Origin: a virus
Taxonomy: Duplodnaviria; Caudoviricetes
Virus record (IMG/VR): IMGVR_UViG_3300033475_000014
Span: 1 to 64,000 of that record
Length of the DNA stretch: 64,000 nucleotides
Direction: 5' to 3' (one strand)
Part shown: positions 1-64,000 of the stretch, piece after piece
Layout of the letters: the number at the start of each line of letters is the position of its first letter
Position numbering within the stretch: position 1 is the stretch's first letter
The notes under the pieces: model-generated
Databases searched by the model: none
What the model was told of the DNA's origin: nothing
Seen by the model: only the letters and a program-made list of their open reading frames with translations
Position numbers and translations under genes: made by a program

Positions 1-3
1 AGT

Positions 4-384
4 TCACTTAATTTCTTTTACCTTTCCCTTATAATCCTTACTTCGTTTCTTCTCGTTACATTCAGAGCATACAGGTGCTAAGTTATTAGGGTCTGTACGA
101 CTCTCTGGGTGTCTTGCTTTAGATAGTTTATGTTCAGCTTCTAGGTAGGGTACCCATTTACCACATAGATAGCAGGTGTAGTATCCTTCGTGGTTAGGTT
201 TCTGGGTTTTCTTCCATTTAGCTACGGCTGAGGCTGTTTTCTTACCCTGCTTACCAATCCTATTAATTGGTTTAGATGGTTTGGCTTTACTCCTTTCCTT
301 TTGGCATTTAGCACATCTTGTTTGGGCCGAGTTCCATATGATGATAGAACGGCCACAGGACTTACACATCTTTTGTGTTGGCAT
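4..384 (-). CDS. HNH endonuclease-like protein at the NinG position
   Basis: CxxC pairs, then CYLCG...EHKLSK...NNLAPVCSECN HNH-like motif; SD AAGGAGG upstream. Confidence 0.7.
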   Translation of the reverse strand: MPTQKMCKSCGRSIIIWNSAQTRCAKCQKERSKAKPSKPINRIGKQGKKTASAVAKWKKTQKPNHEGYYTCYLCGKWVPYLEAEHKLSKARHPESRTDPNNLAPVCSECNEKKRSKDYKGKVKEIK

Positions 385-411
385 GTTCCTCCTTTTGTGA
401 ACTTTTACGGT

Positions 412-681
412 TGAGTATGTGAGGCAAGGATCTGACGAGATGGGTTTTCAGTATCGGTAATTATACCGTGCCTGGGTTCTCTCCCGCACCAGACGAATAT
501 GTCGCCTCAATATACTCGTATAGTCACCTTGCATGATACGCGCCGTTTTGACTTGCACTTATGCTTGCCTAGGCAGTGGTCACGTTCCTTATGGGATGGA
601 CACTTCTAATCCAACCCACGTATCTCTCCAGCCACATTAGTTCTGTGATAGCGTCTATCTATTCCGCCACTCACATACTCA
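412..681 (-). ncRNA. tRNA-like structured RNA, family A copy 1 (270 nt)
   Basis: 12-bp closing IR (412-423/670-681), Leu-type D arm TGGCGGAATAGATAGACGC, GCAAGG/CCTTGC and ACGAG/CTCGT stems; core shared with 41035-41209. Confidence 0.75.
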
Positions 682-759
682 TTTAGCGAGATAAATCTTT
701 GGGTTCTTATGTTTACCAGCCTGGAAAGCTACTTTATCTCGCCATAAAAATTCACAATA

Positions 760-868
760 GATTGAGTGTATGGTGCTGATAACAAGCAGTTCTAAAGCCA
801 CGGTATCCATGCCCTGTATATACCTCACGATATACACCTACTTGTTACCAGTACTACTACACTCAATC
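760..868 (-). ncRNA. Long-stem RNA, family B copy 1
   Basis: GATTGAGTGTA-G-TAGTACTGGTAACAAG ... CTTGTTATCAGCACCA-TACACTCAATC; homologues at 40873-40977 and 43620-43740. Confidence 0.75.
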
Positions 869-875
869 ACTCAAA

Positions 876-923
876 TTGTTAAAGTGTTGGCGGCCCTCGC
901 ATAGCCGCCAACTGGTTGTTAAA
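876..923 (-). promoter_or_regulatory. boxA-like / hairpin / boxA-like antitermination-type element
   Basis: Minus strand ATTTAACAA (923-916), TTGGCGGC-loop-GCCGCCAA hairpin (911-887), CACTTTAACAATTT (886-873), resembling rrn boxA CTCTTTAACAAT. Confidence 0.5.
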
Positions 924-1026
924 TTACGTCTTTTACTTTGCCTCGTACCACAATGTGGTGTGGTTGGTCTTTCTCGAGACTCTCGAAGTATATTTTAGTA
1001 TTACTCAGATTTGACTGGTTTAGCAT
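919..1026 (-). CDS. 35-aa hypothetical protein
   Basis: Read by eye; GGAGG SD 9 nt before ATG; MLNQSNLSNTKIYFESLEK...; stop lies inside the boxA-like site. Confidence 0.4.
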   Translation of the reverse strand: MLNQSNLSNTKIYFESLEKDQPHHIVVRGKVKDVI

Positions 1027-1204
1027 TTGTTTTAGCCTCCACAATTGAGCTTACTTGTTGGCTGATCTCACTGTAGAAGTTACTTCGTAATGTCCATCCA
1101 GTGATGGCACCAGTAGTTACCAGTACCATGGTTACAATTATACTCCACGGTAGAAGTGCAATTGCTACCTGCTTCTTTGTGTATGTAGGTTTTACAGAGC
1201 TCAT
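1001..1204 (-). CDS. Single-TM membrane protein
   Basis: Hydrophobic stretch VAIALLPWSIIVTMVLVTTGAITGW; TAATG overlap with the upstream ORF. Confidence 0.7.
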   Translation of the reverse strand: MSSVKPTYTKKQVAIALLPWSIIVTMVLVTTGAITGWTLRSNFYSEISQQVSSIVEAKTNAKPVKSE

Positions 1205-1302
1205 TAGTTTGGATACCCCGCTGCTACTAACATGATGTAGACAAACCCGTACGCCGCTAGAGCGATAAGAGTCGTCCTTGCTACTGATTTTATATTTTGC
1301 AT
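1204..1302 (-). CDS. 32-aa membrane peptide
   Basis: Read by eye; SD AAGGAG; MQNIKSVARTTLIALAAYGFVYIMLVAAGYPN. Confidence 0.6.
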   Translation of the reverse strand: MQNIKSVARTTLIALAAYGFVYIMLVAAGYPN

Positions 1303-1360
1303 ATGTTCTCCTTTTTATTTGAGCGGTGGAAGTGCCTTGTGGCGTAAATGGCGTGAGACC

Positions 1361-1390
1361 CTATTCATCTCGTTCCGTTGCTTTGGTCAT
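1361..1390 (-). other. Leader mini-ORF MTKATERDE
   Basis: AAGG-CTT-ATG ACC AAA GCA ... TAG just downstream of a leftward promoter near 1410-1440. Confidence 0.45.
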
Positions 1391-1418
1391 AAGCCTTATT
1401 AAGCTTATGTATATATAC

Positions 1419-1434
1419 TAGCACGGCTGTGCTA
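1419..1434. promoter_or_regulatory. Palindromic operator-like site TAGCAC-N4-GTGCTA
   Basis: Perfect 6-bp IR overlapping an extended -10; similar site at 5536-5551. Confidence 0.45.
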
Positions 1435-1439
1435 TTAAG

Positions 1440-1679
1440 TCAAGCGTTCTGTGGTACTTTCTTTCCGTTTCTTCGGCTGATAGCTCCACCTTTCTTACCG
1501 GCACACATAGGTTTAGTATGAGTAAAGCTGAATGAAGGACAGTTACACTCTTCCCGCTTATAGAATCCCCCTGTAGTTCCCCGTACACCTCCAATTTTTC
1601 CGATCTCTCGGAAGAAGTTAGGATTCTTCTCTAAATTACGCTTCGCTGCCTTTAATCCTCCAGTGCGTGTTCCTGATAT
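1440..1679 (-). CDS. KGG-motif small basic protein (probable ATA start)
   Basis: SGTRTGGLKAA...FFREIGKIGG..GTTGGF...AGKKGGAISRR resembles (from memory) MAGTKAGGxKAA proteins of Saccharibacteria; ATA sits at the expected Met position. Confidence 0.7.
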   Translation of the reverse strand: MSGTRTGGLKAAKRNLEKNPNFFREIGKIGGVRGTTGGFYKREECNCPSFSFTHTKPMCAGKKGGAISRRNGKKVPQNA

Positions 1680-2254
1680 GATGCTAATGCCTCTTTTCTC
1701 GCTACTTCTAATTTTAATTGTGCTTCTGGCATTGTAGCGTAGCCATTCTTCCTGTACGTTATCCCGTTTAGGGTAAATCCATATCCCCATTTATTTGCTT
1801 GGCGATAGATGTTTTTAGGTAACATGTATTTCTGGCGCTGCCTTGGCACATACTCGACTCCGCTTTGGGCGAGCTTGTATACTTTTTCAGCTTCCCTGGC
1901 TGTTTTATATCTTCCATAGAACTTTCCCCTATACCTGACAACGTAGGATTTTTTGCTGGAGTCCCAGCAGTATCCTACCGAATCCCTATTCCTAGAATTA
2001 TTCGCTTGTGTCGTAAGGCGTAGGTTAGACTTTCTATTATCTAGTCTGTTTCTGTTAAGGTGGTCAATCACTAGCTTATGATTGTCTATAGACCCATATA
2101 CTAAGTGGTGCATCCTAATATGTTTTTCTCCTCTTATCTGAGTCATGGCATAGCCGTTGTCGTTTATATACCATTTGAACCTGTTGAGGAGCCCATAATC
2201 TTCATCGTCGACTACTATACTTTTATCGTCATTCGTAGGAGATATTATCTTCAT
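1652..2254 (-). CDS. HNH homing endonuclease with AP2-like C-terminal DNA-binding region
   Basis: RMHHLV...IDHLNRNRLDNRKSNLR motif. Confidence 0.85.
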   Translation of the reverse strand: MKIISPTNDDKSIVVDDEDYGLLNRFKWYINDNGYAMTQIRGEKHIRMHHLVYGSIDNHKLVIDHLNRNRLDNRKSNLRLTTQANNSRNRDSVGYCWDSSKKSYVVRYRGKFYGRYKTAREAEKVYKLAQSGVEYVPRQRQKYMLPKNIYRQANKWGYGFTLNGITYRKNGYATMPEAQLKLEVARKEALASYQEHALED

Positions 2255-2261
2255 GATGACA

Positions 2262-2504
2262 CTAATTTTTATCCTTTCCTGTTTTACTTAGCTTCTCTGC
2301 TCGTTCTGCAAGCCCTTCTACGTCCCTGAATGGTCGTGAGGTACTCATCTTTCCACCTTTACTTGAAATAGCCTTCTGAAGCTCTATAACAGCCTCTTCT
2401 GAGCCATGACGCTCTATCATACGGCGTTTACGTTCTTTCTGATAGTTATCCCAGCTTCCGTACTTTTTAATAATGGTGGAGCGGTACTTATCGAAGTTAG
2501 TCAA
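2262..2504 (-). CDS. Hypothetical basic protein (KGG-like motif)
   Basis: ORF track; SSKGGK motif. Confidence 0.65.
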   Translation of the reverse strand: MTNFDKYRSTIIKKYGSWDNYQKERKRRMIERHGSEEAVIELQKAISSKGGKMSTSRPFRDVEGLAERAEKLSKTGKDKN

Positions 2505-2705
2505 TTAAGTAGCCTCCTTTATGGTTATGGACTCCCCGTCCTTTGTCCTGACAATTACCGCTGATACAACTCCCATCTTTTGTAGTGAATTTGCCATCAT
2601 GTCTACGTCATACATAGTCATTGAACCCTCTTTGACCTCAATGATGTATTTCTTCGAACGATCAATCTCGTGGGCTTTAAGTATGATGACGTCTATGTTA
2701 GTCAT
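2505..2705 (-). CDS. Hypothetical protein
   Basis: ORF tiles the early operon. Confidence 0.65.
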   Translation of the reverse strand: MTNIDVIILKAHEIDRSKKYIIEVKEGSMTMYDVDMMANSLQKMGVVSAVIVRTKDGESITIKEAT

Positions 2706-3075
2706 TCATATGTTCTCCTAGGTATTTAAGGGGGTCGTCAGATATTACCATCATTTGGAGATGATATTGCCAGCCGTGCCCATAGTCTAGACAATAACCG
2801 CCTGTTACATGATAACCGCCTGGGCAGCTGCTCTCCTCACCCCACAGTGACTTAGCAAATCTGTGATCGAACAAGAGTTCTTTTATTGGAAAGAACCAGA
2901 AACTTGCAGATGATCTAGCGTGGTGGCCGATTATCTGAACGCCGTCACCTACATCAAAATCATCGCCGTAATGAGCTCCCCATTTAGTCACTGGACGTCT
3001 GTCTCGCCAACCGGGTTTCCATCCTCCATCAACGGCCTTTTGGACAGCCGTCTCAAGTATCTCTTCGTTAGTCAT
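2698..3075 (-). CDS. Hypothetical protein
   Basis: ORF tiles the early operon; LFDHRFAKSLWGE...HLQMMV is a phage-type motif. Confidence 0.7.
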   Translation of the reverse strand: MTNEEILETAVQKAVDGGWKPGWRDRRPVTKWGAHYGDDFDVGDGVQIIGHHARSSASFWFFPIKELLFDHRFAKSLWGEESSCPGGYHVTGGYCLDYGHGWQYHLQMMVISDDPLKYLGEHMND

Positions 3076-3397
3076 TCTTGCTCTTCTTACTGTACTTATC
3101 TGATTTAACGTATTTACGCTTAGTAGCTGCAGTACGAGACTTTATTACGATTTTTGCGGGAATGGTTACGCTCTCCTTGGGTGGGGCTACCTCGATGTCT
3201 ATACCTAGATGTTCGATGATAGCGTCTACTTTACCTAGAATGGTAGCCTTCCTGATGGTTTTCATAGGTCGGTAGTAAATGCTGTGGTACGACTGGCTAT
3301 AATCGAGTTCTCTGTACGTTGATATATCCTCAGTCAGTGTCTTCCTAAGTTCTTTAATTTCATCTTCAAGTGCCTCTACTCTGCTTCTAGTAATCAT
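3068..3397 (-). CDS. Hypothetical protein
   Basis: ORF tiles the operon. Confidence 0.65.
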   Translation of the reverse strand: MITRSRVEALEDEIKELRKTLTEDISTYRELDYSQSYHSIYYRPMKTIRKATILGKVDAIIEHLGIDIEVAPPKESVTIPAKIVIKSRTAATKRKYVKSDKYSKKSKND

Positions 3398-3398
3398 A

Positions 3399-3875
3399 TT
3401 ATTTATCCTCCCCTAATAGCACAATGCGCCATTCCTTTTCATGTAGTTTGATAGATTCTTCAGCGTCTTTCCGTGTCTTAAATTTTACAGGTTCACCACT
3501 AACTGCCGTATAACCCACATCTACGCGTATGTTTTTACCATCATAGTAAGGGGAATAGAATTCATCTCCCAGCTTCCACTCATACCCCTTAGTATCTCCC
3601 TTAAGTACTTGTAGGGCTTTGAGGTAGGTCTGATGCTTTTGGACTTCTTGTCTTGTGCGGAAACAGTTTCCTATACTGACACGCTGCGGGTCTACGTTCC
3701 AGGAGTAAGAATACCTGGTGTTTCGTACATCCCCGTTATTGTCAAGATAGTAGTAAGCATCACCTTGCTTAGGCCAAGTATTATCCTCTAAAGCCTCAAT
3801 AAGCTTCTTCTTGTCTTCCTCGGTTAGTTTCTGTGTATCTAGTTCTATAGTTTGGTTTGATAGTTTAAGGTTCAT
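3399..3875 (-). CDS. Hypothetical protein
   Basis: ORF tiles the operon; GDAYYYLD...GNCFRTRQE phage-type motif. Confidence 0.7.
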   Translation of the reverse strand: MNLKLSNQTIELDTQKLTEEDKKKLIEALEDNTWPKQGDAYYYLDNNGDVRNTRYSYSWNVDPQRVSIGNCFRTRQEVQKHQTYLKALQVLKGDTKGYEWKLGDEFYSPYYDGKNIRVDVGYTAVSGEPVKFKTRKDAEESIKLHEKEWRIVLLGEDK

Positions 3876-4246
3876 TATTTCTGCTCCTCGCAGCTAATTA
3901 AGTTAGGGTACCAGCTAAAGAATCCATTACGCCATCCTGTAGTGTCACAACTATATTTCTTACCTACCTGAATCTGGTTATAAAGGTCTGAGCTATTCCA
4001 TTTACCATTCCAAAAGCTATCTGTGTTCTCATATACACCTTTATTTGTGTATACAAGGTACCGAGCGCCTTCACCGCTGCTGTTCACTACTCGCTCACTT
4101 TTACTTACAGTAAATGTAACCTGTTTATGTGTATGTACAGCAATTACACTAACAGTGGCCATTGTGATAAACAAACCTATAGCCAGCACACTTATGACTA
4201 TGTAGAATGCGTCCACAATTTCAAACCCATTTTCTCTATTCCTCAT
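3875..4246 (-). CDS. Membrane-anchored or secreted phage protein
   Basis: N-terminal TM helix; YLVYT..GVYENTDS..GKWNSSDLY motif. Confidence 0.7.
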   Translation of the reverse strand: MRNRENGFEIVDAFYIVISVLAIGLFITMATVSVIAVHTHKQVTFTVSKSERVVNSSGEGARYLVYTNKGVYENTDSFWNGKWNSSDLYNQIQVGKKYSCDTTGWRNGFFSWYPNLISCEEQK

Positions 4247-4257
4247 TATTTACTCCT

Positions 4258-4464
4258 TTATTCCTTATACCCGAACATTTCTACTACTGCTTCAGCAAAA
4301 TTCCTGGCAATAATCAGTATCGGTAGGCAGATTATGCCTGATATAGCTGTCAAGATCATAGCCTCCTTTATATCCATTATTGTAGTAAGCCATGCAAATG
4401 TGATTATTAATGCTATGAGGTATATAGCTGCTAAAAGTTTGTTACTCACACTCCCCACATTCAC
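4258..4464 (-). CDS. Two-TM membrane protein
   Basis: Two hydrophobic helices. Confidence 0.65.
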   Translation of the reverse strand: MNVGSVSNKLLAAIYLIALIITFAWLTTIMDIKEAMILTAISGIICLPILIIARNFAEAVVEMFGYKE

Positions 4465-4505
4465 AGTCTTGTAAAATATTATCGTTATCGTAGTAGCTAG
4501 GGCAT

Positions 4506-4721
4506 TTATACATCTTCAGTCATACCGTTTATGGACTTAATGACTTCGGTCATGTCTAGATCTTCTACAACCTGTTTGTATAGTTCTCGTTCAACATCTT
4601 TAGTGTGTTCTTCTTCTACATAACCATACTTAGCGTTTCCTTCGTCGTCTTCGCCTATCTTCCTGTACTCTTTAGACTTTACTTGCTCTGGTGCCGTCTT
4701 GAGGATAGTAATCTTGTACAT
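4506..4721 (-). CDS. Hypothetical protein
   Basis: ORF tiles the operon. Confidence 0.7.
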   Translation of the reverse strand: MYKITILKTAPEQVKSKEYRKIGEDDEGNAKYGYVEEEHTKDVERELYKQVVEDLDMTEVIKSINGMTEDV

Positions 4722-4723
4722 CT

Positions 4724-5440
4724 CTATTTCTCCTTAGTATCTAATGATTCAATAATCATCTGTGCGTCTACTTGACTCATTTCTCGTGGTTTAGTAATAC
4801 CAAACTCCGTAGCGAGATAGTCTGCACGTTGGCCTTTTTCTATACCGTGTTGGTCAAGTAGGTTGTTAATCATAAATATCTGGTTATCCGTTATGGTCGG
4901 CCCTTTGGTGCCACCTCCATAGGTAAATACTACCTTACCAGTTTTCTCGTTTACGATAGCCAATCCAATAATCTCCGAGGATAGGCTATAGCTAATGTCC
5001 CTTACCGAAAATCTATCGAATGTCTTGTATTTAATCTTGCCGTAGTTGTCCTTGCCAGATTCAACTAGACTTACATCATTCTTGTTCACCCAGATAAACG
5101 GTGCTGTATAAAGCTCCCGGCCAATACCTAGGTTAAAACAAGCACGTTTAAAACTGTCACTTGCTTCTCCCTTTACGGCCTCCGTATTACTTTCAGAACC
5201 AGCGTCCCACTTCCATATCCATTGGCCAAGACCTTCTTTATTGCTATAGATTGCTACGCCACAGTAGATATTACCTTTTAGTTCCTTATGGTCGCGCTGC
5301 CATCCATCAATGCCTAGAGTCTCGTCAAGTATGTTCTGGTCTACTCGTGCATCTTTATATAGAAGAAGTGAAACACCTTTTTCAGTAACAGTAGATACTC
5401 GGCATTCTACCTCGCTTGGTTTAAGTAGCCTAAACTTCAT
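4724..5440 (-). CDS. Rad52/Sak-like single-strand annealing recombinase
   Basis: YKDAR...ILDE...W..DAG...E..KGEASDSFKRACFNLGIGRELY motif. Confidence 0.85.
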   Translation of the reverse strand: MKFRLLKPSEVECRVSTVTEKGVSLLLYKDARVDQNILDETLGIDGWQRDHKELKGNIYCGVAIYSNKEGLGQWIWKWDAGSESNTEAVKGEASDSFKRACFNLGIGRELYTAPFIWVNKNDVSLVESGKDNYGKIKYKTFDRFSVRDISYSLSSEIIGLAIVNEKTGKVVFTYGGGTKGPTITDNQIFMINNLLDQHGIEKGQRADYLATEFGITKPREMSQVDAQMIIESLDTKEK

Positions 5441-5512
5441 TTAGAATCTCCAACTCATCGAAACTATCGACATCATCAGATACTAATGCTTTAATCTTGC
5501 TCATTTGGTCAT
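5430..5512 (-). other. Leader mini-ORFs MTK* (5512-5501) and a coupled 24-aa ORF (5504-5430)
   Basis: GAAAGG-AT-ATG ACC AAA TGA overlapping the next ATG; the second ORF overlaps the recombinase start. Confidence 0.45.
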
Positions 5513-5533
5513 ATCCTTTCTTGTTATCCTTAT

Positions 5534-5562
5534 TGTAGCACGACAGTGCTTGTAAAGCAATA
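5534..5562 (-). promoter_or_regulatory. Leftward early promoter with an embedded palindrome
   Basis: TTGCTT-17-TACAAT with extended TG; AGCAC-N4-GTGCT in the spacer. Confidence 0.65.
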
Positions 5563-5600
5563 CTATTTGCTACTAAAACTCTCTATGATATGATGTATCT

Positions 5601-5710
5601 TGAGTTGCGGTGTATTGCTTTGGTCATATAAAGTCTTGATACTCATCCGCAACTCGCTCCCTATTCCCACAGGGATAGAACGCCCTATGCCCACCCTAGG
5701 GCGTTTTCTT
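5601..5710 (+). ncRNA. Candidate antisense sRNA of phage A
   Basis: TTGCTA-16-TATGAT promoter with extended TG; 9-bp stem 5602-5610/5647-5655 displaying loop GGTCATAT; terminator-like hairpin AACGCCCT/AGGGCGTT followed by T-rich tract. Confidence 0.65.
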
Positions 5711-5816
5711 GTGGTAAAATAAGGGTATGACTAAGAACGATATATACGGAGATGGTATCTAATGGGCACACACATTCCAGCAGGGGCATAATAAGGCTTT
5801 GTGCTATAATGCAAAT

Positions 5817-5964
5817 ATCAGCCGATCCCTATAAGGCTGTAGCACCTTTCTCAAAACACAATATACGATCTCTGCATTAACTTTTTGCAGGGCGTGCTAG
5901 TTTAAATCTGCGGCCTCCCATGAATAATCTTCTACCCTCGATTATTACTAACCGCAGATTTTTT
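5817..5964 (+). ncRNA. Second candidate structured sRNA
   Basis: TGTGCTATAAT promoter (5800-5810); CAGCC/GGCTG, TAGCAC/GTGCTA and CTGCA/TGCAG stems; ATCTGCGG/CCGCAGAT hairpin plus T6. Confidence 0.5.
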
Positions 5965-6217
5965 ATGCCTCGTGACTTTTAATGAAGCTTGTGATATTAT
6001 CTGGTGTAGGAGTTTACATAGTTGTCTCAATACTCTATGTAAGCTCTCAGCCAAACAAACTGGTTTGGGGTATTGCAAAGGACAAGTATCTGCGCTAATA
6101 TAAGAAGCGAGACAACTATGTAACCAATGACTGCCCCACCAAAGGCAGTTTTTTGGATCTAAAAATAACACCCCGGCCGGGTCATTAAACGAACAATCCG
6201 ATTCGTATCTATTACTT

Positions 6218-6523
6218 ATGGAAAGGAATATCTATTTAATGGCGGAAAGCATCGGAGAACTAGTTACTAGTAACAAGAAACTAGAAAAACTAGTAACTAG
6301 TAACAAGTTAACTAGTTTACAAATACAAGAAAGAGCTCTGGGCTACGCAGAGGGTCTTACATTGACGGAAGAGGGTAATGACCTAACAGGATGGTATTGT
6401 AAGGCTTTTAGGACAATAGGCGAGGGACGTTACAAGATGTGCGCCGACGCCGCGAGGAAAGGTGATAAACCTATGTCACTATTTGGATGGCTATTAAAGA
6501 GAGAAATGGAAAAGGCGCTGTGA
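6218..6523 (+). CDS. Hypothetical protein, possible replication-associated protein with internal iteron-like repeats
   Basis: ORF; LVTSNK repeat encoded by ACTAGT DNA repeats. Confidence 0.65.
   Translation: MERNIYLMAESIGELVTSNKKLEKLVTSNKLTSLQIQERALGYAEGLTLTEEGNDLTGWYCKAFRTIGEGRYKMCADAARKGDKPMSLFGWLLKREMEKAL
6258..6316. repeat. ACTAGT palindrome cluster / 20-bp direct repeat
   Basis: AACTAGTWACTAGTAACAAG at 6258-6277 and 6288-6307; five ACTAGT copies in total. Confidence 0.85.
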
Positions 6524-6906
6524 TAATTTATTGTACTGGATGTAGTAGAGATGTTGATGCTCGCCTTACTGATGGTAAAGAACGTTATCCACATCGTAAG
6601 GACTTATACGACATACCGTTTTGGAGATGCGATGCTTGCGGAAACTATGTAGGGTGCCATTACAAAACCAAAGAATCTACTAGACCACTAGGATGCATTG
6701 CTACACCTGAAATATTAGATGCACGTAAAAGACTTCATAGACTACTTGATCCCCTATGGAAGAATGGGAAGATTAATAGAAAAGAGGCTTATAAATATGT
6801 CTCGGACCGTTTAGGTTACCAATACCATAACGGGGAGATTAAGACACTCGAAGAAGCTCGTAATATCTATAGAATAGTGGCAGAGTTACACAACAGTCTA
6901 ATCTAA
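6520..6906 (+). CDS. DUF3268-like zinc-finger protein
   Basis: CxxC...CDACGNYVGCH...PLG...RKRLH..LD.LW pattern; GTG start overlapping the upstream TGA. Confidence 0.75.
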   Translation: MIIYCTGCSRDVDARLTDGKERYPHRKDLYDIPFWRCDACGNYVGCHYKTKESTRPLGCIATPEILDARKRLHRLLDPLWKNGKINRKEAYKYVSDRLGYQYHNGEIKTLEEARNIYRIVAELHNSLI

Positions 6907-6908
6907 AA

Positions 6909-6941
6909 TAAACAGCTCCCGTGTACTTAGGGAGCTGTTTA
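6909..6941. terminator. Bidirectional intrinsic terminator
   Basis: AAACAGCTCCC...GGGAGCTGTTT between convergent genes. Confidence 0.8.
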
Positions 6942-7001
6942 TGCCTTTAAACGGAATACTAGTCTTCCTGTGGCCTTTATATTATATCACTCTACCCTAC
7001 T

Positions 7002-7220
7002 TTACTCTATTTTACCATTCTTTAATATCTCATGGGTTTTACGATGAGCTGCAAGCACTTCTTTATGCCTACGTTCGTGGTTTGCCTCAGTTCTACGCTC
7101 AAATGCTCTTCCCCACAGGAATCCTAAAATACCTAATAAGGCAGACGCTATAAGATTCGAGTACAATCCTCCATAAGGGTATCCAAAGTTTTGGTTTAGA
7201 AACGCTACAAACTCTTTCAC
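7002..7220 (-). CDS. Single-TM lysis-region protein
   Basis: TM helix followed by a basic tail. Confidence 0.7.
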   Translation of the reverse strand: MKEFVAFLNQNFGYPYGGLYSNLIASALLGILGFLWGRAFERRTEANHERRHKEVLAAHRKTHEILKNGKIE

Positions 7221-7411
7221 TTCTTTACGTTAGGGAATTGATATACGGCAGCTGTACCGCCGAGCGCGACAATTACCGCTGTAATGATAGATGTTACGTC
7301 TTCTGTACTAAAGCCTCCAGGTGAAAGCTGTACTACTAGCTGAAGAATCTGTAACAATCCAACAACTCCAGCAATAATAGACTTTGTGTAAGGTTTTAGC
7401 TTATCAATCAT
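7217..7411 (-). CDS. Putative holin
   Basis: Two TM helices, next to the endolysin. Confidence 0.7.
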   Translation of the reverse strand: MIDKLKPYTKSIIAGVVGLLQILQLVVQLSPGGFSTEDVTSIITAVIVALGGTAAVYQFPNVKK

Positions 7412-8091
7412 TACACACCTCCTGACACGTATACGGTATTGTTATTGCCATCGTCTGGTCCTTCGGCTACGTATCGGCGTACACCACTATTTGACACATA
7501 ACTAAGCCACACATAACCGTTTGCTGTCACGTACCCATCATAGTTAAATGCTTGCCCCTTAGAATAAACAGCAACAGATGCACTGTTCTTATCTGGTGCA
7601 TTACGTACGTTCAACGCATCTACAAGTACAGTAGCCGTACCTTTCGCATTATGTAGACCACTTGGCGCAGATTCCTGTACAGTAAACTCTTGTGCAATCC
7701 TTGCCCCATCAACTGATAAAGACCAGCCAAGATAAACGGGTGCATAATTCCCGAACCACTGAAGTACTTCGTTAATACTTCGATATACAGGCCGTGCCTT
7801 AGTTTGAGTCTCGCTGTCGTGAATTTCTACCCATCCACCGCCATGGTTAAATGCCCATGCAATGTGTCCTAAGCCCGCGTAAGGCCCTTTAGTGAGCGAG
7901 AAGAAGATAGGCACCCATACACCCACTGGAAGATCACCAGAGCGCTTATCTGGATTTGAGTCCCAAGATGACTGAGCAGTTGGCTTCCTATTTGGAGCGT
8001 TAACCCCATCATCCACATATTTAAGACAGTACCCACGAGTAGCAGGAACATTAATGTTTGGGTAAGTAGATTGTCGTACTTCCGTAGCCAT
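7411..8091 (-). CDS. Endolysin (CHAP/NlpC-like peptidase plus SH3_5-type cell-wall-binding domain)
   Basis: GYCLKYV...GHIA catalytic Cys/His; LNVR.AP...YDGY...NGYVWLSY. Confidence 0.8.
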   Translation of the reverse strand: MATEVRQSTYPNINVPATRGYCLKYVDDGVNAPNRKPTAQSSWDSNPDKRSGDLPVGVWVPIFFSLTKGPYAGLGHIAWAFNHGGGWVEIHDSETQTKARPVYRSINEVLQWFGNYAPVYLGWSLSVDGARIAQEFTVQESAPSGLHNAKGTATVLVDALNVRNAPDKNSASVAVYSKGQAFNYDGYVTANGYVWLSYVSNSGVRRYVAEGPDDGNNNTVYVSGGV

Positions 8092-8170
8092 TATGATTTG
8101 TCCTCTGTAGGTTCTTTTGTATTATCAGAAGCCACAAAGATGTCATCTGACGTATGTAAATCGGTCATTA

Positions 8171-8671
8171 TTAGTTACCTCCTTGTAAATCTATTGTACA
8201 CTTAATATCTTGCCCGTTAAGTGATTGCCAGTTATCCGTATCTGAATAACGTACCTCCCATCTGTTCCTAACAGTATTACAGCGTATCTGCGGGGTTTTA
8301 CCATCTAATCCGATCGTACCATCATGGCCGTTCTTAACCGGGTTATTCGCAAAGTAGTTGTTCACTGCCTGCTGTACCTGTTGGTCGGTCGCACTCTGCC
8401 CATCAGTGCCGTCATGGCCATCTTTCACAGGGTTCTTAGCCATATACGAATCTACTGCCTGACTGATTTGCTGAGGGGTAGCGTTCTCCCCATTAATACC
8501 GTCCTTAGGCTTAGGTACGTTATTTAATTCAGTATGGATTTGGGATGTCACTGCATCTTCGAGGGTTTTCTTAAAAGTATCTCTCTGCTGCAATAGGATG
8601 AGAGTTGTAATAATACTTGCTGCTAATGATATAAGCAGTATAAACCAAGCTATGTATCTAAGCTTTTTCAT
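8171..8671 (-). CDS. TM-anchored collagen-like protein
   Basis: N-terminal TM; G-x-y repeats DGINGEN, DGHDGTDGQ. Confidence 0.75.
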   Translation of the reverse strand: MKKLRYIAWFILLISLAASIITTLILLQQRDTFKKTLEDAVTSQIHTELNNVPKPKDGINGENATPQQISQAVDSYMAKNPVKDGHDGTDGQSATDQQVQQAVNNYFANNPVKNGHDGTIGLDGKTPQIRCNTVRNRWEVRYSDTDNWQSLNGQDIKCTIDLQGGN

Positions 8672-8982
8672 TTCTTTAAGGCGAGGTACATGATTATCGC
8701 CTCCCCGATGATAATCACAGCCTCACCAACTATCGTCCTAAATAACCAATTAATATTCCTTTTTAAGGGGCCGTATTCTAGGTGTATCTTTTCGACTTCT
8801 TCTTTTATCTTTTCATTAGTATTTTGCTCACTTGCGGAAAGTTGGGAAGTAGTAACGAGACCACTTGTCTGGGTTAGGAGCGTATCGAGCTTACCGTTAA
8901 CTTCAAGAACCTTGTTCATCACAGCATCAAGCTGGTAGACTTTTGCTGGCTGTTCAGATTCTGCTTGTGAGCGCTGTTCCAC
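8668..8982 (-). CDS. Coiled-coil protein with C-terminal TM (lysis accessory)
   Basis: Hydrophobic C-terminus. Confidence 0.7.
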   Translation of the reverse strand: MEQRSQAESEQPAKVYQLDAVMNKVLEVNGKLDTLLTQTSGLVTTSQLSASEQNTNEKIKEEVEKIHLEYGPLKRNINWLFRTIVGEAVIIIGEAIIMYLALKK

Positions 8983-8984
8983 TT

Positions 8985-9353
8985 CTAGTCCCCGTATGCA
9001 ATAAAGTCTACCGTTAGTGTGGCATCATAATTATCGAAGGTCATGTTGATCTCGCCTTGTGGAAGGCCAGTAACATATCCTGCGAGCTTACGTGTACTTG
9101 TACCGCTCACATTCCTATAGTGCATGATTGCATAAGTTGTAGAACGGTAGGATTCACGTTTTGTACTATCAACAAGAATAGACTTAGAGCGATTCTTAAC
9201 TCCGTCGCTAAACCCTGTTGATGCTTCTGCACTACTTGTAGTGCTAGGTGTTACCTGAAAAGACACACCACGTACATTCATTGTATAGTCATCAAGACTA
9301 ACTGATACTGTTCCACTGTTAACAGTGAATGAGCCTACTTCAACCTTAGACAT
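8985..9353 (-). CDS. Small beta-rich virion-associated protein
   Basis: Ser/Thr/Val-rich; positional counterpart at 48596-48985. Confidence 0.65.
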   Translation of the reverse strand: MSKVEVGSFTVNSGTVSVSLDDYTMNVRGVSFQVTPSTTSSAEASTGFSDGVKNRSKSILVDSTKRESYRSTTYAIMHYRNVSGTSTRKLAGYVTGLPQGEINMTFDNYDATLTVDFIAYGD

Positions 9354-9547
9354 TAGAGCTTCCCCGCTTTACGAAGCTTCTGAAACATGGCTCCCGCTAC
9401 ACGCTCACCTGCTTCTTTAGAGCCGTATTCTTTTTCGGCTTTTTCGGCTACCTTTTGGAAGCCCTTACCAGGTTTGCCCATATCTTTACCACTACGAGCC
9501 ATTTTTGCAGCTTTAGCTTTTGATAACACTTTCTTCATATCTTTCAT
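9353..9547 (-). CDS. Small basic phage protein
   Basis: SD AGGAG; first gene after a promoter-terminator module. Confidence 0.7.
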   Translation of the reverse strand: MKDMKKVLSKAKAAKMARSGKDMGKPGKGFQKVAEKAEKEYGSKEAGERVAGAMFQKLRKAGKL

Positions 9548-9561
9548 AGGTATCTCCTATT

Positions 9562-9607
9562 AAAAACAACCGCACTGATGCGGCTGTTGCCTTATACCGT
9601 GATTATA
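9562..9607 (-). promoter_or_regulatory. Late promoter-terminator module 1
   Basis: TATAAT-CACGG-TATAAGG-hairpin-T tract. Confidence 0.7.
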
Positions 9608-9614
9608 TAGTATA

Positions 9615-9899
9615 GTGCGAGGTATGCAAAGAGTTATAACACCTGAACAAGGACGTGTACTCGTAAAACTTGATACATCTGAGTATGGTGAGGTACCAGT
9701 GCCTGAAAAAACCTATGATAGTGTGACAAGCGGTACTATCCTAGCAATCAATGAGAACGATGTAGATTACCAATATTTAGTAGGTCGTAAAGGCTACTGG
9801 AAATTGTACAAAGACGATCTACGTGTAGCGAAGCTCCCTACTGGAGAGAAACTAGCACTTATATTAATTAAAGATATTGATGGGACATCCGAAGAATGA
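9615..9899 (+). CDS. groES: GroES-like co-chaperonin
   Basis: P..GRVLVK...G.ILAI...VG...Y...E.LALI.I.DI pattern; ATGA overlap with groEL. Confidence 0.75.
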   Translation: MRGMQRVITPEQGRVLVKLDTSEYGEVPVPEKTYDSVTSGTILAINENDVDYQYLVGRKGYWKLYKDDLRVAKLPTGEKLALILIKDIDGTSEE

Positions 9900-11419
9900 A
9901 AGCAACCGACATTGTAACTGAGAGAGATGTACTACAGAATAAAATCGGTAGGGCTAGCGAGCAAGTATATAATGTAGCTAAAGCAGCCTATGGCCCAAAA
10001 GCAGGGAATGTTATTGTAGGATTTAAAACAGGCGCTCCACTTCTCTCTAGGGACGGTGTGACCAATATTAAGAGAATTAAACTCGCCGACCCTATCGAAG
10101 ACGATATTGCTAAGGTTATTGTTACCGCTTCTGAGAAAAACAACCAGAAGGTGGGTGATGGTACGACAGCAGTTGTTATACTCTCGCACCATCTTCTACA
10201 GGCCGCTCGTAAGCTTGAGAGCAAGGGAGTGAATCCTATGGAAGTTTCAGAAAAACTCCGCCACGCTGAAAAAACAGTTATTGAATACATTGATTCAGTT
10301 AAGAAGAAAACCACCGAAGAAGACCTTACTAAGGTAGCTACCGTATCATCAGGCGACCCAGAACTAGGCGCAATGATCTCTGATGTACTCCAGGAGGTTG
10401 GCGTAGATGGCGGGGTAATGATTGAGCAATACGAAGGGCTTGGTGTCCATAACGATATTGTTGATGGCTTCTACTTCCCCCGTGGGTATAAAGATACTGC
10501 TCTTATTAACGACCAGTCTTCTAATCAATCTCTCCACAAGGATGTAGCTATTCTTATTTCTAATAAAGTATTCAACACAGAAGTAGAAATCGCCCCCGTC
10601 ATTAATGAGATCGTCCGTGCAGGATATAAAGAACTTATCATCGTGGGTGAGGTGAATAACGCCGCTCTTGAAACACTCTTAATGTCACGCGCTAAAGGAC
10701 TTCTTCTAGCTGTTCCCGTAGACCCTCCCTACACTGTGGGCGGTCGCACTCTATTTTTAGACGATATTGCTATTAAAACAGGTGCAACCGTATATGATGG
10801 GGTTAATTTCTCTGTAGAGAATCATTTAGGGTTCGCTAGTGAAGTTCTAGTAACTGAGCACTCAACTACTATCCTAGAGGGCGACAGTGAAAAAGAGCTT
10901 GTAAAAGACCGTATCAAAAGCCTTAAAGAACAACTCAAAGACGAAGAACACCCACAGGCCATTCAATTCATTAAAGAACGTCTTGCACGCCTTACGGGTA
11001 AAATGGCTATTATACGCGTAGGTGGAGCTATTGAGTTTGAGCGTGAAGAGACTAAGCTACGTGTTCAAGACGCAGTATGCGCTGTACAGTCTGCTATGAA
11101 AGACGGAATCTTGCCAGGGGGTGGCTCTACTCTTGCTCGCGTAAGTGGTACCGAGTTTGACGAAGCGTTTAAACAACCATTTAAAGTTCTCTTCGATAAT
11201 GCAGGTCTTAACCCAGAATCTTACTTAGCCCGTTTAGAAGACGCAGAAGTGTGGCAAGGATTTAATCTCCGAAACATTACAGAGAAACCTGTGGATATGC
11301 TTACAGAAGGCGTTATTGACCCATCTTTGGTTATCACTGAGGTTGTCACTAACGCTGTCGCATTAGTAAGGGGTCTTATTACAGCAAGCGCCGCTTTGCC
11401 TGACCCAGAAAAGGAGTAA
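9896..11419 (+). CDS. groEL: GroEL-like chaperonin (divergent, no GGM tail)
   Basis: YGPKAGNV, RDGVT, VGDGTT, R.ARL.GK.AIIRVGG, RVQDAV.A, GILPGGG, GVIDP motifs. Confidence 0.95.
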   Translation: MKATDIVTERDVLQNKIGRASEQVYNVAKAAYGPKAGNVIVGFKTGAPLLSRDGVTNIKRIKLADPIEDDIAKVIVTASEKNNQKVGDGTTAVVILSHHLLQAARKLESKGVNPMEVSEKLRHAEKTVIEYIDSVKKKTTEEDLTKVATVSSGDPELGAMISDVLQEVGVDGGVMIEQYEGLGVHNDIVDGFYFPRGYKDTALINDQSSNQSLHKDVAILISNKVFNTEVEIAPVINEIVRAGYKELIIVGEVNNAALETLLMSRAKGLLLAVPVDPPYTVGGRTLFLDDIAIKTGATVYDGVNFSVENHLGFASEVLVTEHSTTILEGDSEKELVKDRIKSLKEQLKDEEHPQAIQFIKERLARLTGKMAIIRVGGAIEFEREETKLRVQDAVCAVQSAMKDGILPGGGSTLARVSGTEFDEAFKQPFKVLFDNAGLNPESYLARLEDAEVWQGFNLRNITEKPVDMLTEGVIDPSLVITEVVTNAVALVRGLITASAALPDPEKE

Positions 11420-11420
11420 T

Positions 11421-11663
11421 ATGCTTTATTTAATCGTTGGACTTCTCATAGGGCTTTCAACGGGTATTCATTTAGGCATTTATTTAGATAATATTTCTAA
11501 GCTCTCTAAAAAGATATGGGACCGCGATCCTGAGCCAGAAGCAAAAGTCATCACCCCCAAGGCACCTGGATATGCAGACGTTACTGATTTGTCTGCTATT
11601 GTTTCCCCTAAGACTCCTTACCAATTAGAGCGCGAAGAACAGGAACGAGCTAGGAATATATGA
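11421..11663 (+). CDS. Single-TM protein
   Basis: Hydrophobic N-terminus. Confidence 0.65.
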   Translation: MLYLIVGLLIGLSTGIHLGIYLDNISKLSKKIWDRDPEPEAKVITPKAPGYADVTDLSAIVSPKTPYQLEREEQERARNI

Positions 11664-11908
11664 AAACAACTGGATATATCGGCACTGATGGAAAATATCA
11701 TAGGGGTGAAGATAAGGCCATGGGTTTTGATATAAACCCTACCCATAAAGAGTGGCGACATGACCTCGAACGAAAGCAATTCGCCAAGGAGATTATCCAA
11801 CCATATAAAGCAGGTAAAGCGAATCCTGAGTTTGTTAGGAACTACCCAGAAGAATCTAAAAAGTATTTTAGTGAAGATGTAATAGAGAGGATTAGTAGGG
11901 AGTTGTAA
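11660..11908 (+). CDS. Hypothetical protein
   Basis: Translationally coupled ORF. Confidence 0.65.
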   Translation: MKTTGYIGTDGKYHRGEDKAMGFDINPTHKEWRHDLERKQFAKEIIQPYKAGKANPEFVRNYPEESKKYFSEDVIERISREL

Positions 11909-12099
11909 TGGACGTATCAAACCTTAATACTACGCAGGAATTAAACGAGCTATTAGACTCACTAGATACTTTACCTACAGAGCTATTTATAAATAAAGAA
12001 ATGGACGATGCTATTGCAGACCTTCGTATATCCTCACACCCTGTTGGTAATGATATACGATTCCGAGGTATCCACTGTACATTAGCTAGAAGGCCATAA
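11908..12099 (+). CDS. Hypothetical protein
   Basis: TAATG coupling. Confidence 0.6.
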   Translation: MDVSNLNTTQELNELLDSLDTLPTELFINKEMDDAIADLRISSHPVGNDIRFRGIHCTLARRP

Positions 12100-12108
12100 A
12101 GGAGGAAT

Positions 12109-12357
12109 ATGAGCACAAAGATTAAAAAGCAGCTTGAGGAAGTAGAGAAGAAGTTTATTATTGATGACACTGACTTCTCATATCTTACTAACTTAGACAA
12201 TGTACAACGTGGCTCAGACTATTGGTTTAACCAATTGAAGACTGAGTATATAAAGCAAGTAGCCGTTAAATTAGGCTACTCGCTTGAAGATAAATTAGAG
12301 TTTAGCATTGATCTCAAATCGCCAGACAAAGAACTGACGATTAAGAAGCTTAGCTAG
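12109..12357 (+). CDS. Hypothetical protein
   Basis: SD AAGGAGG. Confidence 0.7.
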   Translation: MSTKIKKQLEEVEKKFIIDDTDFSYLTNLDNVQRGSDYWFNQLKTEYIKQVAVKLGYSLEDKLEFSIDLKSPDKELTIKKLS

Positions 12358-14299
12358 GTAAAGCGCCCGCCATACCACCAAGAACACTCTGTCGCATGCC
12401 GGCAGTTTGTTCGTTTTGTAGGAGACTAGGAAGAAGCTGTTGTGCGGCTTCTGGAGATATTCCAAGAGTCTTAGCAAGTTGGGCCGCGACAGCTGCTTGC
12501 TCACCTCTGTAGGCGTTAGCGGCGGTGCCTGGTATGAACCCTGAAATTACACTACCGATTCCACCAAGGCCCTGTGCTCCACCAGCGTTAGCAAATCCTG
12601 CGGGAAGTGCACCCAGCTCGTTCTGTAAAAGAGCGTTAGTCTGAAGTTGTGGTGCAACGCTAGATAGGACAGACGTAGCACCAGGGTTAAGTTGCGGTGC
12701 CAGGATTGCCTGTGACTGCATAGCATCAATAATGTCACTTAGCCTGTTTTGTGGTTGGCCTCCTCCATTCATAGTTTCTCCTTGTAATGTATTAGGTGTG
12801 CTGATGGCTCCAGTTGGTTCTGCACCCATGTTAGGTGCATTAACGGCTAGGACGCCTCCGGCACGTCCTAGAGTATCCATGAGCTTTTGTGCTTTCTCAT
12901 TCCCTATAGTCTTAGATAGTTTTGCTAGTGTGCCCGTGCCAGCAACATTTGCTGCATTAGAACCTAATACTTTAGGAGCAATCATGCCAGCCGCCATACC
13001 TACAGGTCCGCCGACAGACATACCAGCTACAGGTCCGCCGACTTTTAATAGGTCAGGAATATTAGTACCGCCTGATGTATTAGCTTTATTCTGAGCAAAT
13101 TCTAGTGCCTGATTAGCGATAACCTCAGGTTTCTGTGCAGTTCGTAGCTCACCGATAGTACCAGCATTATTAATCTCATTTACCTTATTCTGGTAATAGG
13201 TCGGGTTAATCTCTTTCAAAGGCGCAAGTTCGTCAATAGCTGTCTGGCGTACCTGGTCGGTAATACCCGTTTTACCAATCGCTGTACCCTCACCGTAGAG
13301 AGAATCTTTAATAGTGTTAGAAATATTACGCAGTGCTTTACCCTGTAATTGTACCTCTGGAGAGCGTGAGCCAATCCATTCGGCAGCCCGCGAGTCCATC
13401 GCCTTAGTCATATTAAGCGCATCAATAGGGTGTTGAGCGTTCAGCACACCATTGTCAAAACTGTTTACAACGCCACCACCTTTACGTGCTGGAATACTCT
13501 TAATGGCGTCTTGGTTGTACTTCTCAAGCTGTCCTTGTACGAACTGCTGCACACTATTGACAGACTTAGAGTCGCCTGCAATACCCGCCTCGCGTACAGC
13601 ATTAAGTACTGTGTTGCCTGGCATACCTTTACTAGCAGTAGCGAGGCTGCTTAAGTCTAATCTTGTACCCTGTTCGCCAGCGTTCAGTAGGGAGTTATTA
13701 ACTGCATTTGAAAACGCCCCATTCTCTCCAGTTACAACAGGATGAATCTGGCCCATTTGTCGTAGGTCTGTAACGCCATTCCTATAAAGGTAATCGGCAG
13801 TTGCTTTGTCTAGTGCTCCTTGACCTTGACCTTGTACAAGAGAAGTCGCCGCTTTATCGGCAGCCGGCTTAACAACTCCTTTTAGGACTTTACCTGCGCC
13901 CTTCACAATAGCCCCACCTGCTAGGTTACCAGCAGCGCCTGTGAGACCAGCGCCAAGAATATCACCCCCAGATAGCTCTTTACCAGCTGCTGCTTCGTCT
14001 GCCGCCTTGCCTGCTGCACTACCTATCCCAGACAGCGCAGTACTTGCTAAGAGAGAGGCTCCTCCTGTTTCTGGAGCTAATAGCGCGCCAAGAACGGGCA
14101 GTGCAATACCGCCTACCGTTGACCAGAAATCGCCAGATTGTTTAGGTTGCTCTGTTTGCTGCGGTTGTTGCTGTAGAGCCTGATTAAGAGCGTCAGCAGA
14201 CACACCCTTTGCAAGGTTTTCTTTTGCCCAGTCTGAGTACTGCCCGAACTGCCCTGGGTCTACTGTTAGGTTCTGTGGTTGAGTAGGTTGATTATTCAT
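12350..14299 (-). CDS. Internal virion / DNA ejection protein
   Basis: Gly/Ala-rich amphipathic segments (GGIALPVLGALLAPETGG); position after nozzle and tail genes. Confidence 0.7.
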   Translation of the reverse strand: MNNQPTQPQNLTVDPGQFGQYSDWAKENLAKGVSADALNQALQQQPQQTEQPKQSGDFWSTVGGIALPVLGALLAPETGGASLLASTALSGIGSAAGKAADEAAAGKELSGGDILGAGLTGAAGNLAGGAIVKGAGKVLKGVVKPAADKAATSLVQGQGQGALDKATADYLYRNGVTDLRQMGQIHPVVTGENGAFSNAVNNSLLNAGEQGTRLDLSSLATASKGMPGNTVLNAVREAGIAGDSKSVNSVQQFVQGQLEKYNQDAIKSIPARKGGGVVNSFDNGVLNAQHPIDALNMTKAMDSRAAEWIGSRSPEVQLQGKALRNISNTIKDSLYGEGTAIGKTGITDQVRQTAIDELAPLKEINPTYYQNKVNEINNAGTIGELRTAQKPEVIANQALEFAQNKANTSGGTNIPDLLKVGGPVAGMSVGGPVGMAAGMIAPKVLGSNAANVAGTGTLAKLSKTIGNEKAQKLMDTLGRAGGVLAVNAPNMGAEPTGAISTPNTLQGETMNGGGQPQNRLSDIIDAMQSQAILAPQLNPGATSVLSSVAPQLQTNALLQNELGALPAGFANAGGAQGLGGIGSVISGFIPGTAANAYRGEQAAVAAQLAKTLGISPEAAQQLLPSLLQNEQTAGMRQSVLGGMAGALPS

Positions 14300-14302
14300 A
14301 TT

Positions 14303-15232
14303 CTATCCAAGTAGCCAATGGCCGAATGTCCCAAGTGACTGCTCCATAGGTGCAGCGAACTGCCCAAGGAAACCATTACCCAATGGGTTAGACTTCTTTG
14401 GAGCTGCTTTATTGGCAACAGGAGCGCTTGGTGTAGGGCCGGATGCGTTACCGTATTTAAGTTGATTCTGGTAGGCTTGCGAGTCCATGTAGTTTCGACT
14501 CTGCTGATTCGACAAAGCTTGTGCCTCAGCCTGCTTAGCAAGTAAGTTAGCCTGCGCATATGCCGCAGAAGAAGCTGCGTAAGTTTGCCTGAGCTGTCCG
14601 AATGTAGCTTGATCTTGCGCTGTAAGTTGCTGGCCATTCTGTTGTGCAGCAATCATTGCTTGCATCTGTTGCTGAGTTGTAGCCATCACTTGAGCCGCGT
14701 TATTTGCCGCTGCTGTATACGCCTGCCTCTGCTGGTCCTGCCCCTGAAGGACAGCTTGTGTGCCTTGTTGAGCCCCCGTAAGTCCCCCTTGCTGCTTGGC
14801 TAGCTGGTTGGCAGCGTTTTGGTTAGCGAGCTGAAGCGACTGATTCAAATTAGCGCCAGTAGTAGCCATCTGGTTGGCAACGTTCCCTGCTGTTGCACCA
14901 TAGTTAGCATTAGAAGCCTGTAACGCACGAGGAAGGCCACCGAGAATGCCTGTAAGTTGCGATACCTGATTCTGGGCTTGATTTAGGTTGTTAACGTCAT
15001 ACCCGGCGTTTTGGTTAGCAAGTTGGAGTTGCTTTTGGTATGCATCGTTACCGCTCACCATATTCTTAGTAAAGTTAGTGAGGTCGCCTTGTGCCTGGTT
15101 AGCAGCGTTGTAGGCGGTGTTATATTGGTTTGTGGCGTTCTGAGCGTTTTGGTTATAGAAATTCTGAAGCTGAGTATCCTGCTGATACTTTTCTGCTTGC
15201 ATTTGATCTATTGAAGGTAGTGATAGTGGCAT
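14303..15232 (-). CDS. Internal virion / DNA ejection protein (Gln/Asn/Ala-rich helical)
   Basis: Composition and position. Confidence 0.7.
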   Translation of the reverse strand: MPLSLPSIDQMQAEKYQQDTQLQNFYNQNAQNATNQYNTAYNAANQAQGDLTNFTKNMVSGNDAYQKQLQLANQNAGYDVNNLNQAQNQVSQLTGILGGLPRALQASNANYGATAGNVANQMATTGANLNQSLQLANQNAANQLAKQQGGLTGAQQGTQAVLQGQDQQRQAYTAAANNAAQVMATTQQQMQAMIAAQQNGQQLTAQDQATFGQLRQTYAASSAAYAQANLLAKQAEAQALSNQQSRNYMDSQAYQNQLKYGNASGPTPSAPVANKAAPKKSNPLGNGFLGQFAAPMEQSLGTFGHWLLG

Positions 15233-15240
15233 TTTCTTAT

Positions 15241-15286
15241 AATAAAAAGCCGCTTCGTGCGGCTCTTACCTTATGCCATTATTGTA
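15241..15286 (-). promoter_or_regulatory. Late promoter-terminator module 2
   Basis: TGGTACAAT-AATGG-CATAAGG-hairpin-T5. Confidence 0.7.
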
Positions 15287-15302
15287 CCATAAAATACAAA
15301 AA

Positions 15303-15821
15303 TCAAACGTGAGATGGAACCGAAGTGGCGTCAAGCCCTTCGACGAATATATATGCACGTACATTTACGGTGAACCCGATGATATTAGGAGGCGAGTTAC
15401 TTCCTGTATTAGTCCACTGTTTGTCTATATAGAAATTCACATAAGTGCTGTCTACTTCCGCCTCAAACTTTGCGATTTGTGCTGATGCACCACTCGCGTT
15501 ACCCAAAAGCCATGCACCCTCCGATCCTAGAACGGTGGCGAAGTTATCAGTAGAAACAAGAAACCACGAAGATGGCTCGTAAGTATAGCCGTGTTTGTAT
15601 CGGTAGATAAGAGTCTTCTTTGTTGTCGTCGTTCCAGGACCGCCTGTAGGGTTTGGAGGTTCAGTATTAAAGAACACCGTAATAATCTGGAAACTATTCT
15701 TATTAGTTGAGTCTAGCTTAGCAAATGGATATTTTGTGTTAAACGTGAGGTGTTGCCCCTCAGCTGTCGTTAAAGAGGTGCTTGGTGCAGATACAGAAAT
15801 AGGACCGAGATCGTTGCGCAT
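15303..15821 (-). CDS. Minor tail protein
   Basis: Beta-rich ORF in the tail module. Confidence 0.7.
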   Translation of the reverse strand: MRNDLGPISVSAPSTSLTTAEGQHLTFNTKYPFAKLDSTNKNSFQIITVFFNTEPPNPTGGPGTTTTKKTLIYRYKHGYTYEPSSWFLVSTDNFATVLGSEGAWLLGNASGASAQIAKFEAEVDSTYVNFYIDKQWTNTGSNSPPNIIGFTVNVRAYIFVEGLDATSVPSHV

Positions 15822-16678
15822 TAGTAAACTATCCTTAAGGTATTAGGAACTACGAGCGGATCTCTCAAAACTACTAAGCTGCCAAAGTTATTATTTGGAT
15901 TAGGAAGAAACGATGCTTGTATACGGGCTTGTGTGAATCCTGAGGCCTTAGCCTGCATGGCGCTTTGGATAGCGAATATATACCCGTTCTGCTGAGTGCC
16001 TGGGGCCACTGGAGTATAGGTGGTGCCCTGTCCTGGGCCGCCTGTGAAAGCTAATACCCATGGAGTGTAATTGGCGGGGTTGTTATATCCGATATATTTA
16101 ACACCCGATGGAGTGGTGCTAACGTTAGTTACGATAGAAAGCACTGCTGGGGACTGAGCCCGAGAGTGTAAGATAAAGTCTCGTAGATCGTTTGAAGCAA
16201 TACTCTTTTGGTATTTAGATACCTTTATCCCTGTGGTTGGGTCGTATGGAGTCGATACTGTAGGGAATTTAGGAAGCGTATAATCTACGCCAGTCGAAAT
16301 ATCTACGTTATAGCATTTAATACTTACCGTGTAGGTTACAGCGTTATATAAACCTCGGTTAACGAAATAAATCTTGTTATTATCGAAGGTGAATACTACG
16401 TCATTTTGAGCGCTAGATAAGTTACCCGAAGAACCAAAGGTGCGTCCAATACTTACGCCATTTAAAATAGTCCATCCCATTGTTAAAGGATAAAACCCTA
16501 ATCCATGCGTAACAGTTGCAGAAACTGAGAACCCATCAGTATAGGGAACTTGTACGACTGTTTCATATGCGATAGCTAAAGATGGCCAGTCGGAATTAAA
16601 CACATATTGGTAATCTGCCGCAAATGGGTCGCTCACGCCAATCTGGGTGACCCGTATACCTGCTGAATTAGAAGCCAC
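15821..16678 (-). CDS. Minor tail protein
   Basis: Internally duplicated F.S.....I motif typical of podovirus tail accessory proteins. Confidence 0.7.
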   Translation of the reverse strand: MASNSAGIRVTQIGVSDPFAADYQYVFNSDWPSLAIAYETVVQVPYTDGFSVSATVTHGLGFYPLTMGWTILNGVSIGRTFGSSGNLSSAQNDVVFTFDNNKIYFVNRGLYNAVTYTVSIKCYNVDISTGVDYTLPKFPTVSTPYDPTTGIKVSKYQKSIASNDLRDFILHSRAQSPAVLSIVTNVSTTPSGVKYIGYNNPANYTPWVLAFTGGPGQGTTYTPVAPGTQQNGYIFAIQSAMQAKASGFTQARIQASFLPNPNNNFGSLVVLRDPLVVPNTLRIVY

Positions 16679-16997
16679 CTGTCGTACCTATTGAGACACG
16701 TATGTTACCCTGTGAGTCGGTAACAGTAGTGCCACCCTGTAAGTTTTGTGTACCTGCCGTAGAGCCTGTTTGAATCTGTCGAGGAGCCACAGTTTGGTTG
16801 GACATCTGACCGTTATAAAGAAGCGACTCCAATGATAAGTAAGGGACTGTTACAAATCCCTCCTGTATTTCCCCTTCTGATGCTGGCATTATCTGAAAAT
16901 TAGCGTTACCGAACGTAGAAGAATATGCCATCATCATCATACTAGCGTTAGGGGCATTTGCTGATACTTGTGATTCAAAACCGCCATCTGTGTACAT
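16668..16997 (-). CDS. Tail-associated protein
   Basis: Position; TDSQGNIRVSIG C-terminus. Confidence 0.65.
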   Translation of the reverse strand: MYTDGGFESQVSANAPNASMMMMAYSSTFGNANFQIMPASEGEIQEGFVTVPYLSLESLLYNGQMSNQTVAPRQIQTGSTAGTQNLQGGTTVTDSQGNIRVSIGTTGGF

Positions 16998-17005
16998 ATG
17001 ACCTC

Positions 17006-19063
17006 CTAGTTATCTGGTGCAACTTCTACTTCGCCCATTGTTGGGTCTACTTCTAGTGTAACACCTGTAAAGTCTGGAGGTGTTGTTAGACCTGATGGCA
17101 TTGTAAAGTCAAACCCATACGATATTTCATGGAAACGAGTATTTATTTCAATAAGGGCGTTTGTCGCATCTGTTGTATTCGTAGCCGCAGCGGTTGTTTT
17201 TGTGCCACGATCTAACTTATAGTACGGTGTTACACTTGCTCCTGCTGGCAATCCAGTGAAGCTAACTTTAGCCCTGTTCGCATACTTTTGCTTAAACCTA
17301 GACCCGCCATCGAATATAAGGGATTCCCATGTTCCTGACTGTGCAGCAGTAGATGAGTTATCTAATATATCAATCCCATATGTTGTTACGCCGCCTTGTG
17401 TATACGCCCACGATGTATACAGGGTGTCGACAAAGTTCTGATTCATACCTATTTGAAGGTTAGTAACACCGCTCGTATTGTTATTGAGTAGACCATTAGA
17501 CATCTGGTAAGAATACCCAAATGAGTTAGGGAATGTCATCTCGACAGCACCCCACGAGTAATTACCATAATCCACATTAGGATTTGTGGTAGATGAAGGG
17601 TAACCTATAAGAAGAATGTTGTACCTTGAAGTAAACATGTTAGGGTTAACAATAGTGGAATCTGCGGTGCCGAGATAATCGGTGTTCTGGTAGGCAATTT
17701 TCCTCACTTTAATAACTGTCGTTCCGCCGCTCCATGCGTATAGGGAACCTGCTACAGTGAAGTAGACAACATTATTTACTGAATAAAGCCCGTATGGTGC
17801 CCCCATAGGTATATCAATAATAGATGTAGGCTGAGGAGTAGTACCATCCCAGAAATACAGAGCACCGTCCTGGAAGTTACGCGAAGAGTTCCTACTGCGA
17901 CGTTCAACTCCAATAACTAGTTGATTATTGTTAGTGGTTAACCCGCAAACCTCATATCCTGCCTTGAACACGAGCTGATGACGAATCCAATCATTATTCG
18001 AGGGATTGTTATCACTAGCAAAGTTATATGTAGATAAGTACTGACCATTCCCTATACAAAGAGCTTGACCATTACCCGTCCCCGTGGCCACATTGAATAG
18101 TGCAGTAGGATGCCATCCGTTCGTTGTTTGGACAAGCCTGTAAGCACTCCACGTCATATATGCTGACATAAAATCGCCTGTGGCGCTTGAGCCGTAAGAT
18201 ACAGGTACAACGGCGATTGTTCCATCGCTTACCGTAGAAGTAAGGTGCCAGTGGTAGTTAGCTGCTCCTGAAGCGATACCACCACCAACAAGCACGCGAA
18301 TCTGCGATCCAAATACAAACTCGTTAAGAGCATTAGAAGTGACATTAGCATTTGTAAGGGTCTTGAATGCTAGTTTGTTGTTCTGCGAATCATGGAGTGT
18401 AAGAGTATAGTCACCCGTACCCTTAGAAGCAATGTATACAGAGATGGAGTACCCTGGCTCAATATCTGGCGAGAACAAGCAATAACTCGAGGGGTCTTCT
18501 TTAATTGTTGTCGGTACTGGATAAGTCGCGCCGAGCGTTGCTGCAACAGAGCGAAGTGCACCATCAAAGTTTCCATCGTCTGGGTTATAAATTTGGGTCG
18601 TACCATTATTGATAGATACAGATTGCGCAAAGTTATTACTTCTAAATGCTGGTTGACCTGTATTCCCCGTCGTTACCTGGCCATACATTGAAACACTCGT
18701 CTGACCTGGGATATACAACTGGTCGGTCACCTGGTTATATAGAATGCCCGCAGAGCCTGCCTCAGACATCTGTGCAACGTCCGAGATGACGTTCGACGTA
18801 CTAATACGGTAAATATACCCTCTATCGCCTACCATCCAGCGTACGCCGTTTAAATCCTGGTCTATGGCCAATGGAAGGTCAGGTAAAGTAGTACTTAGCG
18901 CACGAGGGGCAGGAAGCACTGACATCTGGGCAGGGTCTGAACGAAAGTCTAAGTTACGGGATTTATAAAATGAATTAGATACACCTAACTTATTGGAAGT
19001 CGAGACACCTCCAGTGAAAAAGTTAGTATTGATCTGTATTTTAGAAGAATTTCCTTTTGCCAT
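17006..19063 (-). CDS. Tail nozzle / head-stabilisation protein (beta-propeller, P22 gp10/T7 gp12-like)
   Basis: N-terminal NFFTGG...NLD motif; size; follows the adaptor. Confidence 0.7.
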   Translation of the reverse strand: MAKGNSSKIQINTNFFTGGVSTSNKLGVSNSFYKSRNLDFRSDPAQMSVLPAPRALSTTLPDLPLAIDQDLNGVRWMVGDRGYIYRISTSNVISDVAQMSEAGSAGILYNQVTDQLYIPGQTSVSMYGQVTTGNTGQPAFRSNNFAQSVSINNGTTQIYNPDDGNFDGALRSVAATLGATYPVPTTIKEDPSSYCLFSPDIEPGYSISVYIASKGTGDYTLTLHDSQNNKLAFKTLTNANVTSNALNEFVFGSQIRVLVGGGIASGAANYHWHLTSTVSDGTIAVVPVSYGSSATGDFMSAYMTWSAYRLVQTTNGWHPTALFNVATGTGNGQALCIGNGQYLSTYNFASDNNPSNNDWIRHQLVFKAGYEVCGLTTNNNQLVIGVERRSRNSSRNFQDGALYFWDGTTPQPTSIIDIPMGAPYGLYSVNNVVYFTVAGSLYAWSGGTTVIKVRKIAYQNTDYLGTADSTIVNPNMFTSRYNILLIGYPSSTTNPNVDYGNYSWGAVEMTFPNSFGYSYQMSNGLLNNNTSGVTNLQIGMNQNFVDTLYTSWAYTQGGVTTYGIDILDNSSTAAQSGTWESLIFDGGSRFKQKYANRAKVSFTGLPAGASVTPYYKLDRGTKTTAAATNTTDATNALIEINTRFHEISYGFDFTMPSGLTTPPDFTGVTLEVDPTMGEVEVAPDN

Positions 19064-19067
19064 ATTT

Positions 19068-19964
19068 TTAACCCGTTAACTGAGTAGGAGGTATATTGAA
19101 AATGTTATACACATCACCAGCCTGCTTAGTAAATACAATACCCGTCGTCTTACTCGAGTAGGTTTCTTGGTATTGATCGAGTAAATTCTGGAATAGAGAC
19201 AGGAACTGATTAGCATTCCCTTCGTCTTTTCGCTTTAGATAGAATTGGTAAGCTGCATAGTAAACTAGTCCCATGTGGTAATCCTCAGGAATGTCTGGAC
19301 ACGCCCCAATAATATACGTAGCACTAGCGTTTGTCTGGTCCTGGTAGTAGTTGGCAAGTGTTAAGTGAGATGAATCCTGCACCGAAGCAATTTGATACCA
19401 GTTACCGCCCGTCCCATCAGTGACAGAAAGCCACATATTGACCATACTCTGCGTAAAGTTTGCACCACTGTCTGTGACTGTCTGAGAGCCATTAGATACA
19501 CTTGCAGTACCTGTGACGTCTGCTAGAGAGTAATCTGGTAATCGTGGCTCATAAGAAATGTTAAGCGTACCGATATTATTTGTGGATGGTGCTGGCCATA
19601 TAGAGACAACATTAAATCCTTTAACAAAGTACATCGTTGGGATGTAGATCGTGACAGCAGGGATAATGTTAAGCTCGTTCCATTTGTGCTCGCTTGGTAC
19701 CTCTGTGAGAGGGTATACAATTCCATTAGCAGTGATTGTCACTTCTGTAGTGCGTACAAAATCGGCTGGTAGCTGATAGTCCTGTTGGCCGTTTACAAGG
19801 CTTGCCTGTACTTGCTTACGCGTCCAATAGCGCCTTGCGGCGTTCTTAAACAGCTGTAGCCCCTGTTTGACGTCTTGAGCAATATTAGCAGTAGTGACAC
19901 CATTATCATTCGGTGACCCTACCATGTCGTATGTTCGTGATGCTATTTGATTAAGAGTCAACAT
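19068..19964 (-). CDS. Head-tail adaptor
   Basis: QQDYQLPADF...P.MYFV...IWPAP...IPEDYHMGLVYYAAY motifs. Confidence 0.75.
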   Translation of the reverse strand: MLTLNQIASRTYDMVGSPNDNGVTTANIAQDVKQGLQLFKNAARRYWTRKQVQASLVNGQQDYQLPADFVRTTEVTITANGIVYPLTEVPSEHKWNELNIIPAVTIYIPTMYFVKGFNVVSIWPAPSTNNIGTLNISYEPRLPDYSLADVTGTASVSNGSQTVTDSGANFTQSMVNMWLSVTDGTGGNWYQIASVQDSSHLTLANYYQDQTNASATYIIGACPDIPEDYHMGLVYYAAYQFYLKRKDEGNANQFLSLFQNLLDQYQETYSSKTTGIVFTKQAGDVYNIFNIPPTQLTG

Positions 19965-20806
19965 TAGGCGGCACTCGTGAAGTTAGTCCAGGTCGTTGAA
20001 CCTGTAGTATTGGCATAAAGACGCGTTGACGTTGATGAACCGTCAGTACGTAAGTAGATAGAGCCCTGAGCGGCGGTGAATGTAGGCGCTCCTGAACCCC
20101 AGAAGATACCAAAGTTCGCCGTAGACGATACTTTAATACCTGAAGTTGTCGCGCCCGCCGCTGGGGGGGCAGTGGAAGTTTGGAGACTTAACTGGCCAGT
20201 CGTTGATACGGTAGAGCCAGCTGTGATTGCACCAGATAGTGTAGAAGCACCCGTAACAGATAGTGTACTAGTAAGAGATAGTGCGCTACTAATCGCACCT
20301 GTCGTGACCGAAATACCATACATTGTGCCTGTGTTTGAAGTAGTAAAACCTACAATAGCATCTGCCGAGATAGTTGCGTTTGTAATAGTTGGTGCGTTAA
20401 TCGTTGGGCTTGTAAGCGTCTTATTAGTGAGTGTCTGTGAAGCGGTAAGGGTAACAACCGTGTCGGACACGTTAGGTAGTGTGTACATTCTTGTAGTCCC
20501 TGCAGTAATCCCTGAAAGCTGGAACTGGGCCTTTTTTGTAGTGTCCCCGTCATCCACTAAAGTAAAAAGCGTATCTTTAATAGAAAACGTATTGGTATTA
20601 TCTATTGTTTTGTTTTGGAGAGTCTGGATAGTCGTCGTATCTACAGGTTGTCCTGTCACTCCAAGTAGAGTTGAACGGTTGATACGTTGTGTCGCTAAAG
20701 CAGAATTAGTATAAATAGCTAGATAGTCGTTAGTACCATCAATACTATTAGCTGTAGGGAGTACAGTAGCTCCTGTAGCAGTTCCACCGAGGATTACATT
20801 GCCCAT
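19964..20806 (-). CDS. Tail fibre/spike-like protein
   Basis: TLTNKTLT repeats; start reassigned to the ATG in a TAATG overlap. Confidence 0.7.
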   Translation of the reverse strand: MGNVILGGTATGATVLPTANSIDGTNDYLAIYTNSALATQRINRSTLLGVTGQPVDTTTIQTLQNKTIDNTNTFSIKDTLFTLVDDGDTTKKAQFQLSGITAGTTRMYTLPNVSDTVVTLTASQTLTNKTLTSPTINAPTITNATISADAIVGFTTSNTGTMYGISVTTGAISSALSLTSTLSVTGASTLSGAITAGSTVSTTGQLSLQTSTAPPAAGATTSGIKVSSTANFGIFWGSGAPTFTAAQGSIYLRTDGSSTSTRLYANTTGSTTWTNFTSAA

Positions 20807-20985
20807 TAGACCTGGCTCCAAGCTGTCGCATATTTACCGATAACATAATACGCATTAGGGATGATAAAGTTCAAAGAGTTATCTACAATAGTATTTCCGA
20901 GGTTATCTTGAAGATATAGCCCATTTTGAGGCAAAACATAGCCGAACCCTGATTGTGGTGTCCAATATGTTGGATTCTTGCTCAT
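20806..20985 (-). CDS. 59-aa virion protein (missed by the ORF track)
   Basis: AGGAGG SD; MSKNPTYWTPQSGFGY...ATAWSQV; coupled to the next gene. Confidence 0.7.
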   Translation of the reverse strand: MSKNPTYWTPQSGFGYVLPQNGLYLQDNLGNTIVDNSLNFIIPNAYYVIGKYATAWSQV

Positions 20986-20993
20986 AATACCTC

Positions 20994-21395
20994 CTAAACA
21001 ATATCGAAGTAAAAACTTAACGTTGAAGAGCCTGTATTTGCTTTAAGATAGAGTACGCTGGTTAGGGCTACATCCACGCTTATCTGCACCCCAGTGGGGA
21101 TAGTGAAATAGTGAGCAGCTACAGTATTATCTGATTCGCTAATGTTGACGGTGTTCGTTGTTGCTAGAAAATTAACTCGTACTGCATTAAGCGGGATAGT
21201 GAGAGTAGTAACGGCCGAGTTAGACACAGTAGCTGGAGACACGACAGGAGTTCCCGAAATGTCCACTGTTTGCGGTCCGTTAGCAACTACGCCAGTTAGC
21301 GCATTACGGCTTGCATCATTACGGAGGTTGCCAAATAGGTTCTCTTGCCCTGGCTCTACAGGTGCTGCTTTCTTTGTGAATGTATATGTAGCCAT
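20994..21395 (-). CDS. Virion structural protein
   Basis: SD AGGAG; beta-sandwich-like composition. Confidence 0.7.
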   Translation of the reverse strand: MATYTFTKKAAPVEPGQENLFGNLRNDASRNALTGVVANGPQTVDISGTPVVSPATVSNSAVTTLTIPLNAVRVNFLATTNTVNISESDNTVAAHYFTIPTGVQISVDVALTSVLYLKANTGSSTLSFYFDIV

Positions 21396-21407
21396 ATTAT
21401 CTCCTAA

Positions 21408-21451
21408 TAAAATAGCCGCAGTAACGGCTGCGGCCTTATATGGTTATTATA
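21408..21451 (-). promoter_or_regulatory. Late promoter-terminator module 3
   Basis: TATAAT-AACCA-TATAAGG-hairpin-TATTTT. Confidence 0.7.
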
Positions 21452-21477
21452 AGTTAGTTTTCGAGTTAAATCTAGTA

Positions 21478-22104
21478 CTATATCAACTCAACTAATATAA
21501 ACGCAGGATTTGTTGTAGCAGCGGTAATAGCAGCTGTACCAGCAGATGCCTTCAAGCCGACATTGTATGTTTTAGACCCAGCTGATGGCGTTACAACCGC
21601 AATACAGCTGTTAGGCACCTCCTGGTTGGCTGCAGCCGTAAGGAGAGTACAGTCAGATATTTGTGTGCCACTACCAACTGTTCCATCCCATATCGACATC
21701 TCAGAATAAGCACCAGAAGACGTATTATACATAGATTTTGAAAAAGCAGTAATTTTAACTTTTCTTCCGCCTGATGGCACAGTAACTGTTGTCGTTAGCC
21801 CTGTAACCTGAACAAATGACGTTGAAGATGTCGAGAACATTGATGTTATCTGTGCGTAACCTAGAGTTGTACCTGGGAATGAGTTAGTAGAGGATGTCAG
21901 ATCCTTATTGGTTAAAACATCTGTAGAAGCCCTACCCACTAGGGTGTCTGATGCTGATGGCATAGTATAAGTATTGGAACCTGCGCCCGTTACCGTGACA
22001 TTCCCACCAGTAACAGTAAGACTTCGCGTGGTTGTGCCACCACCTAAAGTGAATCCATCGGCGTTATTAGCATATTGAGAGTTTTGTGAGTTATTAGTGC
22101 TCAT
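21478..22104 (-). CDS. Tail fibre-like protein
   Basis: Thr/Ser-rich; C-terminal module shared with 48985-49842. Confidence 0.7.
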   Translation of the reverse strand: MSTNNSQNSQYANNADGFTLGGGTTTRSLTVTGGNVTVTGAGSNTYTMPSASDTLVGRASTDVLTNKDLTSSTNSFPGTTLGYAQITSMFSTSSTSFVQVTGLTTTVTVPSGGRKVKITAFSKSMYNTSSGAYSEMSIWDGTVGSGTQISDCTLLTAAANQEVPNSCIAVVTPSAGSKTYNVGLKASAGTAAITAATTNPAFILVELI

Positions 22105-22113
22105 TTCAAATCC

Positions 22114-23139
22114 TTACATTGTTATACTTGATAAACCAGTAACTGACGAAATACCAGATATATTAGTAACGTTTGCAGGTTCCGTAGTTTTTACTTTGGC
22201 ACCATACGAGCCGTTAACGCCATCAAGTCCGTTTATATAACCAGTTCCACCTCTTCCACTTGCTGCGCCCGTTAAGGTATAAGTACCGCTATCGCTAAGG
22301 GTTGCATAAACCAAGTATACGTTCCCTGCATTTCCTCCGCCCCCTCCCCCCCCGCCAGAACCTGATACGGCTAGAGCAGAGCTTGTACCGCCATTTCCTC
22401 CATTAGAACCAGCAGTTCCAGAGGTTATTATTGTCCCACTGATCGTAATGGAAGGAGCCTTAAGAACAACATGTACACCAGGCTTCCCTGAATTGCCTCC
22501 TGCTCCACCACCACCGCCTGAAATGGTTGTTGTCCCATTCCCTGCTCCGTTAGAGCCATTATTCCCGTAGGCATTAGCACCCGCACCAGATGTGACTGAC
22601 CCAGATAGACTAGCGGCTGCTCCACTACCGCCAGCAGATGTTCCTCCGTTATTACCAGCGACATCTGATGTAGAAGCTGTTACGGCTGCCCCTCCGTTAC
22701 CGCTAGGCGTACCACCGTTACCGCCGTTTCCTCCCGTGACGTTGTGTGTGCCTCCACCTTGTGTGCCGCCTCCCCCTCCTCCGCCGCCAAAGCCACTCCC
22801 TTGAGCACCACCTGTAGATAGGTATAGATTAGCTGCACCAGCTCCTCCATTACCTACTGATGGTGACGTGTATGTTACCCCGTCTATGGTAGCTGATCCA
22901 CTACTCTGTCCGGCGGTTATTTTATTAGATACATCTATTGTTCCGCTAATTGTAATACTTGTCGTAGCGAGAATATACAAAACAGAACCGCTTGTGGCTG
23001 TAGTACTGAGAGTGGCTCCAACAGAAACACTTACTGTGGTGTACTGATATTTATTGTCTAGTGACAGATTCGTAGTACCCGAAGTCACACTTAACGAACC
23101 GTCTGAGCCATTACCGAATATGGGATTAGGAGTAGCCAT
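22114..23139 (-). CDS. Glycine-rich tail spike/fibre protein
   Basis: Start reassigned to MATPNPIFGNGSDG (TAATG overlap); GGGGG runs. Confidence 0.75.
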   Translation of the reverse strand: MATPNPIFGNGSDGSLSVTSGTTNLSLDNKYQYTTVSVSVGATLSTTATSGSVLYILATTSITISGTIDVSNKITAGQSSGSATIDGVTYTSPSVGNGGAGAANLYLSTGGAQGSGFGGGGGGGGTQGGGTHNVTGGNGGNGGTPSGNGGAAVTASTSDVAGNNGGTSAGGSGAAASLSGSVTSGAGANAYGNNGSNGAGNGTTTISGGGGGAGGNSGKPGVHVVLKAPSITISGTIITSGTAGSNGGNGGTSSALAVSGSGGGGGGGGNAGNVYLVYATLSDSGTYTLTGAASGRGGTGYINGLDGVNGSYGAKVKTTEPANVTNISGISSVTGLSSITM

Positions 23140-23612
23140 TATACTACCGTTAGATTCCCTTGTGAGCTTAGTACTGCCCACGTAGTATTTGCCGTAACGC
23201 AGAGTAAACGTAGCGTATCCCACTGATTCACACTCGCCAGAGAGCCGCCTGTACCCGATGTAGTTGCCGCCGAACCGAAGTGTATTTGCTGCCCTGAGTT
23301 TTGGGCTACTTTCCAACCTCCAGTACCTTTACCAGATACTTCAACTACGTCGCCTACTGAAGCAGTAGATGGAAGGGTTAACGTAACCAGACCAGCGTTG
23401 TTAAGAATATATCCGTTGTTTACTGCTGCTGTTTGCGACGTTCCTGTAACTTCCGTCCACACAACCCCTCCAGTTGCAGCAATAGAAATATCCTGACCCG
23501 ATTGAGTCAGAGTAACATTAGTTCCTCCTGTTAGAGTGACTTTCCCTATAAGAGGAGTCGAACCTGTCTTATTGATCGAGGCTACCCGAGATGAGGAAGC
23601 AGTATTAGTCAT
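23139..23612 (-). CDS. Tail fibre-associated protein
   Basis: TLTLPSTASVGD motif. Confidence 0.7.
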   Translation of the reverse strand: MTNTASSSRVASINKTGSTPLIGKVTLTGGTNVTLTQSGQDISIAATGGVVWTEVTGTSQTAAVNNGYILNNAGLVTLTLPSTASVGDVVEVSGKGTGGWKVAQNSGQQIHFGSAATTSGTGGSLASVNQWDTLRLLCVTANTTWAVLSSQGNLTVV

Positions 23613-25129
23613 TAGTTACTCCCTATGTACGTTACACCTTCACCGTTCACCGATGAGTCTATATTCACTGTATTTAGGTTAGCAATATCTAGGTTTACTG
23701 TATCGCCCGCCGCGAGCTGGAAACCGTTCGTAGACGAAACCGTAGAACTACCTACATAGATAATTCCCGTATTGGTAGTGAGAGCCTTAATAGCAACGGA
23801 TTTAACCGCCTGAGAAGACGCAAGCACAACTCGTGTACCAGCTGTGGTGACTGTCGTCTTGCCATTAAACACGGTTGTAGGAGCAACTGGGGTGCTCTGC
23901 ACGGCAAATGTACCTGTCCCTACTACAGTTGCATTTAGGTTAGCGGCTGTTGCCTGCCTAACAAATACATTTCCATCTGCGCCCTTAATGTCTAGGAACC
24001 CTGGAGTGGTTGGGGCTGTATTTAGAATAGAGCGGATATTCATATCCAGACCAGTTGTAGCGGTCGTCGTGGTTGAGTTAGAGGTAATTGCTGTCCCACT
24101 CCCATCGTAGGTACTAGAGGCTGTTGTAAGCGCTCCTGATGGGTTTACTTTCACATCAACAAATGCGCTACCGCCAGCAGTAGTTAGGCCGACTATAGAA
24201 GATTTGGTAAGCTGCGCGTGATTGGTAGAGTTTGGTACGGTGACCATTGTGACCATGTCGCCATTCTGTGCGCCAGTCTTTAGTGTAGCTTGGAGACGGA
24301 ATGTGGTTTGGTTTGTACCACCATTTGTGTAAACAATACGATAATATTGTGCGCGAGCAGGTGCACCAAATATCTGACCATCGTTAGGGGCTGTCCCACC
24401 AGCGGTAAATGTGGATGTGCTTGAATCATTCCAGTTAGTATTATCTGATGAAAACTCAATCTTTACCCCATTAGCAGCACTTGATTGATCCGAGAAAACA
24501 TATAGTTGGATAAATGAGTACCCCAGAGTTGATAGACCCGTACCTGTAAACGTAGAGTTAGCGATAAGAGTCGCTGTGCTAGAGTTTCCGCTATCTACTT
24601 TACCAGGCATTATAGTATTTAACTGGTTAGTAGTCGTGCCTATCTCTACGCCAGAAGAATCCCTAAGGTTGACATGCTGCCCACGGTTGGCAGTAATCGC
24701 TACAGCGGCAGCTCTTCCGTCTGTTACTGCGTCAATTGTCGAGTGATAGAAGCCCATTGCCGGCGTACCCGTAGATGTACCAGCGGTAAATGCCGAGTTG
24801 TCTGTCGTTCCACCAACCGAAAGTGAGCCCGTGACTTTTAGGTTACCAGAGCTGTCTAGCTGCGGCTCCCACATCTGCCCATCGGTAAGAGAGGGTGGAG
24901 TGGCTTGATAGCGTGCAAGAGCGAGCGTACCTGTAGCAGGAGAAGTAGTCGCGCCCTCTTGATATTGTGTCCCTCCAGAGCCTCCTCCTGTAACAGAGGT
25001 GAGCACCGATCCATCGGTTGGGTTTACGGCAACGGGTACAGGAGTAGCGCCATCAATAGAAGATAGACCCTCTAGGAGCGGAGCGCGGTTAGGGCCGAAT
25101 GGTTGAGGCTTTGTTGTCCAGTTAACTAT
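23612..25129 (-). CDS. Virion structural protein (probable ATA start)
   Basis: AGGAG-ATTATC-ATA in frame 41 codons upstream of the track start; module shared with 61045-62037. Confidence 0.7.
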   Translation of the reverse strand: MVNWTTKPQPFGPNRAPLLEGLSSIDGATPVPVAVNPTDGSVLTSVTGGGSGGTQYQEGATTSPATGTLALARYQATPPSLTDGQMWEPQLDSSGNLKVTGSLSVGGTTDNSAFTAGTSTGTPAMGFYHSTIDAVTDGRAAAVAITANRGQHVNLRDSSGVEIGTTTNQLNTIMPGKVDSGNSSTATLIANSTFTGTGLSTLGYSFIQLYVFSDQSSAANGVKIEFSSDNTNWNDSSTSTFTAGGTAPNDGQIFGAPARAQYYRIVYTNGGTNQTTFRLQATLKTGAQNGDMVTMVTVPNSTNHAQLTKSSIVGLTTAGGSAFVDVKVNPSGALTTASSTYDGSGTAITSNSTTTTATTGLDMNIRSILNTAPTTPGFLDIKGADGNVFVRQATAANLNATVVGTGTFAVQSTPVAPTTVFNGKTTVTTAGTRVVLASSQAVKSVAIKALTTNTGIIYVGSSTVSSTNGFQLAAGDTVNLDIANLNTVNIDSSVNGEGVTYIGSN

Positions 25130-25142
25130 GATAATCTCCTAA

Positions 25143-25185
25143 CAAAAAGAGCCTCTGTCGGCTCTTACCTTATGCCGATATTATA
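25143..25185 (-). promoter_or_regulatory. Late promoter-terminator module 4
   Basis: TATAAT-ATCGG-CATAAGG-hairpin-T5. Confidence 0.7.
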
Positions 25186-26044
25186 CGTCATTTTCATAAT
25201 CAATTCCAGCTAAACCGTATGCCCCGCGTAGCCTTTGTTCTTTTTGGTTTAACTCGAGATCACGCTTTATGAATGCACTCTCTTTGATACGTACCGACCG
25301 CTCTTTAGCATCTAGGGCCTGCTCTCTCATAGACTGTGCATTTTTGAGATTATCTAACTCTACAATCTTTTCATCTAGCTGTTTATCGAGCTCACGGAGT
25401 TTGTCTTTAAACTCTTCTACTTTAGATTCATACCCGTCTTCAAGCACGTTCATCTTTGCTTCTATCTTACGTACCTCTTCAACGAGCATCAACTTGTCTT
25501 GGCCGAGACGAATAATATCTGCTGAGAGCTTATTCTTTTCCAGCTGAATATTATCTGCTTCTTTGCGGAACTCTTGGAGGGTAATATTCCACTCGCTGAT
25601 AGTATTTTCAGATAGTTTTTCTTGCTCTTCTCGGTATTCTTTGGTTTCTCGGATTTGTTCCTTTAAATCTGCTAGTTCTTGACGTTTATTACGGATAGAG
25701 GCATTGACCTGCGTCTCTTTGGTCTTTAGTTCATCTAATTTGTCGTTCTGAGCAGTGATAGAATGCCTAACGACCTGTTCTTGAGCCTTTAGCGAGTCAA
25801 TAGTAACCTGTGCTTTATCCGCCAGATCATCTACTTCCTGCCTACGCGCTTCTAAAATAGACTCTTCGGCCGTAATTTGCTTACGAAGTACATCTAACTT
25901 AGTTTCGGCATCATCAAATACCTTCTGACGCTGCTGTAGGGCTTTTTCGCGCTCTAAAATATTCTCACGAGCATTAAGTACCCGCTCTTTTTCAGCGAGT
26001 TCTCTAGACTTCTTTGCGAGGTCGGCCTGGTCGCCTTTGCTCAT
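25181..26044 (-). CDS. Long coiled-coil protein
   Basis: E/K/L/Q heptad-rich. Confidence 0.8.
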   Translation of the reverse strand: MSKGDQADLAKKSRELAEKERVLNARENILEREKALQQRQKVFDDAETKLDVLRKQITAEESILEARRQEVDDLADKAQVTIDSLKAQEQVVRHSITAQNDKLDELKTKETQVNASIRNKRQELADLKEQIRETKEYREEQEKLSENTISEWNITLQEFRKEADNIQLEKNKLSADIIRLGQDKLMLVEEVRKIEAKMNVLEDGYESKVEEFKDKLRELDKQLDEKIVELDNLKNAQSMREQALDAKERSVRIKESAFIKRDLELNQKEQRLRGAYGLAGIDYENDV

Positions 26045-26522
26045 CTAATTCTAAATCCTTTGCTACATCGGCTGTTGGTTGGGTATTGTAAGCGGCTAAG
26101 ATGTCCTTTTTGCCAACGTAAAATCGTTTAATAGCCTCTGTCTGGAAGAATGGGTCGGTCCAATCGGTAGACGCTTGTCGGGCCTCGACGTGTCCGCCAT
26201 CAATACGCTCCTGGAGTTTGCTCATAGCCATCTGCTTGACACCTGCTTCAATCATTAAATCGGCCTCATATGCAGGAACAAGCTTAGTCTGACCTGGTTG
26301 GAGAGTAAGACGCTGTGGTGGGCGCTTCATAAGAGTATTTTTGTGGCCTGGGTAATCAGAATATGTCTCTTGGTCTTGTGGGGCCGCGAACTGGTAGGTT
26401 AAAGGCTTAGTGTCACCGTTAATAACTGTTACAAAGTCTTCCGGCTCATACATCTCACGTAGGCGCTCACGAATTGGCTTAACCTCTGCATTTGTAGGTG
26501 CACCGTAGTAATCGTTTTCCAC
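26004..26522 (-). CDS. Hypothetical head-module protein
   Basis: ORF; C-terminal RRPGRPRK motif. Confidence 0.75.
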   Translation of the reverse strand: MENDYYGAPTNAEVKPIRERLREMYEPEDFVTVINGDTKPLTYQFAAPQDQETYSDYPGHKNTLMKRPPQRLTLQPGQTKLVPAYEADLMIEAGVKQMAMSKLQERIDGGHVEARQASTDWTDPFFQTEAIKRFYVGKKDILAAYNTQPTADVAKDLELDEQRRPGRPRKEV

Positions 26523-26704
26523 TATTTCTTCTCCTTTTTAAAGTTCTCAATAAGTTCTGATACTAAAGAATGGGCACCCTGTATTTTAACCTGTTCAGTG
26601 TTAATCTCGTTAAGGCGCTTGGTTAATCCTTGCTTCTCACTCTCAAGGGAATTAAAAGCATTTTCAAGCTCTGACTTCTTATCGTTTAGTTGCTTGAGTT
26701 CCAT
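26522..26704 (-). CDS. Small coiled-coil protein
   Basis: ORF. Confidence 0.7.
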   Translation of the reverse strand: MELKQLNDKKSELENAFNSLESEKQGLTKRLNEINTEQVKIQGAHSLVSELIENFKKEKK

Positions 26705-26736
26705 ATTGGTTTAACAATACCATATATTTGTAAAAG

Positions 26737-26765
26737 AAAATAGCCCCTGGTTTAGAGGCTATTTT
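26737..26765. terminator. Intrinsic terminator
   Basis: AAAATAGCC...GGCTATTTT inverted repeat. Confidence 0.7.
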
Positions 26766-26778
26766 ACTGTGTATTTTG

Positions 26779-27327
26779 TTACGCTGCTGCGAAGATACCA
26801 GACTGCGCTGTCATGTACCAACCCGCACCGTCAGATACTAACGTGATTGTGTCTCCAACCACTGCCGTAGCCTGTGTGTTTGTTAGGGTTGTGCCGCTGA
26901 CTGCCGTACCTGTTGCACTTGTCTTAGCGTGAATTGTTCCCGCCGCCGTAACAGTGAAGCCAGTAGTTGTGTTAGCACAGATAAAGGTGTACTTCAGACC
27001 GCTAGCGGCTGTTGGTAGTGTCCATGATGGGCTACCGCTAGTTGATGCGTTAATGAAGGTTTTACCTGAATCTGCTGCTGTTAGTACTACTGTTGCACCG
27101 ACTGTTGCACTATTGCTCGTAGGACTAGTGGATGGTCCCGTTGGAGCAGTAGAGAACGATACGGTGCTTGTAAAGCTTGCTGCACCTGATACGGTAGTCG
27201 CGCCCGAAAGAGTTGTTGCACCGCTAAGTGTGTTTGTTCCAGCGGCTACAAGTGGCTCATTCGAGTTAAGACGTACACCGTTTTGTCGAACTGCTGCGTT
27301 GTATTGGCCTAAGTCTTGTGTAGACAT
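26779..27327 (-). CDS. Capsid decoration/fibre protein
   Basis: TLPTAASGLKYTF motif; follows the capsid genes. Confidence 0.7.
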   Translation of the reverse strand: MSTQDLGQYNAAVRQNGVRLNSNEPLVAAGTNTLSGATTLSGATTVSGAASFTSTVSFSTAPTGPSTSPTSNSATVGATVVLTAADSGKTFINASTSGSPSWTLPTAASGLKYTFICANTTTGFTVTAAGTIHAKTSATGTAVSGTTLTNTQATAVVGDTITLVSDGAGWYMTAQSGIFAAA

Positions 27328-27337
27328 ATTAGCCTCC

Positions 27338-28066
27338 TTACTTTACGTCGAGTTCAAGCTGGTTGTATTTAGTATCAACAGTCGCTTCTGGAGCAACACC
27401 TACAGTCTGTGAGGTTGCTGCGCTTGCACCGTTGATTGCTACTGCACCTGCTACGCTTGTTGACTGACCAACTGCGTAACCCTTAGTGATAACACCATCT
27501 GCAAGTACTGAAGCAGGACCCTTTGTCTGAACCCAGCCGTATTCACCAGCAGCAAGTGTTGCGAGTGGCACACCAACAGCTTGCGAAAGCGTAGTCGAGG
27601 CAAGTACACCGCTCCAAGGGCTGATGAGGTCAACCTTTGTGTCTGCGGTCGCAAGTGCGACGATGACTGCATCTTGTAGCTGTACGGTTACCGCACCACC
27701 TGCTGAACTTACAGCGGTGTTACCAGCGATCTGGAGCATCTGACCCTTACCAGTACCATCGCGTACTACAAGGTAGCCGTCGGCGTATTGGTCCTGGGTA
27801 ACTGCCGTTGCACCTACTGATACAACAACCTGGAGTGAACCTACTGCTACAGCTGATGTGCTGTCGAGTGAGCGGTTTACGTGGTTTGCAACAACCGCTG
27901 CTCGCACACCGAGCTTACCGACTGCAAGACCTGCGCTAGCGTCGCTGAGTACATAGACAAACTGGCGGCCGTCGCGTGTTGCACCGCGTGCTCCAAGAGT
28001 TTCACCCTTGGTAGTACTGTGAACAAACAAGTCCTCGTTCGTTAAAATTCGTACACCATTTTCCAT
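27338..28066 (-). CDS. Capsid cement/decoration protein
   Basis: LGARG.T.DGR.F.YV...GEYGWVQTKG motif. Confidence 0.7.
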   Translation of the reverse strand: MENGVRILTNEDLFVHSTTKGETLGARGATRDGRQFVYVLSDASAGLAVGKLGVRAAVVANHVNRSLDSTSAVAVGSLQVVVSVGATAVTQDQYADGYLVVRDGTGKGQMLQIAGNTAVSSAGGAVTVQLQDAVIVALATADTKVDLISPWSGVLASTTLSQAVGVPLATLAAGEYGWVQTKGPASVLADGVITKGYAVGQSTSVAGAVAINGASAATSQTVGVAPEATVDTKYNQLELDVK

Positions 28067-28088
28067 AGTTTTTCTCCTTATATTTTGT

Positions 28089-28136
28089 AAAAAAATAGAC
28101 CCGTTACCGGATCTATTCCTTATAGAGTGTATTGTA
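28089..28136 (-). promoter_or_regulatory. Late promoter-terminator module 5
   Basis: TACAAT-ACACTC-TATAAGG-hairpin-T7. Confidence 0.7.
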
Positions 28137-28160
28137 ATTCACTTGCTGGCATAAATCAAA

Positions 28161-28715
28161 CTATTCGGAAAGCTTACGCGTACTCCAGAATCTATCGGCC
28201 CTAGCTTTCTTAATCCTCTCTGATTGACTATGGCGTTTGTCGTCATCCCAGTGTAGACTTGAATGTTCGCTAGGGTTGAGAATTGTAAGGTTTTCTATCC
28301 TATTATCAAGTTTGTCGCCATTTATGTGATGAACATGCTCATTTTTGTTCAGTGATCTGTTTAGATGCTGAGACATGACATACCTATGTTCTTTGATATA
28401 TTTCCCATTAACTCTTATACGTCGATAACCCCAATCGTCAATCCAAGTACCACCTTTCCAAGTTGGATTATTCTTTCCTATTTGACTTTTACCCAACTCA
28501 GATAGTTTTTGCTTTTGTTCTTCGCTTGGTGACCACTTCTTAATTTTCCTTGTCTCAGATATGTTTCGCTCAGGAATATTAAAGGACTTTAAATATCTGC
28601 TTACTGTAGATCTTCCTATATGAAAAAAGGCTGCCATCTCTATGCCTGACAGTCCTTCATTCAAATATTTGTGTCTAAAAATTGACTCGTTGATATTGTA
28701 ACGTGGCTTACTCAT
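28161..28715 (-). CDS. Free-standing HNH homing endonuclease
   Basis: EHRYVM...EHVHHINGDKLDNRIENL; N-terminal HTH-like region. Confidence 0.85.
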   Translation of the reverse strand: MSKPRYNINESIFRHKYLNEGLSGIEMAAFFHIGRSTVSRYLKSFNIPERNISETRKIKKWSPSEEQKQKLSELGKSQIGKNNPTWKGGTWIDDWGYRRIRVNGKYIKEHRYVMSQHLNRSLNKNEHVHHINGDKLDNRIENLTILNPSEHSSLHWDDDKRHSQSERIKKARADRFWSTRKLSE

Positions 28716-28760
28716 GGGTCTAGTATATCACTAGACCCATAGTAATCCAAGTGAGCTGCA

Positions 28761-29849
28761 TCAATTTCCTGTCACGCCCGTCAACTTACCGTTACGACGT
28801 GGCTGGCGACAGATGAGGTTACCAAGCAAGATGACAGCACCGACCTGACCGAGCTGGTTGATTGAGCTCATCATATCGCGGAACTGGAATGCTGATGGGA
28901 ATGGAACATCTTCGTAGAAACCTTGCATACTCTCAACTGTAGAACCGATGTCACGGAGCTCAGGGCTCTTCTGTACAGCGAAGTCGAGGTATTTTTGGTT
29001 AATCCAGAAGAACGTACCGCTTGTAGCCTTGTCATCTGCGAAGATGTCACGACCACGCCAAGTGATAGAGATGAAACCACCTGCACCACTTAGTTCAGCA
29101 CCAGTGTTAGGTCCTGTGCTTCGTGGAGTCTTACCGTCTACACGGTTGTACCCACGAATGCTTGTGCTCTCGTAGCGTGCGCTAAGCATTGGCTGAATAA
29201 GACCTTCAACGTAAGTCCAGATAGCCTTAGTAGTAAGACCGTAGTCTGGAGATTCTGAGGTAGAGCTTGCAGCCGATACGTTGTCAAACTCGCTTGATAG
29301 GTAGCTGAGTGTGATCGTACCGTTAGTTACAGCAGTTACGTCTGCGTCAAGGAATGGGTAGGTAGTACGAGAAAGCCCACCGTAGGTTGGAGCGTTTGTA
29401 CCGTTGTCTACTACGTTGCCAAGACCGTCGAATGCTTTACCAAGACCAAAGCCATAAAGCTCTGTACCGATAGCATCAGCCATTGAGATTTTAGCCTCGT
29501 CCATCTTAGCTGTGAGCAGTTTAATAACCTGAGATTCAGTGTTACCGTTTACTGCGGCTTCGATGCCAGGGATAACGATTGATTGGTACTGACCAGTCAA
29601 GTAGAACGTCATCTGACGAGTGTTGTTTGTTGCGGCAGTAGAGAATGTGTCCATGCCGTTAAATGAGCCACCTGTCGTGCTAAATGCAGTCTGGATAGGC
29701 ACGTTGTAACTAACACCCTCCCAGTCGCACGTTTCCGACAATATCTTGCTTGTGAAGACGTTGGAGTTCGACACCTGGTCTACAAGCGCAGGCAAAATGT
29801 ACTGATAAGTAATATCAGATACGCGGTTGGTAAAAATTTGTCCAGCCAT
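28761..29849 (-). CDS. Major capsid protein (HK97 fold)
   Basis: 362 aa after scaffold and portal; LYG.G.GKAFDGLGNVVD motif. Confidence 0.85.
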   Translation of the reverse strand: MAGQIFTNRVSDITYQYILPALVDQVSNSNVFTSKILSETCDWEGVSYNVPIQTAFSTTGGSFNGMDTFSTAATNNTRQMTFYLTGQYQSIVIPGIEAAVNGNTESQVIKLLTAKMDEAKISMADAIGTELYGFGLGKAFDGLGNVVDNGTNAPTYGGLSRTTYPFLDADVTAVTNGTITLSYLSSEFDNVSAASSTSESPDYGLTTKAIWTYVEGLIQPMLSARYESTSIRGYNRVDGKTPRSTGPNTGAELSGAGGFISITWRGRDIFADDKATSGTFFWINQKYLDFAVQKSPELRDIGSTVESMQGFYEDVPFPSAFQFRDMMSSINQLGQVGAVILLGNLICRQPRRNGKLTGVTGN

Positions 29850-29881
29850 ATTTTATTCCTTATTGCTCCTTATATTTACTA

Positions 29882-29931
29882 TAAAAAATAAGAGAGCCCT
29901 GCGGCTCTCTTACCTTTATACACTCATTATA
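29882..29931 (-). promoter_or_regulatory. Late promoter-terminator module 6 (before MCP)
   Basis: TTGACG-16-TATAAT-GAGTG-TATAAAGG-hairpin-TTATTTTTT. Confidence 0.7.
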
Positions 29932-29958
29932 CAACGAGAGGTAGAAGCGTCAACTATA

Positions 29959-30126
29959 TTATTTTTTGATCTTCTCGAATACGTCCTTGATAAAATGCTG
30001 CGCTTCCTTGTACGTTGACGGGATTGTAGTGTTCCTCAGTTCCTTATCGAGCTTCTCTGCTTCCTTAGCAGTAAGCTGTCCAAGGTGCTCTAGCGTTGCG
30101 ATAAATAGTGTGATGTAGTTTTCCAT
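29959..30126 (-). CDS. 55-aa hypothetical protein (missed by the ORF track)
   Basis: MENYITLFIATLEHLGQL...; TAATG overlap. Confidence 0.6.
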   Translation of the reverse strand: MENYITLFIATLEHLGQLTAKEAEKLDKELRNTTIPSTYKEAQHFIKDVFEKIKK

Positions 30127-31076
30127 TAAATTCTCCCCATCTTATATAGCTGATAAACACGGTTTAAGTCTGTTCCCGGAGGCAGTGGTCGGGCCTTAGT
30201 TTCAGGCGTAGTGCTTTGTGGTGCACCTACCTTAGAAGCTACTTTCTCCCTTTGTGCCTGGTTCTCAGATTTAACCTCTTCCTTTTTAATAGCTTCCTTT
30301 TGTTCTTTAGAAGCCTCTTTAGGATGCAGTGCGTAGTAGCGATATGCTGCGTCCTCATATGATACTCGGTACATACGGCCTGAACCATTATACTTAGTGA
30401 AATAGTCATCATTGATCTTCTTGTAGAAATCATAAATCTTATTAGATTCGAGTACAGCTGGGTCATCATTAAAGCGCGGGTCGTTCACTTCGTACTTGAA
30501 CTTAGGAAGCATGCCAGCCTTCTGTAGGCTTTTAACATCGTTCTGAATATCTACAGCTTCGAGGGCTTCGAAGTCTGCTTGGGAACGTTGAGCCTCTTCT
30601 GTACGGTACTTCTGTAGCAAGTCGCGCGCGTTGACTTCCTGAGCCGCGAGTGCTGCGTTAAATGCTAGCTCCGCTCGCTTAGAAGCAAACTCAAAGTCGT
30701 CTGGAAGTTCTTCTAGACGTTTAACTGTGAATACTTTATCTTTACCCTCTTCACCCTGGTGCCCCATTACCTGGATGGTTGGGAGGTTATCAATAATGTA
30801 CTTCTGCCAGTCTGGGAGCGGTTCTAGCTTTGTCTCTTCTGGAATCTCTTCAAGTTCTACCTCTTCTGGCACTTCCTCTTGGGGTTCTTCAACGGGAATT
30901 TCTTCTTCTTTTTTAGGATCTTCCTTAGCAGGTTCTTCTGGTACGGCCTTGAGGAGTTGATCTACTTGACTCTTTAGAGGACGATTAGGGTTGAGTTTGA
31001 AACCCTTGTCCTCCTTGTTCTCTTCCTGCTGGACTTCCTCTGCTACCTCTTTGTTTGGTAATACTTCCTCTTCCAT
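30126..31076 (-). CDS. Capsid scaffolding protein
   Basis: Acidic E/P-rich N-terminus; lies between portal and MCP. Confidence 0.75.
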   Translation of the reverse strand: MEEEVLPNKEVAEEVQQEENKEDKGFKLNPNRPLKSQVDQLLKAVPEEPAKEDPKKEEEIPVEEPQEEVPEEVELEEIPEETKLEPLPDWQKYIIDNLPTIQVMGHQGEEGKDKVFTVKRLEELPDDFEFASKRAELAFNAALAAQEVNARDLLQKYRTEEAQRSQADFEALEAVDIQNDVKSLQKAGMLPKFKYEVNDPRFNDDPAVLESNKIYDFYKKINDDYFTKYNGSGRMYRVSYEDAAYRYYALHPKEASKEQKEAIKKEEVKSENQAQREKVASKVGAPQSTTPETKARPLPPGTDLNRVYQLYKMGRI

Positions 31077-31091
31077 TCTGTTCCTTCCTTA

Positions 31092-33275
31092 TTAAACTGG
31101 TGGTAACTGAGCTGGGTTGCCAAGGTTAACGCTAGGCTGAGCTGGCGCGCCGTTTGGTGTGACTGGCGGAGCTGTAGGGCCAGGTGTTGGCTGTTGCATA
31201 ATAGCCTGCATTGGTGATGGTTGTCCAGGGGCTTGACCCACATTACCCATAGGCGGTTGTGGCATCTGTGGAGCTGGTGGCATACCCATTGGCATCGGAG
31301 GTTGTACCTGCTGTAAACCAGTAGCAAGTACTTGTGGTGGTAACGGTCGTTCTTGCTCTGGAGATTGAGACATCTGGTGAAGCTCCTGTTGAAGCTGGAA
31401 CCTATCTATAGCCTTGTTAACGAATCTAATTGTATTGCTTTGAACCTTGGCCTTGGATTTCATAAACTCGTCAGAGATAAGGAGCTTGCGCATCTGCTCG
31501 ATATACTCGTGAGTTGGGTCTTCCCTGTCTTCTGGAGTTTGGCTGTTCATTAGCTGTGTCCAGTCAACCACTGCATCACTGTTTGCGTCGTTGATAGCAA
31601 TATCCATAGCAAGTTGAGTAGGGTCTGACTTCCACTTCATAAAGTTATCGTAAAGCTGCTGCGGATCGTCCATATGAAGCAGTTTGTAGCCGTCGTATGG
31701 GCTGATAACACCTAACTTGAGTAAGTTTACAGCTACAGACTCTTGGCGGCTCTTATCGAACGGCAGTGTGGTACCTGACTGAACTTTAACGCTCATTCCC
31801 TTCTCAACCTTATCTCGGTGCATCTCAATGAAGTCGAATTTACCATCTCCGCCGTTTACTGTGGCATAGTGAGACTCTGTATACCAAACCGTTATCATCT
31901 GTGCGAGGAACTGGAAGTATTTACCCATTCCGTAATCAACTGAGCGGACGATCTTATCCTGACGACCAGAAGCTTGGTTTTTAATCATCATCGCTTCTGA
32001 TGCTGTCTCGGTCTTGTTTTCGTCTGATCCTGTGAACTGTGATGGCGTACCAAGTAGATTGTGAATAGCCTGCTTTGCGTTAGACACTTCTCCAATAAGC
32101 TGAGCCGATACCATTTGAGGGTTGAGCTGTGCGACTACATCAGTAACGCGTTGGTTAGGCTTTGTTTTTACTAGGAGAAGCTGGTTAGGGTCGCCTGTGA
32201 AGTTTTGTGCATCATCTTTAGTCATTGCGTGAGCATCAATAACCTTGAACCCATTAGCCGTGCCGATATTATCAAGTAACTGTCGGCCTAGCTTATTAAG
32301 AATGTCCTGCTGTGGGATAGCCTGTTCTAGGGCGTTAGTGCGGTCGATCCAGTGTGAGCCATCATTCGTGAGGTTGAATGGAATAAATGGCTTCATAGGA
32401 GCGTCTAGGAAGTTCTCACCCTCGTTGTCGTAGAGCCAGTTAATGTTACGAGACTTATCTAATACGATGTTATCCACGTACCACGCGACTGCTTCTTGTG
32501 GCTTATTATCTGTGTCGTAGTAAGTAAACCATACCTCTCGGTAGGCTACCTCAGCGCTCATATTGCGTGAACCTTTACGCTTGATAGAGAAGTGGTCGAG
32601 AATGGTTTGTTCTTTATCTGGGAACTTAGCGCATAAGCCCTCTACAGAGTCCTTTAACACGTGACAGATAAAGCGTGGATTCTCACCAAGCTTAGCATTC
32701 TTGTCTATAATTACGTGATTGGGGTCAACAACCTCTGGGACAATCTCACCATTCTTTCCGTAAAGCGGGTCCCACCTTAGCTTAAGTAGTCCAACGAACT
32801 TACCCACCATGTTGTATACAGCGCCCTCTAGCTTACGTGGTAGCTCAAACTTCTCTGAATGAGAGTGCATATATTTCTCTAGGTTTTGAGCAAGCACCAT
32901 TGAGTCTGTTTTATCTGAGGCTGGATAAACTTCGGCATTAGGCGTCTGAGCGCATACATACGCTAGTATGGCATCCATACCCACAAAGACTTCATTATCA
33001 ATGTATGGGGTTTGGTGGCGATATAGTTTGTTTTCCTCAAGGTGTGCACCTTGAAGCATCTGGGCGTTCTTTAATCGCTTGTTCTTGAGATTAAAATGGT
33101 TAATGTCATTATAGTAGTCACGAGAGTCTTCAATGATTGTGTGTAGATTCTTAATGATATAGTCATCTTCGAGCTCGAGACTGACTGATGGAAGTAAATA
33201 CAGCTCACCGTCTTTGTTAGCTAGATCATCTAGGTTGTAATCGCTCTGTGGCTGTGCGAACAATTGGGGGTTAAT
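31092..33275 (-). CDS. Portal protein (probable ATT start)
   Basis: Size and position; P/Q-rich tail as in P22-like portals; GAGGAG-7nt-ATT in frame. Confidence 0.85.
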   Translation of the reverse strand: MNPQLFAQPQSDYNLDDLANKDGELYLLPSVSLELEDDYIIKNLHTIIEDSRDYYNDINHFNLKNKRLKNAQMLQGAHLEENKLYRHQTPYIDNEVFVGMDAILAYVCAQTPNAEVYPASDKTDSMVLAQNLEKYMHSHSEKFELPRKLEGAVYNMVGKFVGLLKLRWDPLYGKNGEIVPEVVDPNHVIIDKNAKLGENPRFICHVLKDSVEGLCAKFPDKEQTILDHFSIKRKGSRNMSAEVAYREVWFTYYDTDNKPQEAVAWYVDNIVLDKSRNINWLYDNEGENFLDAPMKPFIPFNLTNDGSHWIDRTNALEQAIPQQDILNKLGRQLLDNIGTANGFKVIDAHAMTKDDAQNFTGDPNQLLLVKTKPNQRVTDVVAQLNPQMVSAQLIGEVSNAKQAIHNLLGTPSQFTGSDENKTETASEAMMIKNQASGRQDKIVRSVDYGMGKYFQFLAQMITVWYTESHYATVNGGDGKFDFIEMHRDKVEKGMSVKVQSGTTLPFDKSRQESVAVNLLKLGVISPYDGYKLLHMDDPQQLYDNFMKWKSDPTQLAMDIAINDANSDAVVDWTQLMNSQTPEDREDPTHEYIEQMRKLLISDEFMKSKAKVQSNTIRFVNKAIDRFQLQQELHQMSQSPEQERPLPPQVLATGLQQVQPPMPMGMPPAPQMPQPPMGNVGQAPGQPSPMQAIMQQPTPGPTAPPVTPNGAPAQPSVNLGNPAQLPPV

Positions 33276-33290
33276 GGCTGTTCTCCTCTA

Positions 33291-33343
33291 TAAAATAAGC
33301 CGCACGAATATGTACGGCTTAACTACCTTATAGTTGAATTGTA
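33291..33343 (-). promoter_or_regulatory. Late promoter-terminator module 7 (before portal)
   Basis: TGGTACAAT-TCAAC-TATAAGG-hairpin-TTATTTT. Confidence 0.7.
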
Positions 33344-33348
33344 CCATA

Positions 33349-33567
33349 TTACTGGAAATAAAAGTTGTATACTGTCTCACAACCGTGGCACTTTTTCTGC
33401 ACTAACCCCATGTTTTGTGGTATCTCAAACTCTGGGTAGCCCTCACCTTGCCATACTGCTACTACATCTCTATTAACGTGGAACAAACGCGCGCGACATC
33501 GCATGCAGAAGTACGGCACGGCGTTCGCTAGGTTGCTCTTAGTTAAGATAATACTCCACGTCCACAT
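33349..33567 (-). CDS. Small zinc-finger protein
   Basis: CMRC...CHGC; GGAGG SD and TAATG overlap with terL. Confidence 0.65.
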   Translation of the reverse strand: MWTWSIILTKSNLANAVPYFCMRCRARLFHVNRDVVAVWQGEGYPEFEIPQNMGLVQKKCHGCETVYNFYFQ

Positions 33568-35189
33568 TACATACTCCTCCAATCTCTGTCACCCGCTCCA
33601 CTTAATAGCTGTTGTATGTCTATACCCGTCCCTTCAATAGTACCATCACTTTTACCAACCCACTCAACTTTGGCTCTCTCTCCCTCTGGAGGGTTTCTAT
33701 CAATAAACCCATTAGCTATCTCGTATTCTCCCTTGTAGTTTACTGCAAAGAACTCTGTCTGTGTCCTATGGTGAGATGTCCAGTCGTGTACAGGCTTTGT
33801 AATAGGAGTTACCGACTGGCTTGTCTCTTCACGCTTAGGGTAGTGAGCGTTCTTTATACATTCAATCCACCACTTGACGCCTGGGGTGTCATTAGCTACT
33901 AGATGAGTGAATAAGCGTCTTGTGGCATCCCTACGGTGTACCCAGTCGTTTTCCATATCATTTACTTGTACATCTATTCCGTGGTCTTCAAGTATCTTGT
34001 ATGGGCTCACACCTGATTCGATATGTCGCTGCTTACCTGACGGGTCACCAAAGATAATGTCCTTACGCCATTTCTTGGCCTTTTCAATGAATTCTAGTTG
34101 TTTGTCTGTGTATACAAAGTTATGCTGGCCTCCACACCAAGGGCACTCAGGTACGTTCACGCAGTCCTCTAGCCCTAAGAACGGGAAGTACCATTCCATA
34201 ATGTGATCTGATTCCTCATGTGCATCTATCATAGCTACCCAATCACTATTCTTAATAGGCTGGTAATATCCTAACGATACAGCATCTAGCCCTAAGTCCA
34301 TCGCTACGTACATAGGAAGCTCCTCATCATATTCAACCAGCTGAATAGGAACGCTGGCAATCTCTGGGTATGGCCTACCAGTCTTTGAGTATTCCCAACT
34401 AATATCTATTTCGTGTAAGACTTCTTCTTCACTGCGCCTAGACTTCTCATACTCGTACCACTTCTGATCCTTATGTGGGTGAAGTGACCAGTGCCACGTC
34501 CTCACTAAAACCTTCTCAGAGAAGCGTAACGTCTTAGCGTAGGATGGTTCATCAGGCGGTGTGGTAACCCCGTGACGGCAGTGTGTGGCGTCACCTGCGG
34601 CCGTCCATGAGCTTCTAGCGTCAGGCCAGAAACCTATCTCGTCAAAGAATACATCCTTATAGCGACCACCACGAGAGAAGTTCTTGTTTGAGCTTTCGCC
34701 TTTAAGTACATTACCGTTCTCTGGGTTTACTAGCTTCATGTATGTTCGATGCTTCTTAGTATCAAAGCCCTCCGGTAGAATGAGTGGGTCTTTTATGTTC
34801 TGTATGAAATAATCCAGCTTCCCATATAAAGAAGCCAGAGTACCATCGTCTACATACTCTTCTTTACGTGAACCTAAAAGTCCTTGATACCCTTCTTCAA
34901 ACAGCCAAAACCAAAAACGTACAGCCAACGCAAGCCACGATACCCCCATATCCCTAGACTTCTCATCCAGTACGTCATAGCCCTCTCTAATAGCCTTTAC
35001 AAGCCCTACAACGTATTCTTTCTGGAAATCATATAGCTTAAAGGGCAGGTTGTGTGGGTAAGCCTCAGGACGTGGGTCAAACGTGTAGAGATAGTGCTCG
35101 ATAAAGAACACACAATCTTTACGTGCCTGACGCCTATCAGACTCATCAAGGAGCTCAATCAGATAGTTTCTGTCGCTCAAGTTCGTCAT
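33567..35189 (-). CDS. terL: Terminase large subunit
   Basis: KSRDMGVSW Walker A, VFFDE Walker B, MDLG and GDPSG nuclease motifs, HDWTSH. Confidence 0.95.
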   Translation of the reverse strand: MTNLSDRNYLIELLDESDRRQARKDCVFFIEHYLYTFDPRPEAYPHNLPFKLYDFQKEYVVGLVKAIREGYDVLDEKSRDMGVSWLALAVRFWFWLFEEGYQGLLGSRKEEYVDDGTLASLYGKLDYFIQNIKDPLILPEGFDTKKHRTYMKLVNPENGNVLKGESSNKNFSRGGRYKDVFFDEIGFWPDARSSWTAAGDATHCRHGVTTPPDEPSYAKTLRFSEKVLVRTWHWSLHPHKDQKWYEYEKSRRSEEEVLHEIDISWEYSKTGRPYPEIASVPIQLVEYDEELPMYVAMDLGLDAVSLGYYQPIKNSDWVAMIDAHEESDHIMEWYFPFLGLEDCVNVPECPWCGGQHNFVYTDKQLEFIEKAKKWRKDIIFGDPSGKQRHIESGVSPYKILEDHGIDVQVNDMENDWVHRRDATRRLFTHLVANDTPGVKWWIECIKNAHYPKREETSQSVTPITKPVHDWTSHHRTQTEFFAVNYKGEYEIANGFIDRNPPEGERAKVEWVGKSDGTIEGTGIDIQQLLSGAGDRDWRSM

Positions 35190-35568
35190 TTATACGGCTA
35201 CGCAGTTCTTCATCTGTAAGTTGCTTTGCTTTATTAATACTTTCACCAGCACTTGTAATATCTGTTTCAGTCTTTTCAACATATCCATGCTTACCACTGA
35301 GTATAAGCTTAGCAATAGTAGCGTTATACTTTCCTAGGATAGAGTTTTGTATCAGCTTTTGCCCTTGGGCTTGACGTAATTCCTCAACGATGTCGGAAAA
35401 CTCTTTATTATCTTTTTCCCATTGGTATATTGTGTCTCTGTTAATATGTAACGCAAGTGCGAGCCCCTCTATTGTTGGTAAGAGGGTATGGATACTCACG
35501 TCTATCTCTTTCAAGTATTTACGAGCTTCCTCAATTAGTTCTGGTGTAAGCTTTGTAGGTCTAGCCAT
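35155..35568 (-). CDS. terS: Terminase small subunit
   Basis: MARPTKLTPEL...PTIEGLALAL.I.RDT...W; start reassigned to MARPTK behind a TGTGCTATATT promoter. Confidence 0.85.
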   Translation of the reverse strand: MARPTKLTPELIEEARKYLKEIDVSIHTLLPTIEGLALALHINRDTIYQWEKDNKEFSDIVEELRQAQGQKLIQNSILGKYNATIAKLILSGKHGYVEKTETDITSAGESINKAKQLTDEELRSRINDELERQKLSD

Positions 35569-35772
35569 ATCTATCATCAATATAGCACAATAACCAGAAT
35601 TAACTGGCCTATTTATCATTTAATTGTAGTATCACGATGACCTGTCACAAGCTTTCAAGTAGTAGCACACGTGTTAAGGGTGAATACTTCTATTTTAGCA
35701 TAAAGAAAGCCCCCTACAGTATGTAGAGGACAATCAGTCGTGACCACGAAGGTACTTATATTATAGCACTAT

Positions 35773-36123
35773 TTACTCACCTTCTATACCTGAGGCCTTC
35801 TTAGCAGCTTCAATCGCTTGTATTCGTGCATTTGCATACCCATCGTTATATTCTTTGGAGACAAATCCACGCCAGTCTTGCAATCCGATCATGAACTTCT
35901 CGTACCATTCTTTACCTGTCATCCTTTTGTCTTTATCAGGGAACTCAGATTTAAGCTGTTCCGTTGTTACGACTCTAGTGCTGTAGACGCTAGCATCTCG
36001 CCATCCTTCGTCTACGAATAACTGTCTGATAGCCCATACTGGATTTGATATAGGCTCGATCATATTATTTGAGTAGTCACATCGCGCAATTATCTCTTCT
36101 AGCTTCTTATCTAAATCTGACAT
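35773..36123 (-). CDS. Hypothetical protein
   Basis: ORF with SD AGGAG. Confidence 0.7.
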   Translation of the reverse strand: MSDLDKKLEEIIARCDYSNNMIEPISNPVWAIRQLFVDEGWRDASVYSTRVVTTEQLKSEFPDKDKRMTGKEWYEKFMIGLQDWRGFVSKEYNDGYANARIQAIEAAKKASGIEGE

Positions 36124-36348
36124 TCTCTATACTCCTATATCGCTTTACTAGATAGTGTCGTAATCGAGCATACGTTTTAAACCTCGTAACGCTCTTTGCT
36201 GGAATAGTAACCCATTCTTTAAGGTCACTCCCATCCTGCCCCGGGCCTCACACCATACCTATGTGAAGAGGCTTAAGCCACAGGTACTCAAATGGCGGCT
36301 TAGGAGGTGAGAGAGCGTATATCTTCATACCACTGCGTGGTCGTCTCA

Positions 36349-36882
36349 TTACTCTTCTTTCTGTGATTGCTTAAGGGTGGCCAATTTCTGTATTGCGTCT
36401 ACAGTAAACATCCCTGGATCATTAAGCCATTTGTTTAACGTTGGTCGAGATATTCCTAATAAATCGGCTATCCACTCACGTGTGTACAAAGGATTGCGCT
36501 TTGCATAAAATTGTCGTGCTTTTATACGTTCGCTTTTCCGTGCTTCCAAGGCTATGCGTTGGTCACGAGATTTGATGAGGTGCACTATTAAGTCGAGTTC
36601 TTGAGATTCGTTCCTTGAGCTCTCATATAGACATCCGCCGTGATGGTTTGCTTCGCAATAGCCTAATGCACACTTTATCTTCTGTCGTAGTCCATCCTCT
36701 TCACCAACCACTTTGAGGACTTCCTTAAGGGGGTTTTCCACAGATGGATGTAGCTCGCTTCTAAACTGTACATATGATTTGAAGTCAAGTTCATCAAACC
36801 CATTCTCTTCTCTAATATACCCTTTGAACAGCTGTATGGCTTCGTCCAGGTTCTTAGGCTCTTTATTAGGTGTGTCTGCCAT
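36349..36882 (-). CDS. Hypothetical protein with C-terminal HTH
   Basis: REWIADLLGISRPTLNKW. Confidence 0.7.
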   Translation of the reverse strand: MADTPNKEPKNLDEAIQLFKGYIREENGFDELDFKSYVQFRSELHPSVENPLKEVLKVVGEEDGLRQKIKCALGYCEANHHGGCLYESSRNESQELDLIVHLIKSRDQRIALEARKSERIKARQFYAKRNPLYTREWIADLLGISRPTLNKWLNDPGMFTVDAIQKLATLKQSQKEE

Positions 36883-37373
36883 TACTTTGCCTCCAATAGC
36901 TCACTATTTTCGTAGATGTTGCCGATGACTTCGACATACTGAGCCGTCTGATGCGCGTTCATAGGGCTCCAGTTAGTACCGTCTGCCCAAGGTGCCGCAT
37001 GATCCAGTTCAAACCAAGCGCCTTCGGCCGACCATCGAACCTGGAATAGTCGTGACGATGGCTCTTTATCCTTCCATTCTGGTGCTGCCTCATGGCGACG
37101 GACGACATCCCCCTCATAAATCTCCACACCGTTCTTGTCTTTGAGGCCGGTGTATTGCATGAGGTATACTGTATTGTTATCGGAATAGAAGTTGCCATAG
37201 TCATCTTTGCGCCAGTTACTATTAGGTGAATAGTGAAATTCTCGAAACGGTAGTACTACCGATAAGCCCATTGCGTGGTGCCAAGTAGTTATTTGCTCTA
37301 GCATCTTCTTTGCTACGCTGTCCCACGCTCTGAATTTAATTTCTCGTTGTTTACTCACGTCATTAACTCCCAT
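36882..37373 (-). CDS. YopX-family protein
   Basis: REIKFRAWD...LMQYTGLKDKNGVEIYEGD...EVIGNIYEN. Confidence 0.9.
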   Translation of the reverse strand: MGVNDVSKQREIKFRAWDSVAKKMLEQITTWHHAMGLSVVLPFREFHYSPNSNWRKDDYGNFYSDNNTVYLMQYTGLKDKNGVEIYEGDVVRRHEAAPEWKDKEPSSRLFQVRWSAEGAWFELDHAAPWADGTNWSPMNAHQTAQYVEVIGNIYENSELLEAK

Positions 37374-37730
37374 AAGATTACTTGTTATTCTTGTATTTTC
37401 GCTGTATCAATATTGGTCGCCCCATAGTTCGATGTTTGTACCACCTCCAAAATTGTATTCGTTTACCTAGATACTCTAGCGTGTCGATTTCTTGCAGAGG
37501 AGAGCTGGTATAATCCATTATCCGCCCGTATGTTATGAGGTGTTTAATTTGCTACTCCCATAAGATTTGATTAGGCATCATTTCTCCAGACATATTTAAT
37601 TGCTACTGATAGAGCGGATGCTGCTATTAGAAACAAATATAGGTCTGAGTTCTTAGTATCGGTAAAGGCGTCGAGTATGAGCGCCTCGATAAATCCCACT
37701 ACAATGATGAGCTTCGGAACCGAAACTGTC

Positions 37731-37925
37731 TTACTCATCGCTTATCTTCTCCCTCAACCTTATTCGATTAAGTGTTTGCTCGATCTGTGCTTCTGTTGCT
37801 GGTTGCCGTAGTGTGTTTTTGTGCCAGTAGTAGACATGAACGGCAATTACATGCTTCCATAACCATTTGCGGCGCTTATACGATTTTTCGCACTTAGGGC
37901 AACGGAAAATACTATGGTCGCTCAT
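37731..37925 (-). CDS. C2H2-type zinc-finger protein
   Basis: CPKC-x12-H-x4-H. Confidence 0.65.
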   Translation of the reverse strand: MSDHSIFRCPKCEKSYKRRKWLWKHVIAVHVYYWHKNTLRQPATEAQIEQTLNRIRLREKISDE

Positions 37926-37981
37926 TTATTCTTCTCCTGTGTGAGCTGTGCATCCACATTCATCACAACGTATTGTATGGT

Positions 37982-38347
37982 TCATAGCTTTATACCTTCC
38001 TTATCAAGAGCTAGTACAAGCTTTAGAATGGCTTTGAGAGGGGTGTCTGCAAATCCAACATTTTCATCACCTCCATATCTGTAAGCGTAGCCGGGGATAT
38101 AGGCCAACCACCCCCATCCGTGGTTATTGTGTGGCTTTAGATTTATTCCTTCCGACGGCCCATCCATAAAGCCAAATCCATTCAACTTCTCTAGTAGGTA
38201 ATCTGATGTATAAATAGGGACAGAAATATCTAAATCTGGTCGATAATCTTCGTAGATTTCATGTTTCAAAGAGTTATCGTTCCACTTAGTTCGCTTATAC
38301 ACTTCCTTACATAGCTCAAAAAGGGAGTCTTTATCTTGTCCATCCAT
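37982..38347 (-). CDS. Hypothetical protein
   Basis: PIYTSDYLLEKL...ADTPLKA phage motif. Confidence 0.7.
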   Translation of the reverse strand: MDGQDKDSLFELCKEVYKRTKWNDNSLKHEIYEDYRPDLDISVPIYTSDYLLEKLNGFGFMDGPSEGINLKPHNNHGWGWLAYIPGYAYRYGGDENVGFADTPLKAILKLVLALDKEGIKL

Positions 38348-38873
38348 AGTATTGTCCTTTCATAGCCTTTTCTAATGGCATATTTTTTATTCGTGCATAT
38401 AAGGTTGTATACTTTAGATTTAGTAAATCAGCCCATTGTGCAATCGTTTTACTTTCACCTTCAAACTCTATCCAATGGTTACGACGTGTGTTGTTGCTTT
38501 GCACTTTTTGAGTTACCCAGCGACAATTACTTGGTTCATAATTGCCATTGTTATCTTCTCGGTCAAGAGTACCATCAATGGGTCTATTCCCCATATCTGC
38601 TAAGAAATTACTGAACTTTAGCCACCGTTCGCATACCTGAATACCCCTGCCGCCATAAAACTTATAGAGTTTACTATTGGGATTTGTGCAACGCTGTACC
38701 ATAGCGCCCCAAACAAAGTATTCGGGTGTTGCTGATAATCCATGCATACCTCTAATGGTATCTACTGATCCTGTTCTATGAAACTGCATGTAATGTTTAG
38801 AACACATACCAAATCCTGCCCCACGGCCTCGTGTATTGTCACAACCATCTACTTCGCATAGTTCGTTATCCAT
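38331..38873 (-). CDS. HNH homing endonuclease
   Basis: YGGRGI.VC.RW..F.NF..DMG.RP...TLDR.DNNGNYEPSNCRW; start reassigned to MDNEL. Confidence 0.85.
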   Translation of the reverse strand: MDNELCEVDGCDNTRGRGAGFGMCSKHYMQFHRTGSVDTIRGMHGLSATPEYFVWGAMVQRCTNPNSKLYKFYGGRGIQVCERWLKFSNFLADMGNRPIDGTLDREDNNGNYEPSNCRWVTQKVQSNNTRRNHWIEFEGESKTIAQWADLLNLKYTTLYARIKNMPLEKAMKGQYYGWTR

Positions 38874-39180
38874 TGTTCTTTTCCTTTTGAGATTCCAACT
38901 CATCAATTCGCTCTTGGATGTATTCTGGATTAATCTCAAGGTTGCCCTCTGCATTCATGTAAAGACCCTGACGACCCTTGAGCCTTTTCCATACTGCTAG
39001 CTGTCCTTCTAGCTCACGACGATCGCCGTAGGACTCTACAGTAGTCAGGACTTCTCGTTTTGCTTTACGAAAGTCTATGTTAGCGAGTTCTTCATCGTCA
39101 TGGCCGAGCATCCAGTCGATAAGGTTATCAAGTGCTTTATCTATGTCATATAGTGCTGATGTAGTAGGTGAGTTAGGCAT
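38866..39180 (-). CDS. Hypothetical protein
   Basis: ORF tiles the operon. Confidence 0.65.
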   Translation of the reverse strand: MPNSPTTSALYDIDKALDNLIDWMLGHDDEELANIDFRKAKREVLTTVESYGDRRELEGQLAVWKRLKGRQGLYMNAEGNLEINPEYIQERIDELESQKEKNNG

Positions 39181-39185
39181 TCTCT

Positions 39186-39503
39186 TTACTCCTTATCCTT
39201 GTTGTATTCATTTACTGCGCTCTCTAGACTCTTACTGAACATTTTGACACTGTCTTTTTTACCAGAAACTTCAAAGTATATAGTCTGTCGTAATAGCCTC
39301 TTGTCTACACGTATGATCTTTAGGTCAACATTGCAGTTGATAGCTAGTGTAAATAAGAACTCTTCTGAACCCGCCCACTTAAGAGAAGATAAATAGCTCT
39401 TGAATGTATAGATCTTATTATCTTGTGAAAGAATACTATTAACTTTCTTAAGATAGTCCGTTATATATGGTGGGGCTGATTGTTGTAATTCATAAGGGTT
39501 CAT
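39186..39503 (-). CDS. Hypothetical protein
   Basis: ORF tiles the operon. Confidence 0.65.
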   Translation of the reverse strand: MNPYELQQSAPPYITDYLKKVNSILSQDNKIYTFKSYLSSLKWAGSEEFLFTLAINCNVDLKIIRVDKRLLRQTIYFEVSGKKDSVKMFSKSLESAVNEYNKDKE

Positions 39504-39670
39504 TTCAGCTTATCCTCTTGTTGAACTTAATATGTGTATTCTTCGGTTGTATACGCTTGCCGTTCTTTATAAGCTGAATGAATCCTGCGCTACCTGTCTT
39601 CACTTCGTAGTTATCGTATGACTTCTTGATGCGATTTGGTACACGCCTCATTTCTTATCCTTTACTGGAG

Positions 39671-39859
39671 TTATTGCCAATTTGAACTAAATACACTTAA
39701 GTCTGTGTAGCGTATAGGTTTACGGGTAGGGTTGATAGGAAAGAACTCTACGCTTTTCTGACCGAACTTACTGTTTAGATAGCCCCAGTAGCTCTTACCT
39801 TGCTTGTAACCGTTGCTACCGTCTTTGCCAAGGAACTTGTATCTGCGCATATTATTCAT
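39671..39859 (-). CDS. Hypothetical protein
   Basis: ORF with SD AGGAG. Confidence 0.6.
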   Translation of the reverse strand: MNNMRRYKFLGKDGSNGYKQGKSYWGYLNSKFGQKSVEFFPINPTRKPIRYTDLSVFSSNWQ

Positions 39860-40003
39860 CTCCTAAGATTCTAGTAGGGTCTGGTTTAGTCCAGCCTGCT
39901 TTAATAAAGGCGTCTTTGATTTCTTCTATAAGTATCGTGTTACTCGAGGTGCCTTGTGAATAGTCGGTGGCAGCATCTAATATCTTGTCATCTAAATCGT
40001 CCA

Positions 40004-40249
40004 TTACTTAATCTCCTTAGGCTTCTCGACGGTTATCTTAAGAACAGTTTCGTTATACTGGAAGTTTACCCATTGAGATAGCTTCAATGACGTTGACGCG
40101 ATTACTTCATCACGTCTATCATTTGCTTCTCTTACAGCTTCTTTAATAGCGTCATCAAATGCCTGATTGATAGATTGTTTGACTGCACTATCAATACTCT
40201 CTCGTAATGCATCCAAGATGGTGTCATTACTTCCTTTAGATATACTCAT
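40004..40249 (-). CDS. Hypothetical protein
   Basis: ATGA overlap with the NinG-like gene. Confidence 0.65.
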   Translation of the reverse strand: MSISKGSNDTILDALRESIDSAVKQSINQAFDDAIKEAVREANDRRDEVIASTSLKLSQWVNFQYNETVLKITVEKPKEIK

Positions 40250-40623
40250 TTAACCTCTTTTACCTTTCCCTTATAATCCTTAATCAACATTTCCAACTCG
40301 CCATCTGTCCACTTATAAGGAGTTTTCATACTCTCCAAGATGTCGATGGTTTGCTGTCCATATTTTTCAAGCATAAACCTGTAATATCCTGTTAAATTGC
40401 CCTCATCAAACCTATTACAGCTTGAGCATTGGGCGTGTACGTTTCTTTCATCCCACCTAGTCGCCATCCATCTTCGGTTAATAAAGTGGCCAGCATCAGC
40501 GAGTGAGTAGGGTTTTAGGTGTCCGCAAGAACAACATACAAAATGCCCGTCTTTTGAATCCCTCAACCGTATGTATTGAGAAAATATCTTATCTAACTTC
40601 TTAATGAGCTGTTTATTGGCCAC
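40246..40623 (-). CDS. NinG/Rap-like recombination endonuclease
   Basis: LD.IFSQYIRLRD...CCSC...DAGHF..R...TRWDERNVHAQC..CN. Confidence 0.85.
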   Translation of the reverse strand: MANKQLIKKLDKIFSQYIRLRDSKDGHFVCCSCGHLKPYSLADAGHFINRRWMATRWDERNVHAQCSSCNRFDEGNLTGYYRFMLEKYGQQTIDILESMKTPYKWTDGELEMLIKDYKGKVKEVK

Positions 40624-40649
40624 GTCTCTCCTTTTGTGAACTTTTATGG

Positions 40650-40854
40650 TCAGCTAGTAGCAACTAAAACTCCCCAGTCGGTTCGCCGCCGGTTTGTCAC
40701 CGAATACACGGGATTGCTACTAGCTGTATTGAAGTGGCCCGTTGCAGGTACGCCCTTCAATATGGTTGACGAGACAAATCCTGACAGTTACGGGTTTAAA
40801 TCCCAGCTCGTGATGTGTCGCGACACGCAGAGCGAATATCTCCCACTTATCTCG
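40650..40854 (-). ncRNA. Structured RNA C enclosed by the conserved 16-bp stem
   Basis: 13-bp IR 40651-40663/40714-40726, 8-bp IR 40727-40734/40755-40762, ACGAG/CTCGT stem, 12-nt palindrome 40815-40826. Confidence 0.6.
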
Positions 40855-40872
40855 CCATAAAAATTCACAATA

Positions 40873-40977
40873 GATTGAGCGCATGGTGTCGGAAACAAGG
40901 TCATCGAGCCTGCTCGCCGTTCCCTATGGGTTAAAGGTCTACGTCCAGAATCATTTCCGACACTACTACACTCAATC
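40873..40977 (-). ncRNA. Long-stem RNA, family B copy 2
   Basis: GATTGAGTGTA-G-TAGTGTCGGAAA ... TTTCCGACACCA-TGCGCTCAATC; compensatory changes versus B1 and B3. Confidence 0.75.
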
Positions 40978-40984
40978 ATTCAAA

Positions 40985-41026
40985 TTGTTAAGGTATTGGC
41001 GGCCCTCGCATAGCCGCCAACTGGTT
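40985..41026 (-). promoter_or_regulatory. Hairpin plus boxA-like element
   Basis: 31 nt (40996-41026) identical to 887-917; followed by CCTTAACAATTT. Confidence 0.5.
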
Positions 41027-41034
41027 TTCTACTA

Positions 41035-41209
41035 AGGGTGAGGCAAGGATTTGACGAGAGACAGCTCCCACTGTCGTTGCCATCAATATGGGTGGACTTG
41101 TTACTCGTATAGTTACCTTGCATAAGGACCGTCGATGTACCGGCGGACTTGCCATCCATGTCGCTGAGCGTGAATGTAGCTAGCGTCTACCTATTCCGCC
41201 ACTCACCCT
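41035..41209 (-). ncRNA. tRNA-like structured RNA, family A copy 2 (175 nt)
   Basis: AGGGTGAG/CTCACCCT acceptor-like stem, D arm TGGCGGAATAGGTAGACGC, split T arm. Confidence 0.75.
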
Positions 41210-41214
41210 GGTTG

Positions 41215-41472
41215 TTAAATACTCTTTGCACTTTCTACGGACTGCAAAAATAAATCTGTAGCTTTGTCTATGTCATCTAGGCAAAGGCAAGCAGGATAAT
41301 CCTTCTTGCAGCCTTCACACCAGACAAACCCGTTATACTTACTCCAATCTAACCAATGTGATCTGGATGATAGGTAGCTGTCTGGGCACTCGAGTCCAAG
41401 TTCTAGTGGGGTCTTTGCCTGTTTATATTCCGCAATCCCCATAACTGCTCTTACTTTATTCTTGTTTGCCAT
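41215..41472 (-). CDS. Cys-rich hypothetical protein
   Basis: CEGC..Y..C.C; stop lies inside a boxA-like site. Confidence 0.65.
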   Translation of the reverse strand: MANKNKVRAVMGIAEYKQAKTPLELGLECPDSYLSSRSHWLDWSKYNGFVWCEGCKKDYPACLCLDDIDKATDLFLQSVESAKSI

Positions 41473-41567
41473 TGTTCTTCTTTCGTAATTTCTTGAAAAA
41501 TGAAAGGACGTCTATATAGTCCTCTGTGTACTCGTAATGGATTTTTAACTTAGATAATTTAGATTCA

Positions 41568-41867
41568 CTATTCGTCATCTAGTAAACTCGTAGCTTTCTT
41601 ATCTGCTGGGTCAACTGTGCATAACGTTCCTACGGTCGTGCCCATTCGACTAATCTTAGTGCCGGTCTTTTCTACAAACCCAAACTTCTTCAGTTCAGAT
41701 AATCTGCCAGTGATTGAGTTTATCGGCCAGCCGAGTGCATCAGCAATATCCTGAGCGCTTGGCCGCATCTGTTCCATAATCTTCAGTTGGTCGTATACAA
41801 GCCGTTGCTTCCTCCCTAAGTCTTTCAACTCGTGGTATGATTTCTTGCTTAACTCTGATACCCCCAT
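41568..41867 (-). CDS. Winged-helix DNA-binding protein
   Basis: SAQDIADALGWPINSITGRLSELKKFG.V. Confidence 0.75.
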   Translation of the reverse strand: MGVSELSKKSYHELKDLGRKQRLVYDQLKIMEQMRPSAQDIADALGWPINSITGRLSELKKFGFVEKTGTKISRMGTTVGTLCTVDPADKKATSLLDDE

Positions 41868-41876
41868 AACTACCTC

Positions 41877-42248
41877 CTAGCTATGTTTAACCCTGTCTTG
41901 ATTCATCAATGTCTCCAGGCTTGGCATTTCAAATACCTTGCCTGTAGCCATTACGAGATGCCCGCATAATACGTCGATTGCATCACCGATTTCTTTCGTC
42001 GTTAGTTCTTTTGTAGAACTCTTGTTGTACATGGCAATAATGATTGGCCTTAGTAAGTACTCCTTCGCAGCTTCAGGTGTCCACGGTATCTCTGCGTTGT
42101 GTTTTAGCACTCGCATCATAGATAAACCGCTTTCGTTTAATCCGTCGGCTATGTGATTCATCAGTAGGTGAAGTGAGCGATTCTGTCTAAGCGTTCGTTG
42201 TTTCACCACCATTTGTGAGCTATCCAGAAGCTCCGCGCGTTCTCCCAT
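41877..42248 (-). CDS. NinB-like protein
   Basis: QRTLRQNRSLHL...WTPE..KE...KSSTKELTTKE. Confidence 0.65.
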   Translation of the reverse strand: MGERAELLDSSQMVVKQRTLRQNRSLHLLMNHIADGLNESGLSMMRVLKHNAEIPWTPEAAKEYLLRPIIIAMYNKSSTKELTTKEIGDAIDVLCGHLVMATGKVFEMPSLETLMNQDRVKHS

Positions 42249-42496
42249 GTCCCGTATCGTCCTTTCATATATTCAGTAAAGTAGGCGTCCTGACATCCAT
42301 AATCTGTTGGTGCGCATGGCATCTTACTACAAGGTAGGGCCTGGCCTAATCCGCAGGCACCTGACGATTTATTTACTGATGATGGATTGTTTCCGCTCTC
42401 GTGCTGGTAAATGAACATCTTCGCGTCACTTACATCTGTTTGTATAGGCTTAGCATAATCTGATGCTAATGGTGGCAAGTCTATAGTGACTGCCAC
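42203..42496 (-). CDS. Lysozyme-like (SLT/Rpf-type) muralytic domain, possibly the -1 frame half of a fusion
   Basis: HESG.NP...N.SSGACGLGQ...Y...RYG.W..A..FW..H.WW; no good RBS or signal peptide of its own. Confidence 0.75.
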   Translation of the reverse strand: MAVTIDLPPLASDYAKPIQTDVSDAKMFIYQHESGNNPSSVNKSSGACGLGQALPCSKMPCAPTDYGCQDAYFTEYMKGRYGTWENARSFWIAHKWW

Positions 42497-42528
42497 CGCC
42501 CTGGTATATGCAGTAGGTTCGGGCTTGT

Positions 42529-42777
42529 CTACTGCCGGGTTTTTAACTGTGCAGTGATTTTGTTCACTTCTGATTGGTGGTCGCTATATCCCCAGTTACG
42601 TCCTACGAAGACTAAACCTACGATAACTAAGGTATAGAGGGCATACTTCATCGTGTTGTATTTGAGCTTATTAACGGTGATTGTATCTTTCATTTTTGGT
42701 TCCTTTTTGTTTTGTGATGCGAGTTCATCCTCGACATCTCTTATTGCTTTATTTGCTTGTCGTTCAGTTGTTTTCAT
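42529..42777 (-). CDS. Single-TM protein (0-frame partner of the candidate frameshift)
   Basis: YALYTLVIVGLVFVG TM; SD AAGGAG. Confidence 0.7.
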   Translation of the reverse strand: MKTTERQANKAIRDVEDELASQNKKEPKMKDTITVNKLKYNTMKYALYTLVIVGLVFVGRNWGYSDHQSEVNKITAQLKTRQ

Positions 42778-42828
42778 CTGTACTCCTTGCGATATATTGC
42801 TGGTACTTAATGATTGCGCCTAATTGAT

Positions 42829-43002
42829 CTAGAATGGAATCCATATAAGATGTCCAGGTTTCATCGGGTCGGATACGAGGTTTTCAAGTCCTTCTCCGAC
42901 GATATATTCAACAGTAATTGTCTTTTGCTTCTCAGCTTCTCGGGCATCTCGTGCCTCGGCTTCCATCTCTTGTTCAAAGTATTCTTCGTCTGTAAGTTCC
43001 AT
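42829..43002 (-). CDS. 57-aa acidic protein (missed by the ORF track)
   Basis: MELTDEEYFEQEME...WIPF. Confidence 0.6.
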   Translation of the reverse strand: MELTDEEYFEQEMEAEARDAREAEKQKTITVEYIVGEGLENLVSDPMKPGHLIWIPF

Positions 43003-43003
43003 A

Positions 43004-43579
43004 CTATTCTTTCTTCATATCCTTAAGCTGTTGGATGATTGACGATGCGTCTGCGGCTGAGTGAATCCTGTCATATACTGCAACGAGCCACTTTTCATCT
43101 TTACCTAACCCTTCACCGAGCGTCTTGATAAGGTCTAGCTGGTTAGCTGTAGCAGGTCGAGCAGTAGATGCCTTAGGTGGTTCAGGTTGCTTCTTCTTTG
43201 CACTCCCTGCGTTACCATCGTCGTCTTCATCTGCTACCAAGCCAGTCATAGCCATATCGCCATATCGTCGTAGATATGTTACAGCCGATCCAACTGATTG
43301 AGGGTCGTTCTTGACTGGGTTTAGTTTCCACTCGCCAGTGATATGCTCGCCAGACTCGTGGATAAGGTAAAACCTTAATCCATTCTCGTTTTCTAGAATT
43401 GTCGGGACTGCTATAAGTGCTAGTTTGTTCTTCTCAAGTAGCGGCTGTAGAAGCTCCCTAACCTCTGGTAGGGGTGCGTAGCTGTTTTTATAGAATGGAT
43501 TTGTTGCCGACTTATCTACGGCCTTTAGTTCTTTTTGCAGGCTAACAATAGCCTTGGATATTTCTACTCCTATATTCAT
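43004..43579 (-). CDS. ERF-family single-strand annealing recombinase
   Basis: K.ATNPFYKNSYA.L..V...PQ.VGSA.TY.RRY...TG...DEDDDGN. Confidence 0.9.
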   Translation of the reverse strand: MNIGVEISKAIVSLQKELKAVDKSATNPFYKNSYAPLPEVRELLQPLLEKNKLALIAVPTILENENGLRFYLIHESGEHITGEWKLNPVKNDPQSVGSAVTYLRRYGDMAMTGLVADEDDDGNAGSAKKKQPEPPKASTARPATANQLDLIKTLGEGLGKDEKWLVAVYDRIHSAADASSIIQQLKDMKKE

Positions 43580-43619
43580 AAATTCCTTTCTCTATTCTGT
43601 ATTGCAAAATTTAGTAGTG

Positions 43620-43740
43620 GATTGAGTGTATGGTGCTGATAACAAAGACGGCTTCACAGTCACCTTATGCTTGGTGCATCCGACGGTTGATTCCCCTTAT
43701 CGCATCTTTAGGTTTGCTACCAGCACTATTACACTCAATC
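43620..43740 (-). ncRNA. Long-stem RNA, family B copy 3
   Basis: GATTGAGTGTA-A-TAGTGCTGGTAGCAAA ... TTTGTTATCAGCACCA-TACACTCAATC. Confidence 0.75.
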
Positions 43741-44011
43741 ATTCATTACCCACAAGGGATGGCCTCAGCCTACCCAAAGTCAACTATTACCCCAGTGTGA
43801 CGCCACCCTTTGTGAATAACGAACATGCATACCTTAGTTCACTAATCCCTCCAGTAGGTAGTTGTCGCATTTCGATAAACTGTCGGCTCTATATAAATCT
43901 TTAGCCCGTTCGTAATGCTTCATACTTCCACCATCTCTTGGTAGTAGTTACTTCGTGGCGTTTACCACTCAGTTCTTGCAAATGAATTGTTAAGGTCTTA
44001 CACCTTTGGAC

Positions 44012-44037
44012 ATATCAATCTGCAATTGGTACATCCA
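44012..44037. repeat. 26-bp exact direct repeat, copy 1
   Basis: ATATCAATCTGCAATTGGTACATCCA, also at 44482-44507. Confidence 0.95.
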
Positions 44038-44047
44038 TTCGGTGAAA

Positions 44048-44078
44048 CAAAAATAACCGCCTCGTTGGCGGTTTATGT
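44048..44078. terminator. Intrinsic terminator
   Basis: AAAATAACCGCC-TCGTT-GGCGGTT. Confidence 0.7.
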
Positions 44079-44122
44079 CTTTATATCCCGGCGGCAACGA
44101 GTATTGGCGTAGAACGGGTAAT

Positions 44123-44145
44123 AAAAAAGCACCCTATATGGGTGC
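44123..44145 (-). terminator. Terminator after the half-tRNA
   Basis: GCACCC-ATATA-GGGTGC-T6 on the minus strand. Confidence 0.8.
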
Positions 44146-44157
44146 AAAGTAGTCTTA

Positions 44158-44198
44158 GTTTACAAAACAGCTGCTCTAACCAGCTGAGCTAAAGCGGC
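44158..44198 (-). pseudogene. 5' half of tRNA-Thr(UGU); att-like site
   Basis: GCCGCTTTAGCTCAGCTGGTTAGAGCAGCTGTTTTGTAAAC; tRNA similarity stops 2 nt past the anticodon loop. Confidence 0.85.
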
Positions 44199-44207
44199 AC
44201 TTACGCT

Positions 44208-44236
44208 ATTTTAGCAGTGGTTGGCTGTAAACTCAA
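44208..44236 (-). promoter_or_regulatory. Promoter driving the half-tRNA
   Basis: TTGAGT-17-TAAAAT with extended TG. Confidence 0.75.
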
Positions 44237-44312
44237 GACAAAACCCATATTTTCTACAAATTTTGTTTGAAAGGTCCACGGTTATTTGAAGTAATTCATT
44301 TAACCTACTTGC

Positions 44313-44341
44313 ATTGTAGCAAACTGTGTGCGTTTTGTCAA
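44313..44341 (-). promoter_or_regulatory. Leftward early promoter of phage B
   Basis: TTGACA-17-TACAAT with extended TG. Confidence 0.85.
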
Positions 44342-44373
44342 CATGCTTACGGCTGGAGTGGTATAATAGAAGT

Positions 44374-44447
44374 GGTAGCTTTATTTTTCTAGATGCAAGT
44401 CACTACCTATTTATTAAAAGACTTCTGATTTATCAGAGGTCTTTTTT
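44374..44447 (+). ncRNA. Candidate sRNA
   Basis: TGGTATAAT (44359-44367) upstream; AAAAGACTTCTGA/TCAGAGGTCTTTT terminator at the end. Confidence 0.45.
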
Positions 44448-44483
44448 ATTGACCTTAGTCCCCTTCTTTGCTATGATATAAAT

Positions 44484-44534
44484 ATCAATCTGCAATTGGT
44501 ACATCCAGCCTCGTCATGAGGGCTGGTATTTTTT
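44484..44534 (+). ncRNA. Candidate ~50-nt antisense sRNA of phage B
   Basis: TTGACC-17-TATGAT promoter (44449-44477) with extended TG; repeat copy 2 forms its 5' end; CCAGCC/GGCTGG hairpin plus T6. Confidence 0.7.
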
Positions 44535-44818
44535 GTATCAAAATCTCATTTCGTTGTATTACAACAATCTATACGGTATGTTCGCAGCCATACCGGATAA
44601 CTAAAACTGCTGGATTTTTCGCGTGCTGAGACAAATTACCCGCTCTGTTTTCCCTAACAACGGGTGACCTACTCAGTACACGAAAATTACCAAATACATT
44701 GTGGGATGCAAGCCAATAGAACGTTAATAGCGGTGAGGCCCGGGGCTTACAGTTGCATGGTTATAGATTCATAAAGGGGTAGACTTTCCTGCTGGGTTAG
44801 TAGGGGATAGAGGGATAT

Positions 44819-45004
44819 ATGGTTAAAGTTTCTAAAGAAGAATGTGAACACGAGTGGAAGAAGTTCAAGGAAACAGTACGTGTAGAGCGCACAGAGGCTC
44901 AGTTACGTAAGGGACAACATTATACGGGTAACGGTGCTCACTTCATCGTAAGAGCCTGTATGAAGTGCAAGAAGAAACAACGGGTAGACTACATAGTCGA
45001 ATAG
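44819..45004 (+). CDS. Small Zn-binding protein
   Basis: CEHEW...CMKC. Confidence 0.65.
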   Translation: MVKVSKEECEHEWKKFKETVRVERTEAQLRKGQHYTGNGAHFIVRACMKCKKKQRVDYIVE

Positions 45005-45188
45005 GAGGAATAGTTAAAAAATGGTACACAAAATATTATCACTATATACTTTGTGGAGCGTACGTATTAAGATTATCGAAATACGTCATGTAAATGGCCT
45101 AGCACCTCTGTTCTTGTAGGTACCAGGATTCAATTATACGCTCCATGAACCTACGCTATTAATTTTAGTGTGAGAAAGGAGCGTATTT

Positions 45189-46031
45189 ATGTTGCTATCT
45201 GAAGCGATAAGCGAGTTTATTAGATATAAGGTCGTGCGCCGTGGTTCTACCCGCGATACTGAGATTACCTACCGAAGCACTATGAATGGGTTCCTTAAGT
45301 GTGTCGGGGACATTCAAGTAGAAGATTTAACAATTTACACAATAGATTCTTATGCCGATGAGCTATCTCTTAAAGGATACATGCCTAAAACATATCATAA
45401 CAAGATGGCTACTGTTAGAAGCTTTGTAAGATTCCTCTATGCTAAGGACCTTACTAACATACGACCAGAATCTGTAGAACTCCCTAAGTCCGTAAGTCCC
45501 GAGGCTAACTTCCTCTCCCCTGCCGAACAAGAGGTACTGTTATCTGTTATTAAGAAGCCACGTGATCTCGCTATTGTGCGGGTGATGATAGCAAGTGGTG
45601 CCCGAGTGTCAGAACTTACTAATCTGAAATATGACGACTTCTACATTGACTCGATCGTTATCCAGCACGGTAAGGGCGGGAAATCTCGTCCTACTTTTTT
45701 AACTGAACGAGCTGCAGAGAGTTTACAAAACTACCTAAAAACTAAACGAAGAACAGAGTACTTGTTTACAAATAGTTTTGGCGAGAAGCTATCGCGCCAG
45801 TATGTAGCAAGGATAGTCTCACAGTACGCCTCTGACGCTGGTATCGGTAAGAAAGTGACCCCTCATACACTGAGGCACTCATTTGCGACGAATATGCTGC
45901 AGAACGGTGCCCGGGTAGAAATAGTCCAGCCGTTAATGGGGCATGCAAATATTAGGACCACGCTTATATATGCGCACTTCACTAACAATTATCTTAAAGA
46001 AGAGTACCAGAAGTACGCAAGCAAGGCTTAA
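45189..46031 (+). CDS. int: Tyrosine recombinase/integrase (XerC/D-like, no arm-binding domain)
   Basis: GARVSEL, GKGGK.R, HTLRHSFAT, MGHANIRTT.IY; SD AAGGAG. Confidence 0.95.
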   Translation: MLLSEAISEFIRYKVVRRGSTRDTEITYRSTMNGFLKCVGDIQVEDLTIYTIDSYADELSLKGYMPKTYHNKMATVRSFVRFLYAKDLTNIRPESVELPKSVSPEANFLSPAEQEVLLSVIKKPRDLAIVRVMIASGARVSELTNLKYDDFYIDSIVIQHGKGGKSRPTFLTERAAESLQNYLKTKRRTEYLFTNSFGEKLSRQYVARIVSQYASDAGIGKKVTPHTLRHSFATNMLQNGARVEIVQPLMGHANIRTTLIYAHFTNNYLKEEYQKYASKA

Positions 46032-46186
46032 GCTAGCAGAACGCCGCCAAGTAGCAACGATACGAGTACGGCATAGATAACCGCGATAACTAGACATAGA
46101 CGCTCTTTAACGCCGAAACTAGCTAATGTGTAGTGACTAACTGCGTATGCGATAAAGAATAGTAATGTGATTTCTAGTAATTTCAT
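46028..46186 (-). CDS. 52-aa two-TM protein (missed by the ORF track)
   Basis: MKLLEITLLFFIAYAV...; ATGA overlap with the holin. Confidence 0.6.
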   Translation of the reverse strand: MKLLEITLLFFIAYAVSHYTLASFGVKERLCLVIAVIYAVLVSLLLGGVLLA

Positions 46187-46473
46187 AGGTTCCCCTTATT
46201 TAGTGGTTTCGTATCAACGGTAAATGAAGCAGTATCAGTATTTGCCTTATATGCGGCCGTTATAGCCTTCAGGAGCGATAGGAAAGCTGCGAGTAGAGCG
46301 ATACCAATAATGAGTGGAAGGATGCTCATAACCTGCCCAAATGAGCTTACAAGGTCTGCCCCCGTGTTACTTGCTGCAGCTGGTACTAGCACTCCCACAA
46401 CAGCAATGATTGCCTGTGCGAATGTTGATATGGCTCGCTCCGATGCATCTTGCCAGAATAGTTTAGTAAACAT
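46183..46473 (-). CDS. Holin (r1t-like)
   Basis: MFTK.FW.DA.ERAI.TFAQA motif. Confidence 0.8.
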   Translation of the reverse strand: MFTKLFWQDASERAISTFAQAIIAVVGVLVPAAASNTGADLVSSFGQVMSILPLIIGIALLAAFLSLLKAITAAYKANTDTASFTVDTKPLNKGNL

Positions 46474-46481
46474 CTTTCCTC

Positions 46482-47363
46482 CTATTTGATGTTAAATATC
46501 TTTTTAAACCAGCTGACCAGCTGATTAAGTAGAGTATTGTTTGCTTTAACAGTATTGAGGATTTCTGTGTAGTCGTCCTTCTCGGCAACTGGCTTACCTG
46601 AGTCTGGTAGTGTCTGCCCTGAGTTGTCGGTAGTTGTAGGAGACGGAGTAGTGAATTTAGACCTAAGATTAGATGTCACATCAGTGCCATTCACTGTAAT
46701 ACTCGCCGCAGCATTGTTCATGTAGCAATTCCAAGCATTAATATCTTTAGAGAATGCACCGATTTGTTTGCCATCCTTACTTACCTTATAAAGTAGAGAA
46801 CTCACGGGAGTGGATGGAGCTGGCTGGCTAGGCGGTGCTGTTGGAGGTGGAGTAGTTGACTTATTAGTGACGCTTCCCCAATCTGCATTTGATTGTTTTG
46901 TATAACTCATATTATCTAACCTTACAATGTCGTATACGCCAGGACAGGTCGTCCCTGTCCACATATTGTGTGAATAGAGTGGTACATCACCGTAAGCACT
47001 TCTAATGTCTGCAATAAGCTCTGAAACAACGTCATAGTCCTCATCTCTTGCTCGTGGGTCGCACTCTACCCCGATAGTCTTAGCGTTGCCATATGCGCTG
47101 CCCGAGTGCCATGCTACGTCCATTGGAGATACGATGCAAGATACGCGTCGTCCTGTGCCTGTAGCAACATAATGTGCACTCGTATTCCCGTTTATTCTAT
47201 CTAGATAATCTCTAACACCCTCATACAAAGGGTTCTGGTTCGGATCACCCCACCAGTGTATCGTAATGCCCTCTATAGTTCGGTTATAGCCAAACACAGC
47301 AGTAGAGCTAGCTTGAGGCGTGTAGTTTGGTGAGTTGTGTGATGTGTCGTAGCTGTAACTCAT
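46482..47363 (-). CDS. Endolysin (Amidase_2-type N-acetylmuramoyl-L-alanine amidase)
   Basis: ITIHWW...SAHY...AWHSG...IGVE...H...T.CPG. Confidence 0.9.
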   Translation of the reverse strand: MSYSYDTSHNSPNYTPQASSTAVFGYNRTIEGITIHWWGDPNQNPLYEGVRDYLDRINGNTSAHYVATGTGRRVSCIVSPMDVAWHSGSAYGNAKTIGVECDPRARDEDYDVVSELIADIRSAYGDVPLYSHNMWTGTTCPGVYDIVRLDNMSYTKQSNADWGSVTNKSTTPPPTAPPSQPAPSTPVSSLLYKVSKDGKQIGAFSKDINAWNCYMNNAAASITVNGTDVTSNLRSKFTTPSPTTTDNSGQTLPDSGKPVAEKDDYTEILNTVKANNTLLNQLVSWFKKIFNIK

Positions 47364-47364
47364 C

Positions 47365-47691
47365 TTATTCCTTTCGTTTGTAGTTATAGATCATTACCAG
47401 TAGTAAGCTGATAGCCAAGAAGCTTAAGTTCCCCGTAACACTTGAAATGTCTCTTAGTACTGGTGCATCAACTCCGATTGTCCTTAAGATCTGGTAGACA
47501 ACGGATGGGACTGATGCAAGTATTGCGAACGAGAACATCAGTAACATCTGCCACCTAAGTCCCGTTAGCCAGTCACGAGGACGCAGGACCTCTTTGAACT
47601 GTTTAGGTATGATGTAAAACAATATAATTGCAATCGCAATGGAACGGGTGACCAATCCAATAAGGGAGTAAACGTTTATTTCGCCTATCAT
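47365..47691 (-). CDS. Three-TM lysis-region protein
   Basis: Three hydrophobic helices. Confidence 0.7.
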   Translation of the reverse strand: MIGEINVYSLIGLVTRSIAIAIILFYIIPKQFKEVLRPRDWLTGLRWQMLLMFSFAILASVPSVVYQILRTIGVDAPVLRDISSVTGNLSFLAISLLLVMIYNYKRKE

Positions 47692-47882
47692 TTTCTTTTA
47701 TCCCCTCCCGTAGCCAAGAATATCTTCATCGTTACGTCGTCTTTATATAGCTCGAGTAACTCCGCCGGCTTTTTTATCTTTTCGATAGACTTGTTGGCGC
47801 GTTTCAGGTTATTGCGGCGGATAGATTGAATGGATTCCTCAACCTTATCGTCCCGCAATTTCTTTTTCCAAAAGAAAAGCAT
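47688..47882 (-). CDS. Small basic protein
   Basis: Coupled ORF. Confidence 0.6.
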   Translation of the reverse strand: MLFFWKKKLRDDKVEESIQSIRRNNLKRANKSIEKIKKPAELLELYKDDVTMKIFLATGGDKRK

Positions 47883-47884
47883 AG

Positions 47885-48145
47885 CTAGCGCCTCCGGTCG
47901 TTTTCTTTAATCGAAACCAGGATGTCATACATTTTCTCGCTCATCTTCCCTTGCTCTTCGAGTGGCTTGATTACGAAATCAGTTACCTCTTTAGCTTCAG
48001 CAAGTCGCTTTTCTTGAAGGTCGTTATATGCTTTATCCTTGTCTTTTCCGTCTCTGTATAGGAAAACAACCACAATCCCAAGAACAATAAGACCAACGCC
48101 AGCAAGACCGTATTGGTAGAGAATACCTAGTGCTTCGCTACTCAC
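47885..48145 (-). CDS. Single-TM holin-like protein
   Basis: QYGLAGVGLIVLGIVVVFLY. Confidence 0.7.
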   Translation of the reverse strand: MSSEALGILYQYGLAGVGLIVLGIVVVFLYRDGKDKDKAYNDLQEKRLAEAKEVTDFVIKPLEEQGKMSEKMYDILVSIKENDRRR

Positions 48146-48594
48146 TGCAAGACCTCTATAGTGCTACATATATTTGATCCAACATAGGCCCATCCAATCG
48201 AGCCGTCGTCTAGCTTACAAAGCATAATTGGCCGGGCATCTTCACCATCTTTCCCGTCCCGCCCATCCTTACCGTTGACTGGTACTTGTTCGATGGTTTG
48301 CTTTTCTACTACTGTGTTAGTAGAAGTCGAGTCAGTCCCATCTTTCCCGTCCTTGCCAGCTTTTCCTTCAGGACCTGGTGTCTGAGCTTGTGACGCAAGC
48401 TGGTCTACTTTTTTCTGAAGGGCCTTCATGCTTTCAACGTTTGTTGTAATACGGTTGTTCTCACTCACAAGATCTACGTTTACTTTTGCAATTGTAAGGC
48501 TGAAGTACGTAACTATTCCTATGAGAATAATCAAAATAAGAAACCAAGACCAAAGCAGTATACGGCGTAGTCGCTTAGAGTCTTGGTCGCTCAC
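48142..48594 (-). CDS. TM-anchored collagen-like protein
   Basis: TM, coiled coil, GPEGKAGKDGKDG and GKDGRDGKDGED; GTG start. Confidence 0.75.
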   Translation of the reverse strand: MSDQDSKRLRRILLWSWFLILIILIGIVTYFSLTIAKVNVDLVSENNRITTNVESMKALQKKVDQLASQAQTPGPEGKAGKDGKDGTDSTSTNTVVEKQTIEQVPVNGKDGRDGKDGEDARPIMLCKLDDGSIGWAYVGSNICSTIEVLQ

Positions 48595-48595
48595 A

Positions 48596-48985
48596 CTATC
48601 CCCAAACCTCAATATTTAGGTTGTAATTCGTATTAGCTGTAAGTACGTTTAATTTGAGAGTCGTTGCCGTGAAAGAATCAACCGAAACGCTAAGAATTTC
48701 GGTTAAGGTACCTGATACGCGATCGTAGAAGCTTACTATCTTACTATCACTCGATAGAGTTTGGCTACCTGTAGCATCTTGGAACAAAGAATCGACGTGT
48801 TGACGCATCGTTGGAGTTCCTCCGACATTAACAAGTCCACCATACCCAGTTGAGTAGTGGATATATGACTGAGGCCCGTTCCACTTCTGAGATACAGTGA
48901 TTTTGACATTTGTAGGTTGGAACCCTAGGGTTATTGTTTGGATTCCAGTTGTTCCGTAAGCTATTGTTCCGTTAAAGTAGTTCAT
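48596..48985 (-). CDS. Small beta-rich virion-associated protein
   Basis: TITLGFQP motif; position. Confidence 0.7.
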   Translation of the reverse strand: MNYFNGTIAYGTTGIQTITLGFQPTNVKITVSQKWNGPQSYIHYSTGYGGLVNVGGTPTMRQHVDSLFQDATGSQTLSSDSKIVSFYDRVSGTLTEILSVSVDSFTATTLKLNVLTANTNYNLNIEVWG

Positions 48986-49842
48986 TACACAAGCCTCGCT
49001 TTTAGAATCTGTCCAGAGTATGTGTTGTATCCGCCTGTACCCGACTGTACCTGTACGCCAACGTTGTATGTATGGCTACCAGCTGACGGAGTATGCTGAG
49101 CTGCTATAGAGGCTCCTTCGAGACCGCCTGCGTTTGGAATAACCCAATATTTCCTAGCCAGTAGCGTTCCGCTGCCAACTGTCCCTTCCCAGAGGGAGAG
49201 AGAAACATATTGAACACCAACAGTGTTTGTAACGACTATGTTATCTAAGATTATCTCTACGTCTCTACCGCCTGAAGGTACTGTGACAGTAAGTGTTGCG
49301 CCTGTTGCTTGTACATCAGCAGCAGATGATGTACTAAATGATGTAAAGCTAGTGCTTTTACCAAGTGTGATAGCGTTAGTTGCTAATTTTTGACCGGTTA
49401 CGGCACCATCAGCGACTTTCGCTGTCGATACAGACCCATCGGTAATAGTTGTGTTGCCAACACTGTTGTCTTTTAATGTACCGTTCTGGTTGAGCGAAAC
49501 AAGCGTAGCCGCCGTTAAATCATCAGCCCAACGAGCAGTTGCTGCCGCGATAACAGGTGAGCCTGCTGGGTAAATAGTGTCTGTACCGGCAGTAAGAGTA
49601 AGCTGCGTAATGGTATTACCAGAGACGATACCCTTCCAGTCTGTACGACTCCCAACAATCTCATTACCGTTTGAGTCAATCTTGTATAGTACAAATGTGA
49701 CAGGTGTTGAAGTGCCCCAACCTGTTAGGTCGTCGGCATTAAGAAGTGATGCGCCGACGCTCTTCTGTGCTGTGAGGGTAGTTGGGTTCGGGCGAGTACC
49801 GCTCGACGCTACCATTATCTTATCTGTTATTGTCGCGGTCAT
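48985..49842 (-). CDS. Tail fibre protein
   Basis: DGSVSTAKVADGAVT.KLA repeat; C-terminal module shared with 21478-22104. Confidence 0.75.
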   Translation of the reverse strand: MTATITDKIMVASSGTRPNPTTLTAQKSVGASLLNADDLTGWGTSTPVTFVLYKIDSNGNEIVGSRTDWKGIVSGNTITQLTLTAGTDTIYPAGSPVIAAATARWADDLTAATLVSLNQNGTLKDNSVGNTTITDGSVSTAKVADGAVTGQKLATNAITLGKSTSFTSFSTSSAADVQATGATLTVTVPSGGRDVEIILDNIVVTNTVGVQYVSLSLWEGTVGSGTLLARKYWVIPNAGGLEGASIAAQHTPSAGSHTYNVGVQVQSGTGGYNTYSGQILKARLV

Positions 49843-49888
49843 GTAGTACCTCTGTTTTCTTAATTATAGTTTTCGTTTATTGGTAAAA

Positions 49889-52204
49889 TTAGCTGTCGCT
49901 ATCGAGTAGACCGATGTTTACGCTTTCCACGATTACGTCTGAAAGCTGATAGTTAGTACCAGCAACTGAAGAAGAGACTTCCCAGGACACGTAATTCATG
50001 TCCTCATCAATCTCGATCTGTACTTTTTGTCGTGGAACGCCTGAAGAAATCGGTATATTAACCGTTTGTCCCCATCCTAGGACGCCCCAACCAGCTTCGC
50101 CCCAACCGGCAGGTAGGTTTGTAGGTGCGTATGTCCTAGAGTCCACAGCAACTGTTGCTTGGTCGTCATCTTCAGTCCTACCGAAGATTGAGAAATTAAT
50201 GGTTCCTTTTGGTCTAAGTAGAATGAACGTCATCCTTGTAACGGTTGCCCATTCCTCGCCGTCATCAGAGAACCTTAACTGACCGCTCGTTATATCTGTA
50301 GGAAAGGCTAGAGACCCATCCATAGTTGCCTGAATGGTAGAAAACTCGTAGATGACATTACCACTTAGCACTATATGGTGTGTCATACCTGAATTGTCTT
50401 CATACAAGGTCATCCAGTCAGCAGAAACGTTGTATGGGAGCATCCAGGCACCCTTACGTTTACTGTTTCCTAGGTCGAGCAGCCATATCTGATTATTTGT
50501 ATCCGATCCTACCGGGAGCGCCCAGTAAACTATTCCGTCCCTTGTTGTCTGTACGCACGAGTCCATCGCCTGGATGTTAAGGTTTTTAACGTCTGTTTCG
50601 ATGTTCTCTGAGATAGTTTCGGTCGAGAGAATGTTCTGGATTTGAGCTTTAGTGAAAGTACTCTTAAACCCATCCCTCGAAGGGTAAATTAGTTGGTCTT
50701 GGATAGATGCAATACCGTCAGGTGAGTCGGTACCATCCTGGCCGTTGTCTTCTTTCACATCGAAGTAAGTAATAACTTCACCACCTACAGTGACGTTCGC
50801 GTCCTGCATCGTGTGGCGTTTACCAGCACCGTTCGTTCCCTTAGAAATAACCATAGGTACAGGATCTCCCTGGCCAGTCCTAAATGGCTTTACGTTTACA
50901 GGAATGTATTTAGTGCCTTTACCGATTGATACCCACCCACCACCGTTATATGGTGAGAAATCGAGCGCGTATGCACCTTTGCCTCCGAACCGCACGTAGT
51001 CAACGTGGTCTGAGTCTCCGGTAAGGAATACCTGGCCGTTGATTTCTGTTCCCCTGGTTACTTTTGGACCTGCGGTGGTATCGGCAATAGGCGCTTGGTG
51101 CGTTACGTCTTTTGAAGACGAGCCATCGTCCTTAAACGAAGTTCCAGTGATAGCTGAAGCGATTAAATACTGCGCCCCAGATGTTTCACCTATGTATAAG
51201 TTGTAGCTTTGGGCACCAGATACTGCTGACCAGCTAATCGTGAGGAAGTTAGTAGTATTGTCCCAAGCGCCGCGTACAAGTGAGACCTGCTTGCTCGCGA
51301 TAGGTGAGCCAGCAGTTTCTCCGACCGTACTATTAGCTGTGACGGTGTAGTAATAGGTGTAGGTTGTACCAGATAGCCCGGTGGCAGTGATTGTTGGTAT
51401 TGTAGGGGTCGTCAAAGCGGTAAATGGGACTACTCCTAGTGTGAGGGTGTCAAGGTAGGAGAGGCTATCTACGCCGTTCATCACAAGGACCTTATTATCT
51501 ATCTGGCAGAAGTGTCCGTTTGCTGAATTACTGTAGGTTTTACCAGTTACTTTCGTCCATGATAAGTCCTCACCTCGAGCGATATGTACGTAGGTGGTAT
51601 TACCGCCCTTAAGAGTCTCTGTAATGGCGATGGCTGGAGAAGTTCCGCCCGTAAGACTGCTGGTTGAAGTGATAGCGGGTACGTCTGTGTTAGCGTAGAC
51701 ACCGCCGAAAGTTATAACAATTGGCGTACCTGGTAGATTACCACCAGTACAAACCACATCCCCTGGTGCGATATTGGATAGCGCGATTAAAGCAGTTTGA
51801 ACAGTTGAAGCAGATGCGTTGTAGGCTATGGCGCTTGTAGTCTGACCTGAGAATGTAAGTGTGAATGTGCCACCTGTTGGAGTACCGGTGATTGTAAGGG
51901 TTTGTACTTCATTCTGTGGGATGGTCTGAAGGGAGATCATCCTGTTCGTGGTTGTTGTACCTACAGTTGAGCGAAACTCATATATCTCGCCAAGAACTGT
52001 ACCAGCTGGCTGCGGGCCATATTGAACAAGAGAAGGACGAGGCCCAATCGTACCATCCTGGTAAAGACGTACGTTCACAGCCTTAGAGAGGCCGTCATTT
52101 GGTGTACGGCCAATATCTAGCTGGCTGTTATATCCGCCAACCCATGCCCTATTACTCAGTCGATCTATAGTAGGCGGTTTAGTTATTTTAGGAACCGGTA
52201 TCAC
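49889..52204 (-). CDS. Tail nozzle / head-stabilisation protein with an inserted beta domain
   Basis: W.GG.NS...NVRL..DG....RP N-terminus; follows the adaptor. Confidence 0.75.
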   Translation of the reverse strand: MIPVPKITKPPTIDRLSNRAWVGGYNSQLDIGRTPNDGLSKAVNVRLYQDGTIGPRPSLVQYGPQPAGTVLGEIYEFRSTVGTTTTNRMISLQTIPQNEVQTLTITGTPTGGTFTLTFSGQTTSAIAYNASASTVQTALIALSNIAPGDVVCTGGNLPGTPIVITFGGVYANTDVPAITSTSSLTGGTSPAIAITETLKGGNTTYVHIARGEDLSWTKVTGKTYSNSANGHFCQIDNKVLVMNGVDSLSYLDTLTLGVVPFTALTTPTIPTITATGLSGTTYTYYYTVTANSTVGETAGSPIASKQVSLVRGAWDNTTNFLTISWSAVSGAQSYNLYIGETSGAQYLIASAITGTSFKDDGSSSKDVTHQAPIADTTAGPKVTRGTEINGQVFLTGDSDHVDYVRFGGKGAYALDFSPYNGGGWVSIGKGTKYIPVNVKPFRTGQGDPVPMVISKGTNGAGKRHTMQDANVTVGGEVITYFDVKEDNGQDGTDSPDGIASIQDQLIYPSRDGFKSTFTKAQIQNILSTETISENIETDVKNLNIQAMDSCVQTTRDGIVYWALPVGSDTNNQIWLLDLGNSKRKGAWMLPYNVSADWMTLYEDNSGMTHHIVLSGNVIYEFSTIQATMDGSLAFPTDITSGQLRFSDDGEEWATVTRMTFILLRPKGTINFSIFGRTEDDDQATVAVDSRTYAPTNLPAGWGEAGWGVLGWGQTVNIPISSGVPRQKVQIEIDEDMNYVSWEVSSSVAGTNYQLSDVIVESVNIGLLDSDS

Positions 52205-52773
52205 GTTCTAACTCCTTTAAATTTAACCTCTGCAGCTAGTCGAGCGGCTAAGGCTTCGGAGAAGTCACTAAACTTCCCTAGATGCATGAGCTTGTAGTTG
52301 ATACATATGCTCGCGTACCAAGCCTTGTCACGCTTGTGAAAATACACTCCCGTATGCCCTGATTTGTTTTTCTTAAATATTCTTCTGTTATTTACCTGTT
52401 GCTGTGCGGTTGCCCATCTGCAATTAGACGGCTCGTAGTTACCGTCAACATTAATGCGATCTATGGTCGTTCCTATCGGCCTGGGTCCCATATCCTTCAC
52501 AAACTGTTTGAACCCATCACGACCAAGCCAAGACTCTGTTATTTCTATACCTCTACCGCCGTAATTGTTATAGTTTGGGCAGTTTTGGTTTAGACATCGG
52601 TATTTTATATCCATGTATGTTTTATAAAGAGGATGCTTAGTAAGGCCCTGATTTTCATTTCTTGTGAGTTTCAAAGGGTCACCATTTCTTTTTACACGTT
52701 GCCAGTGTAGAGAACAGTACCCCTTTGCAAAGAATGGTTTCGAGCAATCTTTTACTAAACAAATTCGGTTCAT
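52201..52773 (-). CDS. HNH endonuclease with AP2-like domain
   Basis: YGGRGI...DMGPRP...IDRINVDGNYEPSNCRWAT; SGHTGVYF...W.A.I. Confidence 0.85.
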   Translation of the reverse strand: MNRICLVKDCSKPFFAKGYCSLHWQRVKRNGDPLKLTRNENQGLTKHPLYKTYMDIKYRCLNQNCPNYNNYGGRGIEITESWLGRDGFKQFVKDMGPRPIGTTIDRINVDGNYEPSNCRWATAQQQVNNRRIFKKNKSGHTGVYFHKRDKAWYASICINYKLMHLGKFSDFSEALAARLAAEVKFKGVRT

Positions 52774-52774
52774 A

Positions 52775-53494
52775 CTACTCTACTCCTAGCGGTTCACCTG
52801 TTGAGTTACGGTATGGGTTCGTGTATCCTTCTCCACCGAAGGTTTCACCTAGAACACTCGGGTAAAGTTCAATTTGCGAGATAGACCCGGAGTTACGTTC
52901 TTTCATTCCTTCTAGGAGGTTGTTTGCATCACCTACAAGGTTTCCAAGCTGATTCTGTTTGGTTACTGAGTTACGTACAGATTCTGCCGCAATCATAGTA
53001 GCGAGCCACTCAGGGTCTGGTATGAGCACCTCGTCGGTTGTCTGTGTGAAGTCTTCAGGCTTAATATGCGCGGGTACAGTAACGGTGCCGTTGTATTGGG
53101 TATCTGTAGAAGTGAAAGTCTTACTAAAGATCAACTCTTGTCCGATAATCGTACAGGTACCGGGGTATCGGTAGCGTTTAAACTCTCCAGGGGTAACATA
53201 TTGCCAGTAAGTTTCCTGGGTGCTGTTCGGGGTGGTGATAACAACAGGGTCTTTTTCATCCCTATGGATTGCGTAAATAGTGTCGTCTAACGTAACTCGG
53301 TCACTCGTAATGGTACCGAGGTCAATTCGGTCGTATGTCCAATCCCATTGCACTCCAGGTTCACGGATTAACTTCTTCTGAAGCATGTTACCTAGAGCAA
53401 GGAATTTAATATATTGGGCCGATGTAGTCTCAAGGGCTGTTGCTTTACCCTTACCTATGAGCCAAGCGTCTTGGATAACTTCCTGGATGGTCAT
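52775..53494 (-). CDS. Head-tail adaptor
   Basis: Position; VLIPDPEWLA.M.AAE motif. Confidence 0.7.
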   Translation of the reverse strand: MTIQEVIQDAWLIGKGKATALETTSAQYIKFLALGNMLQKKLIREPGVQWDWTYDRIDLGTITSDRVTLDDTIYAIHRDEKDPVVITTPNSTQETYWQYVTPGEFKRYRYPGTCTIIGQELIFSKTFTSTDTQYNGTVTVPAHIKPEDFTQTTDEVLIPDPEWLATMIAAESVRNSVTKQNQLGNLVGDANNLLEGMKERNSGSISQIELYPSVLGETFGGEGYTNPYRNSTGEPLGVE

Positions 53495-56400
53495 GATTTC
53501 TCCTTTATTGCGTTGCCGCTTGATTGCAGCAGTTTACGAATTGCAGCAGTTGAACCAACTCGGTTGAAAGATGACTTAGGAATCTTGAAGCTAGACTTTC
53601 TACCCTTCTTTCCACCTTTTTTGCCAGAGCCAGATTTTTTTGAGCCGTCGTCGAGCTTTACGTTGCCGTATTTGTCCCTGAACTTGTTAGTTTTCTCTAG
53701 GCCAGCATTAACGAGCGCATCACCATACGCGAGGATGCCTTCTACTTTTTTCTTGCCGTCAGGGTCAGTGGATACAAGGTTGTATACGTCCTGTTTGCTC
53801 ATGTTGTAAAGATCTACGGTGTCGTTGTCGTAATCTTTTTGAACAGCTAACTTATTTAGTTCTTTCTGCTTCTTGGCCTTTTGAACAGTCGACCAATCCT
53901 TAGATTTAGAGTCGAAGTCTTCTTTAGCAGATTGATACTTGTCAGCGTATGTTTCAGATGATGGATCAGTAGACTTTGTGTAGTCAGCTACCGAACGTGT
54001 ACCCTCTTGGAGCTTGCGTTGGTTAGTAGTGAGTTTCTTTGGCTCATACCCATTACCTGGGTTAAGTGCATCCTGTTTGCTGTATGTGACCGCGTTAACA
54101 TCTGTCTTAAGTCTGTTAAGGGCACTCATCTTATCATCTTGAGATAGTGATGTATATTCGGGAGAATTAATTAGTTGGTCCCGCGCCGCTCTATAGGCAT
54201 CATCTGCATATTGTGAAGAAGGCGTGCTTGATGCGCCGAGGAACCGGTTACTGATAGAAGATCCTAATGGCGTACCTTTTACTTCGTTTGGTGAGATGAC
54301 TCCAGCGTTTGCAAGTGCATTATCGCTAACATTTAGCGCGGTTTGGCCGGCTCCTCCTGCAGATGTCTTTATAAAGTTGTCGATCTGGCGCGGCGATAGG
54401 TTAAGTGCTTTACCAAGTGTTTTTGCAGTACCACTTGTGTAGTCGCCGTATTGCTCGCTTGCCGGTAATTCCTTCTGACTTTCAGGAACGATGTCATTAC
54501 CGGTGAATAGGTTCTTATTGTTCAATGCCTCGATCCCCGGTTTCAAAGCCTGAGGCAATAACTGGTTTTCAGCTTCTCGTGCAGAACCTACATTCAGTGA
54601 AGTAGTTGTACCTACTAGTCCAGCTAGTGCTTTCTTTGAGTCGAAGTTCTTGTCGCCGTTTTCGGCTTCAACGCCATTTCTTGCGATGTTGTTAAGGTTA
54701 GCAAGTTCCTGAGACACAGGGATTTTAACAACATTCCATCTACCGGTGGTAGGGTCTTTCACTGGGTTATCTGGGACGATAATTATGTTGCCTTCTTTTT
54801 CATATTCGCTAATATCGTCGTAAGCAGCTTTACGTTTAGGATCACTAATATTCCACAGTGTTGTTGTCACTGTAGGGAGTGTGCTGAGTACCGCGACCTT
54901 AGCAGCGGTCTGAAGAGGTCGTTCTTTAGTATTGCGTACGAATGTTCTAGCGCCTTGTATACCAGCATTTAAGTAAGGAAGAACGCTATTAAGTACACTC
55001 CCGTACTCACCCGCACGTGCAAAGTTAATTGTGTTGTTACGTGCTGCGTGTGCTCCATATCGTTTTGCTTCATCTTCAGAAGCCCCCTTAGCAAGAGCGG
55101 CGCCCTTATTCCCGTAGTACTGTAGCGCGCGTGTAAACTCCTCTGATCGCCCAATCGTATTCTCAACAGCACGTAGAAGCTCTCCTGGGTGAGTTACTGT
55201 ATAGAGTGTTTTGGTTCCCGCGTTTTTATCAGCACGTATTCTGGCGACAGTCTGTTTAGGTGCATCGCGTGCAATATCAAATGATGTACCGCCAGCTCCT
55301 TCTCGTAACAATTCACCATATGCTTTACTATTGTGGTTTAGCGAAGCAGCTGTTGCCTTACCTAGGGCTTTAGGGTTAAGTATGGATGATCGTAGTGGGT
55401 GCTCTGAATTAAGCGCTGCAGATGCCATGTCCTTTGCAAGGTTGGCCAACGTAAACCCTACGTTTACACCAGTAGCACCAAGCCTAAGCGTCCTAGTAGG
55501 GACTTGTAGCATCTTAATTAGGATGTTCGATTGCTCTTTATTGAGCGATTTTGCAGCTGCAGCAATCTCAGGCGTTGTCTCGAATCTACGAACTTTACCG
55601 TTATCAATGTATGAGATAGTTGGTTTACTTCCAACTATCTCGCTTGGCTTTAGCTCTCGTAAACTGAACGGGTTACCAGGTAAGTCTTTGTAGCTAGCAA
55701 GAATAGACGCAGCTTTATTGCGTTCACCTTGTTTGATTACGTCTGACGTTTTAGCAGCGATTGAAGCTAGTGGACTCTCGATCTGCCGCTCAGATCCCTT
55801 AATCCTTTGGACTACAGATTGGCCGGATATTGATGCCTTACCGCTCCCATTGCCCTTAAATGTTCTCGTTTCAGCGTCACCGAATATGCGGTTTGCGGGT
55901 ACATAGTTAGGGTATTGCTTCTTGAGCTTTGTAGCCGTTGCCTTAGAGATGAGCCCGTAGTCTACCGTCTTATCTAGTAGGTCTTGGTTGTATTTCGTGA
56001 TCGCTTGCGCATGAGGCTCGTATGTCGGAGCAAGTGACTGGACAAGTTGGCGATCGGCTTCTAGATTTCTACCAGTCTTAATGCCATTTGCTTCAAGATC
56101 TGCAGCATGCTTAGCAATAAGGTATTGATCTAGAGCTTTAGTATCGGGGACATTCTGAATTACGTCTGCTAGGCCATTGTCTTTGACGTACTGACCAGCT
56201 ATTGTGTCACTTCTTAGAACCCTATCTAATTGAGGGGTAATGTGGTTTGCGTCACCGATTTTAATGTTTGCGCCGTTCTTGTTCGCTGTCTTAAGAGTGT
56301 TTTCGATAGGTGATAGGCTATCAATAAGCTTAGAGTTGATCTCCTTACGAAGATTAGTAATAGGATTCGCGCTACCTTGCTTTCGCGCAGCGTCTTGTAG

Positions 56401-57411
56401 CTGCTGCTGTTGTCTCAGGTATGACCTTGTATCAAGTGTAGGTGGAGCTGTTTCAGGTTCAGGCGATGGTATCTGCTCAACTCGGCGTGGAGCTGCGGCA
56501 ACTTTGTTAACAGATGGGATCCTGCCTACTGTTGGTGTCTGCTGTTCCCTTACACGTTGAATAGCAGTACCGAGCCGTGTTTTACCGCTGCGGAGCGCTC
56601 CTCCTGCTAGCCCACCTACCAATGAAGCTCCTCCTGCCTGTAGACCGGCAGCCATTGCTTGATTAGGATCGAATGACGTGAAGTTACTGTTAATTCCTTG
56701 ATCCACAGCGTTAAGTCCCGCAAATGTAGGGACATCAATTGCTGCATTTGTCCCTGCCTTGACTCCAACATTCGCTGATCGACGAAGAGTATCGTTTGCA
56801 ATATTCTGAGTTACCTTCTCACCTAATCCTTCGGCCAGTTTTCCACCACCAGGGAGTACGTACGGTGCATAGTGAATACCTGTACTAGTAGCTTCTTTGG
56901 CAAACTGGAGGGGGGACGCTGTGCCTCGTGCTACATCGAGTGGAACCACGGAATGCTGTAGGTTGTTGTATACCTCTTGGTTTGTAGCATTAATGAGATT
57001 CTTAGTATTCTTACCACCGTTAAATAATTTGTCTGCACCGATCATTGCCCCACCCACAGCAGCCGTGACAGGTATAGCGACGGTGTTCACTACCTTATTC
57101 GCATCGTCAATCGTAGGCTTAATAACAGCGTTATCAAGCGTTGGCTGAGGAGCTGGTTTTGCATTAATAGTAGGTTCAGGGTTTATATTCTGCCCGAGTA
57201 GCTTCTTCTGTGGATTGAGGCTCGATGCATGGATAAGACTAGTATTTACCTGGGGCTGTAGGAGTTTTGGCTGCTGTGGAGTTAAAGGCGTATTAACGGA
57301 CACCTGTGGACGTGCGACAGACTGTTGGGTTTGCTGTGGTTGTTGCTGAGGCTTCTTCTTTTTATCAGGAACAAGGCCCAGTAGTTTTCCGATGGCGCCA
57401 AAAATATCCAC
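53491..57411 (-). CDS. Large DNA ejection / polyvalent protein (LPD38-like C-terminal region)
   Basis: SE..TR...Y...AR..TINF.R.G...PYLNA.IQG followed by a KIP..QE region; 1306 aa. Confidence 0.7.
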   Translation of the reverse strand: MDIFGAIGKLLGLVPDKKKKPQQQPQQTQQSVARPQVSVNTPLTPQQPKLLQPQVNTSLIHASSLNPQKKLLGQNINPEPTINAKPAPQPTLDNAVIKPTIDDANKVVNTVAIPVTAAVGGAMIGADKLFNGGKNTKNLINATNQEVYNNLQHSVVPLDVARGTASPLQFAKEATSTGIHYAPYVLPGGGKLAEGLGEKVTQNIANDTLRRSANVGVKAGTNAAIDVPTFAGLNAVDQGINSNFTSFDPNQAMAAGLQAGGASLVGGLAGGALRSGKTRLGTAIQRVREQQTPTVGRIPSVNKVAAAPRRVEQIPSPEPETAPPTLDTRSYLRQQQQLQDAARKQGSANPITNLRKEINSKLIDSLSPIENTLKTANKNGANIKIGDANHITPQLDRVLRSDTIAGQYVKDNGLADVIQNVPDTKALDQYLIAKHAADLEANGIKTGRNLEADRQLVQSLAPTYEPHAQAITKYNQDLLDKTVDYGLISKATATKLKKQYPNYVPANRIFGDAETRTFKGNGSGKASISGQSVVQRIKGSERQIESPLASIAAKTSDVIKQGERNKAASILASYKDLPGNPFSLRELKPSEIVGSKPTISYIDNGKVRRFETTPEIAAAAKSLNKEQSNILIKMLQVPTRTLRLGATGVNVGFTLANLAKDMASAALNSEHPLRSSILNPKALGKATAASLNHNSKAYGELLREGAGGTSFDIARDAPKQTVARIRADKNAGTKTLYTVTHPGELLRAVENTIGRSEEFTRALQYYGNKGAALAKGASEDEAKRYGAHAARNNTINFARAGEYGSVLNSVLPYLNAGIQGARTFVRNTKERPLQTAAKVAVLSTLPTVTTTLWNISDPKRKAAYDDISEYEKEGNIIIVPDNPVKDPTTGRWNVVKIPVSQELANLNNIARNGVEAENGDKNFDSKKALAGLVGTTTSLNVGSAREAENQLLPQALKPGIEALNNKNLFTGNDIVPESQKELPASEQYGDYTSGTAKTLGKALNLSPRQIDNFIKTSAGGAGQTALNVSDNALANAGVISPNEVKGTPLGSSISNRFLGASSTPSSQYADDAYRAARDQLINSPEYTSLSQDDKMSALNRLKTDVNAVTYSKQDALNPGNGYEPKKLTTNQRKLQEGTRSVADYTKSTDPSSETYADKYQSAKEDFDSKSKDWSTVQKAKKQKELNKLAVQKDYDNDTVDLYNMSKQDVYNLVSTDPDGKKKVEGILAYGDALVNAGLEKTNKFRDKYGNVKLDDGSKKSGSGKKGGKKGRKSSFKIPKSSFNRVGSTAAIRKLLQSSGNAIKEKS

Positions 57412-57848
57412 TAGATACTCCTTACCCTATCTCCTCGTTGAAGGTGGCGTTGGTATTGAGGTACTGCGGTTCCTTGGATAAGTGTGTTGAACCCATTTAG
57501 TGGGTGAGGCGAATCTACCGGTGCTTGTATTGGACTGAAAGGATGTACCGCATTCGGATCGTTTGGCTCGGCGTTATCATTCTCAAGGGTTTGAGCTCCA
57601 GTTTCCGGGTTGGTGTACACACGGTATAGAGGATTAGGCTTATTCTGTGGAATTAAATTACGCAGTTCGCTAGTCATGAACGGCTGAAGTGGTTTGGTGG
57701 TCGGTTTGTCAATAACACCCACTTTCATATTTGGATGTGATTGGAATGGTACGGCCTGTGGCATATGCTGAGCTACTGGGGCTGCCTGAGGTGCCTGCTG
57801 ATGTTGGCCTACCCCTATAAGCTTTTTAAGCGCTCCTAAAATATCCAT
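57411..57848 (-). CDS. Small ejection-module protein
   Basis: SD AAGGAGG; N-terminus resembles that of the next gene. Confidence 0.7.
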   Translation of the reverse strand: MDILGALKKLIGVGQHQQAPQAAPVAQHMPQAVPFQSHPNMKVGVIDKPTTKPLQPFMTSELRNLIPQNKPNPLYRVYTNPETGAQTLENDNAEPNDPNAVHPFSPIQAPVDSPHPLNGFNTLIQGTAVPQYQRHLQRGDRVRSI

Positions 57849-57857
57849 GTGACCTCC

Positions 57858-58922
57858 TTAGAAGGTTTGCTGTTTACGTTGGTCGTCGCCTAAGCCTAGT
57901 AGGTTATAGAATTGTCCTGCGGCGGACTGAACTGGCGATGCTCCAGGAGTTACGTTAATATCGCTAGTCTGGTATTGAGCAAGTTCAGGTGCAGTGAATT
58001 TAAGGTCATTCTTAGCTGCGATCGTTGGGTTGAGGCCAAGTGAGTCAATTTGTGCAAGAAGTGCGTTAACGCGAGCGTTATTACCCTGTGTAGCAGCACG
58101 CGCTGCATCGTATGTTTGTCCTTGTGCCTGAGCCTTCTGAAGCTGTAGCTGTGACATCTGATCGAGAAGTTGAGCTTCCTTCTCAGCGAGACTAGCCTGT
58201 AATGAATTTCGTTGGATTTGAGCCTGGCTATTAAGGTCAGTTTGGCTATCTTGAAATGACCGCTTGCGATCTTCATCGGCGGTATCGAGATTCTGAAGGT
58301 TACGTGAGTAGCCTGTTTGGATGTCACCTAGCTGGGTGTTGCCTTGGCGTGCTACAGCGAGAGGTGCTGCGTAGAGTGCTGCGCTGCTGCTGTTGCCGAG
58401 TAGTCGGCGTAGGCCAGCAGATTGCTTAGCTACGGTGTCATCAACTTTTGCGCGGGCAGTAACATTGTCGTCGATTGTACGCTGCTTAGTAGTGTCATAG
58501 TCACGCTGTGCGGCTGCGTTCTGGCCTAAGAGCTTGTTTAATGCAGCATTGTACTGACTGTTAATGTTCTGATTGCCAATATCTCGTTGACTACCGATAC
58601 GGCCAAGAGCGCTATTAACTTGACCCAGCTGGTCATCGTAGTATGCAAGCGCAGCAGGGTCATATGATGACGCTGAGGAGCCGCCAGAAGAGGAGGCAGT
58701 GTTCTGATATGGTCCCGTATCGGGACCAGAGGGTATGCTATCTTTTGTTGGCGTGCCGGTTGGCTGAGCTGGTTTACTAACTACTGTTGGGAAAAATCCA
58801 GCCTGTACACCAGATTTGCCATTGAAAGGATTCTGAAGGATAGGGACTGCGCCTTGATTGTTATTCGTCCATGGGTTCTGGACGAAGGGAATGTCAACTG
58901 TGTGACCAAGAATGTTAACCAT
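57858..58922 (-). CDS. Internal virion / ejection protein
   Basis: Gln/Ala-rich helical region. Confidence 0.75.
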   Translation of the reverse strand: MVNILGHTVDIPFVQNPWTNNNQGAVPILQNPFNGKSGVQAGFFPTVVSKPAQPTGTPTKDSIPSGPDTGPYQNTASSSGGSSASSYDPAALAYYDDQLGQVNSALGRIGSQRDIGNQNINSQYNAALNKLLGQNAAAQRDYDTTKQRTIDDNVTARAKVDDTVAKQSAGLRRLLGNSSSAALYAAPLAVARQGNTQLGDIQTGYSRNLQNLDTADEDRKRSFQDSQTDLNSQAQIQRNSLQASLAEKEAQLLDQMSQLQLQKAQAQGQTYDAARAATQGNNARVNALLAQIDSLGLNPTIAAKNDLKFTAPELAQYQTSDINVTPGASPVQSAAGQFYNLLGLGDDQRKQQTF

Positions 58923-58999
58923 AAAGAAACTCCAAATAAATTAATTGGCGTCCCTCTTTATGGATAGGTTAATATTTACCCTATTCTAGGTATAAATAA

Positions 59000-59020
59000 A
59001 CTACCTATATTATAGGTAGT
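59000..59020 (-). terminator. 10-bp perfect IR; terminator of the moron gene, containing a TATAAT
   Basis: ACTACCTATA-T-TATAGGTAGT followed by TTATTT on the minus strand. Confidence 0.55.
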
Positions 59021-59042
59021 AGTTATTGGTAAAGAATTACAG

Positions 59043-59663
59043 CTATCTAAGAAATGTAAGCGCTGAGCGGTTAATCCATCGATTACACTCATCTAAAACA
59101 GGCTTGCTTAGGTATGGGTCGGAAATATCTGAACAGTAGATTGAATGAAGTTCGTTAGCAAATTCTATTGTACCCGGCTGGAGTCCTTCTTCTAGGTAAA
59201 TCTTCATACGGTTTCTCATAAACTCATCGCCAGTATATAAGTCGTTCAGCTGTACTGTAAGGTAGTCCTTGTCTTGCTGGGGCATTTTTATCCATACAGA
59301 ATGAAGATACTCATGAGCTAGCGTATTTGCAACTGGCTCGATCTCAGAATGATTCCTGGCAATAGTTATGGTGCGTATACCGTCGAATTCGCCCTGTTGC
59401 TCCTTTGTTGCGTATCCATCTATATATCTAATTATGAGCCCCGTAGGGTCGATACGTAATTGTCTTACCAAGGGGACGAGGGCAGGGTCTACCTCAGACA
59501 CTGCCATCTGTTGGGCTTGAGTATTCGCTTCGGCTTTTGAGTATTCGCTTACTGATATATAGAATATGTTACCTACAATAAGCACAACATAAGCAAGAAT
59601 TGCAAGCCCAATCACAAGAGCTGCGCTTTTTATGCTTATAGCCTTCTTAAGGATGTTTGCCAT
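59043..59663 (-). CDS. Membrane-anchored HEXXH metallopeptidase-like moron protein
   Basis: N-terminal TM; LAHEYLH...NELH; own TTGACA-17-TATAAG promoter. Confidence 0.7.
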   Translation of the reverse strand: MANILKKAISIKSAALVIGLAILAYVVLIVGNIFYISVSEYSKAEANTQAQQMAVSEVDPALVPLVRQLRIDPTGLIIRYIDGYATKEQQGEFDGIRTITIARNHSEIEPVANTLAHEYLHSVWIKMPQQDKDYLTVQLNDLYTGDEFMRNRMKIYLEEGLQPGTIEFANELHSIYCSDISDPYLSKPVLDECNRWINRSALTFLR

Positions 59664-59779
59664 ATCTAAATATACTTATAGCAAATTATACAACGTTTGT
59701 CAACCTGCTCGATGGTGATTTAATTAGATGATAACTATTATATAGTTGCTATGTTTAGTAATTATGCTATACTACTAGT

Positions 59780-59875
59780 AGTGCTTGTTCGGGCGAAAGC
59801 CTAACGCTCTGCCAAGGAATCTCCTATGCAGGAATGCAAGCACCACAAATTAGCTGACCATCGGTCGGCTTTTTT
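59780..59875 (+). ncRNA. Structured sRNA in the moron cassette
   Basis: TTGCTA-16-TATACT promoter with extended TG; GTGCTTG/CAAGCAC stem, GGC-GAAA-GCC hairpin, CTGC/GCAG stem, AGCTGACC/GGTCGGCT plus T tract. Confidence 0.65.
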
Positions 59876-59877
59876 GT

Positions 59878-60270
59878 TTACTTATATCTGATACCATAGA
59901 AGTGTAGACGTCCCTCTCCAAGTTTTCTGAGCGTAACTACTACATTGGCACTGCTCTTGCCGACTTTGCCATATAGTTCATAATGCACAGCTACTTTCCC
60001 GTTCTTGAATTTTGGTTTATCTTCTTTTATGAATTTAGAGCCGAGTATGATGCCTGGTGCGTGCTCCATCAAGAGTAACCGATTGTAAGCATCCTCACTA
60101 CTCCTACGCGATCCTCGGCCATCCATATGGAGATGTTCGAACCCGTCGAAAGTAAAGTGCACTGTCTCCCGCAACATATAACATCTCACCGAAGGCAACT
60201 TCTTGTATTCCCTTCGCTTAAGAGCGATGAGCTGTTTAAGAGTCACCTTTGATTTGTCTATATATGCCAT
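59878..60270 (-). CDS. Putative RelE/PBECR-like nuclease-fold protein
   Basis: V.FT.DGF.HL...R...RL.L...V.LRK.G.G.LHFY pattern recalled from a CPR-common family; own TGTATACT promoter. Confidence 0.5.
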   Translation of the reverse strand: MAYIDKSKVTLKQLIALKRREYKKLPSVRCYMLRETVHFTFDGFEHLHMDGRGSRRSSEDAYNRLLLMEHAPGIILGSKFIKEDKPKFKNGKVAVHYELYGKVGKSSANVVVTLRKLGEGRLHFYGIRYK

Positions 60271-60393
60271 AACTCGCTATAGTATACAATATGTAACCCT
60301 TTAGAGCCATATTACCGCGAAAGCGATGACTACTAACATAAGAATAGACACCCAGCCAGACGGCGGGTACTTCTCCTTACTGCTGGCCACAAG

Positions 60394-61038
60394 TTAAGCG
60401 CCCACACCAAGCAGGGTAAGATTATGTGCCGTACTGCCACCACCGCCAGCAAGGTATTGGAGTTCTGTGGTCTTGGTAATCCAAGAGACAGATGCTGACA
60501 GTGTTTGGTTGTTAAAGCTATACGATGAAAGCGGTGTATTACTATCGAATATGCAGTTATCATCTGAGCCACTCTTATACTCAGTCACAAGTGTCATACT
60601 CGTAGGCGGGTGCGACCCGATGTTACCTGTAATACCTTTGCCTGTTGCAGTGATAATCACCCAGTCATTGCCTGGGCTCGCATAGGTAACGATACCCGAA
60701 GATGACATCGTACTACTGCTTGCTGCCTGACCTGCTGTTTGTACAAACGGTGTGGTCGCATTTATACCAGTGTATATCGCGTAGGCGACTGACGTAGTAT
60801 TCGTGAAAGTCGGTACCGTGTCGCCGCCCACAGCGTACTTATATACAAGGCGCAGTGCGCTACCACCAGTAGCTTCTGTGCCTGATGTAACCGAGGTATA
60901 GCCAGTAGGGATACTTGGTACAGTTGTGCTGGCACTGTTCATAAGATTAAGAACAATAAGATCACCAGCAGCCCATGTTCCCGTAAAAGTCACTGACCCT
61001 GCTGCGCCATTGCCTGATGTTTGTCGACTTATTGCCAT
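60394..61038 (-). CDS. Virion structural (tail) protein
   Basis: Ser/Thr/Gly-rich; GDLIVL...P.GY motif. Confidence 0.75.
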   Translation of the reverse strand: MAISRQTSGNGAAGSVTFTGTWAAGDLIVLNLMNSASTTVPSIPTGYTSVTSGTEATGGSALRLVYKYAVGGDTVPTFTNTTSVAYAIYTGINATTPFVQTAGQAASSSTMSSSGIVTYASPGNDWVIITATGKGITGNIGSHPPTSMTLVTEYKSGSDDNCIFDSNTPLSSYSFNNQTLSASVSWITKTTELQYLAGGGGSTAHNLTLLGVGA

Positions 61039-61044
61039 ACCAGC

Positions 61045-62037
61045 CTACTTATAGAAGAAGTTAACATCACATGTCGCTCCTGTTGAACCTGTTCGAGTCG
61101 TGGTACAAGCAAAACTAATTGCCGTACCGAATGCGATACCTTTATCGAAGTTAACTGTAACACCACCTGAAGCAGGAATGCCGATAGATAATGTAGGAGT
61201 AGTCGTACCAAGTGTGACTGATCCAGAAGCAACGTTGAATATTTGTACATACGCTACTGCTGCTGTGGTGTTAAATAAGTGGTACCCGTACAGCTGCCCC
61301 GCCGAAGCCTTGATAGCGGTTGCTGTAGCGCCTACAGAACCCGTGACGATGCTCAGGCCACCTGAGGTTACAGGAGTGTCTACAACTGCGTTAGTTGTGC
61401 CTGGTGTTGTTTGGTCAATTCCAACCTTACCTACTAACGCTGACCCAGCTACCAGTGCTGGTAGACGCGTTACGTCTACGTCGAGGCCGTTGGTAGTATC
61501 ACTACGTAACCTATCCCAGGTTGTACCGTTGTACCCCATAAGGAACGACTGGTTCTGGTCTAGGTCAGTCTCGTTAGAATACGCGTCAGCCGCACGCTGA
61601 GATGCAGCACGTACAGCATCCCTATTCAATATAGTCTGTAGACGGAATGAGGTTTGTAGGGTACCGCCATTAGTATAGACAATGCGGAAGTATCGCGCCT
61701 GGCGCGGGACTGCGAATGTCTTACCGGTTGTGGCAGGAATAGTGTAGGTGTCAGTGACATCCCAGTTTGTGTTATCTGATGACTGCTGAATGGAGAGACC
61801 ATCCGTGGCAGATGCGTGTGAAGCAATGACCGAAATACGCAGTTCGTTATACGCTAGGACATCCTCCGATGTACCAGTAAATACCCCAGCAGCAGCTAGT
61901 ACTGAAGTAGTTGAGTTATTTGTAGATACCACGCCGGGTTCGCCGACGGGAAGAGCACTCTGGTCAGAGGCGATTACTACAGGCGAACTATTAGCCATTG
62001 TCGCTTGGCCGTTTGCATTGGGTGGTACGTAAGTCAC
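61045..62037 (-). CDS. Virion structural protein
   Basis: SSDNTNW...Y.RIVYTNGG..QT.FRLQ module shared with 23612-25129. Confidence 0.75.
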   Translation of the reverse strand: MTYVPPNANGQATMANSSPVVIASDQSALPVGEPGVVSTNNSTTSVLAAAGVFTGTSEDVLAYNELRISVIASHASATDGLSIQQSSDNTNWDVTDTYTIPATTGKTFAVPRQARYFRIVYTNGGTLQTSFRLQTILNRDAVRAASQRAADAYSNETDLDQNQSFLMGYNGTTWDRLRSDTTNGLDVDVTRLPALVAGSALVGKVGIDQTTPGTTNAVVDTPVTSGGLSIVTGSVGATATAIKASAGQLYGYHLFNTTAAVAYVQIFNVASGSVTLGTTTPTLSIGIPASGGVTVNFDKGIAFGTAISFACTTTRTGSTGATCDVNFFYK

Positions 62038-63611
62038 TAGATTATCCTCCAGTTTGAACCATCAGAAACAACTTCGAGAGACTGATTTGGAATAATCGTT
62101 GCTGTCGTACTACCGTCGATCGTTTGTGATGATGTCGTTGATATAGTTTTATTTGTTGTGTGGATGTTCTTAATGGTGTATGAGTTGGTGTTAGACACAG
62201 CCGTAGGTAGGGTCGGTGCACCACCGCTTCCTACGAACACCACATAATCGGTAGACGATGAAGCACCAAGCGTTACAGATGTAGTGATGGTCGAGATATT
62301 TCTTGTAATTCCAGTACCACCGCCTGCGTACTGAGGAATATTGAGCGTGTTTCCAACTAAGGTTGCAGCGCCGCTCGTACCAGTAGTCGTGAGTGTGATT
62401 GTTCCCTGCTTAGCAGCTAAATCTGATGTAAGGTTTGTTACCTGGCTCTCGGCGATTTGAATCGATGTGTTGCTAGCGGCTGTGATCAGCCCCTTGGCGT
62501 TTACAGTAAACCCAGCAACCTGAGTGGCTGACCCGAATGATCCCACATTTGAGTTCACCGTAGCTAAAGTAGTAGCGTTGGTGTTATTTGCAGACCCGTT
62601 GAATCCAGAACCAGAGCTCGTTACATCACCTGTAAGTATCCCGATCGTACGAGATGTAGTGAGAGTAGCAGCGCTCCCTGTCGTGTTCTGATTGAGTGTA
62701 GGGAATGTGTTAGTTCCAGAGGTGAGGTCTTTGTTGGTGACGGTATTAGAGGTGGTGTCGCCCATCAAATTTGTAGTAGCGTTTGGAAGCGTCAGTGTTC
62801 TGTTCGCAGTAGGTGTCCCAGCGAATATAAACTTGTTAGCCGTCCCCATAAATAGAGACAACGAATCATTTGCAGATATGCCGGCTCCGAAAGAAGCTCC
62901 CAAGTCGTCTATATAGGTTGCTACGCCGATCGAAGCGAAGTCGAGAGAAACCCCCTGATTGGTAGGAAAGAATAGAGATCCGCCAGCACTCATAGTAACT
63001 GGTGAGTTCTTTATAATCTTCCCTGTTGTACCGTTGAATATCACTAGCGCTAGGTCTGTTGAACTAGCTGGCCCTGTGACGTCTCCGGTTCCGGCAGTGC
63101 CGCTTGATGCAGAGGTGACACGTCCTTGTGCATCGACTGTTACGCTTGCATTTGTATAGCTGCCTGGTGTAACCGCTGTGTTCGCAAGTGTAAGAGTTCT
63201 GTTAGCTGAAAGATCACCGCCACCTGTTAATCCGGTGCCAGCTGATATAGTTGTTGATTTATCTGTTTTCAAGTTTAAGGCTGTCTGTGTTGCCGTAGAA
63301 ACGGGTTTGCTAGCATCACTTGTGTTATCAACATTTCCAAGCCCAACGTCCCCTTTTACGAGGCTATGCCAGCTAGTGTCGTAGTTTGTTCCGGATGCTT
63401 TCTGCAGCACTTGTCCTGTAGTACCACCCGTAGCTACCCCCGGTCCTGTCGCACCCGTAGGCCCAGTAGCTCCGGTGTCACCTTTTGGGCCCTGAACTAC
63501 TGAAGTACCAACGGTCGTCTGCCGGGTAACAGCTGAAACATTTGAGCTTGCGTTCTGGTCAAGCCCTGATAGATTTACCGCTATGTTGATTCGTTCAGTA
63601 GGTGTAGCCAT
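62037..63611 (-). CDS. Tail fibre protein
   Basis: Collagen GPKGDTG, DVGLGNVDNTSD and VTVDAQGRVT repeats. Confidence 0.85.
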   Translation of the reverse strand: MATPTERINIAVNLSGLDQNASSNVSAVTRQTTVGTSVVQGPKGDTGATGPTGATGPGVATGGTTGQVLQKASGTNYDTSWHSLVKGDVGLGNVDNTSDASKPVSTATQTALNLKTDKSTTISAGTGLTGGGDLSANRTLTLANTAVTPGSYTNASVTVDAQGRVTSASSGTAGTGDVTGPASSTDLALVIFNGTTGKIIKNSPVTMSAGGSLFFPTNQGVSLDFASIGVATYIDDLGASFGAGISANDSLSLFMGTANKFIFAGTPTANRTLTLPNATTNLMGDTTSNTVTNKDLTSGTNTFPTLNQNTTGSAATLTTSRTIGILTGDVTSSGSGFNGSANNTNATTLATVNSNVGSFGSATQVAGFTVNAKGLITAASNTSIQIAESQVTNLTSDLAAKQGTITLTTTGTSGAATLVGNTLNIPQYAGGGTGITRNISTITTSVTLGASSSTDYVVFVGSGGAPTLPTAVSNTNSYTIKNIHTTNKTISTTSSQTIDGSTTATIIPNQSLEVVSDGSNWRII

Positions 63612-63988
63612 TATGATTCAATCCTGTTAAAGTCAGCATCTACTCCGAAGGTCCCTCTTACGGGAGTCATAACGCGTTTTAAAGTACCCGATTGGTTGTT
63701 GAATATCTGTACGTCGAAGTAGTAAGTAGTTCCGGGTACTAAGTCTTTAGTCGAGTTGCTTGCCTGGTCATTTAATAACTGGAAGTTAACTACTCCCGTT
63801 GTGTCACCGCTAGTCGAGATACGGATAATAGGGACATCCGAGTTATCAGGATTAGAGTTAGAGGTAGCTGTGAACGTAATGACGTAGCCTGTTAAATCAA
63901 CCAATGTTGTACCGACGCTAAAGGTAAACGTCAACAGGGGTGTATCACCGCGTATCAAGTTGTCCAATTTAGTTAATTTATTAGCCAT
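63611..63988 (-). CDS. BppU-like baseplate upper / tail-fibre-associated protein
   Basis: RGDT..L.F...DLTGY...YYFDVQ...G.F.V motif. Confidence 0.7.
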   Translation of the reverse strand: MANKLTKLDNLIRGDTPLLTFTFSVGTTLVDLTGYVITFTATSNSNPDNSDVPIIRISTSGDTTGVVNFQLLNDQASNSTKDLVPGTTYYFDVQIFNNQSGTLKRVMTPVRGTFGVDADFNRIES

Positions 63989-64000
63989 ATCGTCCTTTGT

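Follow-up and report, generated by a model that had tools for sequence, protein, structure and literature searches.

Precursors of rRNA are processed by RNase III, which cuts the stalks of rRNA operons, and the same enzyme acts at sites in the early mRNA of phage T7, where processing of this type can affect neighbouring cistrons. Phage T4 has its species 1 and 2 (rnaC/rnaD), tRNA-related stable RNAs that are co-transcribed and presumably processed, and to which we liken the tRNA-shaped element described below as RNA A. A long stem that presents a tRNA-like domain is found in the YrlA-type Y RNAs (RF02553) of bacteria and phages, in which the 5' and 3' ends form the stem (PMC4201824). The idealised substrate of Escherichia coli RNase III is a duplex of 22 bp, equal to two A-helical turns (PMC3867540), and tRNA-like candidates are mentioned in a 2023 catalogue of viral candidate RNAs (PMC10690425).

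The window analysed here is the first 64 kb of an IMG/VR virus record of 76,769 bp, and the majority of its genes lie on the minus strand. At two loci within it the same 16-bp stem can form on that strand around different contents, immediately ahead of a nuclease gene. The initial annotation of this DNA had seen in the arrangement a reusable carrier stem that releases its cargo and might couple processing to translation of the nuclease. Our own reading, to which we give an even chance, is that a modular leader RNA of tRNA-derived parts has the 16-bp stem as its outer closing helix, and that this stem serves both as a stalk of the RNase III type and, through its arms, as homology for exchange. 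The stem probably has the role of a processing stalk, and cleavage is the weakest link of the overall reading.

The repeated stem and its two leaders

On the minus strand, which is the gene-sense strand, TTGTGAATTTTTATGG pairs with CCRTAAAAGTTCACAA at 757-742/410-395 and again at 40870-40855/40649-40634. All 16 positions are paired at each locus, with two G.U pairs in locus 1 and one in locus 2, and the continuous duplex (bracket S, with arms S5' and S3') reaches 18 bp if one mismatch is allowed. In these respects the initial annotation was exact: the arm pair is present at both loci, the two wobbles of locus 1 are as described, and at both the 3' arm abuts AAGGAG and the start of a nuclease gene (Table 1). 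When the window was scanned for the 16-mer with up to three mismatches, five matches were obtained (the four arms and one unrelated sequence with three mismatches) against 0.73 expected, a count that none of 100 shuffled windows reached; the 22-nt string formed by the 3' arm and the SD occurs twice against 0.00 expected, and among inverted repeats spanning up to 450 nt, the locus-2 pair ranks first in the whole window. A single 16-bp repeat of such a kind is not very improbable in 64 kb, and chance is excluded because the same pair of arms recurs, not because one such repeat exists.

Ahead of both nuclease genes lies an ORF-free stretch of about 600 nt, made up of helices with conserved bases and variable tips. 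Both leaders sit between genes on the same strand, and no promoter or terminator was predicted on the minus strand within either of them. Read in the sense direction, locus 1 consists of the hairpin H, the stem-wrapped module B1 and the bracket, which holds the hairpin h1 and the tRNA-shaped RNA A1; the latter is composed of a 12-bp closing stem, a D-arm, an insert (V1), the core GCAAGGTGACTATACGAGTA, a second insert (V2) and CAAATCCTTGC. Locus 2 opens with a second tRNA-shaped copy, RNA A2, which is followed by H, by B2 and by the bracket, here holding h1, h2 and h3. The two cargos had at first been described as unrelated, that of locus 2 being treated as one RNA under the name RNA C. Their contents do differ, but they are not wholly unrelated, since both start with the base of h1 (GCGAGATAA...TTRTCTCG) directly after the 5' arm, and RNA C is better described as three hairpins than as one RNA. 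A nuclease gene does stand behind both brackets, as had been noted, but the two belong to different families. A group I intron reading of the leaders was rejected, since each flanking ORF is an intact gene that has a stop, an SD and a start of its own, and since there are no intron core elements and no Rfam match.

Table 1. Positions of the leader modules and nuclease genes in the window, and of the joints at which related contigs depart from it
Feature	Positions	Strand	Remarks
HNH endonuclease gene (PF01844) behind bracket 1	4..384	-	Last 37 nt (4-40) common to the NinG gene of locus 2 (40246-40282)
S3', 3' arm of locus 1, CCGTAAAAGTTCACAA	395..410	-	Followed by SD AAGGAGG and ATG at 384
RNA A1, tRNA-shaped	412..681	-	Model R1, 104.5 bits, E 6.5e-26; outside training set
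h1 hairpin, first arm in bracket 1	687..741	-	Base CGAGATAAA/TTTATCTCG common to locus 2, L010 and L220; contig joint at 687
S5', 5' arm of locus 1, TTGTGAATTTTTATGG	742..757	-	Paired with 395-410, mean probability 0.92
B1, stem-wrapped module, 2 nt upstream of S5'	760..868	-	Closed by GATTGAGTGTA/TACACTCAATC; interior replaced in other contigs
H hairpin, TTGGCGGC...GCCGCCAA, upstream of B1	887..911	-	Locus-2 copy at 40996-41020
NinG/Rap-type nuclease gene (PF05766) behind bracket 2	40246..40623	-	Profile match
S3', 3' arm of locus 2, CCATAAAAGTTCACAA	40634..40649	-	Followed by AAGGAGA and GTG at 40623
Cargo of bracket 2 (RNA C): h1, h2 (ATTGAAGGGC.../...GCCACTTCAAT), h3 (AGCTAGTAGCAA/TTGCTACTAGCT)	40650..40854	-	h2 and h3 recur in L009 and L010 with other tips
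S5', 5' arm of locus 2, TTGTGAATTTTTATGG	40855..40870	-	Pattern scan and inverted-repeat ranking
B2	40873..40977	-	Closing stem of B1 with two G.U pairs; different interior
RNA A2, second tRNA-shaped copy, outside bracket	41031..41213	-	Model R1, 108.8 bits; closing stem only 8 bp
Third B module	43620..43740	-	Precedes Erf recombinase gene
Joint, bracket cargo replaced	411 to 687, 734 or 741		199 and 202 other letters at two of the three joints
Joint, h1 cleanly absent	678 to 742		S5' fused to the RNA A stem, as in L009
Joint, B interior replaced	777 to 846		Replaced by 82 letters
Joint, nuclease ORF replaced	40 to 385		Replaced by 341 letters, the exact length of the locus-2 NinG interior

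Two further observations concern modules outside the bracket. The B stem is a second reusable wrapper, consisting of the closing strands given in Table 1 and an inner covarying helix, with three different interiors in the window and at least two further kinds among metagenome contigs; in the related contig L009 (8870-8985, minus strand) the B stem encloses a tRNA-shaped cargo whose T-arm is canonical (GCAAG-TTCGAGT-CTTGC). RNA A2 lies between two copies of AACCAG (41213-41208 and 41026-41021) and, when compared with L009, RNA A2 together with 15 nt looks like a discrete insertion flanked by an AACCAG direct repeat.

Related loci and the exchange of modules

Both arms were located in four further distinct metagenomic phage contigs, L009, L010 (=L219), L218 and L220, by scans for the exact patterns and by one scan guided by protein similarity. 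The six loci have five cargo compositions between them, built from RNA A, h1, h2 and h3 and, in one case, an ORF. Locus 1 of the window (W1) carries h1 and RNA A; locus 2 (W2) and L010 carry h1, h2 and h3; L009 and L218 carry RNA A, h2 and h3; and L220 carries h1, the 5' half of h2 and a 115-codon HNH_3 homing-endonuclease ORF (PF13392; 3932-4279, minus strand), which takes the place of half of h2 and all of h3. The presence of this ORF in the bracket suggests that free-standing homing endonucleases use the RNA cluster as a landing site. The exact patterns returned only one narrow lineage from the viral, metagenome and genome collections, and in other 16-17-mer matches to the bracket arms the partner arm is missing. 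The sequence that follows the HNH gene in L220 was sought at the other end of the record, as would be expected of a circular molecule, and was not found there.

The notion of a reusable carrier stem around different cargos is borne out by these loci, both arms being kept in all six with changing contents, and by contigs from four DNA runs in which the cargo is replaced at the inner edges of the stem or a few bases from them. A survey of homologous loci had been proposed in the initial annotation, and in it both strands proved to be conserved at every locus, never one strand alone, and further cargo types came to light.

The bracket is present in the MFE structures of the whole leaders (616 and 591 nt). 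In five loci its pairs have a mean probability of 0.92-0.97, and its contribution to stability amounts to 8-16 kcal/mol (11-16 in the two loci of the window). In L220, where the bracket spans the translated 115-codon ORF, the pair probability falls to 0.60, so that a strict structural role is hard to maintain there. Three substitutions are seen in S: one makes position 8 a U.G pair in all loci, and the other two are A>G changes, one in the locus-1 S3' and one in the L220 S5'. All three give G.U on the sense strand and would give A.C mismatches on the opposite strand. The neighbouring B stem contributes two more G.U pairs (W2) and one compensatory change of G-C to A-U (L009). Taking S and B together, five of five single-sided changes fall on the G.U side, for which the probability by chance is about 0.03; these comparisons offer modest but consistent evidence for selection on a sense-strand RNA helix. 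Among relatives the arms are 96-98% identical, compared with 91-95% for neighbouring coding DNA, and because they are only slightly better conserved than the flanking genes, their constancy could be plain recent ancestry. The arms are thus conserved flanks and not exceptional islands, and what stands out is the replacement of blocks between them.

For the mapping of such replacements, contigs from four independent soil/rhizosphere DNA runs were compared with positions 1-2500 of the window, and those syntenic with the flanks of locus 1 were used. The joints (Table 1) lie at, or a few bases from, the inner edges of conserved helices, and one loose contig end at 386 reads the start of NinG. The HNH and NinG/Rap proteins share only 34% identity over 47 aa; the 37-nt 3' tail of both gene families encodes KDYKGKVKE(I/V)K and the SD of the next gene. 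L009 and L218 have identical RNA regions but a NinG and an HNH gene, respectively, the switch falling within AAAGGAGGAAC[A/G]TG, and the swap is seen in both phage backgrounds (L009 compared with L218, and contigs on locus-1 flanks). The HNH and NinG/Rap genes behave as alternative cassettes between a conserved 22-nt leader and the 37-nt 3' tail, the leader bases between S3' and the start codon (385-394 in locus 1, 40624-40633 in locus 2) being conserved. The abutment of the stem on the RBS is better explained by this exchange, for which the 3' arm and the SD form the conserved 5' flank. In L175 a 57%-identical HNH gene lacks the upstream non-coding region, and the RNA is therefore not tied to the HNH protein family.

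Between 1-9.6 kb and 9.6-64 kb of the window no protein similarity was found, only RNA modules being in common, which indicates that the modules move between otherwise unrelated phage backgrounds; for the same reason, the record may itself join two phage genomes. Two perfect 26-bp direct repeats, 470 bp apart (44012-44037 and 44482-44507), flank an apparent 5' part of a tRNA (about 44160-44205, minus strand; possibly Thr, anticodon UGU), at which ARAGORN calls none. A tyrosine integrase gene (45189-46031, plus strand) adjoins the repeats, and repeats and integrase together look like an att region in the middle of the record. The window also contains a gene for a GroEL-like chaperonin of 507 aa (9896-11419, plus strand; phrog_5725, E 1e-98), on the strand opposite to most other genes, and a perfect 15-nt inverted repeat (6014-6028/6109-6123) with an 80-nt spacer, near which lies a 20-nt near-palindromic repeat (6258-6309).

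With exchange so prominent, it may be asked whether the locus is an evolutionary junction only, in which arms, leader and gene tail are stretches used in recombination and the helix forms without any processing or regulatory role. Breakpoints at the edges of every conserved block (B arms, leader, 37-nt gene tail), and not of S alone, accord with such a junction, as do arms barely more conserved than the flanking genes, a bracket that can hold an ORF, and the horizontal exchange implied by two regions that share modules but no protein similarity. We nevertheless consider it rather unlikely that this is all there is to the stem, since the five single-sided changes in S and B, all to sense-strand G.U, and the one compensatory change point to selection on RNA pairing, since long closing stems are a covarying trait of RNA A throughout its family, and since homology for recombination need not be an inverted repeat.

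RNA A and the probable derivation of the bracket

The 20-nt core of RNA A, GCAAGGTRACTATACGAGTA, was found in 44 viral contigs and in five bacterial/MAG contigs, the bacterial/MAG carriers including Salipiger, Saccharibacteria, Gracilibacteria and Aquaspirillum. The 5' part corresponds to the D-arm of a class II tRNA (GTGGCGGAATAGRTAGACGC), a motif present in more than 114 viral contigs; the 20-nt core, given above for RNA A1 as GCAAGGTGACTATACGAGTA, is invariant, a hairpin is inserted in the T-loop region, and the anticodon arm is absent. A covariance model (R1) and an alignment were made from 31 sequences, the locus-1 copy standing outside the training set. In the closing stem 12 of 12 pairs covary, and 95% of cells are paired in the 31 members, compared with 37-48% when the partner strand is slid. 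The remaining helices are a 3-bp D stem, an invariant GCAAGG/CCTTGC stem and a CGAG/CTCG stem, and of the two highly variable inserts one occupies the place of the anticodon arm and the other lies in the T-loop region. Both copies in the window match R1 over its full length, that is, with closing stem, D-arm, GCAAGG/CCTTGC and CGAG/CTCG stems (scores in Table 1). In 100 loci chosen for the D-arm motif R1 gave 103 matches, at least one of which is an ordinary tRNA-Leu.

Searches of the window against Rfam 15 gave no match at the gathering score, and for both leaders only chance-level matches at E<=10; a search of 13 other RNA A loci likewise gave no match, and ARAGORN reported no tRNA or tmRNA in the window or its relatives. 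Taken as sequence comparisons, these results indicate that RNA A is a widespread phage RNA family absent from Rfam 15. Some RNA A relatives adjoin phage tRNA genes, and most copies outside these loci have no SD-bearing ORF within 200 nt. A conserved protein partner was sought among RNA A loci with a closing stem of at least 7 bp, by all-against-all BLASTP of 634 neighbouring ORFs, in which no family was common to more than three loci. Strings like TTCTTTGAAA(A/G)CTGGATA occur in the closing stems or linkers of four RNA A loci (L199, L184, L202 and L200) and resemble what we take to be the spacers of Firmicutes rRNA operons; mimicry of a processing signal may be offered as a lead, by analogy.

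The length of the closing stem across the family has a median of 22 bp (IQR 18-24), compared with 4 bp for mismatched partners. The sequence of the stem varies freely across the wider family, so that nothing demands the particular sequence of S. In the lineage of the window, RNA A has a closing stem of its own of only 8-12 bp (12 in locus 1). In L009, S5' passes unbroken into the 5' strand of this stem, in locus 1 a single base lies between S3' and its 3' strand, and the 16-bp bracket and an inner stem of 9-12 bp (or h1) together amount to 25-28 bp, a length usual for the family, with a break in one strand. On this arrangement of sequences, the bracket is best read as the distal half of a split RNA A closing stem, with extra hairpins lodged between the halves. 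On the same reading W2 and L010 lost RNA A from the bracket but retained the bracket as their outer helix.

A helix of this kind might act uncut, as a structural clamp that isolates the folding of the cargo from the flanking mRNA and blocks exonucleases. Such a clamp would account for the high predicted stability (8-16 kcal/mol) and pair probability of the bracket whatever its cargo, for the very different inserts that it tolerates, and for a length of 16 bp, below the classical RNase III optimum. Few pairs would suffice for that purpose, however, and the related closing stems cluster at 22 bp; moreover, perfect duplexes of about 16 bp in bacterial transcripts are usual targets of RNase III. 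An uncleaved clamp thus seems to us improbable.

Possible role of the stem and relation to described systems

The sequences themselves establish the pairing, the conservation of the two arms, the sense-strand polarity, the range of cargos and the position of cassette joints at or close to the stem edges. The reading that we prefer, of a processing stalk whose arms double as exchange homology, goes further and may be set out as follows. A minus-strand RNA helix would close a multi-arm non-coding domain just upstream of the nuclease cistron, and this domain would be part of an early polycistronic transcript, the leader presumably being co-transcribed with the flanking genes. The enclosed arms would be tRNA-derived or hairpin modules, h1, h2 and h3 each having a conserved base and a variable tip, and the continuous stem of about 22 bp that closes RNA A elsewhere would here be split into an inner part of 9-12 bp and the outer 16-bp bracket. 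Host RNase III would cut this duplex of the two-turn class, thereby excising the RNA domain as a discrete stable RNA, and the nuclease mRNA would then begin about 10 nt ahead of its SD. No RNase III gene was found in the record, so that the enzyme would have to come from the host. In the DNA, the arms may act as short conserved homology, as may the leader and the 3' tail of the nuclease gene, at the flanks of which related phages would swap RNA cargos and nuclease cassettes by ordinary homologous recombination. At 16 bp S is shorter than the 22-bp ideal for RNase III, which the median of the related RNA A stems equals. By analogy, the family-wide 22-bp stems and the established biology of RNase III would favour cleavage, whereas the 16-bp length and the L220 ORF argue caution.

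The suggestion in the initial annotation that the stem couples processing to translation of the nuclease, by its formation or its cleavage, finds no support, and we regard such coupling as quite unlikely. It is true that RNase III processing alters the translation of T7 0.3 and lambda N, that the 3' arm ends 1 nt before the SD in six of six loci, and that beyond an A.A mismatch two extra pairs can reach the first bases of the SD in the two loci of the window. But the SD core and the start codon are outside the helix, the extra flanking pairs are not conserved in L010, and one leader serves two unrelated nuclease genes. In silico blocking of S5' had no consistent effect: over the six loci SD accessibility was 0.24-0.81 with S5' free and 0.22-0.57 with it blocked, the means being 0.49 and 0.48, and the effect was opposite in sign between loci. 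An SD-masking operator hairpin of the kind associated with T4 gene 49, e and soc was rejected as well, the SD beginning 1-2 nt beyond the last pair of the stem and its accessibility showing no consistent dependence on the stem at the six loci.

That the inverted repeats act in DNA, either as the ends of a mobile element or as a site that the adjacent homing endonuclease targets or has left as its footprint, is very unlikely. In favour of such an element, HNH genes are found beside the bracket and, in L220, also within it, cargo is gained and lost as blocks, and RNA A2 sits insertion-like between two AACCAG copies. Against it, the arms lack a target-site duplication, being bordered by TA/CA at one end and by AA at the other. 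The substitutions, which are G.U in the sense RNA, would be A.C mismatches on the opposite strand and in duplex-extruded DNA. Copies of one element would not be expected to differ in content as these loci do, and NinG, which is not a homing enzyme, stands behind the same arms. A DNA inverted-repeat element of the MITE or attC type was likewise rejected, given the differing flanks, the heterogeneous contents and G.U pairs on the sense strand only.

It is tempting to speculate further that in these soil phages S, B and the long closing stems of RNA A are a small set of fixed wrappers that form a plug-and-play scaffold, in which a dsRNase would release any cargo and recombination would trade cargos. 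The rapidly swapped tRNA-derived cargos would then act in trans as effectors and be subject to diversifying selection; they might, for instance, be decoys for those host enzymes or defences by which the tRNA elbow is read. We put this forward as a doubtful possibility.

If the stem is a processing signal, compact phage genomes would embed exchangeable non-coding RNA genes in their mRNA, one fixed duplex freeing any cargo and at the same time defining the mRNA end of the next gene. Such logic is known for rRNA operons, and we know of no description of it for swappable small RNAs. The finding also gives access to a phage RNA that is very widespread but missing from Rfam 15, and that is carried by phages and prophage-like contigs from distant bacterial phyla. 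The precise cassette boundaries (arms, leader and 37-nt gene tail) amount to ready-made constructs for tests of processing and function, and they illustrate cleanly, in nature, how modules are exchanged through short homologies in mosaic phages.

Several described RNAs share features with RNA A. Of class II tRNAs (Leu/Ser/Tyr) it has the D-arm, its 5' part being GTGGCGGAATAGGTAGACGC with GG in the loop; its CAAATCC and GCAAGG/CCTTGC stem resembles a T-arm, and its closing stem starts in an acceptor-like manner. In contrast to those tRNAs, RNA A has a variable insert of about 30-120 nt in place of the anticodon arm and a hairpin in the T-loop region; its closing stem extends to about 22 bp, and a free CCA end is lacking. 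A canonical tRNA (RF00005) was rejected for the window, in which ARAGORN found 0 tRNA genes, no Rfam match above chance level was obtained even at E<=10 and the anticodon arm is replaced by a variable insert. RNA A differs from T4 species 1 and 2 in having an invariant core of its own, GCAAGGTGACTATACGAGTA, and a closing stem of about 22 bp. Set beside YrlA, RNA A has a tRNA-like part that is not permuted, its acceptor-like stem itself running on into the long stem. Identity with the Y RNAs (RF02553) was rejected, neither the window nor the 13 other RNA A loci having an Rfam match, and no TROVE domain (PF05731) being detected in the 76.8-kb record in a search whose controls were positive.

For the bracket itself the closest counterparts are the stalks of rRNA operons, in which the flanks of a structured RNA likewise pair into a long duplex, there, and presumably here, within a longer transcript, and the enclosed RNA (16S or 23S) can differ. 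The rRNA stalk is longer and imperfect, whereas S consists of 16 perfect or G.U pairs; S encloses 200-350 nt of small tRNA-derived modules, and only 1 nt separates it from the SD of a protein gene. With the early RNase III sites of T7 and the leader of lambda N it would have in common a setting in phage early polycistronic RNA, with related duplex signals repeated between cistrons. Each T7 site, however, is a simple hairpin in which roughly two 10-bp helices stack around an internal loop, and it has no cargo, whereas S closes a multi-arm junction with exchangeable contents. The logic of the locus would be that of rRNA-operon stalks and T7 sites, from which it differs in a helix that closes a junction of swappable small RNAs and abuts a protein gene.

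Follow-up and report, generated by a model that had tools for sequence, protein, structure and literature searches.

Three minus-strand hairpins in a lambdoid-type phage record

The stretch of DNA that we analysed (the window; 64,000 nucleotides) comprises bases 1–64000 of the 76.8-kb IMG/VR virus record of a Saccharibacteria phage that carries lambdoid-type modules on its minus strand (NinG/HNH, ERF recombinase and integrase). The record also contains large open reading frames that resemble virion genes, an assignment that is putative except for the terminase, which in its best hits is 30–34% identical to known phage terminases. Megablast against known phages returned no match, and overall the record looks like phage genomes in tandem. 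A NinG gene occupies 40246–40623 on the minus strand, and its paralogue, an HNH/NinG-like gene, lies at 4–384. The ERF-family recombinase gene is found at 43004–43579 on the minus strand and a tyrosine integrase of the ordinary phage type at 45189–46031. About 1 kb from the integrase gene, a tRNA 5′ half comprising the acceptor, D arm and anticodon stem (44150–44195, minus strand) is broken in its anticodon loop and adjoins two terminator-like hairpins; it is probably an attachment-site remnant. The early promoter (44313–44341, minus strand) is surrounded by an exact 26-nt direct repeat, the two units of which (44012–44037 and 44482–44507) are 470 nt apart.

Three hairpins of 109, 105 and 121 nt, here called family B, lie on the minus strand of the window at 760–868 (copy 1), 40873–40977 (copy 2) and 43620–43740 (copy 3). 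Copies 1 and 2 occupy paralogous gene-free gaps upstream of the two NinG-like genes, whereas copy 3 is part of the early-operon leader, roughly 40 nt upstream of the start of the ERF gene, the first gene past it. Immediately upstream of copies 1 and 2 no promoter is predicted, in keeping with co-transcription with the genes that precede them. Exactly three copies, all in one orientation, were recovered from the whole 76.8-kb record by pattern search, and a covariance model of B likewise finds exactly three.

Read on the minus strand, the base of B opens with an outer helix of 11 bp. A single purine is bulged next, a U-A pair and an A.C mismatch follow, and the base is completed by a covarying inner helix of 13–14 bp in the window copies (13–15 bp over the family). 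Its 5′ side reads GAUUGAGUGUA, R, U, A, GUGCUGGUAG... and its 3′ side ...CUACUAGCAC, C, A, UACACUCAAUC. In total, the sequences flanking the apical part, to which we refer as the cargo, form a basal helix of 25–29 pairs. In copy 1, the outer helix pairs 868–858 with 770–760 and the inner helix 854–841 with 786–773; between them lie the bulged G at 857, the U-A pair at 856/771 and the A.C mismatch at 855/772. The copy 1 cargo (840–787) is predicted to form two hairpins, one of them with a GUGA loop. Copy 2 displays the same basal motif with an inner helix of GUGUCGGAAAUGA/UUGUUUCCGACAC.

Copies 1 and 3 have the outer helix GATTGAGTGTA/TACACTCAATC without deviation, while one arm in copy 2 is GATTGAGCGCA on the plus strand, where it would produce two A.C mismatches, as opposed to two U.G wobbles on the minus strand. 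The same asymmetry holds across the family alignment: leaving aside the conserved A.C, we counted 16 G.U or U.G cells against 3 A.C cells on the minus strand. Because wobble cells on the minus strand are mismatches on the plus strand, the structure belongs to the minus strand, which is the gene strand as well. The minus-strand folds of copies 1, 2 and 3 have predicted energies of -52.0, -41.2 and -43.5 kcal/mol, compared with -39.4, -34.4 and -37.7 kcal/mol for the plus strand, and all three copies are more stable than shuffled sequence (z-scores -4.8 to -7.6).

We examined the pairing in an unfitted MAFFT alignment of eight members, using a 26-pair basal structure and 500 shuffles. Standard pairs fill 94% of the alignment cells, and 12 of the 26 basal pairs have changed on both sides. 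On four of five measures none of the 500 shuffles reached the observed value; on the fifth, the number of further pair types, two did. Sliding the pairing partners against each other lowered the pairing to 30–45%. Seven of the eight aligned members retain both the bulged purine (G or A) and the A.C mismatch, as does a member found later (L117); in L096, the U-A pair that neighbors the mismatch has become U.G.

The three long-stem hairpins that the earlier note placed at these positions are thus all present, and its account of an 11-bp outer helix, a bulged purine, an A.C mismatch and an inner helix that changes while its pairing is kept is supported by folding and covariation. Its plus-strand description gives way to the minus strand in view of the wobble cells and the fold energies. 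The note had also named a known family such as SRP or 6S RNA as the identity that would speak against its proposal; this identity is excluded, in that Rfam yielded no relevant match to B either at the gathering score over the whole window or at E ≤ 10 in pieces of 1.4–4 kb and in the related metagenome locus L099. A coding function was rejected, as the open reading frames overlapping copies 2 and 3 are not conserved from copy to copy.

A rare family with a common base and differing cargos

Collection scans and a set of loci anchored on NinG yielded six further members, bringing the family to nine distinct members that have a common base and differing cargo. Four of the six are from viral contigs (L008/L093, L039/L118, L096 and L117), one is from a metagenome (L098, identical to L099), and one is from a Candidatus Saccharibacteria genome (L100). 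All members except L008 keep the bulge and the A.C motif; in L008, a continuous 14-bp outer helix instead closes directly around a tRNA-like fold. The 3′ strand contains (G/A)CACCA in seven of the nine. The family is rare: B was found in 1 of 151 sampled Saccharimonadia genomes and in a handful of viral contigs. A search for members with a shorter cargo (a gap of 40–70 nt) found none, and a search with the ERF protein retrieved one distant viral relative only and no additional copy of B. In copy 3, L096, L039 and L117, B ends 20–40 nt before a Shine-Dalgarno site and start codon.

The cargos have no k-mer in common beyond what shuffled cargos have, in agreement with the earlier description of the apical parts as unrelated in sequence. 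Two short motifs that seemed to recur, UAGGGGAAC and AAGUAGGUG, did not rise above shuffles, and local alignment scores of the cargos against 16S helix 45 or the 16S 3′ end equaled those of shuffled cargos, so that we rejected a mimic of either. ARAGORN called no tRNA gene either in the window or at ten related loci, among them L008 with its tRNA-like cargo. The comparison of copy 2 with L096 is informative because their stems differ at about 10 positions, mostly in a compensatory manner, and their cargos at only 1 of 57. The cargo sequence itself is therefore conserved, and individual cargos are conserved or exchanged as units.

The earlier note suggested that the apical parts act as guide- or decoy-like loops and proposed a search for complementary targets. 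We ran this search in the phage and in host genomes, and it lends the suggestion no support. Within their own 76.8-kb genome, the cargos reach a best complementarity of 11–12 nt (E about 0.3–1), which is the chance level, and cargos 2 and 3 gave chance-level E-values only against 301 Saccharimonadia genomes. The recurrent host matches of cargo 2 are a coding motif, NGEQAL, which occurs in RecA and other proteins. Cargo 3 is a possible exception: it contains UGCACCAAGCAUAAG and has 15 nt in common with a host element made up of a tRNA 3′ end and its trailer. In many Saccharimonadia genomes, UGCACCAAGCAUAAG forms the end of a tRNA or a tRNA-like 3′ segment (N-CCA), after which come a conserved trailer, AGCAUAAGCAUUAUGA, and a terminator. 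With an estimated chance probability of about 0.01–0.03, the match is possibly meaningful, as a lead only.

Some Saccharimonadia genomes carry this host element in tandem arrays (L133, G049:C11:7000–16458; L134, G033:C13:159000–165500; also L114–L116). The unit consists of a segment resembling a tRNA 3′ end (...GAUGGCC-C-U-CCA or ...GCUGC-A-CCA), the trailer AGCAUAAGCAUUAUGA and a terminator, and it repeats on one strand with a spacing of 0.7–2.9 kb. Both the G049 and the G033 array start at a genuine tRNA-Lys(CUU) gene, with the units positioned downstream. The arrays may consist of stacked integrated elements or of att repeats, or they may mark gene ends by a signal not yet described; the unit matches nothing in Rfam.

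boxA, flanking helices and the host rRNA precursor

An rrn-type boxA precedes every window copy on the minus strand. It precedes copies 1 and 2 by 7 nt (CUUUAACAAUU, 874–883, and CCUUAACAAUU, 40983–40992, respectively), and that of copy 3 (CCUUAACAAUU, 43985–43994) is part of the early leader, upstream of the copy by about 245 nt. The pattern YTTAACAAYT occurs five times in the window where 0.98 occurrences are expected, and the three on the minus strand are the ones found one upstream of each copy. At the nin loci of copies 1 and 2, the order is a hairpin that we named H, then boxA, then 7 nt, then B. Hairpin H has an 8-bp stem and the loop UAUGCGAGG and is located 3 nt upstream of boxA at locus 1 (887–911, minus strand); its loop is conserved at locus 2 (40996–41020, minus strand), and it recurs in L098 (about 3245–3270). 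While the 9-nt loop UAUGCGAGG is kept, the stem covaries, with UUGGCGGC/GCCGCCAA replaced by GCUGGCAGC/GCUGCCAGC in L098. The hairpin at 887–911 has no U-run and was not called a terminator. Its position is that of boxB in an rrn leader, which makes it a candidate boxB-like, protein-binding hairpin.

Directly 3′ of B, the arms of a second, long-range helix resembling a leader-trailer helix (UAUUGUGAAUUUUUAUGG / CCAUAAAAGUUCACAAAAGG) enclose the tRNA-like ‘RNA A’ at locus 1, or another RNA. At locus 1 its 5′ arm UAUUGUGAAUUUUUAUGG (742–759, minus strand) directly follows copy 1, and its 3′ arm CCGUAAAAGUUCACAAAAGG (391–410, minus strand) leads into the Shine-Dalgarno site in front of the HNH/NinG-like gene. 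At locus 2 the arms are at 40855–40872 and 40630–40649 (both minus strand), the latter ending at the NinG Shine-Dalgarno site. In L100 (6345–6480), a different pair, GCACUAGAACAUUGCG / CGCAGCGUUCUAGUGC, takes the role of the second helix. Because related phages place tRNA-like RNA inside other perfect helices of at least 10 bp, bracketing of non-coding RNA is a habit of this phage group. In NinG-anchored relatives (L011, L012, L016, L021, L023–L025 and L037), a tRNA-Leu-like RNA (GUGGCGGAAUAG...) is enclosed by a perfect 12-bp helix, UGGCUAUAUAAG / CUUAUAUAGCCA, and several further helices of at least 10 bp around 78–200 nt recur over these relatives.

This arrangement resembles that of rRNA precursors. 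In the latter, leader-trailer helices flank the rRNAs downstream of boxB-boxA, boxC lies within the 5′ strand at a fixed distance past boxA, and the antitermination complex has been proposed to keep the 5′ strand available to the trailer (PMC10250234). In gamma-proteobacteria, boxA has the consensus GYTCTTTAANA, and boxA-Nus regulation reaches past rRNA (PMC5725501). We made the host comparison with Saccharimonadia relatives, from which the genome of the phage’s true host may differ. In one such genome (G213) and its close relatives, the 16S leader reads ...GGUCUUUAACAAUUUGAUUGUGCAAU-A-UCAUCGUC..., with UCAUCG after the A. The G213 trailer pairs with this leader from inside boxA onward, leaves one A bulged on the leader strand and then continues the helix; a second genome (G219) has a 16S leader-trailer of the same design and different sequence. 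Copy 1 and the G213 16S leader have in common the 14-mer CTTTAACAATTTGA, which includes boxA; the longest common word in 200 shuffles was 13 nt, reached once. Past boxA, B continues as GAUUGAGUGUA-R-UAG... and the host as GAUUGUGCAAU-A-UCA.... B and the host pre-16S RNA thus share a layout in which boxA is followed by a helix opening with GAUUG, a single bulged purine on the 5′ strand and more helix. The pre-16S leader-trailer helix is an RNase III substrate in other bacteria, and RNase III (PF14622) is present in all four host genomes tested and absent from the phage. The earlier note’s proposal of a nuclease- or protein-recognised base accordingly finds support by analogy, through the pre-16S-like layout of boxA and helix and the host RNase III.

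Seven of the 301 Saccharimonadia genomes have in their 23S leader a hairpin, UUGAGUGUAGA...UGCACUCAA, that precedes boxA by 15 nt and has 10 + 7 nt in common with the outer helix of B. This match comes from one host clade. The pattern as such was found in eight genomes, compared with five for a reversed-pattern control, which is a chance-level frequency; the hairpin is notable only by its position in an rrn leader. The 23S leaders concerned (L126–L132, from G213, G204, G241, G273, G156, G192 and G108) are conserved from promoter to 23S within the G213 clade (82% mean column identity over five genomes). They comprise the promoter TTGCAA-17-TATAGT, a 51-nt hairpin, boxA AUUAACAAUUUGA and the 23S leader-trailer strand. 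The operon is split in this clade: a terminator of its own closes the 16S gene about 3 kb upstream of the 23S leader.

A possible processing cassette and its relation to known systems

The sequence of elements suggests how B might work. We propose, with about an even chance of being right, that B is a pre-rRNA-like cassette under boxA control that is cut by host RNase III, either to release lineage-specific small RNAs or to trim the downstream mRNA leader. In the course of events that we infer, B would be read from the minus strand within phage early transcripts, where boxA and the B stem, joined at the nin-region copies by the boxB-like hairpin H, would imitate the host pre-16S rRNA precursor. 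boxA would recruit the host Nus-factor antitermination complex. Protected by it from Rho termination, RNA polymerase could cross an untranslated stretch of about 550 nt, and the complex would also help the two distant arms to meet. The stem, at least 25 bp long, would then be cut by host RNase III as pre-rRNA stems are. Cleavage would free a stable small RNA of about 55–100 nt, varying by copy and phage, and would also leave the downstream mRNA, which encodes NinG, ERF or small membrane proteins, with a new 5′ end. Several observations count against this reading: the family is rare, the match to the 23S leader hairpin comes from one host clade and is at chance level by frequency, in copy 3 and L100 boxA lies about 240 nt upstream and is not adjacent to B, and two intrinsic-terminator-like hairpins stand between the early promoter and the boxA of copy 3. 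Moreover, the bulge and the A.C mismatch could equally well be a protein-binding site; the specificity of RNase III is not revealed by sequence.

Four other explanations deserve consideration. B could be an uncleaved, cis-acting leader hairpin, that is, a stable 5′-UTR structure that protects the downstream mRNA against 5′ exonucleases or endonucleases, or adjusts how the following gene is translated, while its apical part drifts freely. The location of B within operons, without a promoter of its own, and the short distance to the Shine-Dalgarno site and start codon in copy 3, L096, L039 and L117 are in line with such a role. Free drift, however, fails for the copy 2/L096 pair, in which the cargo is more conserved than the stems, and does not explain the tRNA-like fold carried by L008; the coupling to boxA and the resemblance to rrn leaders would also be left unexplained, and we consider this explanation unlikely. 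Alternatively, the stem may be a protein-binding platform rather than primarily a nuclease site, with the bulged purine and the A.C mismatch recognised by an RNA-binding protein of the phage or the host, for instance in nut- or put-like antitermination. The non-Watson-Crick features are invariant in all members that have the motif, and B lies near boxA as boxB does in lambdoid nut sites. Yet Pfam scans of the genes beside the copies turned up neither an N-like nor any other candidate RNA-binding protein, an equivalent bulge exists in the host 16S helix with no phage protein involved, and the carriage of different structured cargos would go unexplained. We regard a protein platform as distinctly unlikely.

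The ACCA that follows the inner helix (GCUGGUA...UACUAGC-A-CCA) raises the prospect of a tRNA-like minihelix that mimics a tRNA acceptor end and matures by RNase P and 3′ trimming. Processing of this kind was reportedly described by Hartmann et al. (1995) and Forti et al. (1995) for two phage antisense RNAs, C4 of P1/P7 and CI of P4. The frequent (G/A)CACCA of the 3′ strand would suit a mimic of this sort, as would the tRNA-like character of both the neighboring RNA A and the L008 cargo and the fact that host tRNA genes encode CCA. In the fold, however, CCA is paired with the 5′ strand and not free, and the CCG of L096 is compensated by a U.G pair, a sign that these bases serve in pairing and not as a CCA end. 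Rfam models of C4 RNA and tRNA give no match, and at a best complementarity of 11–12 nt in the 76.8-kb genome no antisense target was found in the phage; both an identity with C4/CI RNAs and, more generally, a tRNA-like minihelix are therefore improbable. An element acting at the DNA level seems barely plausible, whether as a MITE-like insertion bounded by terminal inverted repeats or as a recombination site that folds as a single strand, of which integron attC and filamentous-phage attP are examples. Inverted repeats, an extrahelical base and a variable center do recall attC sites, and a tyrosine integrase is encoded at 45189–46031. But the R″/R′ cores of attC (RYYYAAC ... GTTRRRY) are absent, the ends being GATTGAG/CTCAATC, and the sole integrase is phage-type. 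Nor does B behave as a MITE: target-site duplications are absent, the members are not near-identical, their interiors are unrelated, and the sequences on either side differ or consist of functional RNA blocks. The same direction is indicated by the synteny of the copies, whose surroundings (boxA, hairpin H and the Shine-Dalgarno site) are conserved and of an RNA type, and by the restriction of wobble pairs to the transcribed strand.

Returning to processing by host RNase III, we can tentatively widen the proposal, at a strength that leaves it more doubtful than not. Phages of Saccharibacteria, and perhaps of other CPR bacteria, may build miniature ‘pre-rRNA’ cassettes from a boxB-like hairpin, the host rrn boxA and a copied leader-trailer helix. 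By hijacking the ribosomal antitermination complex together with RNase III, such cassettes would gain a general production line whose small RNAs can be swapped, among them tRNA mimics, a possible tRNA-3′-end mimic and others acting on the host. Our literature searches found no description of such cassettes for CPR phages. If the proposal is true, the phage would re-use the host’s rRNA transcription and maturation pathway for its own non-coding RNAs, going beyond lambda’s use of Nus factors. The signature of boxA, GAUUGAGUGUA, bulge and A.C mismatch could then serve to find phage small RNAs in CPR viromes, about whose RNA biology almost nothing is known. The cargos, mutually unrelated and yet individually conserved, would be candidates for new anti-host or regulatory RNAs, and the bulged purine common to B and the host 16S precursor would point to a recognition feature of RNase III or an assembly factor in Saccharibacteria.

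Known systems share some of these properties. In common with Y RNAs and YrlA, B has a long, bulged stem formed by its 5′ and 3′ ends and a domain that varies and in some cases resembles tRNA, and its inner helix GCUGGU/ACUAGC is similar to the Ro-binding helix GGCUGGUC/GACUAGUC. We rejected this identity, to which the inner helix had drawn attention: no TROVE/Rsr protein was found at the family’s curated cut-off in the phage, the L100 host genome (G001) or 301 Saccharimonadia genomes, and there was no Rfam Y_RNA match at the gathering score or, on small regions, at E ≤ 10. Retron msr-msd and DGR elements were rejected as well, the virus record containing no reverse transcriptase (RVT_1).

A further relation is to the RNase III processing signals of phages, such as the T7 early-region sites R0.3–R1.3 and the hairpins of the lambda N leader and sib. 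Like B, these are multi-copy hairpins of roughly two turns that are interrupted by a bulge or an internal loop. They are found in the intervals separating early genes, or after a nut site and before the first gene, and depend on host RNase III, as B would. Where B carries a cargo domain, the T7 and lambda sites end in small apical loops; they have no rrn-type boxA immediately upstream and are not modelled on a host rRNA precursor. The way in which B ends 20–40 nt before a start codon in four members recalls the lambda arrangement of PL, nutL, RNase III site and N. As in lambdoid nut sites, the B region is an early-operon element of a phage with a boxA, which here matches the host rrn boxA. It departs from them in its order of hairpin H, boxA and long stem, in having no 15-nt boxB after boxA, and in that Pfam scans of neighboring genes found no N-like protein.

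The closest likeness in layout is to the pre-rRNA leader-trailer helices. As in these, a same-strand boxA lies upstream of B, a hairpin takes the position of boxB, and a helix of at least 25 bp is formed from sequences that flank a structured RNA, with its 5′ strand beginning just past boxA; the single bulged purine on the leader strand is shared with the Saccharimonadia 16S precursors. In contrast to pre-rRNA, B holds a non-rRNA cargo of 55–100 nt that differs by copy and sits within phage protein-coding operons, and its conserved A.C mismatch has no counterpart in the host helices examined. With a cargo of 54–96 nt and no 16S or 23S rRNA enclosed, B is a mimic of the pre-rRNA helix and not a member of that class. 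It combines two known kinds of element, the leader-trailer helices processed by RNase III and the boxA elements of phages.

Follow-up and report, generated by a model that had tools for sequence, protein, structure and literature searches.

The sar RNA of phage P22, short and equipped with a promoter and an intrinsic terminator of its own, base-pairs to the region where ribosomes bind a phage mRNA. In phage P4, the CI negative regulator of the early (left) operon is an RNA and not a protein, and its target boxes are repeated in the leader. The specificity of the c4 RNA changes between related phages. In the IstR-1/tisB pair, a divergent small RNA (sRNA) base-pairs with the mRNA of a short hydrophobic ORF at a position well ahead of the ribosome-binding site. 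The sar RNA, which belongs to the immI region of P22, is assigned a role in lowering the translation of phage mRNA (PMC2629481, PMC12197685), and lambda OOP is described as a small terminated phage transcript that lowers phage gene expression by pairing with mRNA (PMC12197685). The c4 RNA of P1/P7, as summarized in PMC8546580 (citing Citron and Schuster 1992, PMC312442), acts in trans as an antisense RNA by means of short boxes near the ribosome-binding site.

Here we analyze a predicted sRNA gene (5601-5710) in the first 64 kb (hereafter, the window) of a viral DNA record of 76,769 bp. Like sar, this sRNA is short, has a predicted promoter and terminator of its own and would pair at a ribosome-binding region. 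However, sar is encoded opposite the ant leader, which it overlaps and which is its single target, whereas the window sRNA overlaps neither of its two targets: its gene lies upstream of the -35 (5555-5560) of the leftward early promoter P_L1, so that an overlap of the sar type was not found. In addition, one of its targets is 4.2 kb away, its seed is placed within a hairpin, and its targets belong to early recombination and accessory operons, while the target of sar is an antirepressor gene. With c4 it would share the trans antisense repression of a phage operon via short complementary boxes. In contrast to it, c4 is a 77-base RNA that is processed from the transcript of its target, has two loop boxes and controls antirepressor synthesis in a plasmid prophage; the window sRNA is a predicted primary transcript with one seed, opposite to divergent operons and with no sign of lysogeny. 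No covariance match to the Rfam family of C4 antisense RNAs was obtained, and processing from the same transcript does not apply, since the targets are on the opposite strand. P4 CI is cut from the leader of the transcript that it controls and causes premature termination, whereas the window sRNA is separate, divergent and directed to a translation start. OOP is cis-antisense to the 3' end of cII and leads to RNase III cleavage, in contrast to pairing at a ribosome-binding site. The likeness to IstR-1/tisB concerns target 2 only, which precedes a 33-aa hydrophobic ORF; the window sRNA gene is 4.2 kb away from it and has no Rfam match. The window sRNA is therefore nearest to P22 sar and P1 c4 by mechanism and to P4 CI by role, and it is a member of none of these families.

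The record and its phage group

Protein comparison with four related records showed that ~1-44.5 kb of the window matches a phage group of roughly 39-41 kb. This GroEL-type part encodes a phage GroES/GroEL pair (9615-11419, plus strand; a GroES-like protein and GroEL), and it also contains a lysis cassette (7002-8091) and a long leftward block of virion genes. The 45.2-76.8 kb part of the record carries separate virion genes and the sole integrase gene of the record (45189-46031); it has almost nothing in common with the GroEL-type relatives, and the integrase region is not syntenic with them. The record appears to be a composite of a GroEL-type phage (1-44500) and a second phage (45189-76769), and a tRNA-like fragment (~44150-44210) sits between both parts. 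Such a record could be a chimeric assembly, or one element inserted into the other.

Relatives for comparison were found via the phage GroEL, the identity to the window protein being 98% for L200, 90% for L195, 61% for L205, 62% for L207 and L208, and 45% for L213. The protein database contained 368 GroEL relatives at E <= 1e-100; among the 120 relatives listed, many were on contigs of 30-45 kb, and identity fell to about 48%. Judged by these sequences, the GroEL relatives mark a large uncultured phage group. In species genomes, the sole match to the phage GroEL was a bacterial GroEL with 30% identity, and therefore no prophage relatives were found there.

Rightward of the sRNA gene, a second unit was observed (5802..6156, plus strand), in which a TG-extended -10 (5802-5810) precedes a structured non-coding RNA or leader of ~340 nt (~5817-6156; z -4.45). 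It contains terminator-like hairpins at 5904-5965 and 6129-6156, has no Rfam match and lies outside the pairing described below. Of its hairpins, three persist in L200 and L195, where 6 pairs differ in both bases. The unit as a whole might serve as a long leader for the other early arm. Further downstream, two 20-nt repeats located 30 nt apart, each with a 13-nt palindrome, were found at 6258-6307, in the 5' part of a 101-aa ORF (6218-6523) for which no match was obtained in Pfam or PHROG. In sequence, these repeats look like iterons or an operator.

A predicted small RNA and its two complementary leaders

The features of the control region are collected in Table 1. The sRNA promoter is arranged back to back with P_L1. 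The preliminary description of this DNA had proposed a plus-strand RNA bounded by a promoter and a terminator; the promoter scan, the terminator and the predicted fold bore this out, and an sRNA of roughly 110 bases is most likely made by the phage. The 5601-5709 segment folds with -42.1 kcal/mol (z -5.7), a value that was equalled by 0 of 200 shuffles. The promoter scan lists the terminator at ~5687-5704; by eye, its arms are 5679-5687 and 5697-5705, followed by a T tract to about 5710. The seed had been placed in the apical loop of a 9-bp stem. The stem was recovered (5602-5610 with 5647-5655), but the single open loop was not: the 36 nt enclosed by the stem form a weak inner helix that leaves a 6-nt apical loop (5623-5628), and so the seed is partly engaged in A-U and G-U pairs and not fully open. 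The sRNA is 96% identical in L200, in whose inner helix one change converts a G-U pair to an A-U pair. A 1-nt indel with respect to L200 shifts the sole ORF across 5601-5710, which is therefore considered non-coding. A search of the whole window against Rfam yielded no family at gathering thresholds, and rli36 was the only match on 5400-6300 at E<=10 (E 4.6, judged to be due to chance).

Table 1. Features of the control region in the window, and complementarity between the corresponding units and first genes of related phages.
Feature	Position	Strand	Description
sRNA promoter	5567..5594	+	TTGCTA-16-TATGAT; -35 5567-5572, -10 5589-5594, upstream TG; promoter scan 9/12 matches
Predicted small RNA, ~105-110 nt	5601..5710	+	Stem-loop 1 5602-5655; small hairpin 5658-5675; terminator 5679-5705 and U tract
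Seed	5615..5629	+	Within stem-loop 1; 5619-5629 predicted to pair with leader 1, 5615-5628 with leader 2
P_L1, leftward early promoter	5532..5560	-	-35 5560..5555, 17-nt spacer, -10 5537..5532, TG-extended; spacer palindrome 5537-5550
Target 1, 11 nt	5504..5514	-	Last Shine-Dalgarno base through A of first-cistron AUG
First cistron, early-left operon	5430..5504	-	24 aa, acidic; overlaps start of Rad52/Erf-type gene
P_L2, second leftward promoter	1415..1443	-	TTGACT, 17-nt spacer, TAGTAT with TG; palindrome 1420-1433
Target 2, 14 nt	1378..1391	-	About +18 to +31 in the transcript from P_L2, directly after the 5'-terminal hairpin
L195, complementarity to own first gene			15/17 nt (exact 8+7), spanning Shine-Dalgarno
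L205, complementarity to own first gene			9 nt
L207, complementarity to own first gene			11 nt
L208, complementarity to own first gene			11 nt + 6
L213, complementarity to own first gene			9 nt + 4

Terminator loops of the phages compared contain CCCAC(CC) despite their differing stems. This was observed in the window (5688-5696, and also 6135-6142 in the downstream RNA), L195 (~709-716), L205 (~1808-1816), L207 (~1129-1137, minus strand) and L208 (~5477-5487). No consistent complementary partner for the CCCACCC loop was found among the phage loci, and the loop may be a contact for a protein or a host RNA.

Transcription from P_L1 is predicted to start near 5525. Its leader has only about 20 nt: the Shine-Dalgarno sequence occupies 5520..5514, and 9 nt separate it from the AUG (5504..5502) of the first cistron, which is followed by the leftward gene of a Rad52/Erf-type single-strand annealing protein (4724-5440). 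The first cistron is kept in L200, as 26 aa and ahead of a different downstream gene, and in L195 the same ATGAGC start directly opens a 187-aa Erf-like gene. The 5499-5607 segment is the sole non-coding stretch that still aligns with L195 (79%). Target 1 was at the top of 80 gene starts by exact complementarity to the sRNA, and its net pairing energy, after opening costs, is a modest -5.8 kcal/mol. Both target sites had been described as the starts of mini-ORFs, MTK* (5512..5501, minus strand) and MTKATERDE* (1389..1360, minus strand). These ORFs exist as written, but the 5504 site is not the leader of a mini-ORF: it is the spacer that separates Shine-Dalgarno sequence and AUG of the real first cistron. 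The MTK AUG lies 1 nt past the GGA of the Shine-Dalgarno sequence, which is too close for normal initiation, and the paired segment spans the start of the real, conserved cistron. This speaks against the proposed action via mini-ORF start codons in the window.

The P_L2 module, beginning with its -35, has 96% identity to that of L200; upstream of the -35 the similarity ends abruptly. The P_L2 leader opens with a 5'-terminal hairpin of 8 bp (1389-1408). The net energy of pairing at target 2 is -9.3 kcal/mol after opening costs. About 75 nt downstream of target 2 there is a 33-aa hydrophobic ORF (~1202-1303, minus strand) with a strong Shine-Dalgarno sequence; its sequence would suit either a small membrane protein or a peptide of toxin-like character. 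Since target 2 is far from the next strong ribosome-binding site, any mode of action there is a guess. The perfect palindrome AGCAC-N4-GTGCT has only two copies in the record, one in each spacer of the two leftward early promoters. Its right half coincides with the extended -10 motif of this phage, also used at 5800-5810, and it is not preserved in L195. The palindrome might serve as an operator or might result from paralogous promoters combined with the extended -10 motif.

The exact repeats reported for the loop segment were confirmed: 1378-1391 repeats the 14-mer found at 5615-5628, and 5504-5514 repeats the 11-mer found at 5619-5629. Their 10-mer core occurs exactly three times in the 76,769-bp record (1382, 5504 and 5619), always on the plus strand, and the expected count for a given 10-mer on both strands is about 0.15. 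As the 1378 copy shares 5615-5628 and the 5504 copy shares 5619-5629, the two matches outgrow the core on opposite sides. Nowhere in the genome does the sRNA have a match longer than the 14-mer (about 0.05 expected). The 11-mer alone is at chance level genome-wide, where four 11-mers were seen. When the shuffled sRNA was compared with the 33-nt leader 1, 11 nt were reached in 4 of 5000 cases, and 14 nt were reached with leader 2 in 0 of 5000. A duplex scan of the genome with the whole loop was unspecific, the two targets ranking about 5th and 11th. The case rests on the position of the matches and on the relatives.

A one-mismatch copy of the box was observed at 44005-44015, in a third early leftward leader, where it again starts a mini-ORF. 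This near-copy abuts a site (44012-44037) that belongs to another repeat: a second small RNA unit (44482-44507), with a promoter, a 26-nt free 5' end and a terminator, has the sequence of this 5' end repeated exactly at 44012-44037 in that leader. In L207, counterparts of both sRNAs were found in one control region, with an analogous 15-nt repeat near 835-915 of the locus.

The unit and its complementarity in related phages

The comparison covered six lineages with five independent seed families. A promoter-hairpin-terminator-type unit divergent from the early-operon promoter was present in all six. In the relatives, the fold of the unit is a long stem that encloses 25-50 nt of weak pairing (z -3.8 to -9.1). 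Promoters precede it in L195, L205, L207, L208 and L213, most of them with an extended -10. A terminator with a CCCAC-type loop ends or follows the unit in five of the six lineages, and none was seen in L213. The unit of L213 was recognised via the repeat itself, which is an ascertainment bias, while the others were recognised first by position and architecture. In L200, the three boxes and the sRNA are kept at 95-96% identity and the intervening genes are replaced. In L207, the whole module is inverted along with its operon. No unit was recognised in L209/G004 and L210, the control region of G004 probably spanning the ends of its record.

The hairpin interior of each of these relatives is complementary to the first gene of its own early operon (Table 1), and the seeds cover the Shine-Dalgarno sequence in L195, L205, L207, L208 and L213. 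L205 contains three more copies of the box, and for two of these the location is the ribosome-binding window of another leftward gene, which mirrors the two targets of the window. As in trans-encoded sRNAs that occlude ribosome-binding sites, a short seed faces the region from the Shine-Dalgarno sequence to the AUG, and seed and target change together in the relatives. As a separate observation, L205 carries a 1633-bp tandem duplication (2588-5853) of three genes plus their leader box.

The complementarity was evaluated in several ways. A cross matrix of RNAs and leaders gave -21.7 to -23.0 kcal/mol for the cognate pairs versus -8 to -19 elsewhere; the only exception was the window/L195 pair, which has a common seed. 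The longest exact matches between seed and leader in the six lineages were 11, 8+7, 9, 11, 11 and 9 nt, and the corresponding shuffle tests gave p = 0.0008, 0.05, 0.013, 0.0012, 0.003 and 0.015. The least biased of the pairing tests was the rank by longest exact match among all gene starts (21-80 per locus): the adjacent first gene came first in five of the six lineages, and in L205 it tied with two genes that bear extra copies of the box. RNAcofold was unsuited to this pairing, since pairing of loop and leader requires the closing stem to be opened and target 1 was missed; it was replaced by energies calculated from the duplex and the opening of both partners. These net energies were favourable (-5.8 to -9.3 kcal/mol). 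The cross matrix, shuffles and ranks support the earlier proposal of complementarity between the loop and the leaders of both leftward early transcripts, and the co-variation of loop and targets, on which that proposal had been made to depend, was positive in the same three analyses. Since the relatives keep the design with different yet matching sequences, the pairing is probably real.

Other searches were of little use for tracing the locus. In 'near' mode, BLAST of its DNA against the phage collection gave only an unrelated match of 69 nt, and in 'distant' mode there was no match. The annealing protein was discarded as a lineage marker: it retrieved 80 loci in which only the coding part aligned, and the gene is mobile. 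An exact 15-mer scan of viral contigs gave 114 matches, essentially all due to chance, and a 20-mer of the leader was found among viral contigs in that of L195 only. A 13-nt match of the L195 RNA in the middle of an ORF, in a structural gene of its own genome, was also judged to be a chance match.

Mode of action, alternatives and significance

We propose, with a probability of about 0.7, that 5601-5710 encodes a stand-alone sRNA that pairs with two early leaders, limiting or shutting off both operons. Sequence features, folds and co-evolving complementarity were observed directly, whereas transcription of the sRNA, repression as the effect of pairing, and its timing are inferred. The sRNA would be transcribed rightward from the promoter back to back with P_L1, and the interior of its first hairpin would anneal to the 5' end of the early mRNA made from P_L1, reaching from the Shine-Dalgarno sequence as far as the start codon. 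The duplex at target 1 would block ribosome loading on the first small cistron and, through translational overlap and lost ribosome cover, would lower expression of the recombination gene and probably of the remaining genes in the operon. With four more bases at its opposite end, the seed would pair with the P_L2 leader, where an effect on mRNA stability or on a standby or upstream loading site would be more likely. Pairing with both leaders thus points to a negative regulator of two early operons in a GroEL-encoding phage of ~40-44 kb.

The preliminary description had viewed this RNA as immunity-like, by analogy with P1/P7 c4 and P4 CI, and as acting in place of a protein repressor by way of mini-ORF translation and polarity. 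An immunity factor of this type would keep a prophage silent. The pairing itself, which is supported, would suit such a role, and so would the integrase in the record and the fast joint change of seed and target, which resembles the P1 versus P7 immunity specificities. Four relatives of 39-41 kb, rated 97-100% complete, encode no tyrosine integrase, no serine recombinase and no HTH_3 protein; the lack of an HTH_3 protein agrees with an RNA replacing a repressor, but that of both recombinases speaks against a prophage state, and the integrase of the record is located in its non-syntenic second half. Furthermore, the paired segment contains no upstream AUG in L205, L207, L208 and L213, so the idea of upstream ORFs and polarity is not general, and it is also not needed; in the window, the MTK AUG adjacent to the GGA weakens it further. 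We consider this immunity role unlikely. As there is no sign of lysogeny in the relatives, we read the sRNA as an early-gene limiter or shut-off acting during infection, and not as prophage immunity.

Quite improbable, in our judgement, is that the region acts mainly in cis as a leader of the rightward genes, with three serial terminators in 5601-6156, conditional readthrough and the 110-nt RNA as a by-product. A second promoter and two more terminator-like hairpins do precede the first rightward ORF (6218), and the downstream structured RNA is conserved; however, such a leader leaves unexplained why the hairpin interior tracks the ribosome-binding site of the divergent gene in every lineage, and in L205 the terminator runs into a convergent gene, so that there is nothing to lead into. 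The repeated box might also be a DNA site for a phage or host protein (a roadblock or repressor), RNA complementarity being a side effect, as all three copies are 13-30 bp downstream of a promoter and the third early leader has the one-mismatch near-copy at 44005-44015. We regard this as very improbable: lineages have wholly different boxes, most of which overlap the Shine-Dalgarno sequence, the orientation always makes the RNAs complementary instead of being constant relative to transcription, and each pair outgrows the common core on a different side. It is hardly credible that the similarity is due to chance or is a passive remnant of a duplicated promoter-leader segment. Matches of 11 nt to a 109-nt query are indeed expected a few times in 77 kb, and the two leftward promoters look paralogous, but five seed families match independently at the same functional position.

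The stand-alone sRNA that we propose belongs to a new RNA family, of a regulatory kind already known from classical phages. Its mechanism class, that of P22 sar and P1 c4, has been known for decades, and the finding is therefore an extension of known biology and no surprise to a specialist. The comparative signal is unusually clean, with lineage-specific seeds that always match the ribosome site of the first gene of their own lineage. More tentatively, and as a rather unlikely reading, it can be suggested that the GroEL phages as a group lack any classical repressor and run their early program with two antisense RNAs (5601-5710 and 44482-44507), one for each early arm, with the fast co-evolving pairs of seed and leader as specificity determinants. 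If this two-RNA reading were true, silencing by a resident or co-infecting phage would be confined to relatives that carry an identical seed, a form of RNA-based heteroimmunity or exclusion without lysogeny genes. If the pairing works, an uncultured phage family would control its early recombination and accessory operons by a dedicated sRNA not listed in databases.

Follow-up and report, generated by a model that had tools for sequence, protein, structure and literature searches.

A putative antisense RNA facing the early-operon leader across attP in a temperate phage of Candidatus Saccharibacteria

The attP region and its repeated sequence

The window (the whole stretch of DNA that we analysed, 64,000 nt in length) belongs to a viral record of 76,769 bp. 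The right end of this record, 76643-76769 (12643-12769 in L010), is 100% identical to 36859-36985 over 127 bp. Since an overlap of this kind is typical of the output of an assembler on a circle, we infer a circular phage of about 39.8 kb, running from 36859 to 76642, which is probably the real phage. It contains early genes (Erf, NinG, HNH, YopX, SSB), the terminase, late and lysis genes, and the integrase together with attP. If the circle holds, positions 1-36858 of the window would be a second, related path devoid of integrase; we noted there a lysis-proximal gene for a GroEL-like chaperonin (9896-11419, + strand; PHROG 5725, E 1e-98). The original prediction had given the leader to a "phage B". 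The 127-bp repeat and the prophage junctions described below indicate that this leader and the sRNA with its integrase form one phage joined at attP and not two neighbours, and the boundaries then drawn for phages "A" and "B" are probably wrong. Outside the record, blastn against the INPHARED phage records gave no match, single-protein scans of IMG/VR returned nothing for the integrase and one distant locus lacking the region for Erf, and a search with the integrase in 401 Patescibacteria genomes gave only XerC/D-like genes of 36-46% identity and no such prophage. The contig P0001 encodes an integrase which is 90% identical. The features of the region are collected in Table 1.

Table 1. Predicted and observed features around attP, in window coordinates
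Feature	Positions	Strand	Basis
First part of the early operon, with a 29-aa ORF (43923-43834), then non-coding DNA and the Erf recombinase gene (43579-43004)	43004-43923	-	
boxA-like motif CCTTAACAA, 16 nt past the target	43987-43995	-	sequence motif
Mini-ORF MSKGVRP (stop), probably no gene	43990-44013	-	ATG is ATT in L003 and L006
Putative target of the antisense RNA in the leader of the early operon (copy 1 of the repeat)	44012-44037	-	repeat and leader layout
Terminator T2, immediately preceding the target when read leftward	44055-44073	-	consensus scan
Terminator T1, straight after the tRNA half	44129-44145	-	consensus scan; same arrangement in L012, L019, L092
attP core, 43 bp: 5' half of tRNA-Thr(UGU), identical to host attB; tRNA nt 1 is 44198	44158-44200	-	both prophage junctions
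Promoter P2, TTGAGT-17-TAAAAT, starting at the tRNA 5' end	44208-44236	-	consensus scan
Promoter P1, TTGACA-17-TACAAT (11/12), candidate early promoter upstream of attP	44313-44341	-	consensus scan
Second small unit: promoter TCAACA-18-TATAAT, ~75-nt RNA, terminator 44420-44446	44338-44446	+	consensus scan
sRNA promoter TTGACC-17-TATGAT, with TG before the -10	44449-44477	+	consensus scan
Predicted sRNA, ~51 nt: 5' seed (copy 2, 44482-44507) and intrinsic terminator	44484-44534	+	consensus scan
XerC/D-like tyrosine integrase of 280 aa, on the strand of the sRNA and downstream of it	45189-46031	+	

The attachment site was located from two kinds of junction. In L008, the host genes for tRNA-Thr(GGU), tRNA-Tyr and a complete tRNA-Thr(UGU) are joined to the window from 44198 on, the phage side carrying the promoters, copy 2 of the repeat, the integrase, and the lysis and late genes. 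In L006, the phage side is the early one, with its genes, copy 1 and both terminators; it runs up to 44200 and is there joined to unrelated host DNA, which carries a TTGCCA-17-TAAAAT promoter. The complete tRNA beside the integrase arm is also found in L011, and the tRNA half beside the early arm in L092. As the junctions share 44158-44200, the window shows attP, with one copy of the repeat on each of its arms. This 43-bp core occurs once in the record, and an exact scan of IMG/VR for it gave 0 matches. The exact tRNA is present in 26 genome contigs, nearly all from Candidatus Saccharibacteria MAGs and without an adjoining integrase, which identifies both the host and the empty attB. The phage is a tRNA-targeting temperate phage of Candidatus Saccharibacteria.

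The repeat itself is an exact direct repeat of 26 nt (44012-44037 and 44482-44507, 470 bp apart), found at the coordinates originally given for it. We found no third copy, at a tolerance of 3 mismatches, anywhere in the window or the 76,769-bp record, and none of 100 shuffles produced a match. The promoter and the terminator that had been proposed to frame copy 2 were both returned by our consensus scan, the terminator with a stem at 44505-44526 and a U tract reaching 44534. Copy 2 starts 5 nt past the -10 of the promoter and the predicted RNA start lies at ~44484, so that the repeat would be the extreme 5' end of the RNA, which we call its seed; the predicted RNA folds into this seed followed by the terminator hairpin. 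In Rfam, it has no match at gathering score and, at E up to 5, chance-level matches only. The 26-mer is common to four metagenome or virus contigs, each with a single copy, and an exact scan of genome contigs for the seed gave 0 matches. In L007 and L008, the seed and the terminator are identical to those of the window while the promoter spacer and the upstream DNA diverge; the -10 reads TATAAT there, and a 247-bp segment stands in for 44368-44443, which places copy 2 about 170 bp farther from the core.

Several further elements lie on this arm. The promoter of the second small unit is back-to-back with P1, the two having their -35 region in common, and in L007 and L008 the same TCAACA-18-TATAAT promoter drives a 70-aa Cys-rich ORF which replaces the ~75-nt RNA unit. 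We found no complement of this unit (44338-44446) in the record. As to the parallel that the original prediction drew with phage A, the "phage A" sRNA (5601-5710) gave matches of 11-14 nt. Within the 650 bp between the sRNA and the integrase, a GGGT-RR-CTAC-type motif is present in three copies (44656-44677, 44774-44785 and 44976-44997); a related sequence with a long hairpin occupies the same place in L012 (4745-4805). This motif may represent a structure of the integrase leader or protein sites. A Cys/His-rich ORF of 61 aa (44819-45004, + strand), with a sub-threshold Integrase_Zn match, lies just upstream of the integrase gene and could encode a small regulator or an excisionase.

On the other arm, copy 1 is the one place in the 76.8-kb record that is complementary to the seed. 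Read on the minus strand, it lies 17 nt past the U tract of T2 and 88 nt ahead of the first ORF endowed with a Shine-Dalgarno site (ATG at 43923). In L003 and L006 the target is kept while the adjoining bases change. The mini-ORF that had been reported after copy 1 does exist in the window, but its ATG is an ATT in these two closest relatives and we saw no counterpart of it in the other seed families; we rejected it as a conserved element.

The strong promoters of the region, P1 and P2, sit on the integrase arm and point into the core, and an equivalent strong promoter is found on the same arm in relatives. A transcript reading through the tRNA half would run into T1, then T2, and come next to the target, followed by the boxA-like motif and finally the early genes. 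At the prophage junctions L006 and L092, the upstream position belongs to the host tRNA promoter; P1 and P2 would then drive the rebuilt tRNA operon of the lysogen, as the layout of junction L008 suggests. Between the terminators and the early genes, the scan predicts no sigma-70-like promoter, be it in the window, in L012 or in L019. Hence the origin of the early transcripts, and the presence of the target on them in vivo, rest on an assumed read-through of the terminators. In the circular phage, P2 should also yield an RNA of ~75 nt made of the 5' half of tRNA-Thr and of the T1 hairpin (44129-44200, - strand); the host promoter should yield the same RNA in lysogens, and it may be a stable by-product.

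Copy 1 had alternatively been proposed to belong to a paralogous sRNA transcribed on the plus strand, from a weak TTGCAA-17-TACACC promoter to the hairpin at 44055-44073. In its favour are the palindromic nature of this hairpin and a T-rich tail that L012 shows on the opposite strand too. Nevertheless the plus-strand tail is poor in the window and absent from L019, the key A2 and T6 are missing from the -10, and at the targets of the relatives L012 and L019 we saw no promoter-like site in this orientation. We regard this second sRNA as extremely improbable.

Seed families and co-variation among related phages

By aligning integrase homologues we retrieved 80 related loci. Relatives whose integrases are 42-55% identical use the same tRNA core, and their integrase gene adjoins the core, inverted with respect to the early genes. 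More distant relatives, with integrases of 27-37% identity (L048, L051, L060, L067, L030, L028, L036 and L044), carry 5' halves of other tRNAs in their attP; the design recurs in them, their seeds being unrelated in sequence and 18-23 nt long. Altogether we distinguish eight seed families: the window; L012/L011; L019/L018/L016; L014; L048/L051/L060/L067/L030; L028; L036; L044. On the sRNA side, the common design consists of a sigma-70 promoter, a seed at +1 and a terminator, the promoter being strong in all relatives. On the leader side, the reverse complement of the seed stands just after an intrinsic terminator, which lies 2-20 nt ahead of it in every relative, and usually before a boxA-like motif. 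The duplexes measure 21-26 bp, and each relative has one complementary site.

In L012, for instance, a target of 24 nt (6105-6128) comes right after the second terminator; its exact inverted copy (4561-4584) starts 6 nt past a TTGACA-17-TATTGT promoter and runs into a terminator. L018 and L019 contain a 26-nt pair with one mismatch in the same layout, the sRNA lying 2.3 kb upstream of the integrase, and L014 has a 21-nt pair with two mismatches after TTGACT-17-TATTAT. A boxA-like motif of the TTAACAA type is found 3' of the target in seven of the eight seed families, at a spacing of 2-86 nt. A CTTAACAAT-type motif was seen downstream of the target in the leaders of the window (43987-43995), L012, L014, L019, L036 and L048, and a similar motif, CCTTTGACAATTT, is carried by a Saccharibacteria rrn leader (L132, ~1425-1440). 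This recurrence bears out three elements of the original prediction: copy 2 as a self-contained sRNA gene, since the unit formed by promoter, seed and terminator is found in eight families; copy 1 as an antisense target in the leftward early leader, matched by leader sites in the same eight; and the boxA-like site of that leader.

The distance between the two partners varies: 470 bp in the window, 1.5-3.4 kb in relatives in the attP form (3.3 kb in the circular genome G008) and 30-35 kb in prophages (30 kb in the provirus G005, 34.6 kb in the integrated prophage G001). The sRNA gene lies 0.4-3.3 kb from the core; the target, by contrast, always follows a terminator. The repeat is direct in the window, where the integrase and sRNA diverge from the early genes, and inverted in the co-directional relatives. 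The orientation of the copy thus flips with the module formed by the integrase and the sRNA, so that the transcribed strands are always complementary.

Co-variation of the two copies had been set beforehand as the check to be made in relatives, and it was found, as compensatory substitutions and as a 1-nt deletion. The prophage G001 departs from L012 by one position in the sRNA (35286-35309) and by the matching one in the target (696-719). L067 differs from L048 by a 1-nt deletion in both partners, and L030 differs from L067 by a substitution in both. The mismatches are three in number (one in L019 and two in L014), and in each of them a G of the leader is opposite a U of the sRNA. This means that pairing is kept as RNA, a wobble argument which rests on these three positions. 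Hence the data fit a selection of the seed-target pairing as an RNA-RNA interaction. Read from the sequences, the co-variation argues that the pairing is selected, not that its effect is inhibitory; that both RNAs are made, that the pairing acts negatively and that it plays a role in immunity is what we infer.

Some members of the set depart from this scheme. L020 possesses an sRNA-like unit, and its target was not found in its 96%-complete record. In G004 the target is present, and no sRNA copy within 3 mismatches was found. To look for further members of the L048 family we ran a 16-mer scan, which gave chance matches and, apart from these, no contig outside the set. We also observed tandem 24-bp iterons, in 3-4 copies, upstream of the integrase in the L019 group (L015 1-95, L016 3317-3392, L017 320-412, L018/L019 3287-3383), which may be a replication origin.

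The same comparisons bear on two readings in which no RNA pairing is involved. The first takes the repeat as the att core, or as a functionless scar of duplication or insertion, on the ground that it brackets, as a direct repeat, a segment of 444 bp beside an integrase. The true core is however another sequence, 44158-44200, which lies between the repeats and is present at both junctions and in the host tRNA. Nor would a scar be expected to recur in eight families as different co-varying sequences placed at the +1 of a promoter. We give this reading, already raised as an alternative in the original prediction, next to no credence.

The second takes the copies as DNA sites for a protein, either arm-type sites of the integrase or operators of an unrecognised repressor. 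They do lie on the two arms of attP, and a small unannotated protein could exist. However, the integrase has the SAM-like and catalytic domains only and no arm-binding domain, copy 2 is ~170 bp farther from the core in L007/L008 and 1.4-3.3 kb from it in relatives, and no dyad symmetry extends beyond 6 bp. The near-perfect identity over 21-26 bp, the fixed context of promoter and terminator, the strand-dependent orientation and the restriction of mismatches to G:U would all be unexpected. Protein sites are in our opinion very unlikely. Lambda-type arm sites, considered as a candidate in their own right, were rejected on account of the 280-aa Int without arm-binding domain and of the large and variable distance from copy 2 to the core (about 0.28 to 3.3 kb).

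How the pairing may act

We consider it probable that the sRNA is a trans-acting antisense RNA which silences the read-through into the early operon and thereby gives immunity, and the sequences point to a programmable RNA-based immunity switch. A strong constitutive promoter would produce the ~51-nt sRNA, the 5' 24-26 nt of which would pair perfectly with the leader of the early operon, devoted to recombination and replication, at a site with two tandem terminators just ahead of it and a boxA-like element behind it. In the circular phage, P1 and P2 would read through the tRNA half toward the early genes. The host tRNA promoter would replace P1 and P2 at this position in the lysogen, these two now driving the rebuilt tRNA operon. 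T1 and T2 would stop most of this transcription and the sRNA would neutralise what passes, its targets in the lysogen being the read-through transcripts initiated at the host tRNA promoter. When such a lysogen is superinfected, the sRNA would neutralise the leaders of incoming phages having the same seed, and would thus ensure maintenance as well as immunity. Different seeds would correspond to different immunity specificities.

This silencing appears feasible since no CI-like repressor was recognised near the switch, since RNase III and NusB are present in hosts, and since the boxA-like motif recurs in seven of the eight families. The two host proteins were found in three Saccharibacteria genomes with the exact attB tRNA sequence, and Hfq was not found in these three, which fits an antisense RNA acting through a long duplex and independently of Hfq. 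Against it, the true repressor could be a small protein that escaped recognition, for example the product of the Cys-rich 61-aa ORF (44819-45004). The simplest outcome of the pairing would be the cleavage of the long perfect duplex by RNase III. Another route could be an interference with antitermination of the boxA/Nus type, although the spacing of 2-86 nt between target and motif argues against a simple occlusion of boxA. When we folded the leaders with the target blocked, no consistent alternative terminator or structure masking the Shine-Dalgarno site appeared, so that no attenuation model can be derived.

A different reading reverses the roles of the two RNAs. Regulation would come from the leader RNA, and the integrase transcript would have the nascent sRNA as its 5' leader; the pairing would unfold the sRNA terminator, so that transcription proceeds into the integrase gene. 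The 3' end of the seed does supply part or all of the 5' arm of the sRNA terminator, by 3 nt in the window and in L014 and by 7-8 nt in L012, L019, L048, L036 and L044. Moreover, neither the window (+ strand, 44535-45188) nor L012 has any predicted promoter or terminator from the sRNA terminator to the integrase on the same strand. On the other hand, an overlap of just 3 nt in the window is small, and in L019 the sRNA is 2.3 kb away from the integrase, with ORFs and promoter-like sites in between. We find this reciprocal regulation rather doubtful, and it may coexist with silencing.

Both effects can be combined with the geometry of integration into a joint reading, a lysogeny without repressor which would rely on RNA and on integration geometry, with an integrase triggered by the leader and with seed-specific immunity groups. 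We propose it only tentatively, as unlikely in its entirety. According to it, attP would separate the early operon from its single strong promoter, so that integration would by itself switch the early genes off and pass this promoter on to the tRNA operon that it rebuilds. In an infection, the leader RNA would be abundant; by pairing with the nascent sRNA it would melt the terminator of the latter and turn on the integrase. After integration, the leader would fall and the sRNA would terminate and accumulate, establishing a programmable immunity to superinfection. The seeds would then define immunity groups within a large family of phages, those of Saccharibacteria and possibly of other hosts.

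Relation to known systems and significance

We found no description in the literature of this system or of sRNA regulation in Saccharibacteria phages. The functionally closest case is the CI RNA of the satellite phage P4. Through seqA and seqC, this RNA pairs with the nascent leader and keeps the early, replication operon off (as summarised in PMC4825925); it is processed from the very leader under its control and has two targets, which flank it. The likeness lies in the proposed control of an early operon by a small RNA and not by a repressor protein. Unlike the CI RNA, the sRNA described here has its own promoter, as it does in the relatives, with the seed at +1, on the strand opposite the early operon. 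It has a single target, a 5' seed of 21-26 nt with perfect complementarity in the window and no Rfam similarity, and its gene can be 30-35 kb from the target in the prophage.

The sar/ant pair of P22, OOP/cII of lambda and c4 of P1 are likewise based on short antisense RNAs which end at a terminator, are perfectly complementary to their target and damp a transcript of the lytic side, RNase III being implicated for OOP. However, sar, OOP and c4 overlap the gene that they act on or are cut out of a transcript shared with it, whereas the partners are here separate loci on opposite arms of attP, without any overlap. Hence their complementarity must be kept by co-evolution, as is observed.

The position of attP recalls the mycobacteriophage BPs, where it lies inside the repressor gene and integration changes the C-terminus of the protein (PMC4557955). 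In both cases attP is inside a regulatory region and integration rewires expression, an analogy of logic only: here attP is in non-coding DNA between the promoters and the leader, the partners are RNAs, and the promoters are donated to the tRNA operon. As to the boxA/Nus leaders (rrn and the lambdoid nut sites), in which boxA is bound by NusB/S10, the likeness consists of a motif of the CTTAACAAT type 3' of the target in most families and of the NusB of the host; we identified neither an N-like protein nor a boxB. To our knowledge, an sRNA site beside a boxA/Nus leader is not a described feature of the nut or rrn systems.

As far as we know, the phages of Saccharibacteria (CPR/Patescibacteria) are almost uncharacterised, and we know of no account of how they control lysis and lysogeny. 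The circuit described here would be the first regulatory circuit proposed for them. Its specificity determinant would consist of RNA only, 21-26 nt in length, and exists in at least eight co-varying versions. It would thus add a type that is encoded in trans and independently transcribed to the few RNA-based phage immunity systems (P4, P1, P22). It would also be a case in which attP is set between a promoter and the early operon, the phage giving its promoters to the tRNA operon that it disrupts. Finally, the seed-target pairs are possible in silico markers of immunity groups in metagenomes.
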